Assembly (NCBI GenBank): GCA_944393505.1
Contig: CALYAK010000001.1
Location: 58,775-122,774, forward strand
Direction: 5' to 3'
DNA: 64,000 nt
Origin: an uncultured Clostridia bacterium
GTDB lineage: Bacteria > Bacillota > Clostridia > TANB77 > CAG-508
The first letter of the stretch is position 1; the number at the start of each line of letters is the position of its first letter. This document shows positions 1 through 64,000 of the stretch, piece after piece. Under the pieces are notes generated by a model. That model was given only the letters and a program-made list of their open reading frames with translations. It was not told where the DNA came from and searched no databases. Both the position numbers and the translations under genes were made by a program.

Positions 1-509
1 TGATTTAATCTTAATATTTTTAAATTTGCATTATTAGCTTCTGTATTTTCTCCTAGTTCAACATTTACTTCTTTCTCTTCTTCTCCAATTTTTATTGCTC
101 GGCTTTGGTTTTCTATTTCTATTTTTTCTCCATCTTCATTATAGAATTCTCCGATTACTAGGATGCTTCCTTCTCCTTTTTCGATTGCTTCCCAACTAAA
201 TTGATGGATTTTTATTTCTTTTTTATTTTTTCCATCTTCCGCTACCCAAGTATATAAGACTTTATCTTCCACGAGATTACTATTTTCTGGTCCACCAATA
301 TATTTTAATTTTGTTGTATCCCAATAAATTTCAAGAGTAAATGCTGCTATTTCCGTATCTGTGATATCAATTGTTACAGTAACTTTCTCTCCTGCTTGTA
401 CAATCTGTTGATCCGGTAATATTTGAATATTTCCGTTTGCTAAACTAATTGAGAAGAAAAATGATAATATTAAAATTATCATGATGATTATTTTTTTTCG
501 CTTTTTCAT
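1..509 (-). CDS. Partial secreted protein (N-terminal signal peptide, cohesin-like beta-sandwich region); 3' end runs off the window
   Basis: Reverse-strand ORF opens at ATG 509..507 and stays open to position 1. Translation begins MKKRKKIIIMIILILSFFFSISLANG. An SD-like aaggtgagga lies upstream. It sits immediately downstream of the dockerin gene on the same strand. Confidence 0.45.
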   Translation of the reverse strand, partial: MKKRKKIIIMIILILSFFFSISLANGNIQILPDQQIVQAGEKVTVTIDITDTEIAAFTLEIYWDTTKLKYIGGPENSNLVEDKVLYTWVAEDGKNKKEIKIHQFSWEAIEKGEGSILVIGEFYNEDGEKIEIENQSRAIKIGEEEKEVNVELGENTEANNANLKILRLN

Positions 510-524
510 AGATTCCTCACCTTT

Positions 525-2780
525 TTATTGTTCTATCCTTTTTATTTCTAATATATGTCGTTGGATAATCAGTAAGTCTAAAGAAGATGGATTTTTCCCA
601 TTTTTATTAATATTTCCTGCTTTCCAAAAAACACCTTGTAATTTTTGAATTTCTAAAATATGTCTTTGTAAAACTAATAAATCAATACTATTAATTTTTC
701 CATCTCCGTTTACATCTCCATAAAGGATGATTTGATATTCCATTTTAATCATTTCATTTTCATCTATTATTTTAATTGTAGAACCTGTTCCAGCTTTTTC
801 TGTACCTTCTATTTTTTTACCGTTTGAATCATAGATTTCAATACGATAGTTTGTATGAATTTTCTCCATAATTTCTTCTACCGTCATTTTTTTCTCATCC
901 CATCCACTTATCTGGTTTTGTTCAATTTTTAAGCTTGCATCAAAACGGATTTCATCATCACCTAATGGAGTAACTACTACAATCTGTACTTCTTTCTCAA
1001 TCTTCTTTTCTTCCGTTTGAATGATAATTTTTGTATTTCCTTCCTTTATTGTTGTTATTTTTCCTGTTTCGTCCACCTTTGCAATTTTTTCATCTTCAGA
1101 TCGATAGAAAACCCTTTGATTGTCAGCATCTTCTGGTACAACAATCGGTTTTAGAAGAAAGCTCTCTCCTATTGGTAACATTAGATTTTCTATATCAATC
1201 TGTAAGTCTGTTACTGGAGTATAAACTTGCACTTCTATTTGGTCAGAAACTTGATTTGCTTTTGCCTTCACTGTAATCGTAGCTTTTCCAGACTTAACTC
1301 CAAATAAATTCCCACTCTGATCAACTGTTACGATTTTTGGATCACTTGATGTGTACACAATTTCTTGATCTTTGGCTTCTGCCGGTAAAATTTCTACTTT
1401 AATTTTTTGACTTTTTCCTTTTTCTATCTGAGCATGATCGATTGATAATTTAATTTCTTCAATTTGTTGATCAGGAACTTCTTTTAAATAATTTTGAAAT
1501 GCATAACCAATCATTCCATTTGGTAATAGCACACGATCCCATAATTCTCCCGATTGTTTTCCTTTGGCGATTCTCGTCATGATAACATCTCGATTAATCG
1601 TTGTGAGCGATTCATAAGAAGTAGATGGCCCTGTTCTAATGTTTAATGTTGTACTAACATCTGCATACACTTTTGTATTATCTTCTATAAAGTCTTCTTC
1701 TTTTATATTGGGGCTTTGCACTGGAATTTCTGGCATATTTTGATAAACTGGAATGATAAAAGATAAGCTATCATCTAGCATTCCTGTGTTTAAATATCCA
1801 TTGTAGATAGATTTTGATTCACTATATGGAGCCAAAACATTTGTCATATATTGATGCCAAAACAATTCTCCTCCGCTATTACTATTTACATGGAATTTTT
1901 GCAAATAGATGGTATCTTGTCCTAAATGAATATAGCTGGATCCTATAAAAATCCCTCCACCTGTTATTGCCTTTTCTTTATTATTCCATGGAATTAAATA
2001 TTTATCTTTTGTTGCTTGACTAGCTCCGTTTCCATCTCTTGCATAACGAAGGCCATTTTTAATTGCTCCCATTGGTTCTGAAGAACTTGTCGCACCAATA
2101 TTGTAAAAGTTATAAAGCCCTTCGAAACCTTCCACCTTTCCACTGATTGAACTGTGCGATAAGAAAGGACCTACTTCTTGTTTTATACGAGAAGCTAAAT
2201 GATAACTACTTACTAAAGACTGTTTCCCCGCTTTTCCTATTAAATCTGAGTATCGTTCTTTCATAACGATTGAATTTCCTGTACTATCTACGTATTCAAC
2301 AATTTTTTGATAAAACTCTGTTCCATATAAAATCTTTTCAATTCCTGCTATCTGATTTGTTTTTTCTTGATAAGATAATCCTTCAAATTGAAAAATACGA
2401 ACTTCATTTAAAAAATTTCTAGGATCCATTGTATATTCAATCGCTTTTCTAGAGCAATCTACCCATCCAGCATCTACCTCTACATTATATTCTCCTGGAT
2501 TTGTGTTCTTCCATGCATCAGAATAAGATTTCGGAACGAGATTTTTTCCAAATTGATTTTCTTGATCAATTACATATTTCCAATCCAAATTTGTGTATAG
2601 TGCAATAAATTCCCAATTCGGGTGTTTTTGTTGTAACTCCAATAAATAGGGTTGATAATTTGTTGGAAATTGATCTATCCCCTCTTTTCTTTCCGCTGCA
2701 TAACTTTCAACCTGAAAAAAAAGAAGAAAAAAAAAGCAAAAAATATTAAAAAAATAAATTTTTTTATTTTTATATCTCAT
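525..2780 (-). CDS. Large secreted surface protein with Big_2-like repeats and a C-terminal type-I dockerin repeat pair (DVNGDGKINSIDLL / NINKNGKNPSSLDLL); N-terminal putative glycoside-hydrolase/autolysin-like domain
   Basis: 751-aa ORF with N-terminal signal peptide. Two calcium-binding dockerin-like 22-mers at the C-terminus. Multiple Ig-like repeats (ITVKAKANQVSDQIEVQV etc.). Confidence 0.6.
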   Translation of the reverse strand: MRYKNKKIYFFNIFCFFFLLFFQVESYAAERKEGIDQFPTNYQPYLLELQQKHPNWEFIALYTNLDWKYVIDQENQFGKNLVPKSYSDAWKNTNPGEYNVEVDAGWVDCSRKAIEYTMDPRNFLNEVRIFQFEGLSYQEKTNQIAGIEKILYGTEFYQKIVEYVDSTGNSIVMKERYSDLIGKAGKQSLVSSYHLASRIKQEVGPFLSHSSISGKVEGFEGLYNFYNIGATSSSEPMGAIKNGLRYARDGNGASQATKDKYLIPWNNKEKAITGGGIFIGSSYIHLGQDTIYLQKFHVNSNSGGELFWHQYMTNVLAPYSESKSIYNGYLNTGMLDDSLSFIIPVYQNMPEIPVQSPNIKEEDFIEDNTKVYADVSTTLNIRTGPSTSYESLTTINRDVIMTRIAKGKQSGELWDRVLLPNGMIGYAFQNYLKEVPDQQIEEIKLSIDHAQIEKGKSQKIKVEILPAEAKDQEIVYTSSDPKIVTVDQSGNLFGVKSGKATITVKAKANQVSDQIEVQVYTPVTDLQIDIENLMLPIGESFLLKPIVVPEDADNQRVFYRSEDEKIAKVDETGKITTIKEGNTKIIIQTEEKKIEKEVQIVVVTPLGDDEIRFDASLKIEQNQISGWDEKKMTVEEIMEKIHTNYRIEIYDSNGKKIEGTEKAGTGSTIKIIDENEMIKMEYQIILYGDVNGDGKINSIDLLVLQRHILEIQKLQGVFWKAGNINKNGKNPSSLDLLIIQRHILEIKRIEQ

Positions 2781-2797
2781 TTATTATTCTCCTCTAT

Positions 2798-3430
2798 TTA
2801 AGAAATCTTCTGTCTCTCCACTGCTTGTACAATCAATCGGTTCTTCGAATAATTTACACAAGTTATTAAAGTAATCACTCTTTTTCCATTGGTTTCCTGA
2901 TTTAGCGGAGCAATATTTTGAGGTTTTACTTTATAAATATCATAAATCTCATACTCGTATTTTCCGTTTTGAGAATCAATTAAATACAATTCATCTCCAA
3001 TTTCTAAATCAATTAAATGATTAAACATATTTTCTTTATTATAATTATGCCCAGCAATGCAGAAATTCCCAATTTCATTGGGCTCTGGTCCCCAAAATTT
3101 CGCAGCACATAATTTCATTCCTTCTTCTGTATATTCTTTTAAAATATAGGTTTCTAGATTTATTTTCGGTATCATTAATTGCGCATCTACCTCGAATCCC
3201 AAATATTCTTGTGAAATTTGAATTTTTTCAGTTTCTTTTTTTATTTCTTTCTGTGTCGTTTCATCAAGTGTTTTTTCTAATGTTACTTCTGTTCTATTCT
3301 GGTCTTCTTGAAGAAATTGAATTTGATTTTCTTGATAAACCCCAATCCCTACACTTATTAAAATGAGAAAAATTCCTCCAACAAAAATTTTTTTAATTAT
3401 TTTTTCTTTTTTCCCTCTTTCTTTTTTCAT
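2798..3430 (-). CDS. Sortase family transpeptidase
   Basis: 210 aa with N-terminal TM segment. Catalytic TLITC motif near the C-terminus. Adjacent to an LPXTG substrate gene. Confidence 0.8.
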   Translation of the reverse strand: MKKERGKKEKIIKKIFVGGIFLILISVGIGVYQENQIQFLQEDQNRTEVTLEKTLDETTQKEIKKETEKIQISQEYLGFEVDAQLMIPKINLETYILKEYTEEGMKLCAAKFWGPEPNEIGNFCIAGHNYNKENMFNHLIDLEIGDELYLIDSQNGKYEYEIYDIYKVKPQNIAPLNQETNGKRVITLITCVNYSKNRLIVQAVERQKIS

Positions 3431-3498
3431 ATTTTCCTCTTTTATTATTATGTAGTAAGATTTCTTTTAGTTTTTTTATACTAAAAGAAATCTCTTTT

Positions 3499-4581
3499 TT
3501 AATTTTTCTTTTGATAAATGAAATATCCTGCAGTTATTGTTGCAATAAGAATGAAAAGAGAAACGTAAATCGTACTACCTGTTTTCGGTAACGTTGTTGG
3601 CATTTGCTCTATAGTATTTGTTTCTTCTTCCATTGTTAAATTTTCTTCTATCTCTGGTTTTGTTTCTGGAGTTTCCTCTGGTTGTTGTTCTGGTTGTTCT
3701 TCTCCTGGAACTTGTGTATTTCCACCTCCATTGATTACTTCATCTAGTACTGCTATATGAAAAGTTTCGCTTGCGATTTCTGCATCTGAATTATCTCGAT
3801 CAATTAATTTAAATGTAATTTGATAATTTCCTGCACCACTAAATAATCCTCTTATCTTTAATTCTTTTCTAACATCTTTTCCTCCAATTGAATCTCCTTG
3901 TATTTCTCCCCATCCACTTTGAATCATATCATGTTCTAAATCCTGTGAATCTGTTGCTAAAAGTTTTACTGTTTCGTTGTCCGGGGTTACTGCTTCTGCA
4001 ATAATTCGAGTGTGTTCATAGTTTTTTCCCATAGATGAAGAAATAACAAGTTCCATGTCTTTTTCTTCATTTTTTTGAATTTCTCCGGTATAATTTAATT
4101 CTATTTTATAATCTTCATATTGTGGTTCTACGACAATATTCTTTTTAATTGGTGTCGTAATATCATCATAACTGATGGATGCATCTGGTGAGCCTAGTCC
4201 TTCCGCTGTAACACTTAAATCGGTAGGGTTTGATGTTACTATTCCTTCTTTTGCACGAAATACGATATATAAATTGTTGCGCGGATTTGATCCTCCTGTT
4301 TCATCATGGAAAAGAATTTGTACTCTTGTCCCATGGTCTGAAATAATCCCACCTTCTCCAGAGACATATTCTAGCAAATTATTATCATAAGCAATATAAA
4401 AATTATATGCTCCTAAACTTTCTCCAAATTCTATATTAATTTTTATTTCTTCGCCTGGATGTACTGTTTCTTTATCTGTCGAAACATTTATATTTGATAA
4501 AGAAGATGCATATAAATTGATCGAAAAAGAAAATAAAAATAAAACAAGAAAAATAGCGACAATATTTACTATTTTTTTCAT
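3499..4581 (-). CDS. LPXTG cell-wall-anchored surface protein
   Basis: Signal peptide. Pro/Glu/Thr-rich stalk. C-terminal LPKTG followed by a hydrophobic segment and KKN tail. Good SD upstream. Confidence 0.75.
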   Translation of the reverse strand: MKKIVNIVAIFLVLFLFSFSINLYASSLSNINVSTDKETVHPGEEIKINIEFGESLGAYNFYIAYDNNLLEYVSGEGGIISDHGTRVQILFHDETGGSNPRNNLYIVFRAKEGIVTSNPTDLSVTAEGLGSPDASISYDDITTPIKKNIVVEPQYEDYKIELNYTGEIQKNEEKDMELVISSSMGKNYEHTRIIAEAVTPDNETVKLLATDSQDLEHDMIQSGWGEIQGDSIGGKDVRKELKIRGLFSGAGNYQITFKLIDRDNSDAEIASETFHIAVLDEVINGGGNTQVPGEEQPEQQPEETPETKPEIEENLTMEEETNTIEQMPTTLPKTGSTIYVSLFILIATITAGYFIYQKKN

Positions 4582-4785
4582 AAGGTCTTCCTCCTTTTTA
4601 TTTTTTATAGTAAATATTATGTGTATTTTTCTTGTTTTTAAAATAGAAACTTTTAGTTTTTTAGGAATAGTTTTTCAAATCTTTCTTTTTTGGATTTTTT
4701 CGACTATTTTATTTATATTTTTTTATTTTCTTTTTTTATTTTACAAAAAATCGATAAAAATCTATTTCTTCGCATTTCCGTAAAG

Positions 4786-4995
4786 TTTTCCACATAGTTA
4801 TCCACAGGGTCTTTTCTTTTTTATTCGATTTTTCTATTATTTTTTTCTTATTTTTTCTAATTTTTTATTTTATTTTTTTAAAATTAATTTTATCAAAATC
4901 TACTCTTTCTAGGTTTCCCTATTTTTTTGTAAAAATGCATTTTTCTTTTTTTCATTTTCGAATTTCTTTCCACAGTTTTCTTAAAGTTTTCCACA
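4786..4995 (+). promoter_or_regulatory. Cluster of DnaA-box-like 9-mers (TTTTCCACA 4786-4794, perfect TTATCCACA 4798-4806, CTTTCCACA 4967-4975, TTTTCCACA 4987-4995) in the T-rich region upstream of the LPXTG/sortase operon
   Basis: Same-orientation 9-mers matching the box variants used at this genome's own oriC (TGTGGAAAA / TGTGGATAA). The motif AAAGTTTTCCACAG recurs three times. Confidence 0.4.
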
Positions 4996-5071
4996 GTTTC
5001 TTCTTACGGGCACCTATTTTTGACAATTTTTTGTATTTTTTTCATATTTTTGTCATATTTTTGTCTTATTT

Positions 5072-5638
5072 CTAAAACTTCATTAATTCTTGATTGATAT
5101 GATCTTCTGCTTCTTTCATTGCATTTAATGTTTCTCCTAACACCTGATCTATTTCCCAACCTAACATTTCAGCTCCCTGCTTGATTACTTCTCTTGAGCA
5201 TCCAGCTGCAAATTTTTTGTCTTTGAATTTCTTTTTTAAACTAGCCAATTCCATATCTTTCGTACTTTTCGAAGGCCTCATTTTTGCTGCCGCAAAAATA
5301 ATTCCTGTTAATTCATCTGTCGTGTATAAAATTTTCTCCATCTCGTGTTCTGGCTTTATATCCGTAACGATTCCATATCCATGACAACAAATTGCTCGAA
5401 TCATTTCTTCCGGTGCGTTTATTTCTTTTAATAATTCTGGAGCTTTTTTACAATGTTCTTCTGGGTACTTTTCGAAATCAACATCATGTAATAAACCAAC
5501 GATTCCCCAGAACTCCTCATCATAATTTAATTTTTTTGCAAAATATCGCATAACAGCTTCCACACATAAAGCATGGTAAATATGAAAAGATTCTTTATTA
5601 TATTTTTTTAATAATTCAATTGCCTCTTCTCTTTGCAT
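5072..5638 (-). CDS. HD-domain phosphohydrolase
   Basis: 188 aa. Has H..HD motif (LLHDVDFEKYPEEH) and a downstream metal-ligand His (CCHGYG). SD ggaggg upstream. Confidence 0.7.
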   Translation of the reverse strand: MQREEAIELLKKYNKESFHIYHALCVEAVMRYFAKKLNYDEEFWGIVGLLHDVDFEKYPEEHCKKAPELLKEINAPEEMIRAICCHGYGIVTDIKPEHEMEKILYTTDELTGIIFAAAKMRPSKSTKDMELASLKKKFKDKKFAAGCSREVIKQGAEMLGWEIDQVLGETLNAMKEAEDHINQELMKF

Positions 5639-5727
5639 CTTGTTTCCCTCCTTTTTTCTTATTTTAATGTTTTTACCTCATTTTTACAAGAAAAAAATCA
5701 CGATTTTTCGTGATTTTCTCCCCTCTT

Positions 5728-7437
5728 TTATTCTGCTTTTACATTTGCATTGGTAATCGTGGTTTCTTCTGTACTAATCGTGTTAGAATTCGTTGTAACA
5801 ATTTCATCTTTTGCTTCCGTTGTATTTACTTTTTTGGTTCCTCTTACTACGATTCTTTCCATTGCGTTATAGGTATCCTTTGAAAGTAATGTTTGTGAAA
5901 CGATTTTCCCTGTAACATCTTTTAAAATTCGATAAGTTTCTGATTTACAACCATTAGCACCTTTTTGCTGTACAATTTCAGTTCCTTCTTCTAAACTAGA
6001 ATCTTCTTTATAGGTAACACTATATGGAATATTCGATATAATCTTTGTTTGAATTTTCACTTCATATTCTACTTCTTCTTTAATTCCTAAAATGCGTATA
6101 TCTAATACTCCATTATTGGTCTTTGCACTAATCTTAATTGGATAGCTTCTTGAATTTTTAAATTGGAAATCAATTGCGCCCCAAGCTACTGTTGCATCTC
6201 TTCCTTCTGGAACATAGGATGTTTTAAAAGAGTGATTTGATCTTTTTACAATTTCCAAATTCGCTAATAAAGCTGCATTGTATAGGGTTGAAGAAACTTG
6301 GCAAACACCACCTCCAACATCTTGCACTACTTTCCCTCCGGAATAAGCAGTTGCTTCTTTATATCCTTCTGCAATTGTCCTCTGTCCCACAATTTTATTA
6401 TAGGAAAATGTTTCGCCTGGTAAAATAACGGTTCCATCGATTTTCTGAGTTGCTAAGTTAATATTGTTACTACGATTTTTATTACTCATATCATAAATCG
6501 TGGAATAACTTCCAAGCTCATTTGGAAAAGCTTCTTCTCCAAGATCATTTGTCGTTTTTTCTGGTACAGTTATTTTCAAAGGAATTGTATATTCTTCTTT
6601 TTCTTCTTGCAATATTTCCTTTGCTTCTTCTAGCGTAATTCCTAAATCCACTCCATTTACATGTGTATGCACTTCAACCGGATCTTGCGTTATATAGGCA
6701 TCTTCCGGCTCCTTATAAATCTCTTCTCTTATTTTTTCAATATCAATTTCATCTGGCTTTCGATTTTCAACCGGTATTTGTATGGTAATGGTTGAATTAA
6801 TTGTTAAATCTTTTAACTTCTCGATAATCTCTTGTTTTAGTTCTTCCTTTTTTAAAACAATTCCTTCTGAACCTCTACGAATAATCAAATTTTCATCTTC
6901 AATATAATAACTACTATTAATCATTCCACCAGGAAGTTTTCCGTTTATATCTTCTAAAGCTTTATCCAATGCTTCCTCATTAATATAGAAGTTTCCTTCT
7001 AATCGTTTCGGACAAATATAATTCCATAATATTGCATAATTATTGGTAATGATATTTCCATCTCTTCCTGTGTTATATGCTTTTGCAACCGCTTCTGTTA
7101 TTTCTATTTTCATTTCAAATTGAGAAGGATTAATTGTGGTCTCATAATCATTATATTTTAATATGATATCCGAAGATATTTTCTTTTCGATTAAATCGTT
7201 TAAGTTTTTTTCCGCCTCTTCTTTTTCCTGATTTCCAACATTAATGTCCATAATCGTTATTCTTGGTAATATCTTAGAATTTGCTATATTAATGAAAGAA
7301 AAAACAATGGAAAAAAGAAAAAGAAAACAAATGATACCAACGAATATAAGTGGATTTATTTTTTTCTTCTCATTCTTATTTTTCTTCTTATCACTCTTCT
7401 TACTTTTTTCTTCTTTACGATCTTTTTTTTCAATCAT
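5728..7437 (-). CDS. VanW family protein (N-terminal TM, C-terminal VanW domain)
   Basis: 569 aa. Lys-rich N-terminus and TM helix. VanW-like core (ILPGETFSYNKIVGQRTIAEGYKEA...GGGVCQVSSTLYNAAL). Confidence 0.7.
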   Translation of the reverse strand: MIEKKDRKEEKSKKSDKKKNKNEKKKINPLIFVGIICFLFLFSIVFSFINIANSKILPRITIMDINVGNQEKEEAEKNLNDLIEKKISSDIILKYNDYETTINPSQFEMKIEITEAVAKAYNTGRDGNIITNNYAILWNYICPKRLEGNFYINEEALDKALEDINGKLPGGMINSSYYIEDENLIIRRGSEGIVLKKEELKQEIIEKLKDLTINSTITIQIPVENRKPDEIDIEKIREEIYKEPEDAYITQDPVEVHTHVNGVDLGITLEEAKEILQEEKEEYTIPLKITVPEKTTNDLGEEAFPNELGSYSTIYDMSNKNRSNNINLATQKIDGTVILPGETFSYNKIVGQRTIAEGYKEATAYSGGKVVQDVGGGVCQVSSTLYNAALLANLEIVKRSNHSFKTSYVPEGRDATVAWGAIDFQFKNSRSYPIKISAKTNNGVLDIRILGIKEEVEYEVKIQTKIISNIPYSVTYKEDSSLEEGTEIVQQKGANGCKSETYRILKDVTGKIVSQTLLSKDTYNAMERIVVRGTKKVNTTEAKDEIVTTNSNTISTEETTITNANVKAE

Positions 7438-7579
7438 AAGATCACCTCTTACTTTTTGTTAAAGAAATCTTATCATAGATCTTCTCTTTTTACAACGTTC
7501 TTTTTTCTAATTTTAACTCTAGACAAGCCTTGTTTTCTTTTGTATAATAAAGTAAATTTAAGTCAAAAGAGGTGTATTT

Positions 7580-8161
7580 ATGATAGGTAATATGATAGCT
7601 AAAATTCGCAAGGAAAAAGGTATGTCAAAAACAGAATTAGCTCAATTAACAAATATTAATATCGGTCATCTTACACATATTGAAAAAGGAGAACGTAATC
7701 CAAGCCATAAAGCTCTAAGATCAATCTGTAAAGCTCTTGATGTTCCTTATCAACAATTGATGTATACATATGACAAAACACTCAGTGAAGATCAAGAAGC
7801 ATATCACGTTACAGAACATATTTCATATAACCGTGTTTTGGCCGTTGACTCTGTTAGTAATTTTATTCCTTGCCCTTCCAATCTACCAAGTGCTTCTATT
7901 GCAATAAAAGTTACAGACGATTTTATGGCTCCCAAATTTTTAGAGAACACTTACGTTTTTATTGAATACAATACAGCACTGAATACAAAAGATTATGGCT
8001 TGTTTTTTTATAAAGGACAGATTTTATTAAGAAAATTCATTATTCGTAAAGATTGTCTTATTTTGCGAGCAGAGAAAAAAGAAATAGAAGATATCATGAT
8101 TTCAGAAGAAGAACCTTTTTATATCATTGGCAAAGTTATCGGTTCTACCTCCGATAACTAA
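7580..8161 (+). CDS. XRE-family HTH transcriptional regulator with C-terminal LexA/CI-like S24 peptidase-fold domain (catalytic Ser replaced: DDFM instead of GDSM)
   Basis: N-terminal HTH_XRE (MSKTELAQLTNINIGHLTHIEKGERNPS). C-terminal beta-barrel S24-like region. SD aagaggtg upstream. Confidence 0.7.
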   Translation: MIGNMIAKIRKEKGMSKTELAQLTNINIGHLTHIEKGERNPSHKALRSICKALDVPYQQLMYTYDKTLSEDQEAYHVTEHISYNRVLAVDSVSNFIPCPSNLPSASIAIKVTDDFMAPKFLENTYVFIEYNTALNTKDYGLFFYKGQILLRKFIIRKDCLILRAEKKEIEDIMISEEEPFYIIGKVIGSTSDN

Positions 8162-8282
8162 TGTTTCGAAACTTTCTTCTAAAATTCTAATTTTTTTTAC
8201 AAAAAATCTTGAATATTCTATTTTTTAATAATATAATTTATATATTCAAAGGTACGCAAGATAAATATAAGGAGAAAGAATC

Positions 8283-8756
8283 ATGGAATTAGTTAAAAAT
8301 ATCTTTTTTAATACAGATAAGTTAGTAGAAAACACCAAAGTAAAAATATCTTACACTGGTGATCTTTTTCAATCAAATTCAGAAGAAGTTTATCTACATT
8401 TCGGTTTTGGAGAAAATTGGGATCAAACAACAGATCTAAAAATGGAAAAAACGGAATTAGGTTTTCAGGCTGAAATTGAATTGATAGAAAGTCCTTTATT
8501 AAATTTCTGTTTTAAAAATGAAAAAAATGAATGGGATAATAATCATAACTTAAATTATGTTTTTCCTATTGAAAAACTAGAGCTTTCTTTAGTTGCTTTA
8601 GACGATAGCGATTCTTTACTACCTACTAGACGTTTAAAGAAATCCTATATTTTTAGTAAAAAATTAAAATTAGCTATTTATAAAATTATTCATTATTTGC
8701 CAAAGTTAATTTCCGGAAATTATAAAAGAAAAATTACAAATTCAGATGAACAATAA
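8283..8756 (+). CDS. Hypothetical cytoplasmic protein (possible beta-sandwich carbohydrate-binding-like domain)
   Basis: 157-aa ORF with strong SD aaggagaaag. No confident family assignment. Confidence 0.35.
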   Translation: MELVKNIFFNTDKLVENTKVKISYTGDLFQSNSEEVYLHFGFGENWDQTTDLKMEKTELGFQAEIELIESPLLNFCFKNEKNEWDNNHNLNYVFPIEKLELSLVALDDSDSLLPTRRLKKSYIFSKKLKLAIYKIIHYLPKLISGNYKRKITNSDEQ

Positions 8757-8785
8757 AAAGATCCACTTTTGTGGATCTTCTTTTT

Positions 8786-9496
8786 TTATATATACCAACC
8801 TCCATTGATTCCGATAATTTGACCAGTTGTATATTCGTCTTCGATCAACCATTTTACACATCTTATGATATCTTGTGGATTTCCTATCCTTTCTAGTGGA
8901 ATTTCTTCTTTTATTTTTTCTTTTTCTTCCTTTGTCAAACTCTGATTCATACTTGTCTCAATTATTCCTGGAGCAATACTATTAACTCGGATATGCGATG
9001 GTCCTAACTCTTTTGCTAAAGCTTTTGTCATACCATCTACTCCTGCTTTTGCTGCACTATAGTGGACTTCACAAGAGCCTCCAGTTTCTCCCCAAATAGA
9101 AGATATATTAATGATACAACCATTTTTCTGTTGAATCATGCTTTTCGCAGTTTCTCTCGTTAAATAAAAGACAGAAGATAAATTCATTTGAATCATTTCG
9201 TCCCAATCTTGATTCGTAATTTCAGTAAATACTTTTACTTGCGATATTCCTGCATTATTAATTAGAACATCGATTCTTCCATATTCTTCTTTAATTTGTT
9301 TGATTAAATTCATTGCTTGTTCCGGAATTGCCAAGTTTACTTTTTTCATTTCCAAATGATTTTTTTGCCTTAATTCTTCTGCAGCTTCTTCAGAGTGAAA
9401 ATAGGTTCCAATTACTTGATTTTCTTTTGCAAGTTCTATTGCTAAATTTTTTCCAATTCCTTTTGAAGCTCCTGTTACAACAATTATTTTCTTCAT
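8786..9496 (-). CDS. SDR family oxidoreductase (FabG-like 3-oxoacyl-ACP reductase type)
   Basis: 236 aa. TGASKGIG Rossmann motif, NNAG motif, catalytic S...YxxxK (YSAAKAG). Confidence 0.8.
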   Translation of the reverse strand: MKKIIVVTGASKGIGKNLAIELAKENQVIGTYFHSEEAAEELRQKNHLEMKKVNLAIPEQAMNLIKQIKEEYGRIDVLINNAGISQVKVFTEITNQDWDEMIQMNLSSVFYLTRETAKSMIQQKNGCIINISSIWGETGGSCEVHYSAAKAGVDGMTKALAKELGPSHIRVNSIAPGIIETSMNQSLTKEEKEKIKEEIPLERIGNPQDIIRCVKWLIEDEYTTGQIIGINGGWYI

Positions 9497-9558
9497 ATTC
9501 TCTCCTAAAAAAATAAAGCCAATAATTAAGAGATACTCTCAAAACTATTGACCTTTAT

Positions 9559-9634
<76 letters not shown>

Positions 9635-9640
9635 ATTATC

Positions 9641-9715
9641 TGGTGACCCCTACGGGAATCGAACCCATGTCTCCGCCGTGAAAGGGCGATGTCTTAACCG
9701 CTTGACCAAGGGGCC
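9641..9715 (-). tRNA. tRNA-Glu (anticodon UUC)
   Basis: Reverse complement GGCCCCTTGGTCAAGCGGTTAAGACA...; anticodon loop CTTTCAC, TTCGATT T-loop, CCA. Confidence 0.85.
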
Positions 9716-9756
9716 ATAAATATGGCTAGGATTTAAATCTTGTTTAAATCCTAGTA

Positions 9757-9832
9757 TGGTGAGCCATCGCGGACTCGAACCGCGGACAACTTGATTAAAA
9801 GTCAAGTGCTCTACCACCTGAGCTAATGACCC
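9757..9832 (-). tRNA. tRNA-Lys (anticodon UUU)
   Basis: Reverse complement GGGTCATTAGCTCAGGTGGTAGAGCA...; anticodon loop CTTTTAA, TTCGAGT T-loop, CCA. Confidence 0.85.
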
Positions 9833-9945
9833 AGATAATGCTTTAAAATTAACAGCTGTTTTATATAATATAATATTTTGGCTTGTTTGTCAATGATTTT
9901 TTTGAATTTTCTATCATTTTTTGTTATTTTGGCTCTTATTTCTTT

Positions 9946-10131
9946 TTATTTGTTTAAATCTCTTAATAATTCATCTACATTTATACCATGTACTTGGCAA
10001 GCTTCTTCTAATGTTTCTGCCTGTGATGCTGGGCATCCTAAACAATGCATTCCTGCTTTTAATAATATTTCTGCCTTTTCTGGAGCTTCTTTGATTAAAT
10101 CTCCTATTTTTGTGTTCTTATCTATTTTCAT
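9946..10131 (-). CDS. Small DUF1858-type redox-disulfide protein (CxxC)
   Basis: 61 aa with CLGCP motif. Strong SD aggagg upstream. Confidence 0.55.
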   Translation of the reverse strand: MKIDKNTKIGDLIKEAPEKAEILLKAGMHCLGCPASQAETLEEACQVHGINVDELLRDLNK

Positions 10132-10498
10132 AAGAAAACCTCCTTTTTTTCTTTTTCTTTAAAATTTTATCATATTTTTTCAAAAAAGTATAGACAAATT
10201 CATTTTTTTGTTGTAATATGGTAAAAACTGGAAGGAGTGATGTGACCGTTTTAGCTAATTTTTTCTTTATTGTATTTTTTTTCAACTTGTTCTACATATT
10301 TTATTTCGTTTACCTTTATTTTGATTTAGTGGTTTTCCATAACCTTCAAGGATCAAAACTTGATTTAAAAACAAAAACATCAAAAAGAAGGTGATTTTTT
10401 GAAACAACCTATTATATTTTTTCCCATACATTTTATCTACCATATTTGTACTAATATATCTTGTTCTATTTCTTCCAATTTATACATCTAATTACATT

Positions 10499-12082
10499 AT
10501 GATCGATTTTGGGATAACAACATTAAACATTGGTGAAGGTTCCCCAATCATCTGGAAAATTATTAAAATTTTTTCTTTTATTATTTCAGTTCTTTCGTCT
10601 TTAATTTTTTCCACTAAAATTGATTCTTACCTTCGCAAAAGGCATATTTCGGATGTTTCTCCCTATTCAAATTCTTCAGTTCCTTCAAAAGATTCTGTTC
10701 TCAATCTTTTCGTTGGAAAAAATATGCAGAATGAACCAATTTATTTATCAGAGAAAAGTTTATATCAAAATATATTGATAACCGGTACAATCGGAACCGG
10801 GAAAACCAGTAGTGCCATGTATCCATTCACGAAGCAACTTATTACTTTTCCTCAAAAAGTTAGTATGCTTATTTTAGATGTAAAGGGCAACTACTATAAA
10901 CAAGTCCAATCCTTTGTTGAAGATGCACATCGAGAAAATGACCTCATTATCTTGGAAGTGGGTGGAAAATATAAATACAACCCCCTTAATAAGCCTCATC
11001 TATCCGCTTCTGTCCTCGCAAACCGATTAAAAACAATTTTGCTACTTTTCTCTGAACAAACCTCAGAAATGTACTGGCTAGATAAAGCGGAACAAGTTTT
11101 AGCTGAGTGCATAAAGCTTTGCAGAATTTATAACGATGGTTATGTTAGTTTTGAAGAAATTCATAAATTAGTAACTCTCCCACACTATTATTTGGATAAA
11201 TTCCCCGTTTTCCGAGATCTTTTAAAACAAAATAAACTTTCTCGCGAAGAGGCCTATAATCTATTGTCTGCAATTCAATTTTTCCAAAATGAATTTTCCC
11301 TTCTTGATGAACGTACAGTTTCTATTCTAAAGTCCGAAATCACTCGAATAACCAATACTTTTTTATCGGATTATTCAGTCCTACAAACGTTTAGCCCTAA
11401 AAAGGAAGAAGAAAATTTAAATAATATGCTAGATATTATAAACTCTGGAAAAATATTAGTCCTCAACATGAATCTTGCAGAATATCGAAATCTATCCAAA
11501 ATAATTGCTGCTTACTTAAAAATGGATTTTCAAACGGATGTCATGCTACGACTTACGTCCCCAACCCCAATTAAACCAGTCGTCTTTATATCCGATGAAT
11601 ATCATGAATATGCCACCGTTTCAGATGCCTCGTTTTTTGCTCAAAGCAGGGAGGCAAAATGTATTAATATTGTTGCAACACAAAGCTATACTTCTTTAAT
11701 TCATTCCTTAAAAAATGATGCTGCTGCAAAAGTAATTCTTCAAAGCTTAACTAATAAATTTTGGTACCGAAATGATGATATGACAACAATCGAATCTGCA
11801 CAAAAACAAATTGGACAAGAAGAAAAAGAAAAAATATCGAAATCTTTCTCTGAAAACGCGAACCAAACTTCTTTCAGTTATTTTTCTAACAGTCTTATTT
11901 CAAAAAACTCATCTATCTCTGAAAGTTTAAATCATTATACACAAAAGGACTTTATTTTCGACAGTAATTTTTTTACTCAAAAGTTAGAAAATTTTTCATG
12001 TATTGCATTTTTGTCAGATGGAGAAAAAATATTACCACCATCTAAACTAAAAATGCTACCATACTTTTCGAAAGGACTCTAA
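10499..12082 (+). CDS. Type IV secretion coupling protein-like ATPase (VirD4/TraG/TraD family), N-terminal TM anchor
   Basis: N-terminal TM helices. Walker A ITGTIGTGKTSS. Walker B-like ISDEYHEY. C-terminal ...AQSREAKCINIVATQSYTSL... resembling the T4CP arginine-finger/Q region. Confidence 0.6.
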   Translation: MIDFGITTLNIGEGSPIIWKIIKIFSFIISVLSSLIFSTKIDSYLRKRHISDVSPYSNSSVPSKDSVLNLFVGKNMQNEPIYLSEKSLYQNILITGTIGTGKTSSAMYPFTKQLITFPQKVSMLILDVKGNYYKQVQSFVEDAHRENDLIILEVGGKYKYNPLNKPHLSASVLANRLKTILLLFSEQTSEMYWLDKAEQVLAECIKLCRIYNDGYVSFEEIHKLVTLPHYYLDKFPVFRDLLKQNKLSREEAYNLLSAIQFFQNEFSLLDERTVSILKSEITRITNTFLSDYSVLQTFSPKKEEENLNNMLDIINSGKILVLNMNLAEYRNLSKIIAAYLKMDFQTDVMLRLTSPTPIKPVVFISDEYHEYATVSDASFFAQSREAKCINIVATQSYTSLIHSLKNDAAAKVILQSLTNKFWYRNDDMTTIESAQKQIGQEEKEKISKSFSENANQTSFSYFSNSLISKNSSISESLNHYTQKDFIFDSNFFTQKLENFSCIAFLSDGEKILPPSKLKMLPYFSKGL

Positions 12083-12083
12083 A

Positions 12084-12428
12084 ATGTTAAAGAAATCTAA
12101 GCACTTTATTTCGAAATATTTCTTTTTAATCATATTTTTTTGTATTTATTTTTTATTTTTATTTTGTGTAACTAGTTTTGCTGCTGATCCAAAGTTAGTT
12201 ACGAAACTAACAAAAGCTTTTGAAAAAATAGAAGATTGGATTATAACATTATCCACTCCTGCAGCAGCAGTTGCTGTTGGTACTGGTGTTTTTATGAAAA
12301 AATTTAGTTTTGGTGATGAAACACGTATTGCAACAGGGAAAAAAATCATTCGAGGTTCTCTTTTTTCCTATGCTTTTATTTTAGCAATTGATTTAATTCT
12401 TTCTGCAATTAAAAGTTTAGTTTCTTAA
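12084..12428 (+). CDS. TrbC/VirB2-like pilin (long signal peptide plus two hydrophobic helices)
   Basis: 114 aa. Signal peptide ending SFA/ADP. Mature region of about 75 aa with two TM helices (STPAAAVAVGTGVFM; LFSYAFILAIDLILSAI). Starts 2 nt after the T4CP stop. Confidence 0.5.
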   Translation: MLKKSKHFISKYFFLIIFFCIYFLFLFCVTSFAADPKLVTKLTKAFEKIEDWIITLSTPAAAVAVGTGVFMKKFSFGDETRIATGKKIIRGSLFSYAFILAIDLILSAIKSLVS

Positions 12429-12434
12429 AAATCT

Positions 12435-13322
12435 ATGGAACAGAACGTCGAATCCATCACACAAACAATTATTGACACAATTAATACTATTTTTTCATCG
12501 ATTTTTTCGTCCATTGATAACTCGATGTATGATACTCTAAATGATTTAGCATTTCTTTCATCTGACATATTAGAAAATTCTTTTTTTCAAAATTTCTTTA
12601 ATTCTTCAAATCATTCTAATATTTTGTTAATTGCAAATTCTTTATTAATTGGATTTTCTCTTTATTACTGCATTCGTTTGCTTTTTTCTTATTTAATTGG
12701 AAATCCTATTGAACACCCCTATTCTTTTTTGTTAAAACTTTTATTGTTTGGAATTTGCATGAATCAGTCACTATTTTTTTGTAAGGAATGTCTTCATTTA
12801 AATTATCTGCTTTCTTCATCCATTCTTGAGTTGGGAGAAAATTTATTAGGAACCTCAATTAATTTTAATCAATTAATTAATCGTTTAAATTCTATTATTT
12901 CCATCGATTCTGATTCCTTAAATGTCTTCTCCTTTGACGGAATTATTCGAAGTTTTATTTCTGTTAGTTTTTTTAATTTAATTTTAAGTTATTCTTTGCG
13001 TTATATTATGGTTCAACTTTTTATACTTATTTGCCCTTTTGCTTTTTTAACATTATTAAATAAAAGTACTTCTAGTTTTTTTTATGCCTGGTTAAGAATT
13101 TTCCTATCACTTTTATTATTACAAGACTTCATTGCTTTTATTTTAGTTCTGTTATTTTCGATTCAAGTTTCGAACCAGGATATTTTGTCAAAACTATATT
13201 GCATTGGTTGTCTTTATGCTTTAATTCGATCCAATCATTATATACAATCTCTTATTGGTGGAATTAATACAAATATTTCTGTTCATGTACAAAACTTTAA
13301 AAATTCATTAAAATCGAATTAG
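12435..13322 (+). CDS. Polytopic membrane protein, VirB6/TrbL-like candidate
   Basis: 295 aa with about 6 predicted TM helices. Position after the pilin gene is typical for VirB6. No sequence-level certainty. Confidence 0.4.
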   Translation: MEQNVESITQTIIDTINTIFSSIFSSIDNSMYDTLNDLAFLSSDILENSFFQNFFNSSNHSNILLIANSLLIGFSLYYCIRLLFSYLIGNPIEHPYSFLLKLLLFGICMNQSLFFCKECLHLNYLLSSSILELGENLLGTSINFNQLINRLNSIISIDSDSLNVFSFDGIIRSFISVSFFNLILSYSLRYIMVQLFILICPFAFLTLLNKSTSSFFYAWLRIFLSLLLLQDFIAFILVLLFSIQVSNQDILSKLYCIGCLYALIRSNHYIQSLIGGINTNISVHVQNFKNSLKSN

Positions 13323-13334
13323 AAAGGAATTTTT

Positions 13335-13660
13335 ATGAAATTTATTTTTCCTCAAAATTATCAATTCCATGGAAAAATATTTGGTTTTCTAGATTACGCA
13401 TCTGCCATACTTTGTCGGTATAATAGGAATTATTTTTTATTTTTTTATCCAATTTTTTAATTTTACATTTTCTTTTAAATTTGCAATTTTCATTATTTTA
13501 TTTCTTCCTATTTTACTATTTTCAATTGTTGGTTTTAATAATGAAAGTTTGGCATATGTGGTATCCTATATTTTTCGTTTTTTTGTTTCTACTAAAATAT
13601 ATTGTTTTAAAAAGTCGAATGATTAATTTGTTTCTGTTTTCTTGTAAAAGGAAGAATTAA
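13335..13660 (+). pseudogene. Frameshifted small two-TM membrane protein, PrgI/TcpE (VirB3-like) candidate
   Basis: ATG at 13335 gives MKFIFPQNYQFHGKIFGFLDYASAILCRYNRN, then stops at 13458. The +2 frame continues with two hydrophobic helices to TAA at 13658. The frame switch falls in the T6/T7 runs at 13433-13446. Confidence 0.35.
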
Positions 13661-13709
13661 ATGGTATAATTTTTCATAGCATATTCTTTATTTTGAAAGG
13701 AGATCTCCT

Positions 13710-14684
13710 ATGAGACTAGAACAAAATGATCGATCATTTTTATTTTCTACAACAGAATTACCTGATATATTTTTTACGGAATATTTGTCTCAGTCATCAG
13801 GAGATCAAATCAAGATTTATTTATATATCCTTTTTCTTTCGAAATATGGAAAAGATATTCGTTTGAATGATTTATCCAAAAAATTGAATTTACCTTTAAA
13901 GGTAATTCAAGATTCTATCAAATATTGGGAAGATCTTGGCTTAATTACGAAAAAAAATACTGGATATATTGTCAATAGTTTGCAAGAAATTGAATTACAC
14001 AAATTATATCATCCTAAAACAGCTCTATCTTCTGAGGATCTTTTGAAAAACACAAAAAATAAATACCGTGCAAATGCAATTGAAAATATTAACAATGTCT
14101 TTTTTCAAGGGGTTATGTCTCCCTCTTGGTATAGCGATATTGATCTATGGTTTCGTAAATACAATTTCGATGAAGAGGTTATGATTGCTCTATTCCAATA
14201 TTGCTTTGATCGTTCTGCTCTGCATCATAACTATATTGAAACCGTTGCAAGTGCATGGGCAAAAAATCATATCAAAACTTTTGCTGATCTAGATAAATAC
14301 TATGAAAAACAGGAAAAAATAAGTAGTATTGCAAAAACAATTAGTAAGAAATTAGGATTTTCTCGTCAACTTTCACAGTATGAGCAAGCTTATATCGAAA
14401 AATGGCTTGTTGATTATGGCTATTCACTTGATATTATTGAAATCGCTTTAAAGAAAACAACTTCTAAAGCAAATCCTAATTTCGATTATATCGATCGCCT
14501 ATTATCGGATTGGCATGAACATAATTTAAAAACATCTGAAGAGGTTCAAAAATATTTAGCCGATATGAAACAAAAAACAAAAGATGTCGAAAACTTAAAA
14601 AAGAATGCAAATTCTTCTAATTTTAATAACTATTCGCAACGTCCATATGATAATTTAGACAATTTGTATGCAAATAAAAAATAG
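13710..14684 (+). CDS. DnaD-domain replication initiation/membrane attachment protein (B. subtilis DnaB/DnaD-like primosome component)
   Basis: 324 aa. Winged-helix N-terminus and DnaD-like repeats (YIEKWLVDYGYSLDIIEIALKK). Followed by dnaI as in the Firmicute dnaB-dnaI arrangement. Confidence 0.7.
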   Translation: MRLEQNDRSFLFSTTELPDIFFTEYLSQSSGDQIKIYLYILFLSKYGKDIRLNDLSKKLNLPLKVIQDSIKYWEDLGLITKKNTGYIVNSLQEIELHKLYHPKTALSSEDLLKNTKNKYRANAIENINNVFFQGVMSPSWYSDIDLWFRKYNFDEEVMIALFQYCFDRSALHHNYIETVASAWAKNHIKTFADLDKYYEKQEKISSIAKTISKKLGFSRQLSQYEQAYIEKWLVDYGYSLDIIEIALKKTTSKANPNFDYIDRLLSDWHEHNLKTSEEVQKYLADMKQKTKDVENLKKNANSSNFNNYSQRPYDNLDNLYANKK

Positions 14685-14700
14685 GTTAAGGTGAGTAATT

Positions 14701-15708
14701 TTGGCAAATACGAATTTAAAACAATTATTAACTGAATATGAAAAAAAAAGATATGAAGCTCTTCGTTCTGCTGAAGAGAGGAAAGAGTCTCTTTATTTCC
14801 GAATTCCAAGATTAAAGGAAATTGATTCAGAAATTAGTTTATTAACAATTCGAACCGCAAAGGATTTGTTAAAACAAAAAAATGATATTTTATTAAAAAA
14901 GTTAAATCATGAGCTTACTGTTTTAAGACAGGAAAAAGAAAAAATTTTAAAAGAAAATCATATTGAGAAAAAAGAACTTGAACCTCAGTTTGAGTGTAAC
15001 CTATGTCAAGACACTGGTTATATAACCGATTCTAATTTTAACTCAATTATGTGTAATTGTTTAAAACAACGCCTTTTTGATTTAGAATATAATAAAAGTA
15101 ATGTTTACAATCTTTCTCAACAAACTTTTCAAAATTTTAACTTTCATTATTATTCTCAAGAGATTAATTCAGAAAAATATCACTCAGATTTATCCCCTCA
15201 AGAGAATATTAAGTTAATTTACGATATTTGTATGAATTTTTTAGAAAATTTTGATGATCCTAACGAAAAAAATTTACTTTTTACTGGAAATACTGGCCTA
15301 GGAAAAACCTTTCTTTCTAGTTGTATTGCAAATGAATTATTAAAAAAGGGAAAAACGGTTCTTTATCAAACTGCCCCTGTTATGTTAGATGAAATTATTA
15401 ATTATCGTTTTTCAAAAGGAACTAGTTCTACCAACGATTTATATGATCATTTATTAAATGTCGATTTATTAATTATTGATGATCTAGGAACTGAATGCAT
15501 GAATCAAATGAAATTTACCGAACTTTTTAATGTTATTAATACGCGATTATTAAATCAAAATCAAAAATCAATTAAAACAATTATCTCAACCAACTTGAGC
15601 CTTCAAAATTTATATTCAAATTATGACGAAAGAATCGTTTCAAGAATCGTTGGTTATTATAATATTTGTTATTTTTTCGGAGAAGATATTCGATTTAAGA
15701 TTCGTTAA
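14701..15708 (+). CDS. dnaI: Helicase loader DnaI/DnaC-like AAA+ ATPase with N-terminal zinc-binding domain
   Basis: 335 aa. N-terminal CNLCQDTGYI...CNC. Walker A TGNTGLGKTFL. Walker B LLIIDDLG. Confidence 0.75.
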   Translation: MANTNLKQLLTEYEKKRYEALRSAEERKESLYFRIPRLKEIDSEISLLTIRTAKDLLKQKNDILLKKLNHELTVLRQEKEKILKENHIEKKELEPQFECNLCQDTGYITDSNFNSIMCNCLKQRLFDLEYNKSNVYNLSQQTFQNFNFHYYSQEINSEKYHSDLSPQENIKLIYDICMNFLENFDDPNEKNLLFTGNTGLGKTFLSSCIANELLKKGKTVLYQTAPVMLDEIINYRFSKGTSSTNDLYDHLLNVDLLIIDDLGTECMNQMKFTELFNVINTRLLNQNQKSIKTIISTNLSLQNLYSNYDERIVSRIVGYYNICYFFGEDIRFKIR

Positions 15709-15754
15709 TAAAAAAATATAAAATAAAAAAGAATTCATATACTTCTAACAAAAA

Positions 15755-15790
15755 AGAAGATATTTCATTTTTGAAATATCTTCTTTTTTT
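15755..15790. terminator. Bidirectional rho-independent terminator between convergent dnaI and gyrA
   Basis: Hairpin gaagatatttca-tttt-tgaaatatcttc flanked by A/T runs on both sides. Confidence 0.5.
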
Positions 15791-15791
15791 C

Positions 15792-18236
15792 TTATTCTTC
15801 TTCAATTGTTTCTTCTCTTGGAATTGTTTCAATGCTTACGACTTTTCCACCATCATTCGTTCTCATTAATGTCACTCCTTGTGTTGCCCTTCCTAAGATA
15901 CTTATTTCTTCTACTTTTAATCTTATAATTGTTCCTGTATCTGTAATCATCATTACATCATCATCTGAGTTTGCAATTCGAATTCCTACTATATTTCCTG
16001 TTTTTGGTGTTACTTTATATGTTATTACGCCCTTTCCACCTCTGTTTTGTACACGATATTCTTCTAAATCCGTTCTTTTTCCAAAGCCATTTTCTGTAAT
16101 CGCTAATAAAGTAGATTTGCTTCCTCCGACAATGGATTCCATTCCAATTACATCATCATTGTCATCTAATCTTATTCCAATTACGCCCTGTGCAGATCGT
16201 CCTACTGGTCTTACATCTTTTTCATTAAAAGTAATGCTTAAACCTCTCTTAGTAACTAACACCACATTGTCTTCTCCATCTGTTAATCTTACATCGATCA
16301 GTTCATCATCTTCTTTTAAAGTAATTGCTAATAACCCTGTTTTTCTCGCTGAATGATATTCCCCAAGGGCAGTCTTTTTAATTAATCCACTCTTTGTTGC
16401 CATTAATAGGTATTTTCCTTCTGCGAAATTTGAAATTGGAATAACAGCAGATATTTTCTCTCCGTTGTCCAATCTTAGTAAATTAACAATTGCGGTTCCT
16501 TTCGCAGTTCTTCCTGCTTCTGGAATTTCATAACCTCTTAGGCGATATAGCTTGCCCTTATTACTAAAGAATAGAATCGTATCATGTGTTGAGGCTGTAA
16601 ATATCTGTTTTACAAAGTCATCTTCTCTTGTAGAAATTCCAGTTATTCCTTTTCCGCCTCTTCTTTGACTCTTATAAGTATCAATTGGCATTCTCTTAAT
16701 ATATCCAAAATGTGTTAGAGCTACAACTGTTTGTTCTTCCTTTATTAAGTCTTCAACATCAATTTCTCCTTCAGCAGCAACAATCTTTGTTTTTCTTTCA
16801 TCTCCATACTTATCTTTGATTTCTAATAGCTCTTCTTTTATAATTTCAAAAACAAGTCTCTCACTATTTAAGATATCTCTTAAGTGAGCGATCAATTTCA
16901 TCAATTCTTCATATTCTTCTTCGATCTTTTCTCTTTGTAAGCCAGATAAAGTCTTTAATCTCATATCTAGGATAGCTTGAGCTTGAATATCCGATAATCC
17001 AAATCGTTCCATTAAACGCTCTTTTGCATCATCATAAGAAGAACGAATAATATTAATTACTTCATCAATGTTGTCTAGTGCTATTTTTAATCCTTCTAAT
17101 ATATGCGCTCTTGCCAATGCTTTATCTAAATCAAACTGTGTTCTTCTTAAGATAACTGTTTTTCGATGATCAATATAATAATCTAGACATTGTCTTAATG
17201 TTAATATTTTTGGTTCTCCATTTACTAAAGCTAACATGATGACACCAAAAGTATCTTGCATTTGTGTATTCTTATATAATTGATTTAAAACAACTTGTGC
17301 ATTCGCATCTCTTTTTAATTCGATTACAACACGTACTTTATGTTCACGATCTGATTCGTCTCTTAAGTCTGAGATTCCCTCAATTCTTTTTTCCTTCGCT
17401 AAACTTGCAATATTTTCAATTAATTTTGCTTTGTTTACTTGATATGGTAATGATCTTACAACAATACGTTGTTTTCCACCGCTCATTTCTTCAATCTCTG
17501 CTTCTGCTCTTACCGTTATTTTTCCTTTTCCCGTTGTATAAGCTTGTTTAATGCCTTCTCTTCCTAAAATAATTCCTTCTGTTGGAAAGTCTGGGCCTTT
17601 TACAATTTGCATTAAATCTTCGTCAGAAACTTGATCTTCATCAATAATTTTAACAATTGCATTAATAACTTCTGTTAAATTATGAGGCGGAATATTGGTT
17701 GCCATACCAACAGCAATTCCAGATGACCCATTAATTAATAAAGTTGGTATCTTAGCTGGTAATACAGTTGGCTCTTGTAAACGATCATCATAGTTTGGCA
17801 TAAAATCAACTGTGTTCTTTTCAATGTCTGTTAACATTTGCTCTGCAATCTTTGCCATTCTTGCTTCTGTATACCTCATTGCAGCAGCACCATCACCATC
17901 AATTGATCCGAAATTCCCATGACCATCAATTAATGGATATCTCATTGAAAAGTCTTGAGCCATTCTTACCATTGCATCATATACTGAAGAATCTCCATGT
18001 GGATGATATCTTCCTAAAACAGAACCTACTGTATTCGCACATTTCCTATATGGCTTATCTGAAGTAATCCCATCTTCATACATTGCATATAGAATTCTTC
18101 TATGTACTGGTTTTAAGCCATCTCTAACGTCCGGTAATGCACGAGAAACAATTACACTCATTGCATAATCAATGTAAGAGGTTTTCATCTCTTTTTCAAT
18201 ATCTCTTTCGATAATTTTTCCGTCTTGTTGTTCCAT
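15792..18236 (-). CDS. gyrA: DNA gyrase subunit A
   Basis: 814 aa. Active-site region AAAMRYTE. GyrA-box QRRGGKG in the C-terminal domain. Confidence 0.95.
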
Positions 18237-18280
18237 ATTTTTTCCTCTTTTCTATTGTTTTTCCTTCGTTTATTATACTA

Positions 18281-18318
18281 AAAAGCTCCTAATAAAGCAA
18301 GAAAAAAACCTGTTTTTT
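18281..18318. terminator. Palindromic terminator-like hairpin upstream of gyrA, overlapping a TTGCTT-17-TATAAT gyrA promoter
   Basis: aaagcaagaaaaaa-cctg-ttttttcttgcttt. On the minus strand it is followed by TATAAT about 40 nt before the gyrA ATG. Confidence 0.4.
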
Positions 18319-18334
18319 CTTGCTTTATTCTTTG

Positions 18335-19069
18335 TTATATCAAGATTTCCGCAAGCTTTTTTTGTTCCTCTGTTAAATCAAAATTTTGATTATTATTTTT
18401 GATTAATTCATGTAAATTTTCAATTTTTCTTGCTTCTAAAATTGTCTTTTCTAATGGAACCAGTTCCTTCATTTTTTCTCGTATTTTCTCATACTCTCTT
18501 TGCATTCCGTTAAAATCTTGTTCTTGATAATAATCTTTCCATTGATTCATGTATTTGCCTAATTTTTCTACATTTTGAGCTTGCTTTCCAAATTCTTCGG
18601 TAATTCCTTTTTCAATTTGATTAATCACTGTATTTTTTCCTTTTTTAATTACTTGATAAAGCCCGTTATTTAGAATTCCCTCTGTTTTTGCCTTATTTAA
18701 AGCAAGATCAAAAAGATTTGATACATTGTCTAAGATCCCTCCACTTTTTATTGCATTTTGTGCTTGAGAAAGATCTTCAAATTTTCCGGTTGCGATTCCT
18801 AAAACACTCTTTCCTAAATTTATTGCTCCATCAATTGCTGTTTGTACACCATCTTCAAAACCATTTTTTAAAATAGCATTTTTCACATCAATCACTTCAT
18901 CTTCGATTAAATCTGGTACAATGGCAGAAATGCCGATATCTACCGCTTTATTAACTACCTTGCCAAGTGTTGTTTCGAAAAAAGATTCTTGTTTTTTTTC
19001 AATATTTATACCAATCTCTTGATCTTCTATTCTATTTTTTTCTAATTCGATTTGATTGATTAAATCCAT
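18335..19069 (-). CDS. Hypothetical alpha-helical protein, no TM, no recognisable family; first gene of the minus-strand T4SS-like block
   Basis: 244-aa ORF. Tight spacing (19 nt) to the upstream CpaE-like gene. Confidence 0.4.
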   Translation of the reverse strand: MDLINQIELEKNRIEDQEIGINIEKKQESFFETTLGKVVNKAVDIGISAIVPDLIEDEVIDVKNAILKNGFEDGVQTAIDGAINLGKSVLGIATGKFEDLSQAQNAIKSGGILDNVSNLFDLALNKAKTEGILNNGLYQVIKKGKNTVINQIEKGITEEFGKQAQNVEKLGKYMNQWKDYYQEQDFNGMQREYEKIREKMKELVPLEKTILEARKIENLHELIKNNNQNFDLTEEQKKLAEILI

Positions 19070-19088
19070 AAATATCTCCTTTTCTCTT

Positions 19089-20189
19089 TTATTGATATTT
19101 CAATTTTTCTGTCCAATTTCCCTCACTCATTCTTTCAGGAAATTTAATTCTTTTGATGATCTTTTGATATTCTTTCCATTCTTGAAAACCACCAAAATGT
19201 TTTCGATATCGAAAATTCATATTTTGAGCATAATTTTTTGTATCTCTTAGGATTCCTAGAATAGAAAAATCTCGAAAATTTTTAATTAAATTAATTCTTG
19301 TTAAACTATATTTTGAGAAGCGATTAAATAATATTTTCGTTTTTTTCCAATCAATTAATCCTTCATTTTTGATAAAAAAATCAATTCCCTTTAAATTCCC
19401 GGAAAAAGAAGATTCTACAACAAAAATCGTTAAATCGGAAACTCTTGATAATTCAGAATTAATTTTTAAAGGATCTTCTGTATTTGTATCAATTAATATA
19501 AAATCATATTTTTGTTTGAGACTTTCAATTTTTACTTCAAAATTTTGAATGATTTCTTCCCCATCACAGATATAAATTCTTTTATTAATCTTTCTTTCAA
19601 ATTCTTCTTTTTGCTCCTTCTGAGTAATCTTTAATAAAACCTTTCTTTCATAATCCATATCAATCATTAGTATTTTTTGAAAAGTTAGCATTTGTGCCAT
19701 CATAAAGCAAATACTCGTCTTTCCAGCACTATGGTCCCCCACAAATGCAATTACACTTGCATATCTTCTCTTTTCTTTTTTTATTTGTTTTATTTCTTCC
19801 TTTAAGCTCTCGATTTCTTTCTTTAATTCCTTATCTCCTTCTGCTTTTTTTTCTAATAACTCTTTTTTTATTATTTTTTCGTAATAAATTGCCTCTTCTA
19901 TTTTTTGATGCATTAATAATTTATTTTTTATTTGATTTTCTTTTGAATAAATTAAAATTATTTTTAAATCTTTTTTTCGTTTTTTTATTTTTTCGATTAT
20001 TTCTTCTAGTGAAAAAGGACCTTCTAAAAAATCACTCATTATTAAGTATTCAATTTCGATATTTTGATCAAAAAGCTCAAAAATTCCTTCTTGATATTGA
20101 ATATCTTTTCCTAAAATTTCACATTCTAATTTCTCTTTTAAACAATTATAAATTTGTTCATTTCCAATCGCTGTTACTATCTTCTTCAA
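19089..20189 (-). CDS. ParA/MinD-superfamily ATPase with N-terminal receiver-like domain and coiled-coil linker (CpaE/TadZ-like architecture)
   Basis: 366 aa. N-terminal about 100 aa REC-like (IEYLIMSD). K/E-rich coiled coil. Deviant Walker A AFVGDHSAGKTS and downstream ILIDTN Walker B-like. Overlaps the VirB4-like stop by 32 nt. Confidence 0.5.
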   Translation of the reverse strand: MKKIVTAIGNEQIYNCLKEKLECEILGKDIQYQEGIFELFDQNIEIEYLIMSDFLEGPFSLEEIIEKIKKRKKDLKIILIYSKENQIKNKLLMHQKIEEAIYYEKIIKKELLEKKAEGDKELKKEIESLKEEIKQIKKEKRRYASVIAFVGDHSAGKTSICFMMAQMLTFQKILMIDMDYERKVLLKITQKEQKEEFERKINKRIYICDGEEIIQNFEVKIESLKQKYDFILIDTNTEDPLKINSELSRVSDLTIFVVESSFSGNLKGIDFFIKNEGLIDWKKTKILFNRFSKYSLTRINLIKNFRDFSILGILRDTKNYAQNMNFRYRKHFGGFQEWKEYQKIIKRIKFPERMSEGNWTEKLKYQ

Positions 20190-43200: not shown

Positions 43201-44546
43201 CAACCAGAAGAGCATGCTTCGTTTAACATGATATTATCAATGGAACCATTTTTCATGCGGATATATTTCATATCCTGTCCACCAATATCTACGATACTTG
43301 TTACCTCTGGTAAAAATTCTTTTGCTGCCGTATAGTGAGCAATTGTCTCAATTTCATTTAGATCTACATTTAAAGCTGTTTGAATTAGTTTTTCTCCATA
43401 TCCTGTAACCCCGCTATAACGAATAATTACACCATCTGGAAGATCGGAATAGAAAGTTTTAAGCATTTTAATAACGCTTTGTAATGGATTTCCCTCATTA
43501 CTTCCATAAAGAGAGTAAAGTAATTCATTATCTTCTCCAATTGCTACTAACTTAGTTGTAGTTGAACCGGCGTCAATTCCAACGTAACAATTTCCTTTAT
43601 AGGTTTTCAAATCTCCTTTTTTTACTTTATCCTTCTCGTGACGTTCTTTAAACTCTTCATATTCTGCGTCAATTGAAAAAAGTGGATTTAAAGGATTGGA
43701 TGTATCATCTCGATAATTTTTTAATAGTTCTAATTTTGCTTTTAATTTTTCAACAGAAATAGGGTTGGATTCGATTGAGTTTAAAGCTGCACCTTTTGCT
43801 ACTAATAAATGAGCTTCTTCTGGAACAATAATTTGATCACCTTTTAAAGATAAAGTTTCAATAAAACGTTCGCGTAATTCAGATAGATAATTTAAAGGTC
43901 CTCCTAAAAAGGCAACATTTCCTCGAATTGGTCTACCACAAGCTAATCCACTAATTGTTTGATTAACAACAGCTTGAAAAATAGAAGCTGCAATATCTTC
44001 TTTGGCTGCTCCTTCGTTTAGCAAAGGTTGAATATCTGTTTTGGCAAAAACACCGCAACGAGAAGCAATTGGATAAATCATCTGATGTTTTTTGGCTAAT
44101 TCGTTTAAACCAATAGCATCTGTGTGTAATAGAGATGCCATTTGGTCAATAAAAGCACCTGTTCCGCCGGCACAAGTACCATTCATACGTTGTTCAATAA
44201 ACTGATCAAAATAGATGATTTTGGCATCTTCACCGCCAAGTTCGATAACGACGTCTGTTTGCGGAATATATTTTTCAACAGCTCTTTTACAAGAAACAAC
44301 TTCTTGAATAAAAGAAAATCCTAAAAATTTAGCCGTTGACATTGCTCCAGAACCGGTTAAGGCAATTGTATAATCAAAATCTGGATATTGAATGGTTAAA
44401 TTTTCAAGAACTTTATAAACCGTATTTTTGGTATCGGAAAAATGTCTTTGATAATCTTGATAAATGGTATTTAAGTTGCTATCCATTACAATGATTTTTA
44501 CGGTTGTAGAACCAACGTCTAGTCCTACATGTAAAACTTGATTCAT
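40221..44546 (-). CDS. Fused CoA-substrate-specific enzyme activase (two BadF/BadG/BcrA/BcrD-type ATPase modules) plus 2-hydroxyacyl-CoA dehydratase-like domains
   Basis: 1441 aa. Two actin-fold ATPase units (LHVGLDVGSTTVKIIV; CYVGIDAGSTTTKLVA). Cys-rich [4Fe-4S] cluster region (CNKCENHC). HgdB/HgdD-like C-terminal half. Confidence 0.75.
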   Translation of the reverse strand: MNQVLHVGLDVGSTTVKIIVMDSNLNTIYQDYQRHFSDTKNTVYKVLENLTIQYPDFDYTIALTGSGAMSTAKFLGFSFIQEVVSCKRAVEKYIPQTDVVIELGGEDAKIIYFDQFIEQRMNGTCAGGTGAFIDQMASLLHTDAIGLNELAKKHQMIYPIASRCGVFAKTDIQPLLNEGAAKEDIAASIFQAVVNQTISGLACGRPIRGNVAFLGGPLNYLSELRERFIETLSLKGDQIIVPEEAHLLVAKGAALNSIESNPISVEKLKAKLELLKNYRDDTSNPLNPLFSIDAEYEEFKERHEKDKVKKGDLKTYKGNCYVGIDAGSTTTKLVAIGEDNELLYSLYGSNEGNPLQSVIKMLKTFYSDLPDGVIIRYSGVTGYGEKLIQTALNVDLNEIETIAHYTAAKEFLPEVTSIVDIGGQDMKYIRMKNGSIDNIMLNEACSSGCGSFIETFAKSLNLTLPEFVQAAIESRQPVDLGSRCTVFMNSKIKQAQKEGYSVGDISAGLSYSVIKNAIQKVMKVRDVSTLGDHIVVQGGTFYNDAVLRAFELIVGKKVIRPDIAGLMGAYGVALLAKEQYQANLDMTYTSTLTKSEDLDHLEITTSHVRCNKCENHCLLTINRFSNRQTHISGNRCEKGAGIVTGKSELPNLIKYKYERVFGYKPLLAEHAPRGTIGIPRVLNMYEDYPFWFTFLTNLGFRVVISEKSTRSTYEKGIESMPSESVCFPAKLSHGHIISLLNQGIKRIFYPCIPYSRKEYKSADNHYNCPIVISYSEVLKNNIEELKDPSVQFLNPFLPFEKKALVETMLELPEFKQFHFSKKELEMAATLAEKEYQQCKKNIHDEGQKALEYIEKHHTKGIVLAGRPYHVDPEVNHGIDTLITSLGLCVLTEDSISDKAEAKRPLRVVDQWVYHARLYAAAEFVGHHPNLELVQLNSFGCGVDAVTTDQVEEILSSYGKMYTLIKIDEINNLGAVRIRIRSLLASMNKRERERKELDSATGDYRVNKKIFTKEMRPDYTILIPQMAPIHFELLESAVRASGYKVELLRECTEHTVETGLKYVNNDACYPSILVTGQMIEALQSGKYDLNKTALIMSQTGGGCRATNYIGFIRKALKDAGYPNIPVISFNVVGMEKMPGFKITPKLVERLLKMVVYGDLLQKLLTKNRAYEVNKGETQALFDQWMEKCKKYLEKSTYQEFKDSIYEMVNDFEKIPLDTSIEKPKVGIVGEVLIKYHPFGNNFVADKLEEEGAEVILPDFMGFIKFIATHKVTFNTLIKTDKVKSKIFKTAINLIDILEKDAVAALKSSKKGYLLSCNIWELEKKVQDILSIGNQTGEGWFLTAEMIEYIEHGIPNIICVQPFACLPNHVVGKGVIKTIRSKYPEANISPIDYDPGASEANQTNRIKLLMTVAKDNLKLRQQEREKLYKENQTTSSSDVKIEK

Positions 44547-44721
44547 ATATATACCTCCTTAAACTAGGCTTTTAATATTCATACAATATAGTCAATTGTA
44601 CCTTGAAAATATTGATTTGTCAAATAAAAAGGCACTTTTCTAATGAGATAAAAAAGAAAAGGTTCTAAAAAATACTTGTCTAAAATATATTGAAACAAAA
44701 CAAGAAAAGGAGTGAAGAAAA

Positions 44722-45271
44722 ATGAGAAAAAAACAGATATTATTAATTCGGTTTTTTAATAATAGTCATAATCTTATTTGGAGTATTTTATTTTCTAAAA
44801 AATAAAACAGATAATAAAATAGTCGAATACATACCTCAAGAAGAGATTTCAGAGGAACAAGAAAGAATGACAATTGTTTCGCTATATTATTTAGACGAAA
44901 AAGCACAAACTTTGAAAAAAGAGGATCATTTAATTGATGTAAAATCATTGGTTAATAATCCATATGAAACAATATTTAATTTATTAAAAGAAAAACCGAA
45001 ATCAGAAGAATTGAAGAGTGCAATACCAGAAGGAACTGTTTTTCAAAAAGCAGAAATTAAAAATGGAATATTATATTTAGATCTATCAAAAGAGTTTATT
45101 CAAAATCATCCTGGAGGGAAAAACGAAGAATTACAAACGATTTATTCAATTGTTAATACAATGACAGAATTAATAGAGGTAGAGGGGGTAAAAATTCTAA
45201 TTGACGGAGAAGAAAATTTAAAATTTTCAGATGGACAAATCAATTTTACAGAGGCATTTTTTAAAATATAA
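44722..45271 (+). CDS. GerMN-domain (GerM-like) sporulation/germination lipoprotein candidate, N-terminal signal region disrupted by a frameshift at a T6 run (44752-44757)
   Basis: ATG 44722 gives MRKKQILLI... then a stop. The +1 frame continues FLIIVIILFGVFYFLKNK... into the 134-aa ORF listed from 44867. GerMN domain (YETIFNLL...GTVF...LYLDLSKEF). Confidence 0.5.
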
Positions 45272-46834
45272 TAATTTAAAAAATAAAATATTAAATTAAA
45301 TATTAAAAATAAAACATTAAAATTAAATAAATAACAAAAAATTGGAATATAGAAAATTAAAATAAAAAATAATGAAAAAATAAAAAAGAAATAATGAAAA
45401 ATAAAACAAACTGTATTAAAATAAAAAATAAATTAGAATTAAAAATAAAAAAATATTTGATTAAAAATAAAAAATCAATAATAATCCATTTAAAAAAGGA
45501 AAAAGATAGGATCAAAAAAAGTAACAGAATTAGAAGAAACAGGGTTACATAAGACCAAAAAAATAAAAGAAAAGTCAAATAGAAAAAAGAGAGTAAAAGG
45601 ATAAAGAAAGATAGCCTCAAAACAAAAAAACAAAGGAAAAAGTTGGAAAAAAGAAAAGATAAAAAAATAGGGATAAAAATAGGGATTTCTAAGGTTGAGG
45701 GACTTAATAATCAAAAGAAAAAGAGAGAAGAAAGAGAAAGACTGGTTAGCCAAAAAGTATCAAAAGAAAAGACAGTTTGACAAAAAAACAAGAGAAAAAC
45801 AAACTAAAGAATAGCAACAAGAGAAAACAGAAAAAGCTTAGGCTACTTATCGGAAAAATATGGAAAGATAAAAAAGAGAGAAAAATTAAAACAAAAAGAA
45901 ATAAAATAAATTAAAAAAATAAAATAATCTCTTTGATAAAAAATAAAAGTCCAATAAAATAAAAATAATAAATAATAAAACGGAATAAAATTTTAAAAAA
46001 TAAAAAATAGAAAAAAGAAATGATTCAAAAAAGAAATTAATTAAAATAAATGAGCAAAAATTTAAATAAAAAAGAAATAAAAAAATAATTATTAAAAAAT
46101 AAATAATAAAAAATGGATAGAAAAATAGATAGAAAAATAAAAACTAATTAATCGAAAAAAGATAAGTTATAAAGATTTACATAAAAAACAAAGAATAGAA
46201 AGAAAAATTATTAAGGTGTAATTCAACTTTTTTATCATAAAAAGGAAAGATTTAAGAAGGAAGAAAAAAGAGCTTTCTTCTTTTTCTTTATAGAGAGAAA
46301 GAAAAAGAAGAAAAGATCAATTTTAAAGAAAAAGGTAATCGAGAAAAAGTAAAAAATTGCTAGGGAAAACTGGGGAGGAGAACGAATTAAAAATGGATTA
46401 TGAAAAGAGAAAGAGGTAAGTCTTAGAAAAAGAAAAGTTTAAAAAAATGGACTAGAACATCAAAAAGACAACCAAAAACAGAACAAGAAAAGATCCAAAA
46501 ATTACCAATAGAAAAAGAAAGAAAAATAAGAAAACATAGTATACATAAAAACAAAAAAGTAAAAGAGAAAATCTTTTACTTTTTTATTATTTTATAAATT
46601 TTATGTGCTTTTAAAAAACAGGAAAAGCGATTTAAAAAACATTCTACTTCAAATAAAGAATTTAATAATTGATTTTTTTTATTTCCAATATTATTGGAGG
46701 AAATTATTTCGAAATTTTTTGGTCGATTACAATTCATAAAATCACCTACTTATTGTAAGAATTGAAAAGAGAGGAAAAATACGATATAATATAATATATG
46801 TAAAATAAAGAGAAAAGTTAAAAAGGATCTAAAT
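45272..46834 (+). repeat. About 1.56-kb gene-free, extremely A-rich polypurine (A/G on the plus strand) low-complexity tract
   Basis: No ORF of 60 aa or more on the plus strand. Minus-strand ORFs are Phe/Leu homopolymer artefacts. AAAATAAA-type motifs dominate and the strand purine bias is strong. Confidence 0.8.
46763..46791 (+). promoter_or_regulatory. Sigma-A-type promoter TTGAAA-17-TATAAT upstream of the methyltransferase-rsmI operon
   Basis: TTGAAA 46763-46768, TATAAT 46786-46791. Confidence 0.4.
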
Positions 46835-47575
46835 ATGGAAATAAAAGAGGAAGAAAGAATTGATGATTTACAAATAGGAAATTTAAAATTAATTCAAAAC
46901 AAAGAATGGTTTTGTTTTGGCATAGATAGTATTTTATTATCCAATTTTGCAAAGGAAATCAAAAAAGACGAAAGAATCATCGATTTAGGATGTGGAAATG
47001 GGATATTAGAATTATTATTTGCAAAGAAGAGTAAGGCAAGAGAAATAATTGGAATAGAAGTACAAGAAGATGTTTATCAATTAGCAAAAAGAAATGTAGA
47101 AATGAATCATTTGCAAAAAAAGATTAAGATGATTCATGCAAATGTAAAAAATTTAAATGATACTTTTCCATCAGATTCTTTTGATGCAGTTATTTCTAAT
47201 CCACCATATATGAAAAAAGATACAGGAAAAATGAACGAAAAGCCACAGAAATTAATAGCAAGACACGAAATTGAAGCAAATTTAGATGATTTTATAAAAA
47301 TTAGTTTCTATTTATTAAAAGATAAAAGACCGTTATACATGATTTATCGTACAGAAAGACTTACGGATATGATGGAAATTTTACGAAAATATAAAATAGA
47401 ACCAAAAGAAATTCAATTTATTCATGCAAAAATGGGAAATCCACCAGAATTGTTTTTAATAAAAGCAGTAAAAAATGGAAAACCATATTTAAAAGTAAAA
47501 AGACCTTTAATTATTTACCAAGAAAATGGTGATTACACAGAAGAAATTTTAAAAATTTATGGAAAGGTAAAATAA
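46835..47575 (+). CDS. SAM-dependent methyltransferase, YfiC/TrmN6-like (tRNA m6A37) family
   Basis: DLGCGNG SAM motif and NPPY catalytic motif. Confidence 0.6.
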   Translation: MEIKEEERIDDLQIGNLKLIQNKEWFCFGIDSILLSNFAKEIKKDERIIDLGCGNGILELLFAKKSKAREIIGIEVQEDVYQLAKRNVEMNHLQKKIKMIHANVKNLNDTFPSDSFDAVISNPPYMKKDTGKMNEKPQKLIARHEIEANLDDFIKISFYLLKDKRPLYMIYRTERLTDMMEILRKYKIEPKEIQFIHAKMGNPPELFLIKAVKNGKPYLKVKRPLIIYQENGDYTEEILKIYGKVK

Positions 47576-47576
47576 A

Positions 47577-48398
47577 ATGAACGGAAAAATCTATTTAGTA
47601 GCAACCCCAATTGGAAATTTGGAGGATATGACATTACGAGCAATAAAAACTCTTAAAGAAGTGGATGTAATTGCAGCAGAAGATACTAGACACACATTAA
47701 AATTATTAAACCATTTTGAAATAAAAAAGCCTTTAATTAGTTATCATAGACATAATGAAGAAACAAAATCAGATACCATATTAGAAATAGTAAAACAGGG
47801 AAAAAATGTAGCCATTGTAAGTGATGCAGGAACTCCAGGTATTTCCGATCCTGGAGAAGAAATTGTAAAAGCAGCCATTGATAATAAAATTGAAATTATT
47901 CCAATACCAGGAGCTTGTGCTTTTATTAATGCATTAATTATTTCTGGATTAGATACAAAGGAATTTGCTTTTTTTGGTTTTTTATCAATTTATCGAAAAA
48001 TAAAGGAAAAACAATTAGAAAAAATTAAAAAAGAAACAAAAACTACCATTTTATATGAAGCTCCTCATAAATTACAAAAAACACTAAAAGACCTTCAAGA
48101 AGTTCTTGGAGATGCTCCGATTGTTGTAGTAAAAGAATTGACGAAAATTCATGAAAAAACTTATCGAGGAAAAATATCGGAAGTTATGAAAGAAATTGGA
48201 GAAGAACCAAAAGGAGAATTTGTTTTATTAATTCCTCAGCAGAAACATGAGGAAGAATTAAAGGAATGGGAAACTTTATCAATAGAAGAACATTATCAAT
48301 ATTATCAAAAAAAGGGACTAGAAAAAAAAGCAATTATTAAACAAATTGCGAAGGACCGAAAGCTAAGTCGAAATGAAGTATATCAACACTTTCTTTAA
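47577..48398 (+). CDS. rsmI: 16S rRNA (cytidine1402-2'-O)-methyltransferase RsmI
   Basis: Tetrapyrrole-methylase fold. LVATPIGNLEDMTLRA N-terminus. DAGTPGISDPG. Confidence 0.85.
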   Translation: MNGKIYLVATPIGNLEDMTLRAIKTLKEVDVIAAEDTRHTLKLLNHFEIKKPLISYHRHNEETKSDTILEIVKQGKNVAIVSDAGTPGISDPGEEIVKAAIDNKIEIIPIPGACAFINALIISGLDTKEFAFFGFLSIYRKIKEKQLEKIKKETKTTILYEAPHKLQKTLKDLQEVLGDAPIVVVKELTKIHEKTYRGKISEVMKEIGEEPKGEFVLLIPQQKHEEELKEWETLSIEEHYQYYQKKGLEKKAIIKQIAKDRKLSRNEVYQHFL

Positions 48399-48467
48399 GA
48401 AAAAGAGAAAAGGAATTTATTTAAAGTTGTAAAAACATATTTATAACTTTAAACGAATTCCTTTTTT

Positions 48468-48728
48468 TTATTTTTCCTCAATTAAATCTATTTCAGTTAA
48501 TTGTTTTAAACATTTGTTACAAATTAATTTACTTTTGTATTCTGAAAGATTTTTTGTGTTTCCACAGAAAACACAACTCTCTTCATATTTCTTTAGAATG
48601 ATAGAAGAGCCATCTACGTATATTTCTATTGGATCTTTTTCTGCTATTCCAAATTTGTTACGCATTTCAATTGGAATAACAACTCTTCCTAATTCGTCTA
48701 CTCTTCTTATGATACCTGTAGATTTCAT
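48468..48728 (-). CDS. abrB: AbrB-family transition-state regulator with C-terminal Cys4 (CxxC...CxxC) tail
   Basis: MKSTGIIRRVDELGRVVIPIEMR swapped-hairpin N-domain. Start at ATG 48728 with GGAGGA SD. The ORF-track extension to 48800 is unlikely. Confidence 0.75.
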   Translation of the reverse strand: MKSTGIIRRVDELGRVVIPIEMRNKFGIAEKDPIEIYVDGSSIILKKYEESCVFCGNTKNLSEYKSKLICNKCLKQLTEIDLIEEK

Positions 48729-48894
48729 AAATATATCCTCCTCAGAATCATTGATTAATTTATGCTGCCTATGGTTAATATCATAACATAATTTTATCAA
48801 AAAGGCAATAGAAATTAGCAGAATTTTCCTTTTTTAGACAATTTTTGTAAGTCATAAACTTTCGGATAAAGCATAAAATTTATGAGGTGATAAA

Positions 48895-49494
48895 ATGTTA
48901 AACTTATTATGGCCAATTTTTTTAATTGTATCAATTATTTATGCAATCGCAACGGGAAAAGCAGAACAACTAAATAGTGGAATTTTTGATGCGGTGAAAG
49001 ACGCTGTAGATTTATCAATTACATTCCTGGGAACGATGTGTTTATGGAATGGTATTATGAAGATTGTACAAGAAACCAGTTTGATGAATAAATTAGTAAA
49101 ATTTATCGAACCATTCATGCGTTTTTTATTCCCAAAATTAAAAGGAAATAAAAGAGCTTACCAAGAGATATCTCTAAATATGGTAGCCAATATTATGGGG
49201 TTAGGGAATGCGGCAACGCCACTGGGAATTAAAGCAATGACTACAATGCAAAAAGATAATCCCAAAAAAGATACTTTAACAGATTCTATGATCATGTTTA
49301 TATTAATTAATACAGCTTCTCTACAATTAATACCAACAAATGTTATTGCAATTCGAATGTCTTTAGGATCAGAAAATTCAGCAGGAATTATCGTTCCTGT
49401 ATGGATTGCTACAGTAGCAGCAGCTTTTGCAGGAATTATGGCCACCAAATTTGCTATTCATAAATGGGGGGAAGGAAAGGATCGAAAATGGTAA
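48895..49494 (+). CDS. spmA: Spore maturation protein A (nucleoside-recognition-domain membrane protein)
   Basis: 199-aa polytopic membrane protein. Conserved spmA-spmB pair. Confidence 0.8.
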   Translation: MLNLLWPIFLIVSIIYAIATGKAEQLNSGIFDAVKDAVDLSITFLGTMCLWNGIMKIVQETSLMNKLVKFIEPFMRFLFPKLKGNKRAYQEISLNMVANIMGLGNAATPLGIKAMTTMQKDNPKKDTLTDSMIMFILINTASLQLIPTNVIAIRMSLGSENSAGIIVPVWIATVAAAFAGIMATKFAIHKWGEGKDRKW

Positions 49495-50006
49495 ATTATA
49501 TTTCAAATGCTGCTATGCCAATCATTATTTTACTCATTGTAGGTTATGGGTTAAAAGAGAAAATTAAAGTTTATGATACTTTTCTAGATGGAGCAAAAGA
49601 AGGATTAGAAATGGTATTCCGTCTGTTACCAACTTTAATTGGAATTTTTATGGCAATTGGGGCATTAAGAAGTTCAGGAATTTTAGATTTAATTGTGAAA
49701 ATCATTAGTCCGATTTGTATTTTTTTTGATCTCCCGAGTCAAATTATGCCATTGGCCTTAATTAGACCAATATCTGGAAGTGCATCGATGGCAGTTGCTG
49801 TTGATATTATGCAAGAATTTGGAGTTGATAGTACAATTGGAATGATTGCATCAACCATTATGGGTTCAACCGAAACAACACTTTATACAATTGCTGTTTA
49901 TACGGGTTGCGTGGGAATAAAAAAAATAAGGTTTGCACTAGCTACAGCATTGATTGCTGATTTTGTTGGAATGCTAACCTCAATAATTATTTGTAAAATA
50001 TTGTAA
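49464..50006 (+). CDS. spmB: Spore maturation protein B
   Basis: 180-aa membrane protein directly after spmA. Confidence 0.8.
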   Translation: MGGRKGSKMVNYISNAAMPIIILLIVGYGLKEKIKVYDTFLDGAKEGLEMVFRLLPTLIGIFMAIGALRSSGILDLIVKIISPICIFFDLPSQIMPLALIRPISGSASMAVAVDIMQEFGVDSTIGMIASTIMGSTETTLYTIAVYTGCVGIKKIRFALATALIADFVGMLTSIIICKIL

Positions 50007-50185
50007 AAATGTATTGACAAAAAATGGAAAAAGAGATAAACTGTCATCAAGCTAAGAGATAAAAGATTTTAATTTTGTAGAGGGAGTTAATTCCACGATA
50101 GTCCTCAAGAAGTGGTGTGCCCCCTAAATAACACCATAATTTTGTTTTCGGAAACTCACCTCTACATTTTAATATATCCAATATT

Positions 50186-50668
50186 TTAACGATGATATGT
50201 CTCGTGGTTTAGAATTTTAAAAGAACGAAAGAGTTGTTCTAAAAGAAAAACACGAATTAATTGATGCGGAAAAGTCATTTTAGAAAAACAAATTCGCTTA
50301 TCTGCAGAATGTAAAACTTCTTCCGATAATCCAAGAGAACCACCAATTACAAAAGTAATATGACTATTGGATTGTAGAGATATATTTTCTATCTCTTTCG
50401 CAAATTCCTCTGATGTAAACTGATGTCCTTTTAAGTCTAATACAAAAAGATAACTAGATTTTTTACAGAACTTTAAAATTTTTTTTCCTTCTTTATTTTT
50501 GATATCTTCTATTATAATTTGATTCAATTTTTCAGGAATCGGTTCGTCAGAAATTTCTATTATTGATAAAGTGCAATATTTGGATAATCGTTTCGAATAT
50601 TCAGAAATTGCACTTTTTAAATAAGATTCTTTTAATTTTCCAACACAAATTAGATCAATATGTAACAT
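50186..50668 (-). CDS. rlmH: 23S rRNA (pseudouridine1915-N3)-methyltransferase RlmH (SPOUT)
   Basis: MLHIDLICVGKLKE start. SPOUT knot region. Confidence 0.8.
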   Translation of the reverse strand: MLHIDLICVGKLKESYLKSAISEYSKRLSKYCTLSIIEISDEPIPEKLNQIIIEDIKNKEGKKILKFCKKSSYLFVLDLKGHQFTSEEFAKEIENISLQSNSHITFVIGGSLGLSEEVLHSADKRICFSKMTFPHQLIRVFLLEQLFRSFKILNHETYHR

Positions 50669-50673
50669 AAAAT

Positions 50674-51465
50674 TTACCCCAAATGAATGATTTTGCTGCA
50701 TGTATCACGCAAAGCTACTGAAAGATTTACTTTTGTTTCATCACAATGATTTTCTAATAAAGTATCGACTACTGTTTTATAGGCTAATTCAGGAAAGTTA
50801 TTTTCTTTGCTTAGATGACCAAGCATTGCTGTTTGTAGCCCATGTTCCGATAAATAAGAAATTGTTTTTCCAGCCAGTTCGTTTGATAAATGACCAATTG
50901 GACTATCAATACGTTTTTTTAATTGGTATGGATAGCGTGAACATTTAAGAATGTTGGGATCATAATTTGCCTCTAAAAGAAGAAAAATACTTTCTTCTAA
51001 GTGAGCTAAAGTTTCTTTTGAAATATGACCTAAATCTGTTGCAATACTAATTTTTTGGTTTCCACAAATGATATTAAATCCACAAGGATTTGCGGCATCG
51101 TGTGGAATTTGAAATGGTAGGATTGATAAATCTTCAATCTTAATTTCCTTGTTTGGTTGATAAAGATACTGTTGCTCTTTTGGGATTTTTTCAGCTTGAC
51201 TTGGCATAGCATTCCACGTCTCACGATTAGCAAAAACTGGAATGTGATATTTCATTGCTAAAGTTGACAATCCCTTTGTGTGGTCCGTGTGTTCATGCGT
51301 AACCAAAATAGCGTTAAGATCTCTTACATCAACATCAATATGAGAAAGCGATTCTGTAATTTTTTTAGCACTTTCTCCTGCATCAACTAATATTTTTGCA
51401 TTAGAAGTTTGGACAAACAAACTATTACCAGAACTTCCACTATATAAACTACAAAAATTAAACAT
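50674..51465 (-). CDS. MBL-fold metallo-hydrolase (YycJ/WalJ-like)
   Basis: HEHTDHTKG metal-binding motif. 263 aa. Confidence 0.7.
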   Translation of the reverse strand: MFNFCSLYSGSSGNSLFVQTSNAKILVDAGESAKKITESLSHIDVDVRDLNAILVTHEHTDHTKGLSTLAMKYHIPVFANRETWNAMPSQAEKIPKEQQYLYQPNKEIKIEDLSILPFQIPHDAANPCGFNIICGNQKISIATDLGHISKETLAHLEESIFLLLEANYDPNILKCSRYPYQLKKRIDSPIGHLSNELAGKTISYLSEHGLQTAMLGHLSKENNFPELAYKTVVDTLLENHCDETKVNLSVALRDTCSKIIHLG

Positions 51466-51474
51466 ATTTTCCTC

Positions 51475-52734
51475 TTATTCTGTAACCCTTTGTATATTTG
51501 CTCCGATTTTTCGGAATTTTTCTTCAATGTTTTCATAACCACGATCGATATGATTCAAATTATATAACTCAGTGGTACCACTAGCAACGATTCCGGCAAT
51601 TAATAATGCGGCACCTGCTCTTAAATCTGTTGCATAAACAGGAGCACCGGATAATGTTTTAACTCCTTCGAAAACTGCAGTTTTTCCATGAGCACTAATT
51701 TTAGCCCCCATTTTATTTAATTCACTTGTATATTGAAATCTTGATTCCCAAATGCTTTCTGTAATGTAACTAGTACCGTCTGCGATTGCTAAAGCTACTC
51801 CAATTTGTGGTTGTAAATCTGTTGGAAATCCTGGATAAGGAAGTGTTTTTATATTTGCCTTTTGAGGTCTTTTATTGATCCAAACTCTCAAGGAATCTCC
51901 GTCTCCTTCAATATTTCCTCCCATTTCTAAGATTTTAGCAGAAACACAGTCTAAATGCTCCGTTACACAGTTTTTAATGAGTATATCTCCTTTTGTAGCA
52001 ATTGCAGCAAGCATAAAAGTTCCAGCTTCAATTTGATCGGGAACAACAGAATAAGTTGTATTTCCCTTCAATTTTTTAACACCATTAATTTTAATAACAT
52101 CTGTACCAGCTCCACGAATATCTGCTCCCATTGTATTTAAAAAGTTAGCTACGTCGACGATATGTGGTTCCTTTGCAGCATTTTCGATAATCGTTGTTCC
52201 TTCTGCTAAAGTAGCAGCAAGCATAATATTGATGGTTGCACCTACTGATACAACATCCATGTAAACCGATGTACCTACTAATTTTTTCGCTTTTGCTGTA
52301 ATTTTTCCTTGTGATACATCAACTTTTGCACCAAGTGCTTCGAGACCTTTAATATGTTGATCAATCGGTCTTGCTCCTAAATTACAACCACCTGGTAAGC
52401 CAACTTGTGCATCTTTACAACGCCCAATTAAAGAGCCCAAAAGATAATAGGATGCACGAAACTTACTTGTCATATCTAAAGGAGCTCTCGAACAACTAAT
52501 ATCTCGAGTATCAATTTCGATTTCATGTTCAGAGATCCAAGTTATTTTGGCACCAAGTGTTTGTAAAATATCACATGAAATTTTAACATCGCTAATATTT
52601 GGTAAATTATCAATGGTACAAACACCATCAATTAATAGAGTTGCAGGTAAAATTGCAACTGCAGCATTTTTTGCTCCACTTATTGTTACTTCTCCAGTTA
52701 ATCTGGTTCCTCCATTTATGACTAATTTTTCCAA
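51475..52734 (-). CDS. murA: UDP-N-acetylglucosamine 1-carboxyvinyltransferase MurA
   Basis: Probable TTG start (MEKLVINGG...) after a gggggt SD. EPT-fold motifs. Confidence 0.9.
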   Translation of the reverse strand: MEKLVINGGTRLTGEVTISGAKNAAVAILPATLLIDGVCTIDNLPNISDVKISCDILQTLGAKITWISEHEIEIDTRDISCSRAPLDMTSKFRASYYLLGSLIGRCKDAQVGLPGGCNLGARPIDQHIKGLEALGAKVDVSQGKITAKAKKLVGTSVYMDVVSVGATINIMLAATLAEGTTIIENAAKEPHIVDVANFLNTMGADIRGAGTDVIKINGVKKLKGNTTYSVVPDQIEAGTFMLAAIATKGDILIKNCVTEHLDCVSAKILEMGGNIEGDGDSLRVWINKRPQKANIKTLPYPGFPTDLQPQIGVALAIADGTSYITESIWESRFQYTSELNKMGAKISAHGKTAVFEGVKTLSGAPVYATDLRAGAALLIAGIVASGTTELYNLNHIDRGYENIEEKFRKIGANIQRVTE

Positions 52735-52862
52735 ATTTATACCCCCAAAATTATACCAGGTCAAAATAAAAGAAACGAGACTGGTATAATTAAAACTATT
52801 CTACCTAAAGTATATACCATAAAAAAATAGAATTTACAAGGCTAAAATCGGTAAAAGCAAAC

Positions 52863-53531
52863 TTAATCTTCGGAGTCAAAAAGGAATTGATCCACATTTT
52901 TCATTAATTCTACGATTTTAAACTTAAAAGAAATTGAGGAAGAAGAATCTTCTTCGGTGGTGATAAGAGAAAATTCTTCTTCAGAAAGATTGGCTTTAAT
53001 TTGTTCCAAATTTTCTTCTTCGATAACACCGGTAGCAGGACTAACAAAACAAAGGGGAGGAAACATGACACACCACCAATTTTGTCCTTTGGCAGAACCA
53101 ATAGAAATTTTTAAAGCATCATAATAACCAGCTGGAAGAGAAAGATTTCCATAGTTTTTGGTAGGAAAAGGGAAATTCCCGATTTCTACTCGAACTGGAT
53201 AGGAGAAACCATTTTGTTGGACTGTTTCTTGTGCCAATCTCTTAAAATCAGATAGATGAGCAGAGGCAACAGCCAAAGCTTCTTCTTTGGAAGATAAATT
53301 TTGACAAAGTTCATTCATATACGAAATTAAACGATCACGAACAAGATATTTTAATTCTTGATCCTCTTTTGAATCACTATTAGCAAGAATATGTAAGCGA
53401 AAAAAAGATTGTGAAAGATCGGAATTAATTGAATTTGCATACGAATAAGCCGAAAAAATAAATAAGAAGCTAAAGCTAAAGATTAAAAGAAAAATACGAA
53501 AAAAGTGAATAAAAAATTTTGAATGGATCAT
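52863..53531 (-). CDS. spoIIR: Stage II sporulation protein R
   Basis: Signal/TM N-terminus. Conserved RLHILANSDSKEDQELKYLVRD core. Confidence 0.75.
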   Translation of the reverse strand: MIHSKFFIHFFRIFLLIFSFSFLFIFSAYSYANSINSDLSQSFFRLHILANSDSKEDQELKYLVRDRLISYMNELCQNLSSKEEALAVASAHLSDFKRLAQETVQQNGFSYPVRVEIGNFPFPTKNYGNLSLPAGYYDALKISIGSAKGQNWWCVMFPPLCFVSPATGVIEEENLEQIKANLSEEEFSLITTEEDSSSSISFKFKIVELMKNVDQFLFDSED

Positions 53532-53709
53532 AAAAACCTCCTAATAAAAAATATCTAATTTCATTATGAACGAAAGAAAAAAAGCTATACAAAAAAATAA
53601 AACAAATGTCGAAAAGTTCATAAAAGAAATTCATCCAATTCATTGACAAGCAAAAACAAAAATGGTAAAATTTACCATAGACAAAAGAAAAAAGATAGGA
53701 GGCTAACTT

Positions 53710-54231
53710 ATGGAAGAAAGAAAAAAGTCAATGGAATTATTATGTAGTTTTTATGTAAGTGACTGGCATATTGTTACCATGATACTTCCTTATATCAATA
53801 CACAAATTAATAATGGTGTAAAAGTAGCCACAATTTTAGAAAAAGATCTTGAAAATAAAATGTTTGAATTATTGGAAAAATTAAATTTAAAAAACAAAGA
53901 AAAAATGAAACAAATCGATTGGAAAATAAAAAACGGATATAAATATGAAACAATTCAACAAGTCTTATTAGAAAAAACGCAACAGCAACAACTGATCTTA
54001 GTCTGTGGATCAAAAGATTTCTTAGAGAAGACAAATCAAAATATACAGAAGTGGTATCAAAATCAAAAAGTAGCGAAAATAAAAGTAGTTAACTGTTATG
54101 AAGTAACAGAATTCAACTGCCACATTCAAGAGATACTCGATTACCACGATAAAATCTTAAATACGAGTGGAGAAAGAGAAATTTGTGAAATTTTTGATGG
54201 ATATCAAAAATCAATTCATGAAGCAAAGTAG
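53710..54231 (+). CDS. Hypothetical protein
   Basis: 173-aa ORF with terminator hairpin downstream. No family recognised. Confidence 0.35.
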   Translation: MEERKKSMELLCSFYVSDWHIVTMILPYINTQINNGVKVATILEKDLENKMFELLEKLNLKNKEKMKQIDWKIKNGYKYETIQQVLLEKTQQQQLILVCGSKDFLEKTNQNIQKWYQNQKVAKIKVVNCYEVTEFNCHIQEILDYHDKILNTSGEREICEIFDGYQKSIHEAK

Positions 54232-54379
54232 ATAGAAAAAATGAAATTTAGATTCTTAAACTTTTTAAGAATCTTTTTTTATTTAAAAAGGAAGAATTGA
54301 CGAAATAAAAATTATATTATAATATAATAAAAGTTTAGTTAGTTTTTTGTTAATTTGTTAAATTTTGAAAGGAGTAACA

Positions 54380-55624
54380 ATGGAAGAGAAATATTTAGCG
54401 GCGAAGCAAAAGCTAGAACGCTATCACCAAGAACATTTATTAAATTATTTTGATAAATTGTCAGAAGAAGAAAAAATTGAATTATTAGATGATATTCTTA
54501 CAATTGATTTCAATCAAATGGAAGAATTATATGAGTTAACGAAAAAGGAAGAGAGTTTTAAAAATTCAAAAATTGAACCAATTGCTTACGTTGAAAAAGC
54601 AAAACTTTCGAAAGAAGAAAGGCAAAAATACACCCAAATTGGAGAAGATATAATTCGCGCAGGAAAATATGCAGTCGTAACAATGGCTGGAGGACAAGGA
54701 ACAAGATTAGGACATGATGGCCCAAAAGGAACATTTGATATTGGCTTAAAATCTCATAAATCCATTTTTGAAATTCTTTGTGATAAAATGAAAGAAGCAA
54801 GAGATACATATCATGTTGATATTCCTTGGTACATTATGACTAGTGAAGAAAATAACGAAGATACAATTCATTTCTTTGAAGACCATCAATATTTCGGTTA
54901 TCCAAAAGAATGTGTATCTTTCTTTGTACAAGGAAAATTACCAATGATCGATCCAGAAGGAAAAGTGCTTTTAACAGAAAAAGGAACAGTAAAACAGGCT
55001 GCAGACGGACATGGAGGCGTTTTTGAATCCATGAGAAGAAATGGAATCATTTATGATATGTTATCAAGAGGAGTAGAATGGACCTTTATTGGTCTTGTTG
55101 ATAATGTACTTGCAAAACTTGTTGATCCAATTCTAATCGGATTAACGATTGATCGTAAAGTCTTAGCATCTGGAACAAGTATAGTAAAAAGAGATCCAAC
55201 AGAAAGAGTTGGCGTTTACTGTAAAAGAGATGGAAAACCAGGTGTTGTGGAATATACAGAAATAACCAAAGAAATGTCTGAAGCAAGGGACGAAAATGGT
55301 GAACTATATTTTGGAGAAGCCAATATGTTATGCAATTTATTTAGTATTAAAGTATTAGATGATATTGCAAATAATAAATTACCATACCATAAAGCATTTA
55401 AAAAGGCAAAATACATTGATTCAAAAGGTAATTTAATTGTACCAGAAAAACCAAATGCATATAAATTTGAAACTTTCTTATTTGATGCATTTGAATCATT
55501 GGATGATATGGCAATTCTTCGAGTAAAACGAGAAGAAGAATTTGCACCAGTAAAAAATGCAGAAGGTTCTGATAGCCCTGAAACAGCAAGAAAGTTGTAT
55601 GAAGATTATTATCATTTAAATTAA
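54380..55624 (+). CDS. UDP-sugar pyrophosphorylase (UDPGP family, UAP/UGP-like nucleotidyltransferase)
   Basis: MAGGQGTRLG nucleotide-binding loop. Start MEEKYL with aaaggag SD. Confidence 0.6.
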   Translation: MEEKYLAAKQKLERYHQEHLLNYFDKLSEEEKIELLDDILTIDFNQMEELYELTKKEESFKNSKIEPIAYVEKAKLSKEERQKYTQIGEDIIRAGKYAVVTMAGGQGTRLGHDGPKGTFDIGLKSHKSIFEILCDKMKEARDTYHVDIPWYIMTSEENNEDTIHFFEDHQYFGYPKECVSFFVQGKLPMIDPEGKVLLTEKGTVKQAADGHGGVFESMRRNGIIYDMLSRGVEWTFIGLVDNVLAKLVDPILIGLTIDRKVLASGTSIVKRDPTERVGVYCKRDGKPGVVEYTEITKEMSEARDENGELYFGEANMLCNLFSIKVLDDIANNKLPYHKAFKKAKYIDSKGNLIVPEKPNAYKFETFLFDAFESLDDMAILRVKREEEFAPVKNAEGSDSPETARKLYEDYYHLN

Positions 55625-55695
55625 AAAAAAAGAAGGTGCTTTTTATTCGATCTTGAAAAGGGGAAAATAAAAAGCATTTTTTGAAAGGAGAGCAT

Positions 55696-57423
55696 ATGGA
55701 AGCATATCAAGAAAAGTATCAAAAATGGTTAGCTAATCCAATTTTTGATCAGAAAACAAAAGAAGAATTAGAGTCGATTAAAGGAAACGAGGCAGAAATT
55801 AAAGATCGTTTTTATAAAGACCTAGAATTTGGAACAGCAGGATTAAGAGGTATAATTGGAGCTGGAACGAATCGTATGAATAAATATACCGTAGGAAAAG
55901 CAACGCAAGGTTTAGCAAATTTCATTAAAAAAGAAGGCGGAGAACAAAGAGGTGTTGCGATTTCGTTTGATTCTAGAATAATGTCAGAAGAATTTAGCAA
56001 AGAAGTTGCTTTGTGTTTAAATGCGAATGGAATTAAAACCTATCGTTTTGAATCTTTAAGACCAGTTCCAGAATTATCTTTTGCAGTAAGAGAATTAGGC
56101 TGCATTGCAGGAATTATGATTACGGCAAGCCATAATCCACCAGAATATAATGGATATAAGGTATATTGGGAAGATGGAGCACAGATCGTAGCGCCAAAAG
56201 ATCAATTAATCATTCAAGAAGTCAATCAAATTGAAGATTTTTCTGTAATTAAAACAATGAAACAAGAAGATGCAGAAAAAGAAGGGTTATACCATGAAAT
56301 CGGATCAGAAATTGATCAAAAATATTATCAACAACTTGAAAAATTAGTGTTAAACCCAGAAATTATTCATGAAGTACAAAAAGATTTAAAAATTGTCTAT
56401 ACACCATTACACGGAACAGGAAATATTCCTGTAAGAACGGTCTTAAAAGAACTTGGATTTGAAAATGTTTATGTAGTAAAAGAACAAGAATTACCTGACG
56501 GAAAATTTCCAACCGTAGATTATCCAAATCCAGAAGATCCTAAAGCATTTGCGCTTGCACTAAAACTTGCCAAAGAAGTGGATGCAGATATTATTCTTGC
56601 AACGGATCCAGATGCAGACCGATTAGGTATTTTTACAAAAGATACGAAAACAGGAGAATATAAAACATTTACCGGAAATATGACTGCATTACTAATTGCA
56701 GAATATGAATTATCGCAAAAGAAAGAAAAAGGAATTTTGCCAGCTAATGGAGCAATCATAAAAACGATTGTATCTTCTAACTTAACGGATGCAATTGCAC
56801 AAGAATATCAGATGAAATTATTTGAAGTACTAACAGGATTCAAATATATAGGAGAAAAAATTAAAGAATTTGAACAAACCGGAAAATACGAATATGTATT
56901 TGGATTTGAAGAAAGCTATGGCTGTTTAATTGGAACACATGCAAGAGATAAAGATGGTATTGTAGCGGTGATGGCACTTTGTGAAGCAGCAGCATATTAC
57001 AAAAAACAAGGGCTATCTTTATGGGATCAAATGATTCGAATTTACGAAAAATACGGATATTATAAAGAAGAACAAATATCCATTGTACTAAAAGGAGCAG
57101 ATGGAGCAGAACAAATTAAACAAATGATGGAAAAAATGCGCAATCATCCACCAAAACAAATTGGAAAATATACAGTAAAAGAAATCCGCGATTATCAAAG
57201 AAATGAAGTATTGGATGTAACAACAGGGAAAACAACAGAAACAGGACTTCCAAAATCAAATGTTTTATATTACGATTTAGGAGATGGAGCATGGTGTTGT
57301 GCAAGACCATCTGGAACAGAACCAAAAATTAAATTTTATATTGGTGTAAAAGAAAATTCAATGGAAGAAGCGGAAAAAGAAGTCAAAAAATTAGCAGAAG
57401 AATTAAAAAAAATGGCACAATAA
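55696..57423 (+). CDS. pgm: Phosphoglucomutase/phosphomannomutase (alpha-D-phosphohexomutase superfamily)
   Basis: Active-site TASHNP. Mg-binding DPDADR. Start MEAYQEK after aaaggagag. Confidence 0.85.
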   Translation: MEAYQEKYQKWLANPIFDQKTKEELESIKGNEAEIKDRFYKDLEFGTAGLRGIIGAGTNRMNKYTVGKATQGLANFIKKEGGEQRGVAISFDSRIMSEEFSKEVALCLNANGIKTYRFESLRPVPELSFAVRELGCIAGIMITASHNPPEYNGYKVYWEDGAQIVAPKDQLIIQEVNQIEDFSVIKTMKQEDAEKEGLYHEIGSEIDQKYYQQLEKLVLNPEIIHEVQKDLKIVYTPLHGTGNIPVRTVLKELGFENVYVVKEQELPDGKFPTVDYPNPEDPKAFALALKLAKEVDADIILATDPDADRLGIFTKDTKTGEYKTFTGNMTALLIAEYELSQKKEKGILPANGAIIKTIVSSNLTDAIAQEYQMKLFEVLTGFKYIGEKIKEFEQTGKYEYVFGFEESYGCLIGTHARDKDGIVAVMALCEAAAYYKKQGLSLWDQMIRIYEKYGYYKEEQISIVLKGADGAEQIKQMMEKMRNHPPKQIGKYTVKEIRDYQRNEVLDVTTGKTTETGLPKSNVLYYDLGDGAWCCARPSGTEPKIKFYIGVKENSMEEAEKEVKKLAEELKKMAQ

Positions 57424-57429
57424 AAAGAA

Positions 57430-57500
57430 TAAAGAGGAGATAGCAATTTTGAAGTGAACCCCAAAAGTGTCTAACATTTGGGGTTCACTTCAATTCTCCT
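57430..57500. terminator. Large bidirectional hairpin between convergent pgm and the PP-loop ATPase gene
   Basis: gaagtgaaccccaaa...tttggggttcacttc plus outer aagaggag/ctcctctt stems. Confidence 0.5.
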
Positions 57501-57502
57501 CT

Positions 57503-58219
57503 TTATTTTATTTCTTTCCACCCATTAATTTGAGCTCTCTTAATAGCACCCATTAAATTTGCTCTTAGAGTTGGAATTTTTAAAGTCCAATCCTTTAAGA
57601 AAAGTTTTAAATCTTCTCTTTTTGACTTACCATCCATCGGACAACATTTTTCCATAACGGTAATTTGATTTCGTTTGATGTAAGCACGAATCTCTTTTTC
57701 AGAAGCATAAATCAATGGGCGAATTAGTGTGATTTGAGAACGATCCATGTAGCTAACTGGTGCAAAGGTAGAAAGGTTTCCAGCATACAAAAGATTCAAA
57801 AAGAAAGTTTCTAAAACATCATCTTCATTGTGTCCCAAAGCCAGTTTGTTACAATGTTCACGGTTTGCTACACTATTTAAGATTCCCCTTCGTAAGTTGG
57901 CACACAAAGAGCAAGGATTTTTTTCCTGGCGAATATCAAAAACAATATCTTTAATATAAGTTTTCTCAATAAAAAGAGGAATATCTAATTCTTTACAGAT
58001 TTTTTCGAGAAGAGCAGAGTCAAAAAATTCAAAACCTGGATCGACAGCTACAGCAATTAATTCAAATTTTTTTGGATAAAATCTTTGAAGAGCTTTTAAG
58101 CCTCTTAATAAGGTAATCGAATCCTTTCCACCAGAAAGTCCAACTGCAATTTTATCATTTTCTTCAATCATATTGTAACTTTCAATTGCTTTTCTCATAA
58201 AACTGAGTATTCTTTGCAT
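57503..58219 (-). CDS. PP-loop ATPase, TtcA-like tRNA thiolation enzyme
   Basis: SGGKDS PP-loop. Cys motif CSLCANLRRG. Confidence 0.6.
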   Translation of the reverse strand: MQRILSFMRKAIESYNMIEENDKIAVGLSGGKDSITLLRGLKALQRFYPKKFELIAVAVDPGFEFFDSALLEKICKELDIPLFIEKTYIKDIVFDIRQEKNPCSLCANLRRGILNSVANREHCNKLALGHNEDDVLETFFLNLLYAGNLSTFAPVSYMDRSQITLIRPLIYASEKEIRAYIKRNQITVMEKCCPMDGKSKREDLKLFLKDWTLKIPTLRANLMGAIKRAQINGWKEIK

Positions 58220-58315
58220 TGATTTTAATCTCCTTTGAAATGTAAAAAAATTCTTTCTATTCAGTATAAAGCCGTAAAGTAGGAATTGTCAAGTAAGTTC
58301 TAAGAATGTGATTTA

Positions 58316-58344
58316 TTGACTTTCTGTAGTCATATTGCTATAAT
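58316..58344 (+). promoter_or_regulatory. Consensus sigma-A promoter TTGACT-17-TATAAT driving tRNA-Arg
   Basis: TTGACT 58316-58321, TATAAT 58339-58344, 26 nt before the tRNA 5' end. Confidence 0.6.
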
Positions 58345-58370
58345 ATTTCTGCAAACAAGTATAAAATTAT

Positions 58371-58446
<76 letters not shown>

Positions 58447-58478
58447 CCGAAAAGATGAATCCAAAAATGAGGTAAAGA

Positions 58479-58967
58479 ATGCAAGAAAAATTTATGTGGC
58501 AAGCAATCAAAGAAGCACAAAAAGCTTATGATATAGGAGAAGTGCCAGTAGGGGCGGTTATTGTAAAAGATCATAAAATTGTAGCTCGTGCATATAATCG
58601 TAAAGAGTCTGGAAAAGATACCACAAAACATGCAGAAATTTTAGCCATTCAAAAAGCAAGTAAAAAATTAGAAACATGGAGACTTTTGGACTGCGAAATG
58701 TATGTAACTCTAGAACCATGTAGTATGTGTGCAGGAGCTATTATTCAATCTAGAATCAAAAAAATATATATCGGGACAATGGATCCGAAAACTGGAGCCT
58801 GCGGATCTGTTTTAAATTTATTAGAAGACTATCCATTTAATCATCGTGTAGAAGTAGAAAGAGGTATTTTAAAGGAAGAATGTGAAGAACAACTAAAACA
58901 GTTTTTCAAAGAATTACGCCAGATAAAGAGAGATCTAAGGAGGAAAGAACTTGAAGAAAACCAGTAA
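58479..58967 (+). CDS. tadA: tRNA-specific adenosine deaminase TadA
   Basis: HAEI...PCSMCAGA zinc-binding CDA fold motifs. Confidence 0.85.
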   Translation: MQEKFMWQAIKEAQKAYDIGEVPVGAVIVKDHKIVARAYNRKESGKDTTKHAEILAIQKASKKLETWRLLDCEMYVTLEPCSMCAGAIIQSRIKKIYIGTMDPKTGACGSVLNLLEDYPFNHRVEVERGILKEECEEQLKQFFKELRQIKRDLRRKELEENQ

Positions 58968-59709
58968 TGAACAAATGTTAAAAGCCTGCATTATGTTTGG
59001 AGCACTTGTAATTATTCTCGTAATCATCATTGGTATTATTTTAAAATATCAAGTAGAAGGTGAAAAAAATGTACCATTTTATCTTGCAGAAATGAATGTA
59101 ATTAGTACGGCTGAGGGGGTAGGAAACCAAGAAGCAACCGAAATGAGATGGAATATGAATATTTTCCAAAATAATGATATTTACTTAAAAATTGCAAAAA
59201 ATGAAAATAATAAAAAAGCAGAAAAAATCGAAAAGGTTGCGATTGAAAATCTACAAATCACTAAAACACCTCAAAAAGGAACGATTCAAGCATATATGCC
59301 GAATAGTACAGAGGGAAGGACATTTTCCTATGATGAGCAATATATTTTTCAAAATCAATTGACCTATACTGGATCATCGAAAAGTGATCAGCAAAATTTA
59401 GAGATTGGAAACCAGGGAGGAATGATTGTCTTCCGTATTAGCAATACAAATATCGGAACTTATCAATCTGACGAAGATGAAGAAGTAATCCACAATGGAA
59501 CCATCTTAAATAAAATTAATACGACAACAGAAGAGGTCCAATTTGAAGTTTCTTTTGATGTAGCGATTTATTTAGACCATAACGTTTATCGAACAAACAT
59601 CCAATTAACTTTACCAACGGGAAATATTGCAGAAGAAGGAACCAGCTATATCGAGAAAAAAGATATGTCTAATTTAGTCTATAAAAGATATTTTCTTTTC
59701 AATGAATAA
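58951..59709 (+). CDS. Hypothetical membrane-anchored protein
   Basis: 252 aa with N-terminal TM. Inserted between tadA and the SRP RNA relative to B. subtilis synteny. Confidence 0.4.
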   Translation: MKKTSNEQMLKACIMFGALVIILVIIIGIILKYQVEGEKNVPFYLAEMNVISTAEGVGNQEATEMRWNMNIFQNNDIYLKIAKNENNKKAEKIEKVAIENLQITKTPQKGTIQAYMPNSTEGRTFSYDEQYIFQNQLTYTGSSKSDQQNLEIGNQGGMIVFRISNTNIGTYQSDEDEEVIHNGTILNKINTTTEEVQFEVSFDVAIYLDHNVYRTNIQLTLPTGNIAEEGTSYIEKKDMSNLVYKRYFLFNE

Positions 59710-59733
59710 CCGAGAAATTTAACTTTGAAAGTA

Positions 59734-59762
59734 TTTACAATTAATCAAAAACAAGATATAAT
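59734..59762 (+). promoter_or_regulatory. Sigma-A promoter TTTACA-17-TATAAT for the SRP RNA
   Basis: TTTACA 59734-59739, TATAAT 59757-59762. Confidence 0.5.
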
Positions 59763-59767
59763 CCAAA

Positions 59768-59908
59768 TGGTATGAGGGCATAGCTCTTGTATGGAGGATA
59801 ATCAATAAGAACCTATGAACCTTGTCAGGTCCGGAAGGAAGCAGCAATAAATAGTCATTCTTATGTGAATATCTTCCATAGAGGAGCTAGAAAACTCGTA
59901 CCATTTTT
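59768..59908 (+). ncRNA. ffs: Signal recognition particle RNA (small SRP/4.5S-type)
   Basis: Conserved domain IV motif GUCAGGUCCGGAAGGAAGCAGC at 59824-59845. 5' tggtatgag pairs with 3' ctcgtacca. T-run terminator. Located upstream of dnaX as in Firmicutes. Confidence 0.65.
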
Positions 59909-59937
59909 AAAATGATTAAAATTTAGGGAGGGAAAAT

Positions 59938-61515
59938 ATGTCATATACATCTTTATACCGAAAATTTAGACCTTTGAAATTTGAAGATATTGTAGGACAA
60001 GGACATATTATCCAAACATTAAAAAATCAAATTATGGCAGATCGAGTTGGGCATGCTTATCTTTTTAATGGAGGAAGAGGCACTGGAAAAACAACAGCGG
60101 CAAAAATTTTATCAAGAGCGGTTAATTGTCTAAATCCTCAAAATGGAGAACCATGTAACGAATGTGAGATATGTAAAGCAAACTTAGAGGGATCTTTGAC
60201 TGATGTAGTGGAAATGGATGCTGCTTCGAATAATGGTGTAGATGATATTCGAGCAATTCGAGATGAGGTGAACTTCCTTCCAACGGTTGCTAAATACCGC
60301 GTATATATCATTGATGAGGTACATATGCTTTCACCAGGAGCTTTTAATGCTTTATTAAAAACATTAGAAGAACCACCTGCACATGTAAAGTTTATTTTAG
60401 CAACAACAGAACCTCAGAAATTACCAGCAACGATTTTATCAAGGTGTCAACGATTTGATTTTCGAAAAATATCCAATGAAAATATTCAAAAAAGATTAAA
60501 ATATGTGTGCGAAGAAAACAAAATCGAAATTACAGAAGGTGCATTAAGAATTATTGCTACGCTTGCAGAAGGGGCAATGAGAGACGCATTAAGTATTTTA
60601 GAAAGATGTGCACAAGAAGACTCTGGTATGATTGATGAGGCAAAAGTCAAAGAATTAGTCGGAATACCAGAATTAAAATATATCCATGACTTAACTGATA
60701 GAATCTTTCATTATGAACCAATTGAAGCACTTCAAATTGTTGATGAAGTCTTAAATCAAGGAAAAGATTTAAATAATTTCCTTTGGGAAATGATCAAATA
60801 TTTAAAAGATTTATTAGTTTTAAAAACCTCAGGAAAGGCTGAACTTCATACACAAGAAGAAATTAGTCAAATGCAAACATTAATCGAAAATATCGATCAA
60901 GAAAGAATGATTCAGATGATTTACCAGTTATCAGAAATCGAGAATGAAATGAAATGGTCTACGCAAAGAACGATTCTTTTCCAAGTTGGCATGATCAAAA
61001 TTGCAACCAAACAAGAGCAGAGCGATTTAGCAGGATTAAATGCACGTATTCAAGATTTAGAATCTAAAATAGCCTTACTTGAAAAAGGAATTGTCCACAA
61101 AACAGAAAAGAATGTGGAAATAAAAAGGGAAAAAACGCCAATTCCGGAAACAAAAAAACAAGAAAAAAAACCAGCAGAATTAAAAGGGGCAAAATCTTGG
61201 GAAAACATTATCAACCAATTAAAAGCATCTGGAAAAGTTATGCTATTTACCAATTTAATGAATACAAGAGCAGTTGAACTAAATGATATGGTAATCGGAA
61301 TTGAGTTTCAAAATGGTTTAACAAGTTTTGGAAAAACAATTTTAGAAAAAAGCGAAAATATGAATGAGTTAAAAAGATTGATATCGATTGAATATGGAAA
61401 AGAAATGCAAGTGAAATTAATTGATAAAAAAATAGAAGAAACAAAAGAAAAAAAGCAAGAAGAGGATGATTTTCCAGAAGAAATTGATATACCAATCCAT
61501 ATAATAGATGAATAA
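59938..61515 (+). CDS. dnaX: DNA polymerase III subunits gamma/tau
   Basis: Walker [10 protein letters not shown]. Zinc module CNECEIC. SRC motif. Confidence 0.9.
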
Positions 61516-61532
61516 GAAGGAGGAAAGAAAGA

Positions 61533-61877
61533 ATGGCAAAAAGAGGAGGATTCCCAGGCGTGGGAGGAAATTTTGGCGGAATGAATATGGGGCAATTGAT
61601 GAAAGAAGCAAAAAAAATGCAAGCAGATTTACAAAAAACACAAGAGGAATTAGCAGTAAAAGAATTTGAAGCAACTGCGGGTGGAGGAGCAATCCTGGTA
61701 AAAGTAACAGGAAATAAAGAAGTTAAGGAAATTAAAATCAAAAAAGAAGTAGTAGATCCAGAGGATGTTGAAATGCTACAAGATTTAATTTTATCTTGTC
61801 TTAATGAGGCGTTAAGAAAAGTAGATGTAGCACAGGCAAGTGAATTAGGAAGATACAATATACCTGGATTAATGTAA
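61533..61877 (+). CDS. ybaB: Nucleoid-associated protein YbaB/EbfC
   Basis: 114 aa. Conserved dnaX-ybaB-recR synteny. Confidence 0.85.
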
Positions 61878-61892
61878 AAGAGGTACAAAAGG

Positions 61893-62492
61893 ATGTCATA
61901 TTATTCACCATCAATCGAAAAACTAATTGAAGCTTTTGAAAAATTACCAAGCATCGGAAATAAAACAGCTGCAAGATTGGCATTTCATATGCTGGATGCT
62001 TCTGAGGAAGAAACCAATGAATTTATTAATGCAATTGTGAATGCTAAAAAGAACTTAAAATATTGTTCCGTTTGTTTTAATATATCGGATACAGAGCCAT
62101 GCAATATTTGTTCAAATGCAACAAGAGATCACAGTGTAATTTGCGTGGTAGAAGATGTTCGAGATGTTGTGGCAATGGAGAGAACACATGAATTCAAAGG
62201 AGTTTATCATGTACTACATGGATCCATTTCTCCCATGAATGGAGTAGGACCAGATGATATTAAAATAAAAGAGCTATTAGCCAGACTCATGAATGGGGAA
62301 GTAAAAGAATTGATTTTAGCTACGAATCCAAGAGTAGAAGGAGAAGCTACTGCCATGTATATTTCCAAACTAGTAAAACCGCTTGGTGTAAAAGTAACAA
62401 GAATTGCACACGGTATACCGGTTGGCGGTGATTTGGAATATACCGATGAGGTAACATTAGGAAAAGCTTTAGAAGGAAGAAGAGAATTGTAA
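61893..62492 (+). CDS. recR: Recombination protein RecR
   Basis: Zinc finger [16 protein letters not shown]. Toprim domain. Confidence 0.9.
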
Positions 62493-62576
62493 AAGGCAGA
62501 TCAAAAAAAGATTTGTCTTTTTCTCATTTAATAAGGTAAGAGACCAGGAAAAAATAGAAAAAAGAAGGAAAAGAAG

Positions 62577-63098
62577 ATGGAAGAGATTCAAATTCGAAAA
62601 ATTAAAAAGGAAGATTTACCAAGTGTTGTCGATATTCATATTCGAGGATGGAGAAATGCTTATCAAAATATCATAGACCAAGCCTATCTAGATTCGTTAA
62701 ATCCAGAAGAAATTTTGAAAAAAAGAGAAAAAGATTACCAAGAAAATGGTTTTATTGTAGCTGTTAAGAGGGAAGAAATCGTTGGATTCTGCCGTTTTCG
62801 AACAGAACAGCCAGAACATGAAATAACATTAGACGAAGATTGTGAATTGCTTGCAATTTATGTAAAACCAGAAGAAAAATATCGTGGGATCGGAACAAAA
62901 ATGTTTCAATTTGTTGTAGAAGAAATGAAAAAACAAAAAAGAAAAAAGATGATTTTATGGTGTTTAAAAGAAAACCAAAAAGCAAGGAAATTTTATGAAA
63001 AAATGGGTGGAACATTAGGAAAAGAAAAAATGCTAAAAAAAGGAGATAAGACTTATCCAGAAGTTTCATTCTTATATTCACTAGAAGAGAATCGATAA
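62577..63098 (+). CDS. GNAT family N-acetyltransferase
   Basis: 173 aa with acetyl-CoA binding motif (RGIGTKMF). Confidence 0.7.
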   Translation: MEEIQIRKIKKEDLPSVVDIHIRGWRNAYQNIIDQAYLDSLNPEEILKKREKDYQENGFIVAVKREEIVGFCRFRTEQPEHEITLDEDCELLAIYVKPEEKYRGIGTKMFQFVVEEMKKQKRKKMILWCLKENQKARKFYEKMGGTLGKEKMLKKGDKTYPEVSFLYSLEENR

Positions 63099-63130
63099 AA
63101 ATAAATTAAAGAAAAAAGGAGAAAAGAAAA

Positions 63131-63655
63131 ATGAATGCTGTTATTGGAAACATCTTGACAAGAAGAAGTGTCAAAAAATATAAAAAAGATTTGATTCCTA
63201 AGGAAATCCTAGAAGAAATTATCAAAGCAGGAACTTATGCTCCATCTGGAATGAATCGACAATCTCCTATTATACTCGCAGTCACGAATTCAGAGTTAAG
63301 AGATCAGTTATCCAAATTAAATGCTAGTATCATGGGAAAAGAAAATTTCGATCCATTTTATGGAGCTCCTGTCGTTTTGGTTGTATTAGCCAATAAGCAA
63401 TGCCCTACCTATCTTTATGATGGAAGTGTTGTGATGGAAAATTTGATGTTAGCAGCACACTCTTTTCAAATTGGAAGTTGCTGGGTTCATCGTGCAAAAG
63501 AAATGTTTGAAACAGAAGAAGGAAAGAAAATTCTAAAATCTTTAGGAATTGAAGGAGAGTATGAGGGGATTGGAAATTGTATTTTAGGCTATTCTGATTT
63601 ACCAGATTTAAAGCCATCTCCTAGAAAAGAAAATTATATTTACTATATTGATTAG
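63131..63655 (+). CDS. Nitroreductase family protein
   Basis: 174 aa. ILTRRSVKKY N-terminal FMN-binding signature. Confidence 0.7.
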   Translation: MNAVIGNILTRRSVKKYKKDLIPKEILEEIIKAGTYAPSGMNRQSPIILAVTNSELRDQLSKLNASIMGKENFDPFYGAPVVLVVLANKQCPTYLYDGSVVMENLMLAAHSFQIGSCWVHRAKEMFETEEGKKILKSLGIEGEYEGIGNCILGYSDLPDLKPSPRKENYIYYID

Positions 63656-63723
63656 AAAGAAAAAAGAAAGTTAAGATGATCGAATGAGAAAAACTTAACT
63701 TTCTTTTTTTGGTTATCCATAAT

Positions 63724-64000: not shown

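Follow-up and report, generated by a model that had tools for sequence, protein, structure and literature searches.

What is the function of a group of DnaA boxes that lies well away from the replication origin, in the non-coding spacer in front of a surface-protein operon? The control of replication initiation is well described in only a few model bacteria. To our knowledge, Clostridia lack Hda, SeqA and IHF, and their control loci are essentially uncharted. The window considered here is a 64-kb stretch of DNA from an uncultured gut Clostridia bacterium, in which an earlier note had pointed to four same-strand DnaA boxes within 210 bp, about 24 kb from oriC, and had proposed either a DnaA titration or regulatory site or DnaA-dependent control of the LPXTG/sortase operon downstream. 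All four boxes are present, with positions and sequences exactly as claimed (Table 1). They lie in a spacer of 490 bp (4582-5071) that is 79% A+T and strongly strand-skewed, and the gene that follows it does encode an LPKTG sorting signal, with a sortase gene next in line. The thrice-repeated motif in which the boxes were said to be embedded was recovered in part: three copies of the 14-mer AAAGTTTTCCACAG can be recognized, of which one is exact (4983-4996) and the others carry 1 and 2 mismatches.

Table 1. Positions in the window of the boxes, the element that contains them, the adjoining genes and the origin region.
Feature	Position	Strand	Remarks
Cohesin-domain LPKTG surface protein gene	3499-4581	-	First gene of operon; downstream of the element in 2/4 species only
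Whole non-coding element, 326 bp	4745-5070	- (flanking-gene strand)	From HDIG stop codon to block GATTTTTT; four-species nhmmer profile
Blocks GATTTTTA..GATTTTTT	4745-4762	-	Right arm of imperfect terminal inverted repeat; invariant in 4 species
25-mer TGTGGAAAACTTTACGGAAATGCGA	4770-4794	-	Invariant in 4 species; box B2 plus 16 nt outside the DnaA consensus
Box B2, TTTTCCACA	4786-4794	+	12 bp from B1; inside the 25-nt invariant block
Box B1, perfect TTATCCACA	4798-4806	+	CCTGTGGA invariant; TTTTCCACA at B1 in the other 3 species
A-rich spacer between box groups	4807-4965	-	Phased A-tracts, repeat 10.5-11 bp; sequence diverged between species
Semi-conserved central block CCTAGAAAGAGTAGATTTT	4895-4913	-	Within the A-rich spacer
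Box A2, CTTTCCACA	4966-4974	+	21 bp from A1; TGTGGAA invariant
Box A1, TTTTCCACA	4987-4995	+	TGTGGAAAA on the gene strand; 77 bp past the HDIG gene; TGTGGAAAACT invariant in 4 species
Block TGTCAAAAATAG-RTG-YCCGTAAG	5003-5025	-	Upstream of group A; left arm of inverted repeat
CCGTAAG	5003-5009	-	Invariant in 4 species
TGTCAAAAATAG	5014-5025	-	Invariant in 4 species
ATGACAAAAA	5047-5056	-	Invariant; just past the HDIG stop codon
HDIG/HD-domain gene, 188 aa	5072-5638	-	Precedes the element in 4/4 species
recF	26255-27340		After dnaN
dnaN	27377-28501		
dnaA-dnaN spacer	28502-28819		
rpmH-rnpA-yidC-jag-mnmE-mnmG	from 30526, rightwards		

Such a density of boxes is not a general property of the DNA in which they lie. 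The perfect 9-mer occurs 4 times in the 64-kb window against 0.60 expected, and TWTCCACA 20 times against 4.8. Matches to the [TC]T[AT]TCCACA family number 14 in the window, 10 of them in the oriC region (27333-30266, from the dnaN-recF spacer to upstream of dnaA) and 4 in the cluster. The earlier note had named similar box density in other T-rich intergenic DNA as a counter-indication, and none was found in the window: outside oriC it has 17 further intergenic regions of 150 bp or more, several of them equally T-rich or A-rich, and none contains a box. By hand calculation, about 0.01 boxes would be expected in 490 bp at the local composition, against 4 seen. In 426 kb of low-GC Clostridia DNA from non-syntenic relatives the background rate was 0.049 boxes per kb, without a single cluster of at least three boxes within 250 bp; the probability of four or more boxes in 210 bp is then 4.7e-10, or 1.4e-7 when corrected for all windows of that size. 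Within the 64-kb window and the loci of relatives compared with it, the cluster is statistically exceptional, and it is built from the same 9-mers as the organism's own origin. The non-coding DNA of the window also includes a 1.56-kb stretch (45272-46834) with no ORF of at least 100 aa, 81% A+T (58% A) and no Rfam match at the gathering threshold.

The origin itself is readily located. The dnaA gene (28820-30184, - strand) is a TIGR00362 equivalog match at 570 bits, and the product has a canonical domain IV in which PRQ, LPxIG and RDHTTV are retained, the motifs seen in the E. coli structure 1J1V with its bound box. Gene order, boxes in the spacer and a change of sign of the GC skew at about 28 kb place oriC at the dnaA-dnaN spacer, which puts the cluster 23.6 kb away on the left replichore, close to the 24 kb first estimated. 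The oriC core reads (TAG)6-GTCC-TGTGGATAA-TGTGGAAAA at 28533-28572, with four more copies of TTTTCCACA in the spacer. It is organized as a basal unwinding system, tandem boxes plus DnaA-trios (PMC8287927), and is bordered on the left by AT-rich DNA. Its six trios (28533-28550) are kept as perfect trios in three species (that of the window, L113 and L115). The variants TTTTCCACA and TTATCCACA dominate the dnaA-dnaN spacer, and both occur in the cluster. Elsewhere in the origin region, a perfect palindrome, TTATCCACATGTGGATAA, lies upstream of dnaA (30249-30266), and an inverted box pair, TTTTCCACA-N14-TGTGGAAAA, lies between dnaN and recF (27333-27364). The pair is kept in L113 (1309-1340), not as such in L115, and might serve as a recF promoter under DnaA control or belong to the origin region as its third part.

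Conservation of the cluster in related genomes, the other check proposed with it, was found as well: it is present in three further species, directly after the HDIG gene. Relatives were found by anchoring on the neighbouring VanW and HDIG proteins, and the comparison set consists of four related species including that of the window. VanW and HDIG are, respectively, 78% and 88% identical to those of the window in L101/L102, and 78% and 85% in L103-L105 and L107; in L111, HDIG is 86% identical. Neither the HDIG gene nor the cluster is present in L106, a more distant relative whose VanW is 64% identical. The contigs of P0242 and P0123 end inside the HDIG gene and were excluded. In the HDIG gene, identity at four-fold degenerate sites is only 38-57% for the species pairs comparable in frame, so that neutral sequence is near saturation. 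Over the four species, invariant columns make up 33 of 36 in the boxes versus 161 of 299 in the rest (Fisher p = 4e-6), the latter figure being inflated by A-richness. All boxes share one orientation and fall into two groups in 4/4 species. The spacing, also kept, is 21-22 bp in group A and 12 bp in group B, and 176-191 bp separate the two groups. L103 and L111 carry an additional box, GGTGGATAA, between A1 and A2, plus one downstream of group B. Box sequence, group number, orientation and spacing are under purifying selection, the evidence from spacing and periodicity being non-independent since the four species are related.

Several further searches looked at the distribution of the element. 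The species of the window is common in animal-gut metagenomes, and the spacer is nearly invariant among its contigs; such near-identical sequences are uninformative on selection. The 20-mer GGAAAACTTTACGGAAATGC, scanned against metagenome contigs, turned up one further strain (L107) and two chance matches within coding sequence. When the HDIG protein was used as an anchor in GTDB genomes, at least 80 loci were obtained, 60-76% identical and non-syntenic, with no boxes downstream among the matches listed; they were used solely as background. Altogether, one genus-level group of gut Clostridia keeps the element as a single orthologous unit 24 kb from oriC. The synteny from gyrA to the element is retained in L101, so the oriC-proximal position is probably kept there too.

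Two features of the surroundings deserve mention in their own right. Close to oriC, between the element, gyrA and gyrB, lie genes (10499-15708 and 20158-22035) for a TrwB-like/TraG P-loop protein resembling T4SS coupling proteins, a DnaD/DnaB_2-like protein and a DnaI/IstB-like protein, and the block at 10.5-15.7 kb is 80-87% conserved in L101. These TrwB-, DnaD- and DnaI-like genes could be what is left of an integrated conjugative element, or they could serve the cell itself in helicase loading. Homologues of the 188-aa HDIG protein, 68-73% identical, occur both in MAGs labelled Elusimicrobia and in many Clostridia (loci L018, L021, L026, L027, L034 and others), with no shared neighbourhood, a distribution that suggests horizontal spread or mis-binning.

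The element in which the boxes are set has defined boundaries and more than boxes in it. Searched with a profile built from the four species, each locus yields one copy, and the rest of the 1.34 Mb of sequence covered yields none. The spacer had been called otherwise featureless, a description that does not hold, as several further blocks are invariant across species. At its two ends the element carries the arms of an imperfect inverted repeat, about 40 nt in length. One of the blocks begins with TGTCAAAAA (the first nine bases of TGTCAAAAATAG), which is in the orientation of the boxes, has one mismatch (position 6) to TTWTNCACA and may be a weak DnaA box. The invariant non-box blocks ACTTTACGGAAATGCGA, CCGTAAG, ATGACAAAAA and GATTTTTT indicate that DnaA titration alone does not explain the conservation. 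In the elements of 4/4 species the strongest periodicity of AA dinucleotides falls at 10.5-11.25 bp, a strength reached by 0.3-4% of dinucleotide-preserving shuffles, and the element exceeds every other intergenic region of the window in this respect. Helically phased A-tracts of this kind suggest intrinsic curvature of the spacer, although homology among the four sequences makes the periodicity suggestive rather than independent evidence. A YCCGTAA(A)G motif occurs near boxes at 28733-28741 (in the dnaA-dnaN spacer, kept in 3 species) and at 4776-4784 and 5003-5010 (the ends of the element, in 4 species). As a co-factor site, TTACGGAA or YCCGTAMR was set aside: its enrichment is weak (4 versus an expectation of 1.9), and the choice of pattern was post hoc.

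The link to the surface operon, the other role first proposed, was weakened by the comparison. The operon runs cohesin, sortase, dockerin/Big_2 protein, cadherin-like protein, and it follows the element in the window and in L101; in L103 and L111, the next gene is an unrelated HTH/DUF4825 gene, and alignments between species pairs break down right after GATTTTTT at 4745. Cohesin-sortase operons of other relatives (L095-L100; cohesin 58-69% identical) have different genes upstream and no boxes in their 180-230 bp upstream regions, and they share with the window only a proximal leader of about 100 bp. The boxes of the window lie outside this common leader, 205-414 bp upstream of the ATG. The element thus stays with HDIG while the next gene changes, and other cohesin operons are box-free, which makes dedicated control of the surface operon unlikely. 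It is autonomous and inherited with the HDIG side, and it is not part of the conserved control region of the surface operon.

The operon is of some interest in itself. The two segments 525-4581 and 8283-8756 encode the sortase-anchored LPKTG cohesin, dockerin/Big_2/SH3 and cadherin-like proteins and, nearby, a CBM53 starch-binding protein, and these domains suggest a small cell-surface cohesin-dockerin system of amylosome-like type. Related uncultured gut Clostridia commonly carry the operon (1220 homologues at E<=1e-5). In the leader shared with the other cohesin operons, the 5' UTR pairs with codons 4-14 of the signal peptide (4541-4638, - strand) in a stem of about 31 bp whose loop holds the RBS and ATG; the stem is kept in five species, with compensatory double changes at four pairs, and may be an mRNA 5' stabilizer or a translation-control hairpin.

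Among the other accounts of the locus, the one in which DnaA acts here mainly as a transcription factor has the most to be said for it and is nevertheless doubtful. The target could be the downstream operon (in L103 and L111 the HTH/DUF4825 gene), read-through from VanW-HDIG, which bound DnaA would roadblock, or an antisense promoter at TTGACA (5020-5025). Most B. subtilis DBCs (DnaA-box clusters) also regulate adjacent genes, among them sda, ywlC, yydA and dnaA (PMC3245932, PMC4447404). No intrinsic terminator is predicted between HDIG and the next gene in 4/4 species, so bound DnaA could limit read-through, and the + strand TTGACA is invariant, followed by CATATT at 17-nt spacing in the window and by TATTCT at 16-nt spacing in L111. 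However, L101 and L103 do not keep this antisense -10, and neither a promoter-like nor a terminator-like site common to all four species was predicted, which makes a conserved sigma-70 promoter or a terminator an unlikely identity of the element. The element also remains unchanged while the downstream gene differs between species, the cohesin operons of other relatives share the proximal leader yet are box-free, and the boxes stand far from the ATG, at the distance given above. Neither a conserved small ORF nor a structured RNA is present in the element: of two candidates for an sda-like gene, the window has an ATG frame of 20 codons and L101 a 35-aa call, and neither is conserved.

The remaining accounts are less probable. 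It is very unlikely that the locus is primarily the site of a different DNA-binding factor on the non-box blocks, or a domesticated mobile-element remnant with terminal inverted repeats, with the DnaA-like 9-mers secondary. The 16 nt past box B2, CCGTAAG, ATGACAAAAA and GATTTTTT are invariant and not box-like, the ends do form an inverted repeat, and a YCCGTAAG-like motif recurs in the dnaA-dnaN spacer of three species; against this, the 9-mers are the best-conserved columns and identical to origin boxes, and the enrichment of TTACGGAA is as slight as noted above. A MITE, plasmid or phage origin was rejected, as each locus has a single copy and searches of plasmid and phage collections gave no match. 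An origin-like unwinding module, whether a second basal unwinding system, a relic of one or a partly duplicated oriC, in which DnaA would load from the tandem boxes of group B onto the adjacent A-rich strand, is highly improbable. Group B copies the oriC core G(A/T)CC-TGTGGATAA-(0-3 nt)-TGTGGAAAA, its A-rich strand lies on the side that the TAG trios occupy in oriC, and inspection of the alignment finds the search pattern of PMC8287927 in 3/4 species. The NAN part of that pattern is trivial in DNA with 50-60% A, however, and fails in L103; the six perfect TAG trios of oriC, kept in three species, are absent from the element, neither dnaA nor dnaN is adjacent, the GC skew switches only at about 28 kb, and an A-rich sense strand is general in the intergenic DNA of this genome. 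Hardly credible, finally, is that the boxes arose by chance in T-rich low-complexity DNA or that the locus is a non-coding RNA gene. The A+T content and strand skew of the spacer are what could favour it, but the boxes far exceed the number expected at that composition, are missing from the other intergenic regions of the window outside oriC and are kept in four species, and neither an Rfam match at E<=1 nor a fold signal on either strand (z = -1.0 and -0.4) was obtained for the element. Background counts, fold tests and conservation effectively refute this reading.

By analogy with known loci, the four boxes are best read as an oriC-proximal DnaA-binding cluster of the B. subtilis DBC or E. 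coli datA kind, with a probability of about 0.6. Conservation in four species makes the element a real member of the known class of secondary DnaA-binding loci. What stands of the first description is a genuine, conserved secondary cluster made of the origin's box variants, for which a titration or regulatory role, drawn from analogy, fits best; control of the surface operon is weakened. In the mechanism that can be proposed, DnaA would occupy the two box groups cooperatively, and the phased A-tract spacer probably curves the DNA and so brings the groups together. The locus would then hold or modulate DnaA near the origin and damp re-initiation, in a way comparable to DBCs or datA, with effects on neighbouring transcription as a possible by-product. 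The invariant blocks outside the boxes leave room for a co-factor. A more ambitious version appears unlikely: the element would be a dedicated, architecturally fixed DnaA-control locus of Clostridia, an analogue of datA/DARS rather than a passive sink, in which A-tract curvature replaces IHF, a second factor binds the invariant ACTTTACGGAAATGCGA/YCCGTAAG motif (also present in the dnaA-dnaN spacer) and the complex changes the oligomeric or nucleotide state of DnaA.

The element is useful in several ways. As a compact, conserved unit with defined boundaries, it is a good in vitro substrate for recombinant DnaA, and it can serve as a marker for annotating secondary DnaA sites in metagenome-assembled genomes. 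It also carries a rule for annotation: assigning a box cluster to whichever gene follows it can be misleading, and a comparison of synteny settles the question. Replication and transcription roles coexist in B. subtilis.

Comparison with known systems starts with datA of E. coli, which like the element is non-coding, near oriC and equipped with a handful of boxes, those of datA being of high affinity. At datA, DNA bending between boxes is needed for the DnaA complex that restrains initiation (PMC5295017, PMC5742627). datA depends on an IHF site between its essential boxes and promotes DnaA-ATP hydrolysis (DDAH), whereas the element lacks a conserved IHF-like site: the only candidate in it, TATCGATTTTTTG (one mismatch), is situated apart from both box groups and has not been kept in L103 or L111. 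As far as we know, Firmicutes are generally without IHF. The phasing of the A-tracts raises the possibility that their curvature could substitute for it. No sequence relationship between the element and datA was seen. The basal unwinding system is sought by two boxes no more than 3 bp apart, followed after about 4 bp by (NAN) repeated at least three times (PMC8287927). Group B, as TGTGGATAA-CTA-TGTGGAAAA, resembles it in how closely its boxes follow each other (within 3 bp), in the CC before them and in their polarity towards the A-rich strand, and differs from it in having no TAG (3'-GAT-5') trios, no dnaA/dnaN neighbour and no GC-skew switch; a second unwinding module was rejected as its identity. 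In the account given in PMC3245932, oriC-proximal DnaA-box clusters of Streptomyces coelicolor take part in replication control, and such loci are common in Gram-positives. The S. coelicolor clusters are likened to the element by description, in a different phylum and a different box context.

Bacillus subtilis DBCs generally carry larger arrays than the four strong boxes of the window. Six of them lie outside oriC, mostly near it; their joint deletion leads to early initiation, and they work best near oriC (PMC3245932). DnaA binds at B. subtilis DBCs in vitro (PMC4447404), and their role in replication has been judged modest (PMC5295017), which, like the small number of strong boxes, counts against the reading favoured here. 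Near oriC, DBCs are usual in Firmicutes and Actinobacteria, beside different genes in each species (Okumura et al., PMC3245932). The element resembles them as an intergenic box cluster outside oriC and near the origin of a Firmicute, with neighbours that vary between species (PMC3245932), and it shows clustering far above background, origin-type boxes and proximity to oriC. The same regulated gene across species, as at promoters of the sda/ywlC/dnaA type, was not found beside it, and the thdF-jag DBC of B. subtilis has no counterpart in the window, the corresponding position (32836-33254) being free of boxes. The element differs from the B. subtilis clusters in having fewer strong boxes (four to six), arranged in two discrete groups of one orientation with a phased A-tract spacer between them, in its extra invariant non-box blocks, and in being one orthologous element on the same upstream gene in four species. 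It therefore fits the known description of a DBC and is slightly unusual in that the whole unit, with its groups, spacing, orientation, phased spacer and flanking blocks, is kept across species.

Follow-up and report, generated by a model that had tools for sequence, protein, structure and literature searches.

The tract and its neighbours

The DNA analysed here (the window) is a 64-kb stretch of a chromosome from an uncultured gut Clostridia bacterium. Positions 45272–46834 form a long stretch without credible ORFs, the plus strand of which is strongly A-rich (A.583, T.223, G.131, C.063), as the earlier note had recognised. That note described 1.56 kb of gene-free DNA without plausible ORFs on either strand. 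The non-coding tract is real, but its truly gene-free part is only the 1304 bp at 45272–46575, bounded by the 3′-ends of two convergent genes; beyond it, at 46576–46737, lies a minus-strand ORF with a Shine-Dalgarno sequence and a conserved C-terminus. Within 45272–46575 the longest plus-strand ORF is 52 aa, the longest minus-strand ORFs are 87 aa and represent F/L-rich translations of the T-rich complement, and a tRNA/tmRNA scan found no such gene in the tract. No other non-coding stretch in the window is as long; the next two measure 1002 bp, with three tRNA genes included, and 535 bp, at oriC. With a chromosomal coding density of ~84% the tract is unusually long, and the earlier remark that its length is striking for a compact origin-proximal region holds. 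The origin lies at ~28.5–30.3 kb in the window, as indicated by a dnaA-sized ORF (28820–30184, minus strand), DnaA-box clusters and the GC-skew minimum, and is ~16 kb away from the tract.

The left neighbour is a GerM-like (Germane domain) gene at 44722–45271 on the plus strand (Pfam PF10646, E = 5.8e-24). Its intact ORF spans 44867–45271 and encodes 134 aa, compared with 176–190 aa in relatives. One extra T in the T6 run at 44752–44757 puts the N-terminal membrane-anchor segment, with its ATG at 44722, out of frame; the region is identical across the seven other same-species assemblies covering it. The stop codon is not followed by a terminator hairpin (fold of 45262–45330, z = -0.2).

The last 270 bp (46560–46834) are of ordinary composition (A.44, T.37) and contain a small minus-strand gene, a terminator-like hairpin and the promoter of the methyltransferase gene. 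The small gene (46576–46737) encodes 53 aa and is preceded by the Shine-Dalgarno sequence AGGTGA at 46742–46747, 4 nt before the ATG. Its product belongs to no Pfam family and is 51–79 aa long in relatives, with a C-terminal motif (SL-x-EVE-x-FL...K-x-YK-I-x-K) that is kept in every relative examined. At 46553–46585, an AU-rich 14-bp hairpin followed by T-runs on each strand is a likely bidirectional intrinsic terminator (fold z = -4.5 on the plus and -5.9 on the minus strand; 0 shuffles folded as well). This hairpin is also found in the orthologous tracts of species L014 and L017 and is absent from that of L011. As predicted from its fold, it would likely end both the small minus-strand gene and any plus-strand read-through across the tract. 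A sigma-70-type promoter-like site (TTGAAA, 17 nt, TATAAT) at 46762–46790 on the plus strand, with a -10 region conserved between the window and L011, is positioned for a methyltransferase-rsmI operon. The first gene of this operon, at 46835–47575 on the plus strand, encodes a class I SAM-dependent methyltransferase according to Pfam families and homologue name; the sole homologue with a source name is a tRNA1(Val) (adenine37-N6)-methyltransferase. The rsmI-like gene lies downstream of it at 47577–48398.

The tract apparently disturbs metagenome assembly, as several contigs end there and one looks chimeric within it. The contigs for P0006 and P0019 end exactly at the tract, and the gap for P0016 is a normal 371 bp. 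L005 was considered as a strain with a different upstream gene; most likely it is instead a chimeric low-coverage contig in which the A-rich sequence has been fused to an ABC-transporter fragment.

Base composition and strand asymmetry

The plus strand had been described as almost pure A/G with very few C/T. Purines make up 71% of it overall and 79–82% in only two sub-blocks, T accounts for 22%, and no pure-purine run exceeds 29 nt, a length that local shuffles also give (21.8 ± 4.3, maximum 46). The frequencies of GGA, AGGA, A-run and TAAA k-mers in the tract are as expected from local composition. Nor is the composition special. The leading-strand genes of the window have base fractions of A.557, T.268, G.105 and C.070 at their four-fold degenerate sites, and the tract (A.58–.61, T.19–.22, G.13, C.06) matches these sites of co-oriented genes in the same genome. 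This simplest account of the composition, agreement with weakly constrained positions of the same strand, had been overlooked in the earlier note. The same agreement between tract and four-fold sites is found in L011, L014, L017, L015, L018 and L024. On the leading strand, A (.47) likewise exceeds T (.29) in the remaining intergenic DNA of the window, including a spacer between lagging-strand genes (13323–13709). Four-fold sites of lagging-strand genes, read on the sense strand, have A.36 and T.47; four-fold sites in the window thus track replication strand more than transcription direction. The smaller tracts of similar character that had been pointed out do exist, at 32836–33254 (A.58) and 4582–5071 (T.57 on the plus strand), and in all three tracts the leading strand is the A-rich one. 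A stretch in L015 (190–1208) suggests that such tracts may be a general property of these genomes.

In PolC-bearing Bacillota, leading and sense strands are known for their purine asymmetry (PMC4070872, PMC13323073). Sense-strand purine bias has recently been ascribed to escape from Rho termination under runaway transcription, and T- and C-rich RNA is reported as a Rho target (PMC13323073). The tract conforms to this asymmetry: its leading strand is 71% purine, with more A than T and more G than C. Its complement (T.58–.61, C.13) is rich in T and C, as are the RNAs reported to be targeted. Both studies describe genes and whole strands, whereas the present case is a 1.3-kb untranslated stretch. 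The G>C, low-T composition associated with Rho-evading sense strands is found here (C.06, G.13, T.19–.22 on the plus strand).

Divergence, block pattern and polymorphism

The order of the GerM-like gene, the small gene and the methyltransferase gene is kept in ~75 species, in which the distance between the GerM-like and methyltransferase genes is mostly ~240–400 bp. None of these syntenic species has a gene at the tract position. In two outgroups inspected in detail, the two genes converge with an 8-bp overlap (L092) or with 66 bp between them (L100). The spacer between the same two 3′-ends measures ~510–530 bp in L015, L018 and L024. A length of 1.3–1.6 kb is seen only in the window species, L011, L014 and L017; L088 and L024 have instead gained A-rich DNA on the opposite side of the small gene. 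The four long-spacer species differ by 30–39% in methyltransferase protein sequence. Tracts were compared by global alignment against block-shuffled nulls, as unmasked blastn gave hundreds of spurious low-complexity matches. The window tract aligned with those of L011, L014 and L017 at only z = 3.6–4.4, little above the block-shuffled controls, and the closest inter-species pair, L014–L017, at z = 19. Between species, the tract sequence is close to saturation. Metagenome contigs were searched for closer methyltransferase relatives, and the best had 56% identity, so genomes of intermediate divergence were not among them.

The G content is uneven along the tract (chi-square p = 2e-6). A/T-rich blocks (G.03–.07) alternate with A/G-rich blocks (G.17–.25, T.10–.17), and this arrangement is collinear in all four species. 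In the window, A/T-rich block 1 (45272–45470; A ~.67, T ~.25, G ~.05) contains weak tandem arrays with periods of 7–46 and is followed by A/G-rich block 1 (45471–45880; A.60, G.19, T.13, C.08). A/T-rich block 2 (45881–46170) holds a 12-nt repeat array at 46101–46139. A/G-rich block 2 (46171–46552) contains a perfect 16-bp inverted repeat (46274–46289 / 46298–46313), around which the sequence at 46240–46330 folds no better than shuffles (z = -0.9). The T content of the A/G blocks is below that of both four-fold sites (.27) and coding DNA (.29), and their G content resembles that of coding DNA (.18).

All A/G blocks of the four species carry a short motif, TAGGGAT(A/T)TCAAT. TAGGG occurs 10 times against 2.0 expected, a count reached in 0 of 2000 shuffles. 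In A/G-rich block 1, TAGGGAT occurs twice (45668–45674 and 45680–45686) inside the short internal repeat that the earlier note had picked out, TAGGGATAAAAATAGGGAT, which is indeed a perfect 12-bp tandem duplication (45663–45686); A/G-rich block 2 carries the variant TAGGGAA at 46361–46367. When the eight motif-anchored units were aligned, conservation was limited to the motif itself, and sequence inspection did not place it within a conserved hairpin. The similarity of unit 1 to unit 2 was not significant in the window (z = 0.8), L011 or L014, and was significant only for the A/T blocks of L017. Consensus sequences of sigma-H, sigma-F/G and sigma-D promoters and of GerE and Spo0A sites gave no consistent fit to the motif.

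Within the species, the tract has 12 SNP sites in 1304 bp (9.2/kb), compared with 18.8/kb at four-fold sites (Fisher p = 0.07, with 12 tract SNPs) and 1.2/kb at codon positions 1+2 (p = 6e-5). The tract density, about half of the four-fold level, leaves room for weak constraint, although the difference is not significant. Two strains lack the 12-nt unit at 46116–46127 of the array described above, a 1-bp A-run indel also occurs among strains, and Tandem Repeats Finder reports many weak overlapping tandem arrays in the tract. Both the unit-length polymorphism of tandem repeats and the composition and substitution level of weakly constrained sites, as expected of a spacer evolving by slippage, are thus observed. 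Such a spacer should also be homogeneous in composition and free of conserved islands, and here the tract departs from expectation, in its heterogeneous G content and its TAGGG motif.

Interpretation of the tract

One alternative is that the tract consists of one or two decayed genes or a mobile element, which entered the convergent junction before the four species diverged, such that the A/G blocks are former coding regions and the A/T blocks former intergenic DNA. The junction does take insertions elsewhere: L023 carries a transposase gene of the PD-(D/E)XK family (Pfam PF12784, E = 1.6e-46), and L030 and L077 have other inserted genes. The coding-like G content of the A/G blocks (.17–.25 against.18) also fits. 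However, period-3 z-scores are -1.1 to 1.9 in the four orthologous tracts and -1.1 to 0.5 in the four blocks, compared with 7.9–26 in the flanking genes, and tblastn of the proteins inserted in L023, L030 and L077 against six tracts gave nothing below E = 1. Distant blastn searches of phage and plasmid collections found no DNA match to the tract. Simple decay does not yield the low T content of the A/G blocks, and a pseudogene would have to keep its whole length in four lineages while their sequences diverged to saturation. Such an origin is improbable. A protein-coding gene or recent pseudogene is rejected on the lack of a plausible ORF, of codon periodicity and of a homologue at this position, and the eroded ancestral gene proposed earlier likewise finds no counterpart in the ~75 relatives or in the outgroups. 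It is highly improbable that the tract acts as DNA, whether as a binding array for DnaA or nucleoid proteins or as a curved or triplex-prone insulator of replication or transcription. Its distance of ~16 kb from oriC would suit such a role, and the conserved motif (TAGGGATATCAAT) could be a candidate protein-binding site. In Bacillus subtilis, DnaA-box clusters occur in origin-proximal intergenic regions. Similarly, the sister spacer at 4582–5071 contains three TTATCCACA-type DnaA boxes within one mismatch against 0.12 expected, and the orthologous tracts of L011 and L014 contain two each (P ~0.02–0.03 each). Unlike these, the window and L017 tracts contain 0 boxes within one mismatch, so that a DnaA-box cluster in the window tract is rejected, and most of the clade has no such tract. 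The bent DNA suggested earlier fared no better: spectral z-scores at periods of 10, 10.5 and 11 range from -1.1 to 2.3 across all tracts and blocks, and AAAAA and other A-runs are not enriched over local composition, which argues against intrinsically curved DNA with phased A-tracts. A triplex-forming (H-DNA) homopurine tract is discarded in view of the shuffle-like 29-nt maximum.

It is regarded as unlikely that the tract gives rise to one or two non-coding RNAs, purine-rich and unstructured, or forms a functional long 3′ UTR of the GerM-like mRNA. The A/G blocks and the UAGGGAU(A/U)UCAAU motif would then be the active parts, for example as a platform for an RNA-binding protein; an A/T-rich, promoter-like block would precede each A/G block, with the terminator at 46553–46585 closing the second. 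In favour of such RNAs, the block architecture and motif are kept in four species despite the near-saturated background, promoter-like sites begin the A/T blocks (45245–45272 with 11/12 matches and 45933–45960 with 10/12), a conserved terminator-like hairpin closes the tract, and SNPs are about half as dense as at four-fold sites. The C-poor, T-poor plus strand with G>C would also evade Rho, as proposed for Bacillota sense strands (PMC13323073). Against them, promoter-like matches in the tract (20) are not in excess of shuffles (15.9 ± 3.3), and the first of the two sites falls inside conserved coding sequence. A scan of the whole window at gathering thresholds gave no Rfam 15 match in the tract, and at E <= 10 the interval 45000–46900 gave hairpin-type chance matches only (<=26 bits against thresholds of 60–96), so a described structured RNA family is rejected and the structured long RNA envisaged earlier is not borne out. 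Large non-coding RNAs of Clostridia and other Bacillota include OLE, GOLLD, HEARO, ROOL and raiA. The tract shares with these its size class (hundreds of nt to >1 kb), intergenic position and Bacillota host, and differs in having no Rfam 15 match and no conserved hairpin besides the terminator; extensive pairing in its RNA would be unlikely because 71–80% purine leaves too few pyrimidines. As a candidate unstructured purine-rich RNA with a repeated G-rich motif, it recalls the CsrB/RsmZ-type sponge RNAs. It differs from these in that GGA, AGGA and ANGGA are not enriched (z = -1.7 to 1.6 in four species), for which reason a CsrB-like sponge is discarded, and in that each block has only about one copy of the conserved motif, outside any conserved hairpin. 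The insignificant similarity of the two units in the window and the lack of a tract in most of the clade also count against an RNA function. In sum, none of the four roles proposed in the earlier note has gained positive support.

The best explanation, with a probability of roughly 0.55, is that the tract is a lineage-specific, essentially unconstrained low-complexity spacer grown by slippage and probably read through from the GerM-like gene. Its A-rich make-up matches that of weakly constrained DNA on the same strand, and it is therefore most likely a fast-evolving spacer, not a special element. The tract is non-coding, its composition is like that of four-fold sites, it expanded in one lineage, it is poorly conserved between species, its SNPs are nearly as dense as at four-fold sites, and its repeat units are polymorphic in length. 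Spacer DNA would have accumulated between the 3′-ends of the GerM-like gene (plus strand) and the small conserved gene (minus strand), probably growing and being renewed as low-complexity sequence slipped during replication or was duplicated in small tandem units. The purine-skewed composition would be a by-product, not a signal, at the level reached by weakly constrained leading-strand positions in a very AT-rich Bacillota genome, in line with the known purine asymmetry linked to replication and transcription. The tract is probably transcribed passively, prolonging the GerM-like mRNA, whose stop codon lacks a terminator, up to the hairpin at 46553–46585, and its RNA, being C-poor and T-poor with G>C, would be a poor Rho substrate. 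The tract resembles "cryptically simple" slippage DNA in its weak tandem arrays, 12-bp duplication, gain and loss of units, composition-expected k-mers and length differences between species, and differs from it in being kept at 1.3–1.6 kb, with collinear blocks, in four diverged species.

Several observations speak against the spacer interpretation. Four diverged species keep 1.3–1.6 kb of sequence despite the deletion bias usually assumed for bacteria, the T-poor A/G blocks are not predicted by a single mutational equilibrium, the block alternation is collinear in four species, the TAGGG motif recurs in every A/G block, and the SNP level, half of that at four-fold sites though not significantly lower, would allow weak constraint. 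The block alternation and the TAGGGAT(A/T)TCAAT motif are two features that the spacer interpretation leaves unexplained, and it is mainly because of the heterogeneous composition and the conserved TAGGG motif that confidence in it is not higher. A more specific and quite unlikely possibility is that, in a single genus-level lineage of uncultured gut Clostridia, selection keeps the 1.3–1.6 kb tract for a transcript that is rich in purines, poor in structure and resistant to Rho. This transcript would be a very long 3′ UTR belonging to the GerM-like sporulation gene or else two independent RNAs, with the A/G blocks and UAGGGAU(A/U)UCAAU functional, for example in recruiting an RNA- or DNA-binding protein; if so, it would represent a composition-defined class of bacterial long non-coding RNA.

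The significance of the unconstrained spacer favoured here is mainly cautionary. Unconstrained leading-strand DNA in an AT-rich, strand-asymmetric member of the Bacillota can mimic a striking "A-rich polypurine tract", and the right control is the four-fold degenerate-site composition of co-oriented genes. The locus also provides a clean case of a bacterial intergenic spacer that grew from ~0–66 bp to ~1.3 kb and was retained through deep divergence, which bears on the amount of non-functional DNA tolerated by small gut-commensal genomes. Should the block pattern and TAGGGAT motif prove functional, an element so far unannotated, either a purine-rich RNA or a site of protein binding, would lie beside sporulation genes.

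Layout of the locus and its non-coding spacer

The window is a chromosome segment of about 30% GC. Its origin lies at about 28.5-30.3 kb, as indicated by a minus-strand ORF of dnaA size (28820-30184), DnaA-box clusters found by box scan (28555-28720 and 30249-30266), and the GC-skew minimum. Further along, a GerM-like ORF (44867-45271, plus strand; Pfam Germane) and its right-hand neighbour, a methyltransferase gene (46835-47575, plus strand), are separated by 1563 bp (A.583, T.223, G.131, C.063; 71% purine). The earlier note described this entire interval as gene-free and almost pure A/G. The latter is an overstatement, as T accounts for 22% of the bases and the longest pure-purine run, at 29 nt, is within the range of local shuffles. 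The former holds for 45272-46575; at the right end, a conserved 53-aa ORF (46576-46737, minus strand) had been missed. Gene callers find this ORF in every same-species contig and in relatives, and it has a Shine-Dalgarno sequence (AGGTGA) 4 nt 5′ of its ATG. In about 75 related species it is always located between the GerM-like and methyltransferase genes and encodes a protein of 51-79 aa. The C-terminal motif SL-x-EVE-x-FL-x-x-F...YKI-x-K is kept across the clade, many relatives carry an N-terminal CPPPKKK or CC segment, and the 53-aa protein matches no Pfam family.

The last 270 bp before the methyltransferase gene are of ordinary composition and contain, along with the small ORF, an AU-rich 14-bp hairpin with T-runs on both sides (46553-46585, both strands; fold z = -4.5 and -5.9 against shuffles) and a promoter-like site, TTGAAA-17-TATAAT, found by sequence scan (46762-46790, plus strand). 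The hairpin also occurs in L014 and L017, the corresponding loci of two other species. Given the small gene, hairpin and promoter at the right end, the truly gene-free part is 45272-46575 (1304 bp), hereafter the tract, which is flanked by the 3′-ends of two convergent genes. No hairpin was found after the GerM-like stop codon when folds were compared with shuffles.

The tract is non-coding, as had been proposed. Neither of its strands holds an ORF of plausible length, and three-base periodicity is absent from the tract, its blocks and three orthologs (z -1.1 to 1.9), compared with z 7.9-26 in the flanking genes. The Rfam search suggested in the earlier note returned no match at gathering thresholds or E <= 10, a tRNA and tmRNA scan found nothing in the tract, and phage and plasmid collections gave no match to it. 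A perfect 16-bp inverted repeat, TTTCTTCTTTTTCTTT / AAAGAAAAAGAAGAAA, with an 8-nt loop (46274-46313) is the sole pyrimidine run within the tract. It is terminator-like on the minus strand by scan, its fold energy is no better than that of shuffles (z = -0.9), and conservation in the ortholog L011 is not evident.

The GerM-like gene is itself frameshifted by an extra T in a T6 run (44752-44757, in region 44722-44870), which puts the Germane-domain ORF, starting at 44867, out of frame with the start codon and its membrane-anchor segment (MRKKQILLI...). In relatives, the gene is in a single frame of 176-190 aa. Seven other same-species assemblies align across the frameshift region, all with the same sequence as the window. 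The shift could mark true pseudogenisation, a protein that lacks the anchor, or expression corrected by slippage.

Composition of the tract and other spacers

The composition of the tract (A.58-.61, T.19-.22, G.13, C.06) is not special, contrary to what had been supposed: weakly constrained positions of this genome look the same. In the window, leading-strand genes have A.557, T.268, G.105 and C.070 at their four-fold degenerate sites, and the same agreement is seen in six relatives. On the sense strand of lagging-strand genes these sites have A.359, T.473, G.051 and C.118, so that the leading strand is again A- and G-rich. Throughout the remaining 4.9 kb of intergenic DNA in the window, A also exceeds T on the leading strand (A.47, T.29), including in a spacer between lagging-strand genes (13323-13709). 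AT skew falls from.52 in the tract to.35 at four-fold sites and.24 in other spacers. The tract stands at the far end of a general trend, and is the same kind of sequence as other weakly constrained DNA. Purine asymmetry of Bacillota strands is an established phenomenon (PMC4070872), and sense-strand purine asymmetry has recently been tied to Rho avoidance (PMC13323073). The emphasis of the latter, sense-strand model differs from what is found here: across all genes of the window, composition at synonymous sites depends very strongly on strand, and replication strand rather than transcription direction dominates it.

Counts of A-runs, TAAA, GGA and AGGA fit local composition, with mild enrichment of GAAA and AAAG only, and no 10-11 bp phasing was detected in the tract. 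Curved DNA, which the earlier note had offered as one role, is therefore not supported, and neither is a CsrB-like sponge.

Two smaller A/T-rich spacers are present in the window. Spacer 4582-5071 (sense on the minus strand; T-rich as read on the plus strand), about 25 kb from oriC, contains three DnaA boxes against 0.12 expected: TGTGGATAA at 4798-4806 and TGTGGAAAA at 4786-4794 and 4987-4995. This cluster is similar to those of DnaA boxes near the origin of Bacillus subtilis. TAGGGAA also occurs there at about 4916. Spacer 32836-33254 lies between ORFs 32095-32835 and 33255-34631 (putatively jag-like and mnmE-like, by position). It opens with a clear hairpin and T-run (about 32845-32915), followed by about 340 bp of A/T-rich DNA (G.04, C.04) up to the next start codon, with one near-DnaA box at 32965-32973. 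As for the long tracts, two boxes of type TGTGGAAAA or TGTGGATAA occur in each of the orthologs L011 (8633, 8873) and L014 (9393, 9414; P about 0.02-0.03 each), and none within one mismatch was found in the tract of the window or of L017.

Lineage-specific expansion at a 3′-3′ junction

An identical methyltransferase is found on 10 contigs from independent gut metagenomes, nine of which match the window at 99.5% identity or more over their covered part of 40221-48398. In the tenth, L005, the match begins only at 46426 and extends to the right. In its positions 1-421, this low-coverage contig joins an ABC-transporter fragment to window sequence within the tract, at a shared GAAAAAGAAAAGTTTAAAAAAATGGA-type stretch, and is thus probably chimeric. 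Contigs carrying the methyltransferases P0006 and P0019 end within 30-330 bp upstream of that gene (L097, L098 and L099, at contig starts), and the tract seems to disturb metagenome assembly.

In the nearest other species (L011, L014 and L017; methyltransferase identity 70, 64 and 61%), gene order is as in the window, and A-rich tracts of 1.4-1.6 kb extend from the GerM-like stop codon to the small gene. The comparison among relatives that the earlier note had called for was widened by a scan of species-representative genomes, which gave 80 loci from uncultured gut Clostridia (e.g., "Candidatus Merdicola" and Clostridium sp. CAG:343). The order GerM/small gene/methyltransferase holds in about 75 of these loci, with a total gap of mostly 240-400 bp in which A and T are about equal. 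Of two outgroups examined in detail, L092 has the convergent genes overlapping by 8 bp, and L100 has them separated by 66 bp. Since most syntenic relatives have a short spacer or none, the tract is a lineage-specific expansion, and the suggestion that it is an eroded ancestral gene fails. L015, L018 and L024 have A-rich spacers of intermediate length (about 510-530 bp), and A-rich DNA has built up also on the other side of the small gene in L088 and L024. L015 has a second gene-free, AT-rich kilobase (A>T; 190-1208), located upstream of a patatin-like gene and preceded by the apparent 3′-ends of tRNAs and by a hairpin plus T-run. Long A-rich spacers may therefore be a general trait of these genomes.

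Slippage, constraint and interpretation

When the tract is aligned globally with L011, L014 and L017, identity is 72-74%, compared with 71-72% in block-shuffled controls (z = 3.6-4.4); L014 and L017, a closer pair, align at z = 19 and show conserved islands. Among seven strains, 12 SNP sites fall in the tract (9.2/kb), compared with 18.8/kb at four-fold sites (Fisher p = 0.07) and 1.2/kb at codon positions 1+2 (p = 6e-5 against the tract). One 12-bp unit of the array 46101-46139 is missing from two strains, and a 1-bp A-run indel is present in two, one of which also lacks the unit. The internal repeat TAGGGATAAAAATAGGGAT reported earlier is indeed present, as a perfect 12-bp tandem duplication. 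These are slippage signatures in largely unconstrained DNA.

We therefore favour, at a probability of roughly 0.55, spacer DNA that would have grown by slippage at a permissive 3′-3′ junction, its composition being set by the strand-biased substitution regime of the genome. Other genes at the junction suggest a permissive insertion site: a PD-(D/E)XK-family transposase in L023 (4749-5648; PF12784, E = 1.6e-46), ORFs of 160 and 436 aa in L030 (1971-4057), and a 218-aa ORF in L077 (4927-5583). That the tract is itself a decayed insertion is improbable, however, as none of these inserted proteins matches it.

Several features do not fit a purely neutral spacer. More than 1.3 kb is retained in all four diverged species, with a collinear pattern in which A/T-rich blocks (45272-45470 and 45881-46170; G.03-.07) alternate with A/G-rich ones (45471-45880 and 46171-46552; G.17-.25, T.10-.17). 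Such unevenness is statistically significant (chi-square p = 2e-6), and T in the A/G blocks is below that of both coding DNA and four-fold sites. Every A/G block of each species carries the motif TAGGGAT(A/T)TCAAT or its variants TAGGGAA and TAGGGGA; TAGGG occurs 10 times against 2.0 expected, a count reached in 0/2000 shuffles. Elsewhere in roughly 1 Mb of sequence from the clade, the 10-mer TAGGGAT[AT][TGC]C is confined to the antisense strand of a 1441-aa BcrAD_BadFG/DUF2229 gene. The motif could not be matched to a known site, and it is not a conserved peptide, since the reading frame across it varies between units. A functional purine-rich RNA or long 3′ UTR is a minority reading, somewhat ahead of the decayed insertion; a DNA-level binding or structural element is the least probable of all. 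In the favoured reading as a spacer, transcription would run on from the GerM-like gene across the tract to the hairpin at 46553-46585, a probable bidirectional terminator. By the criteria of PMC13323073, the plus-strand RNA, being C-poor, T-poor and with G>C, would be a poor Rho target and its antisense a good one. As slippage-grown spacer DNA, the tract would be a further, so far undescribed case of known phenomena, of which a small part, the block pattern and the motif, is left unexplained.
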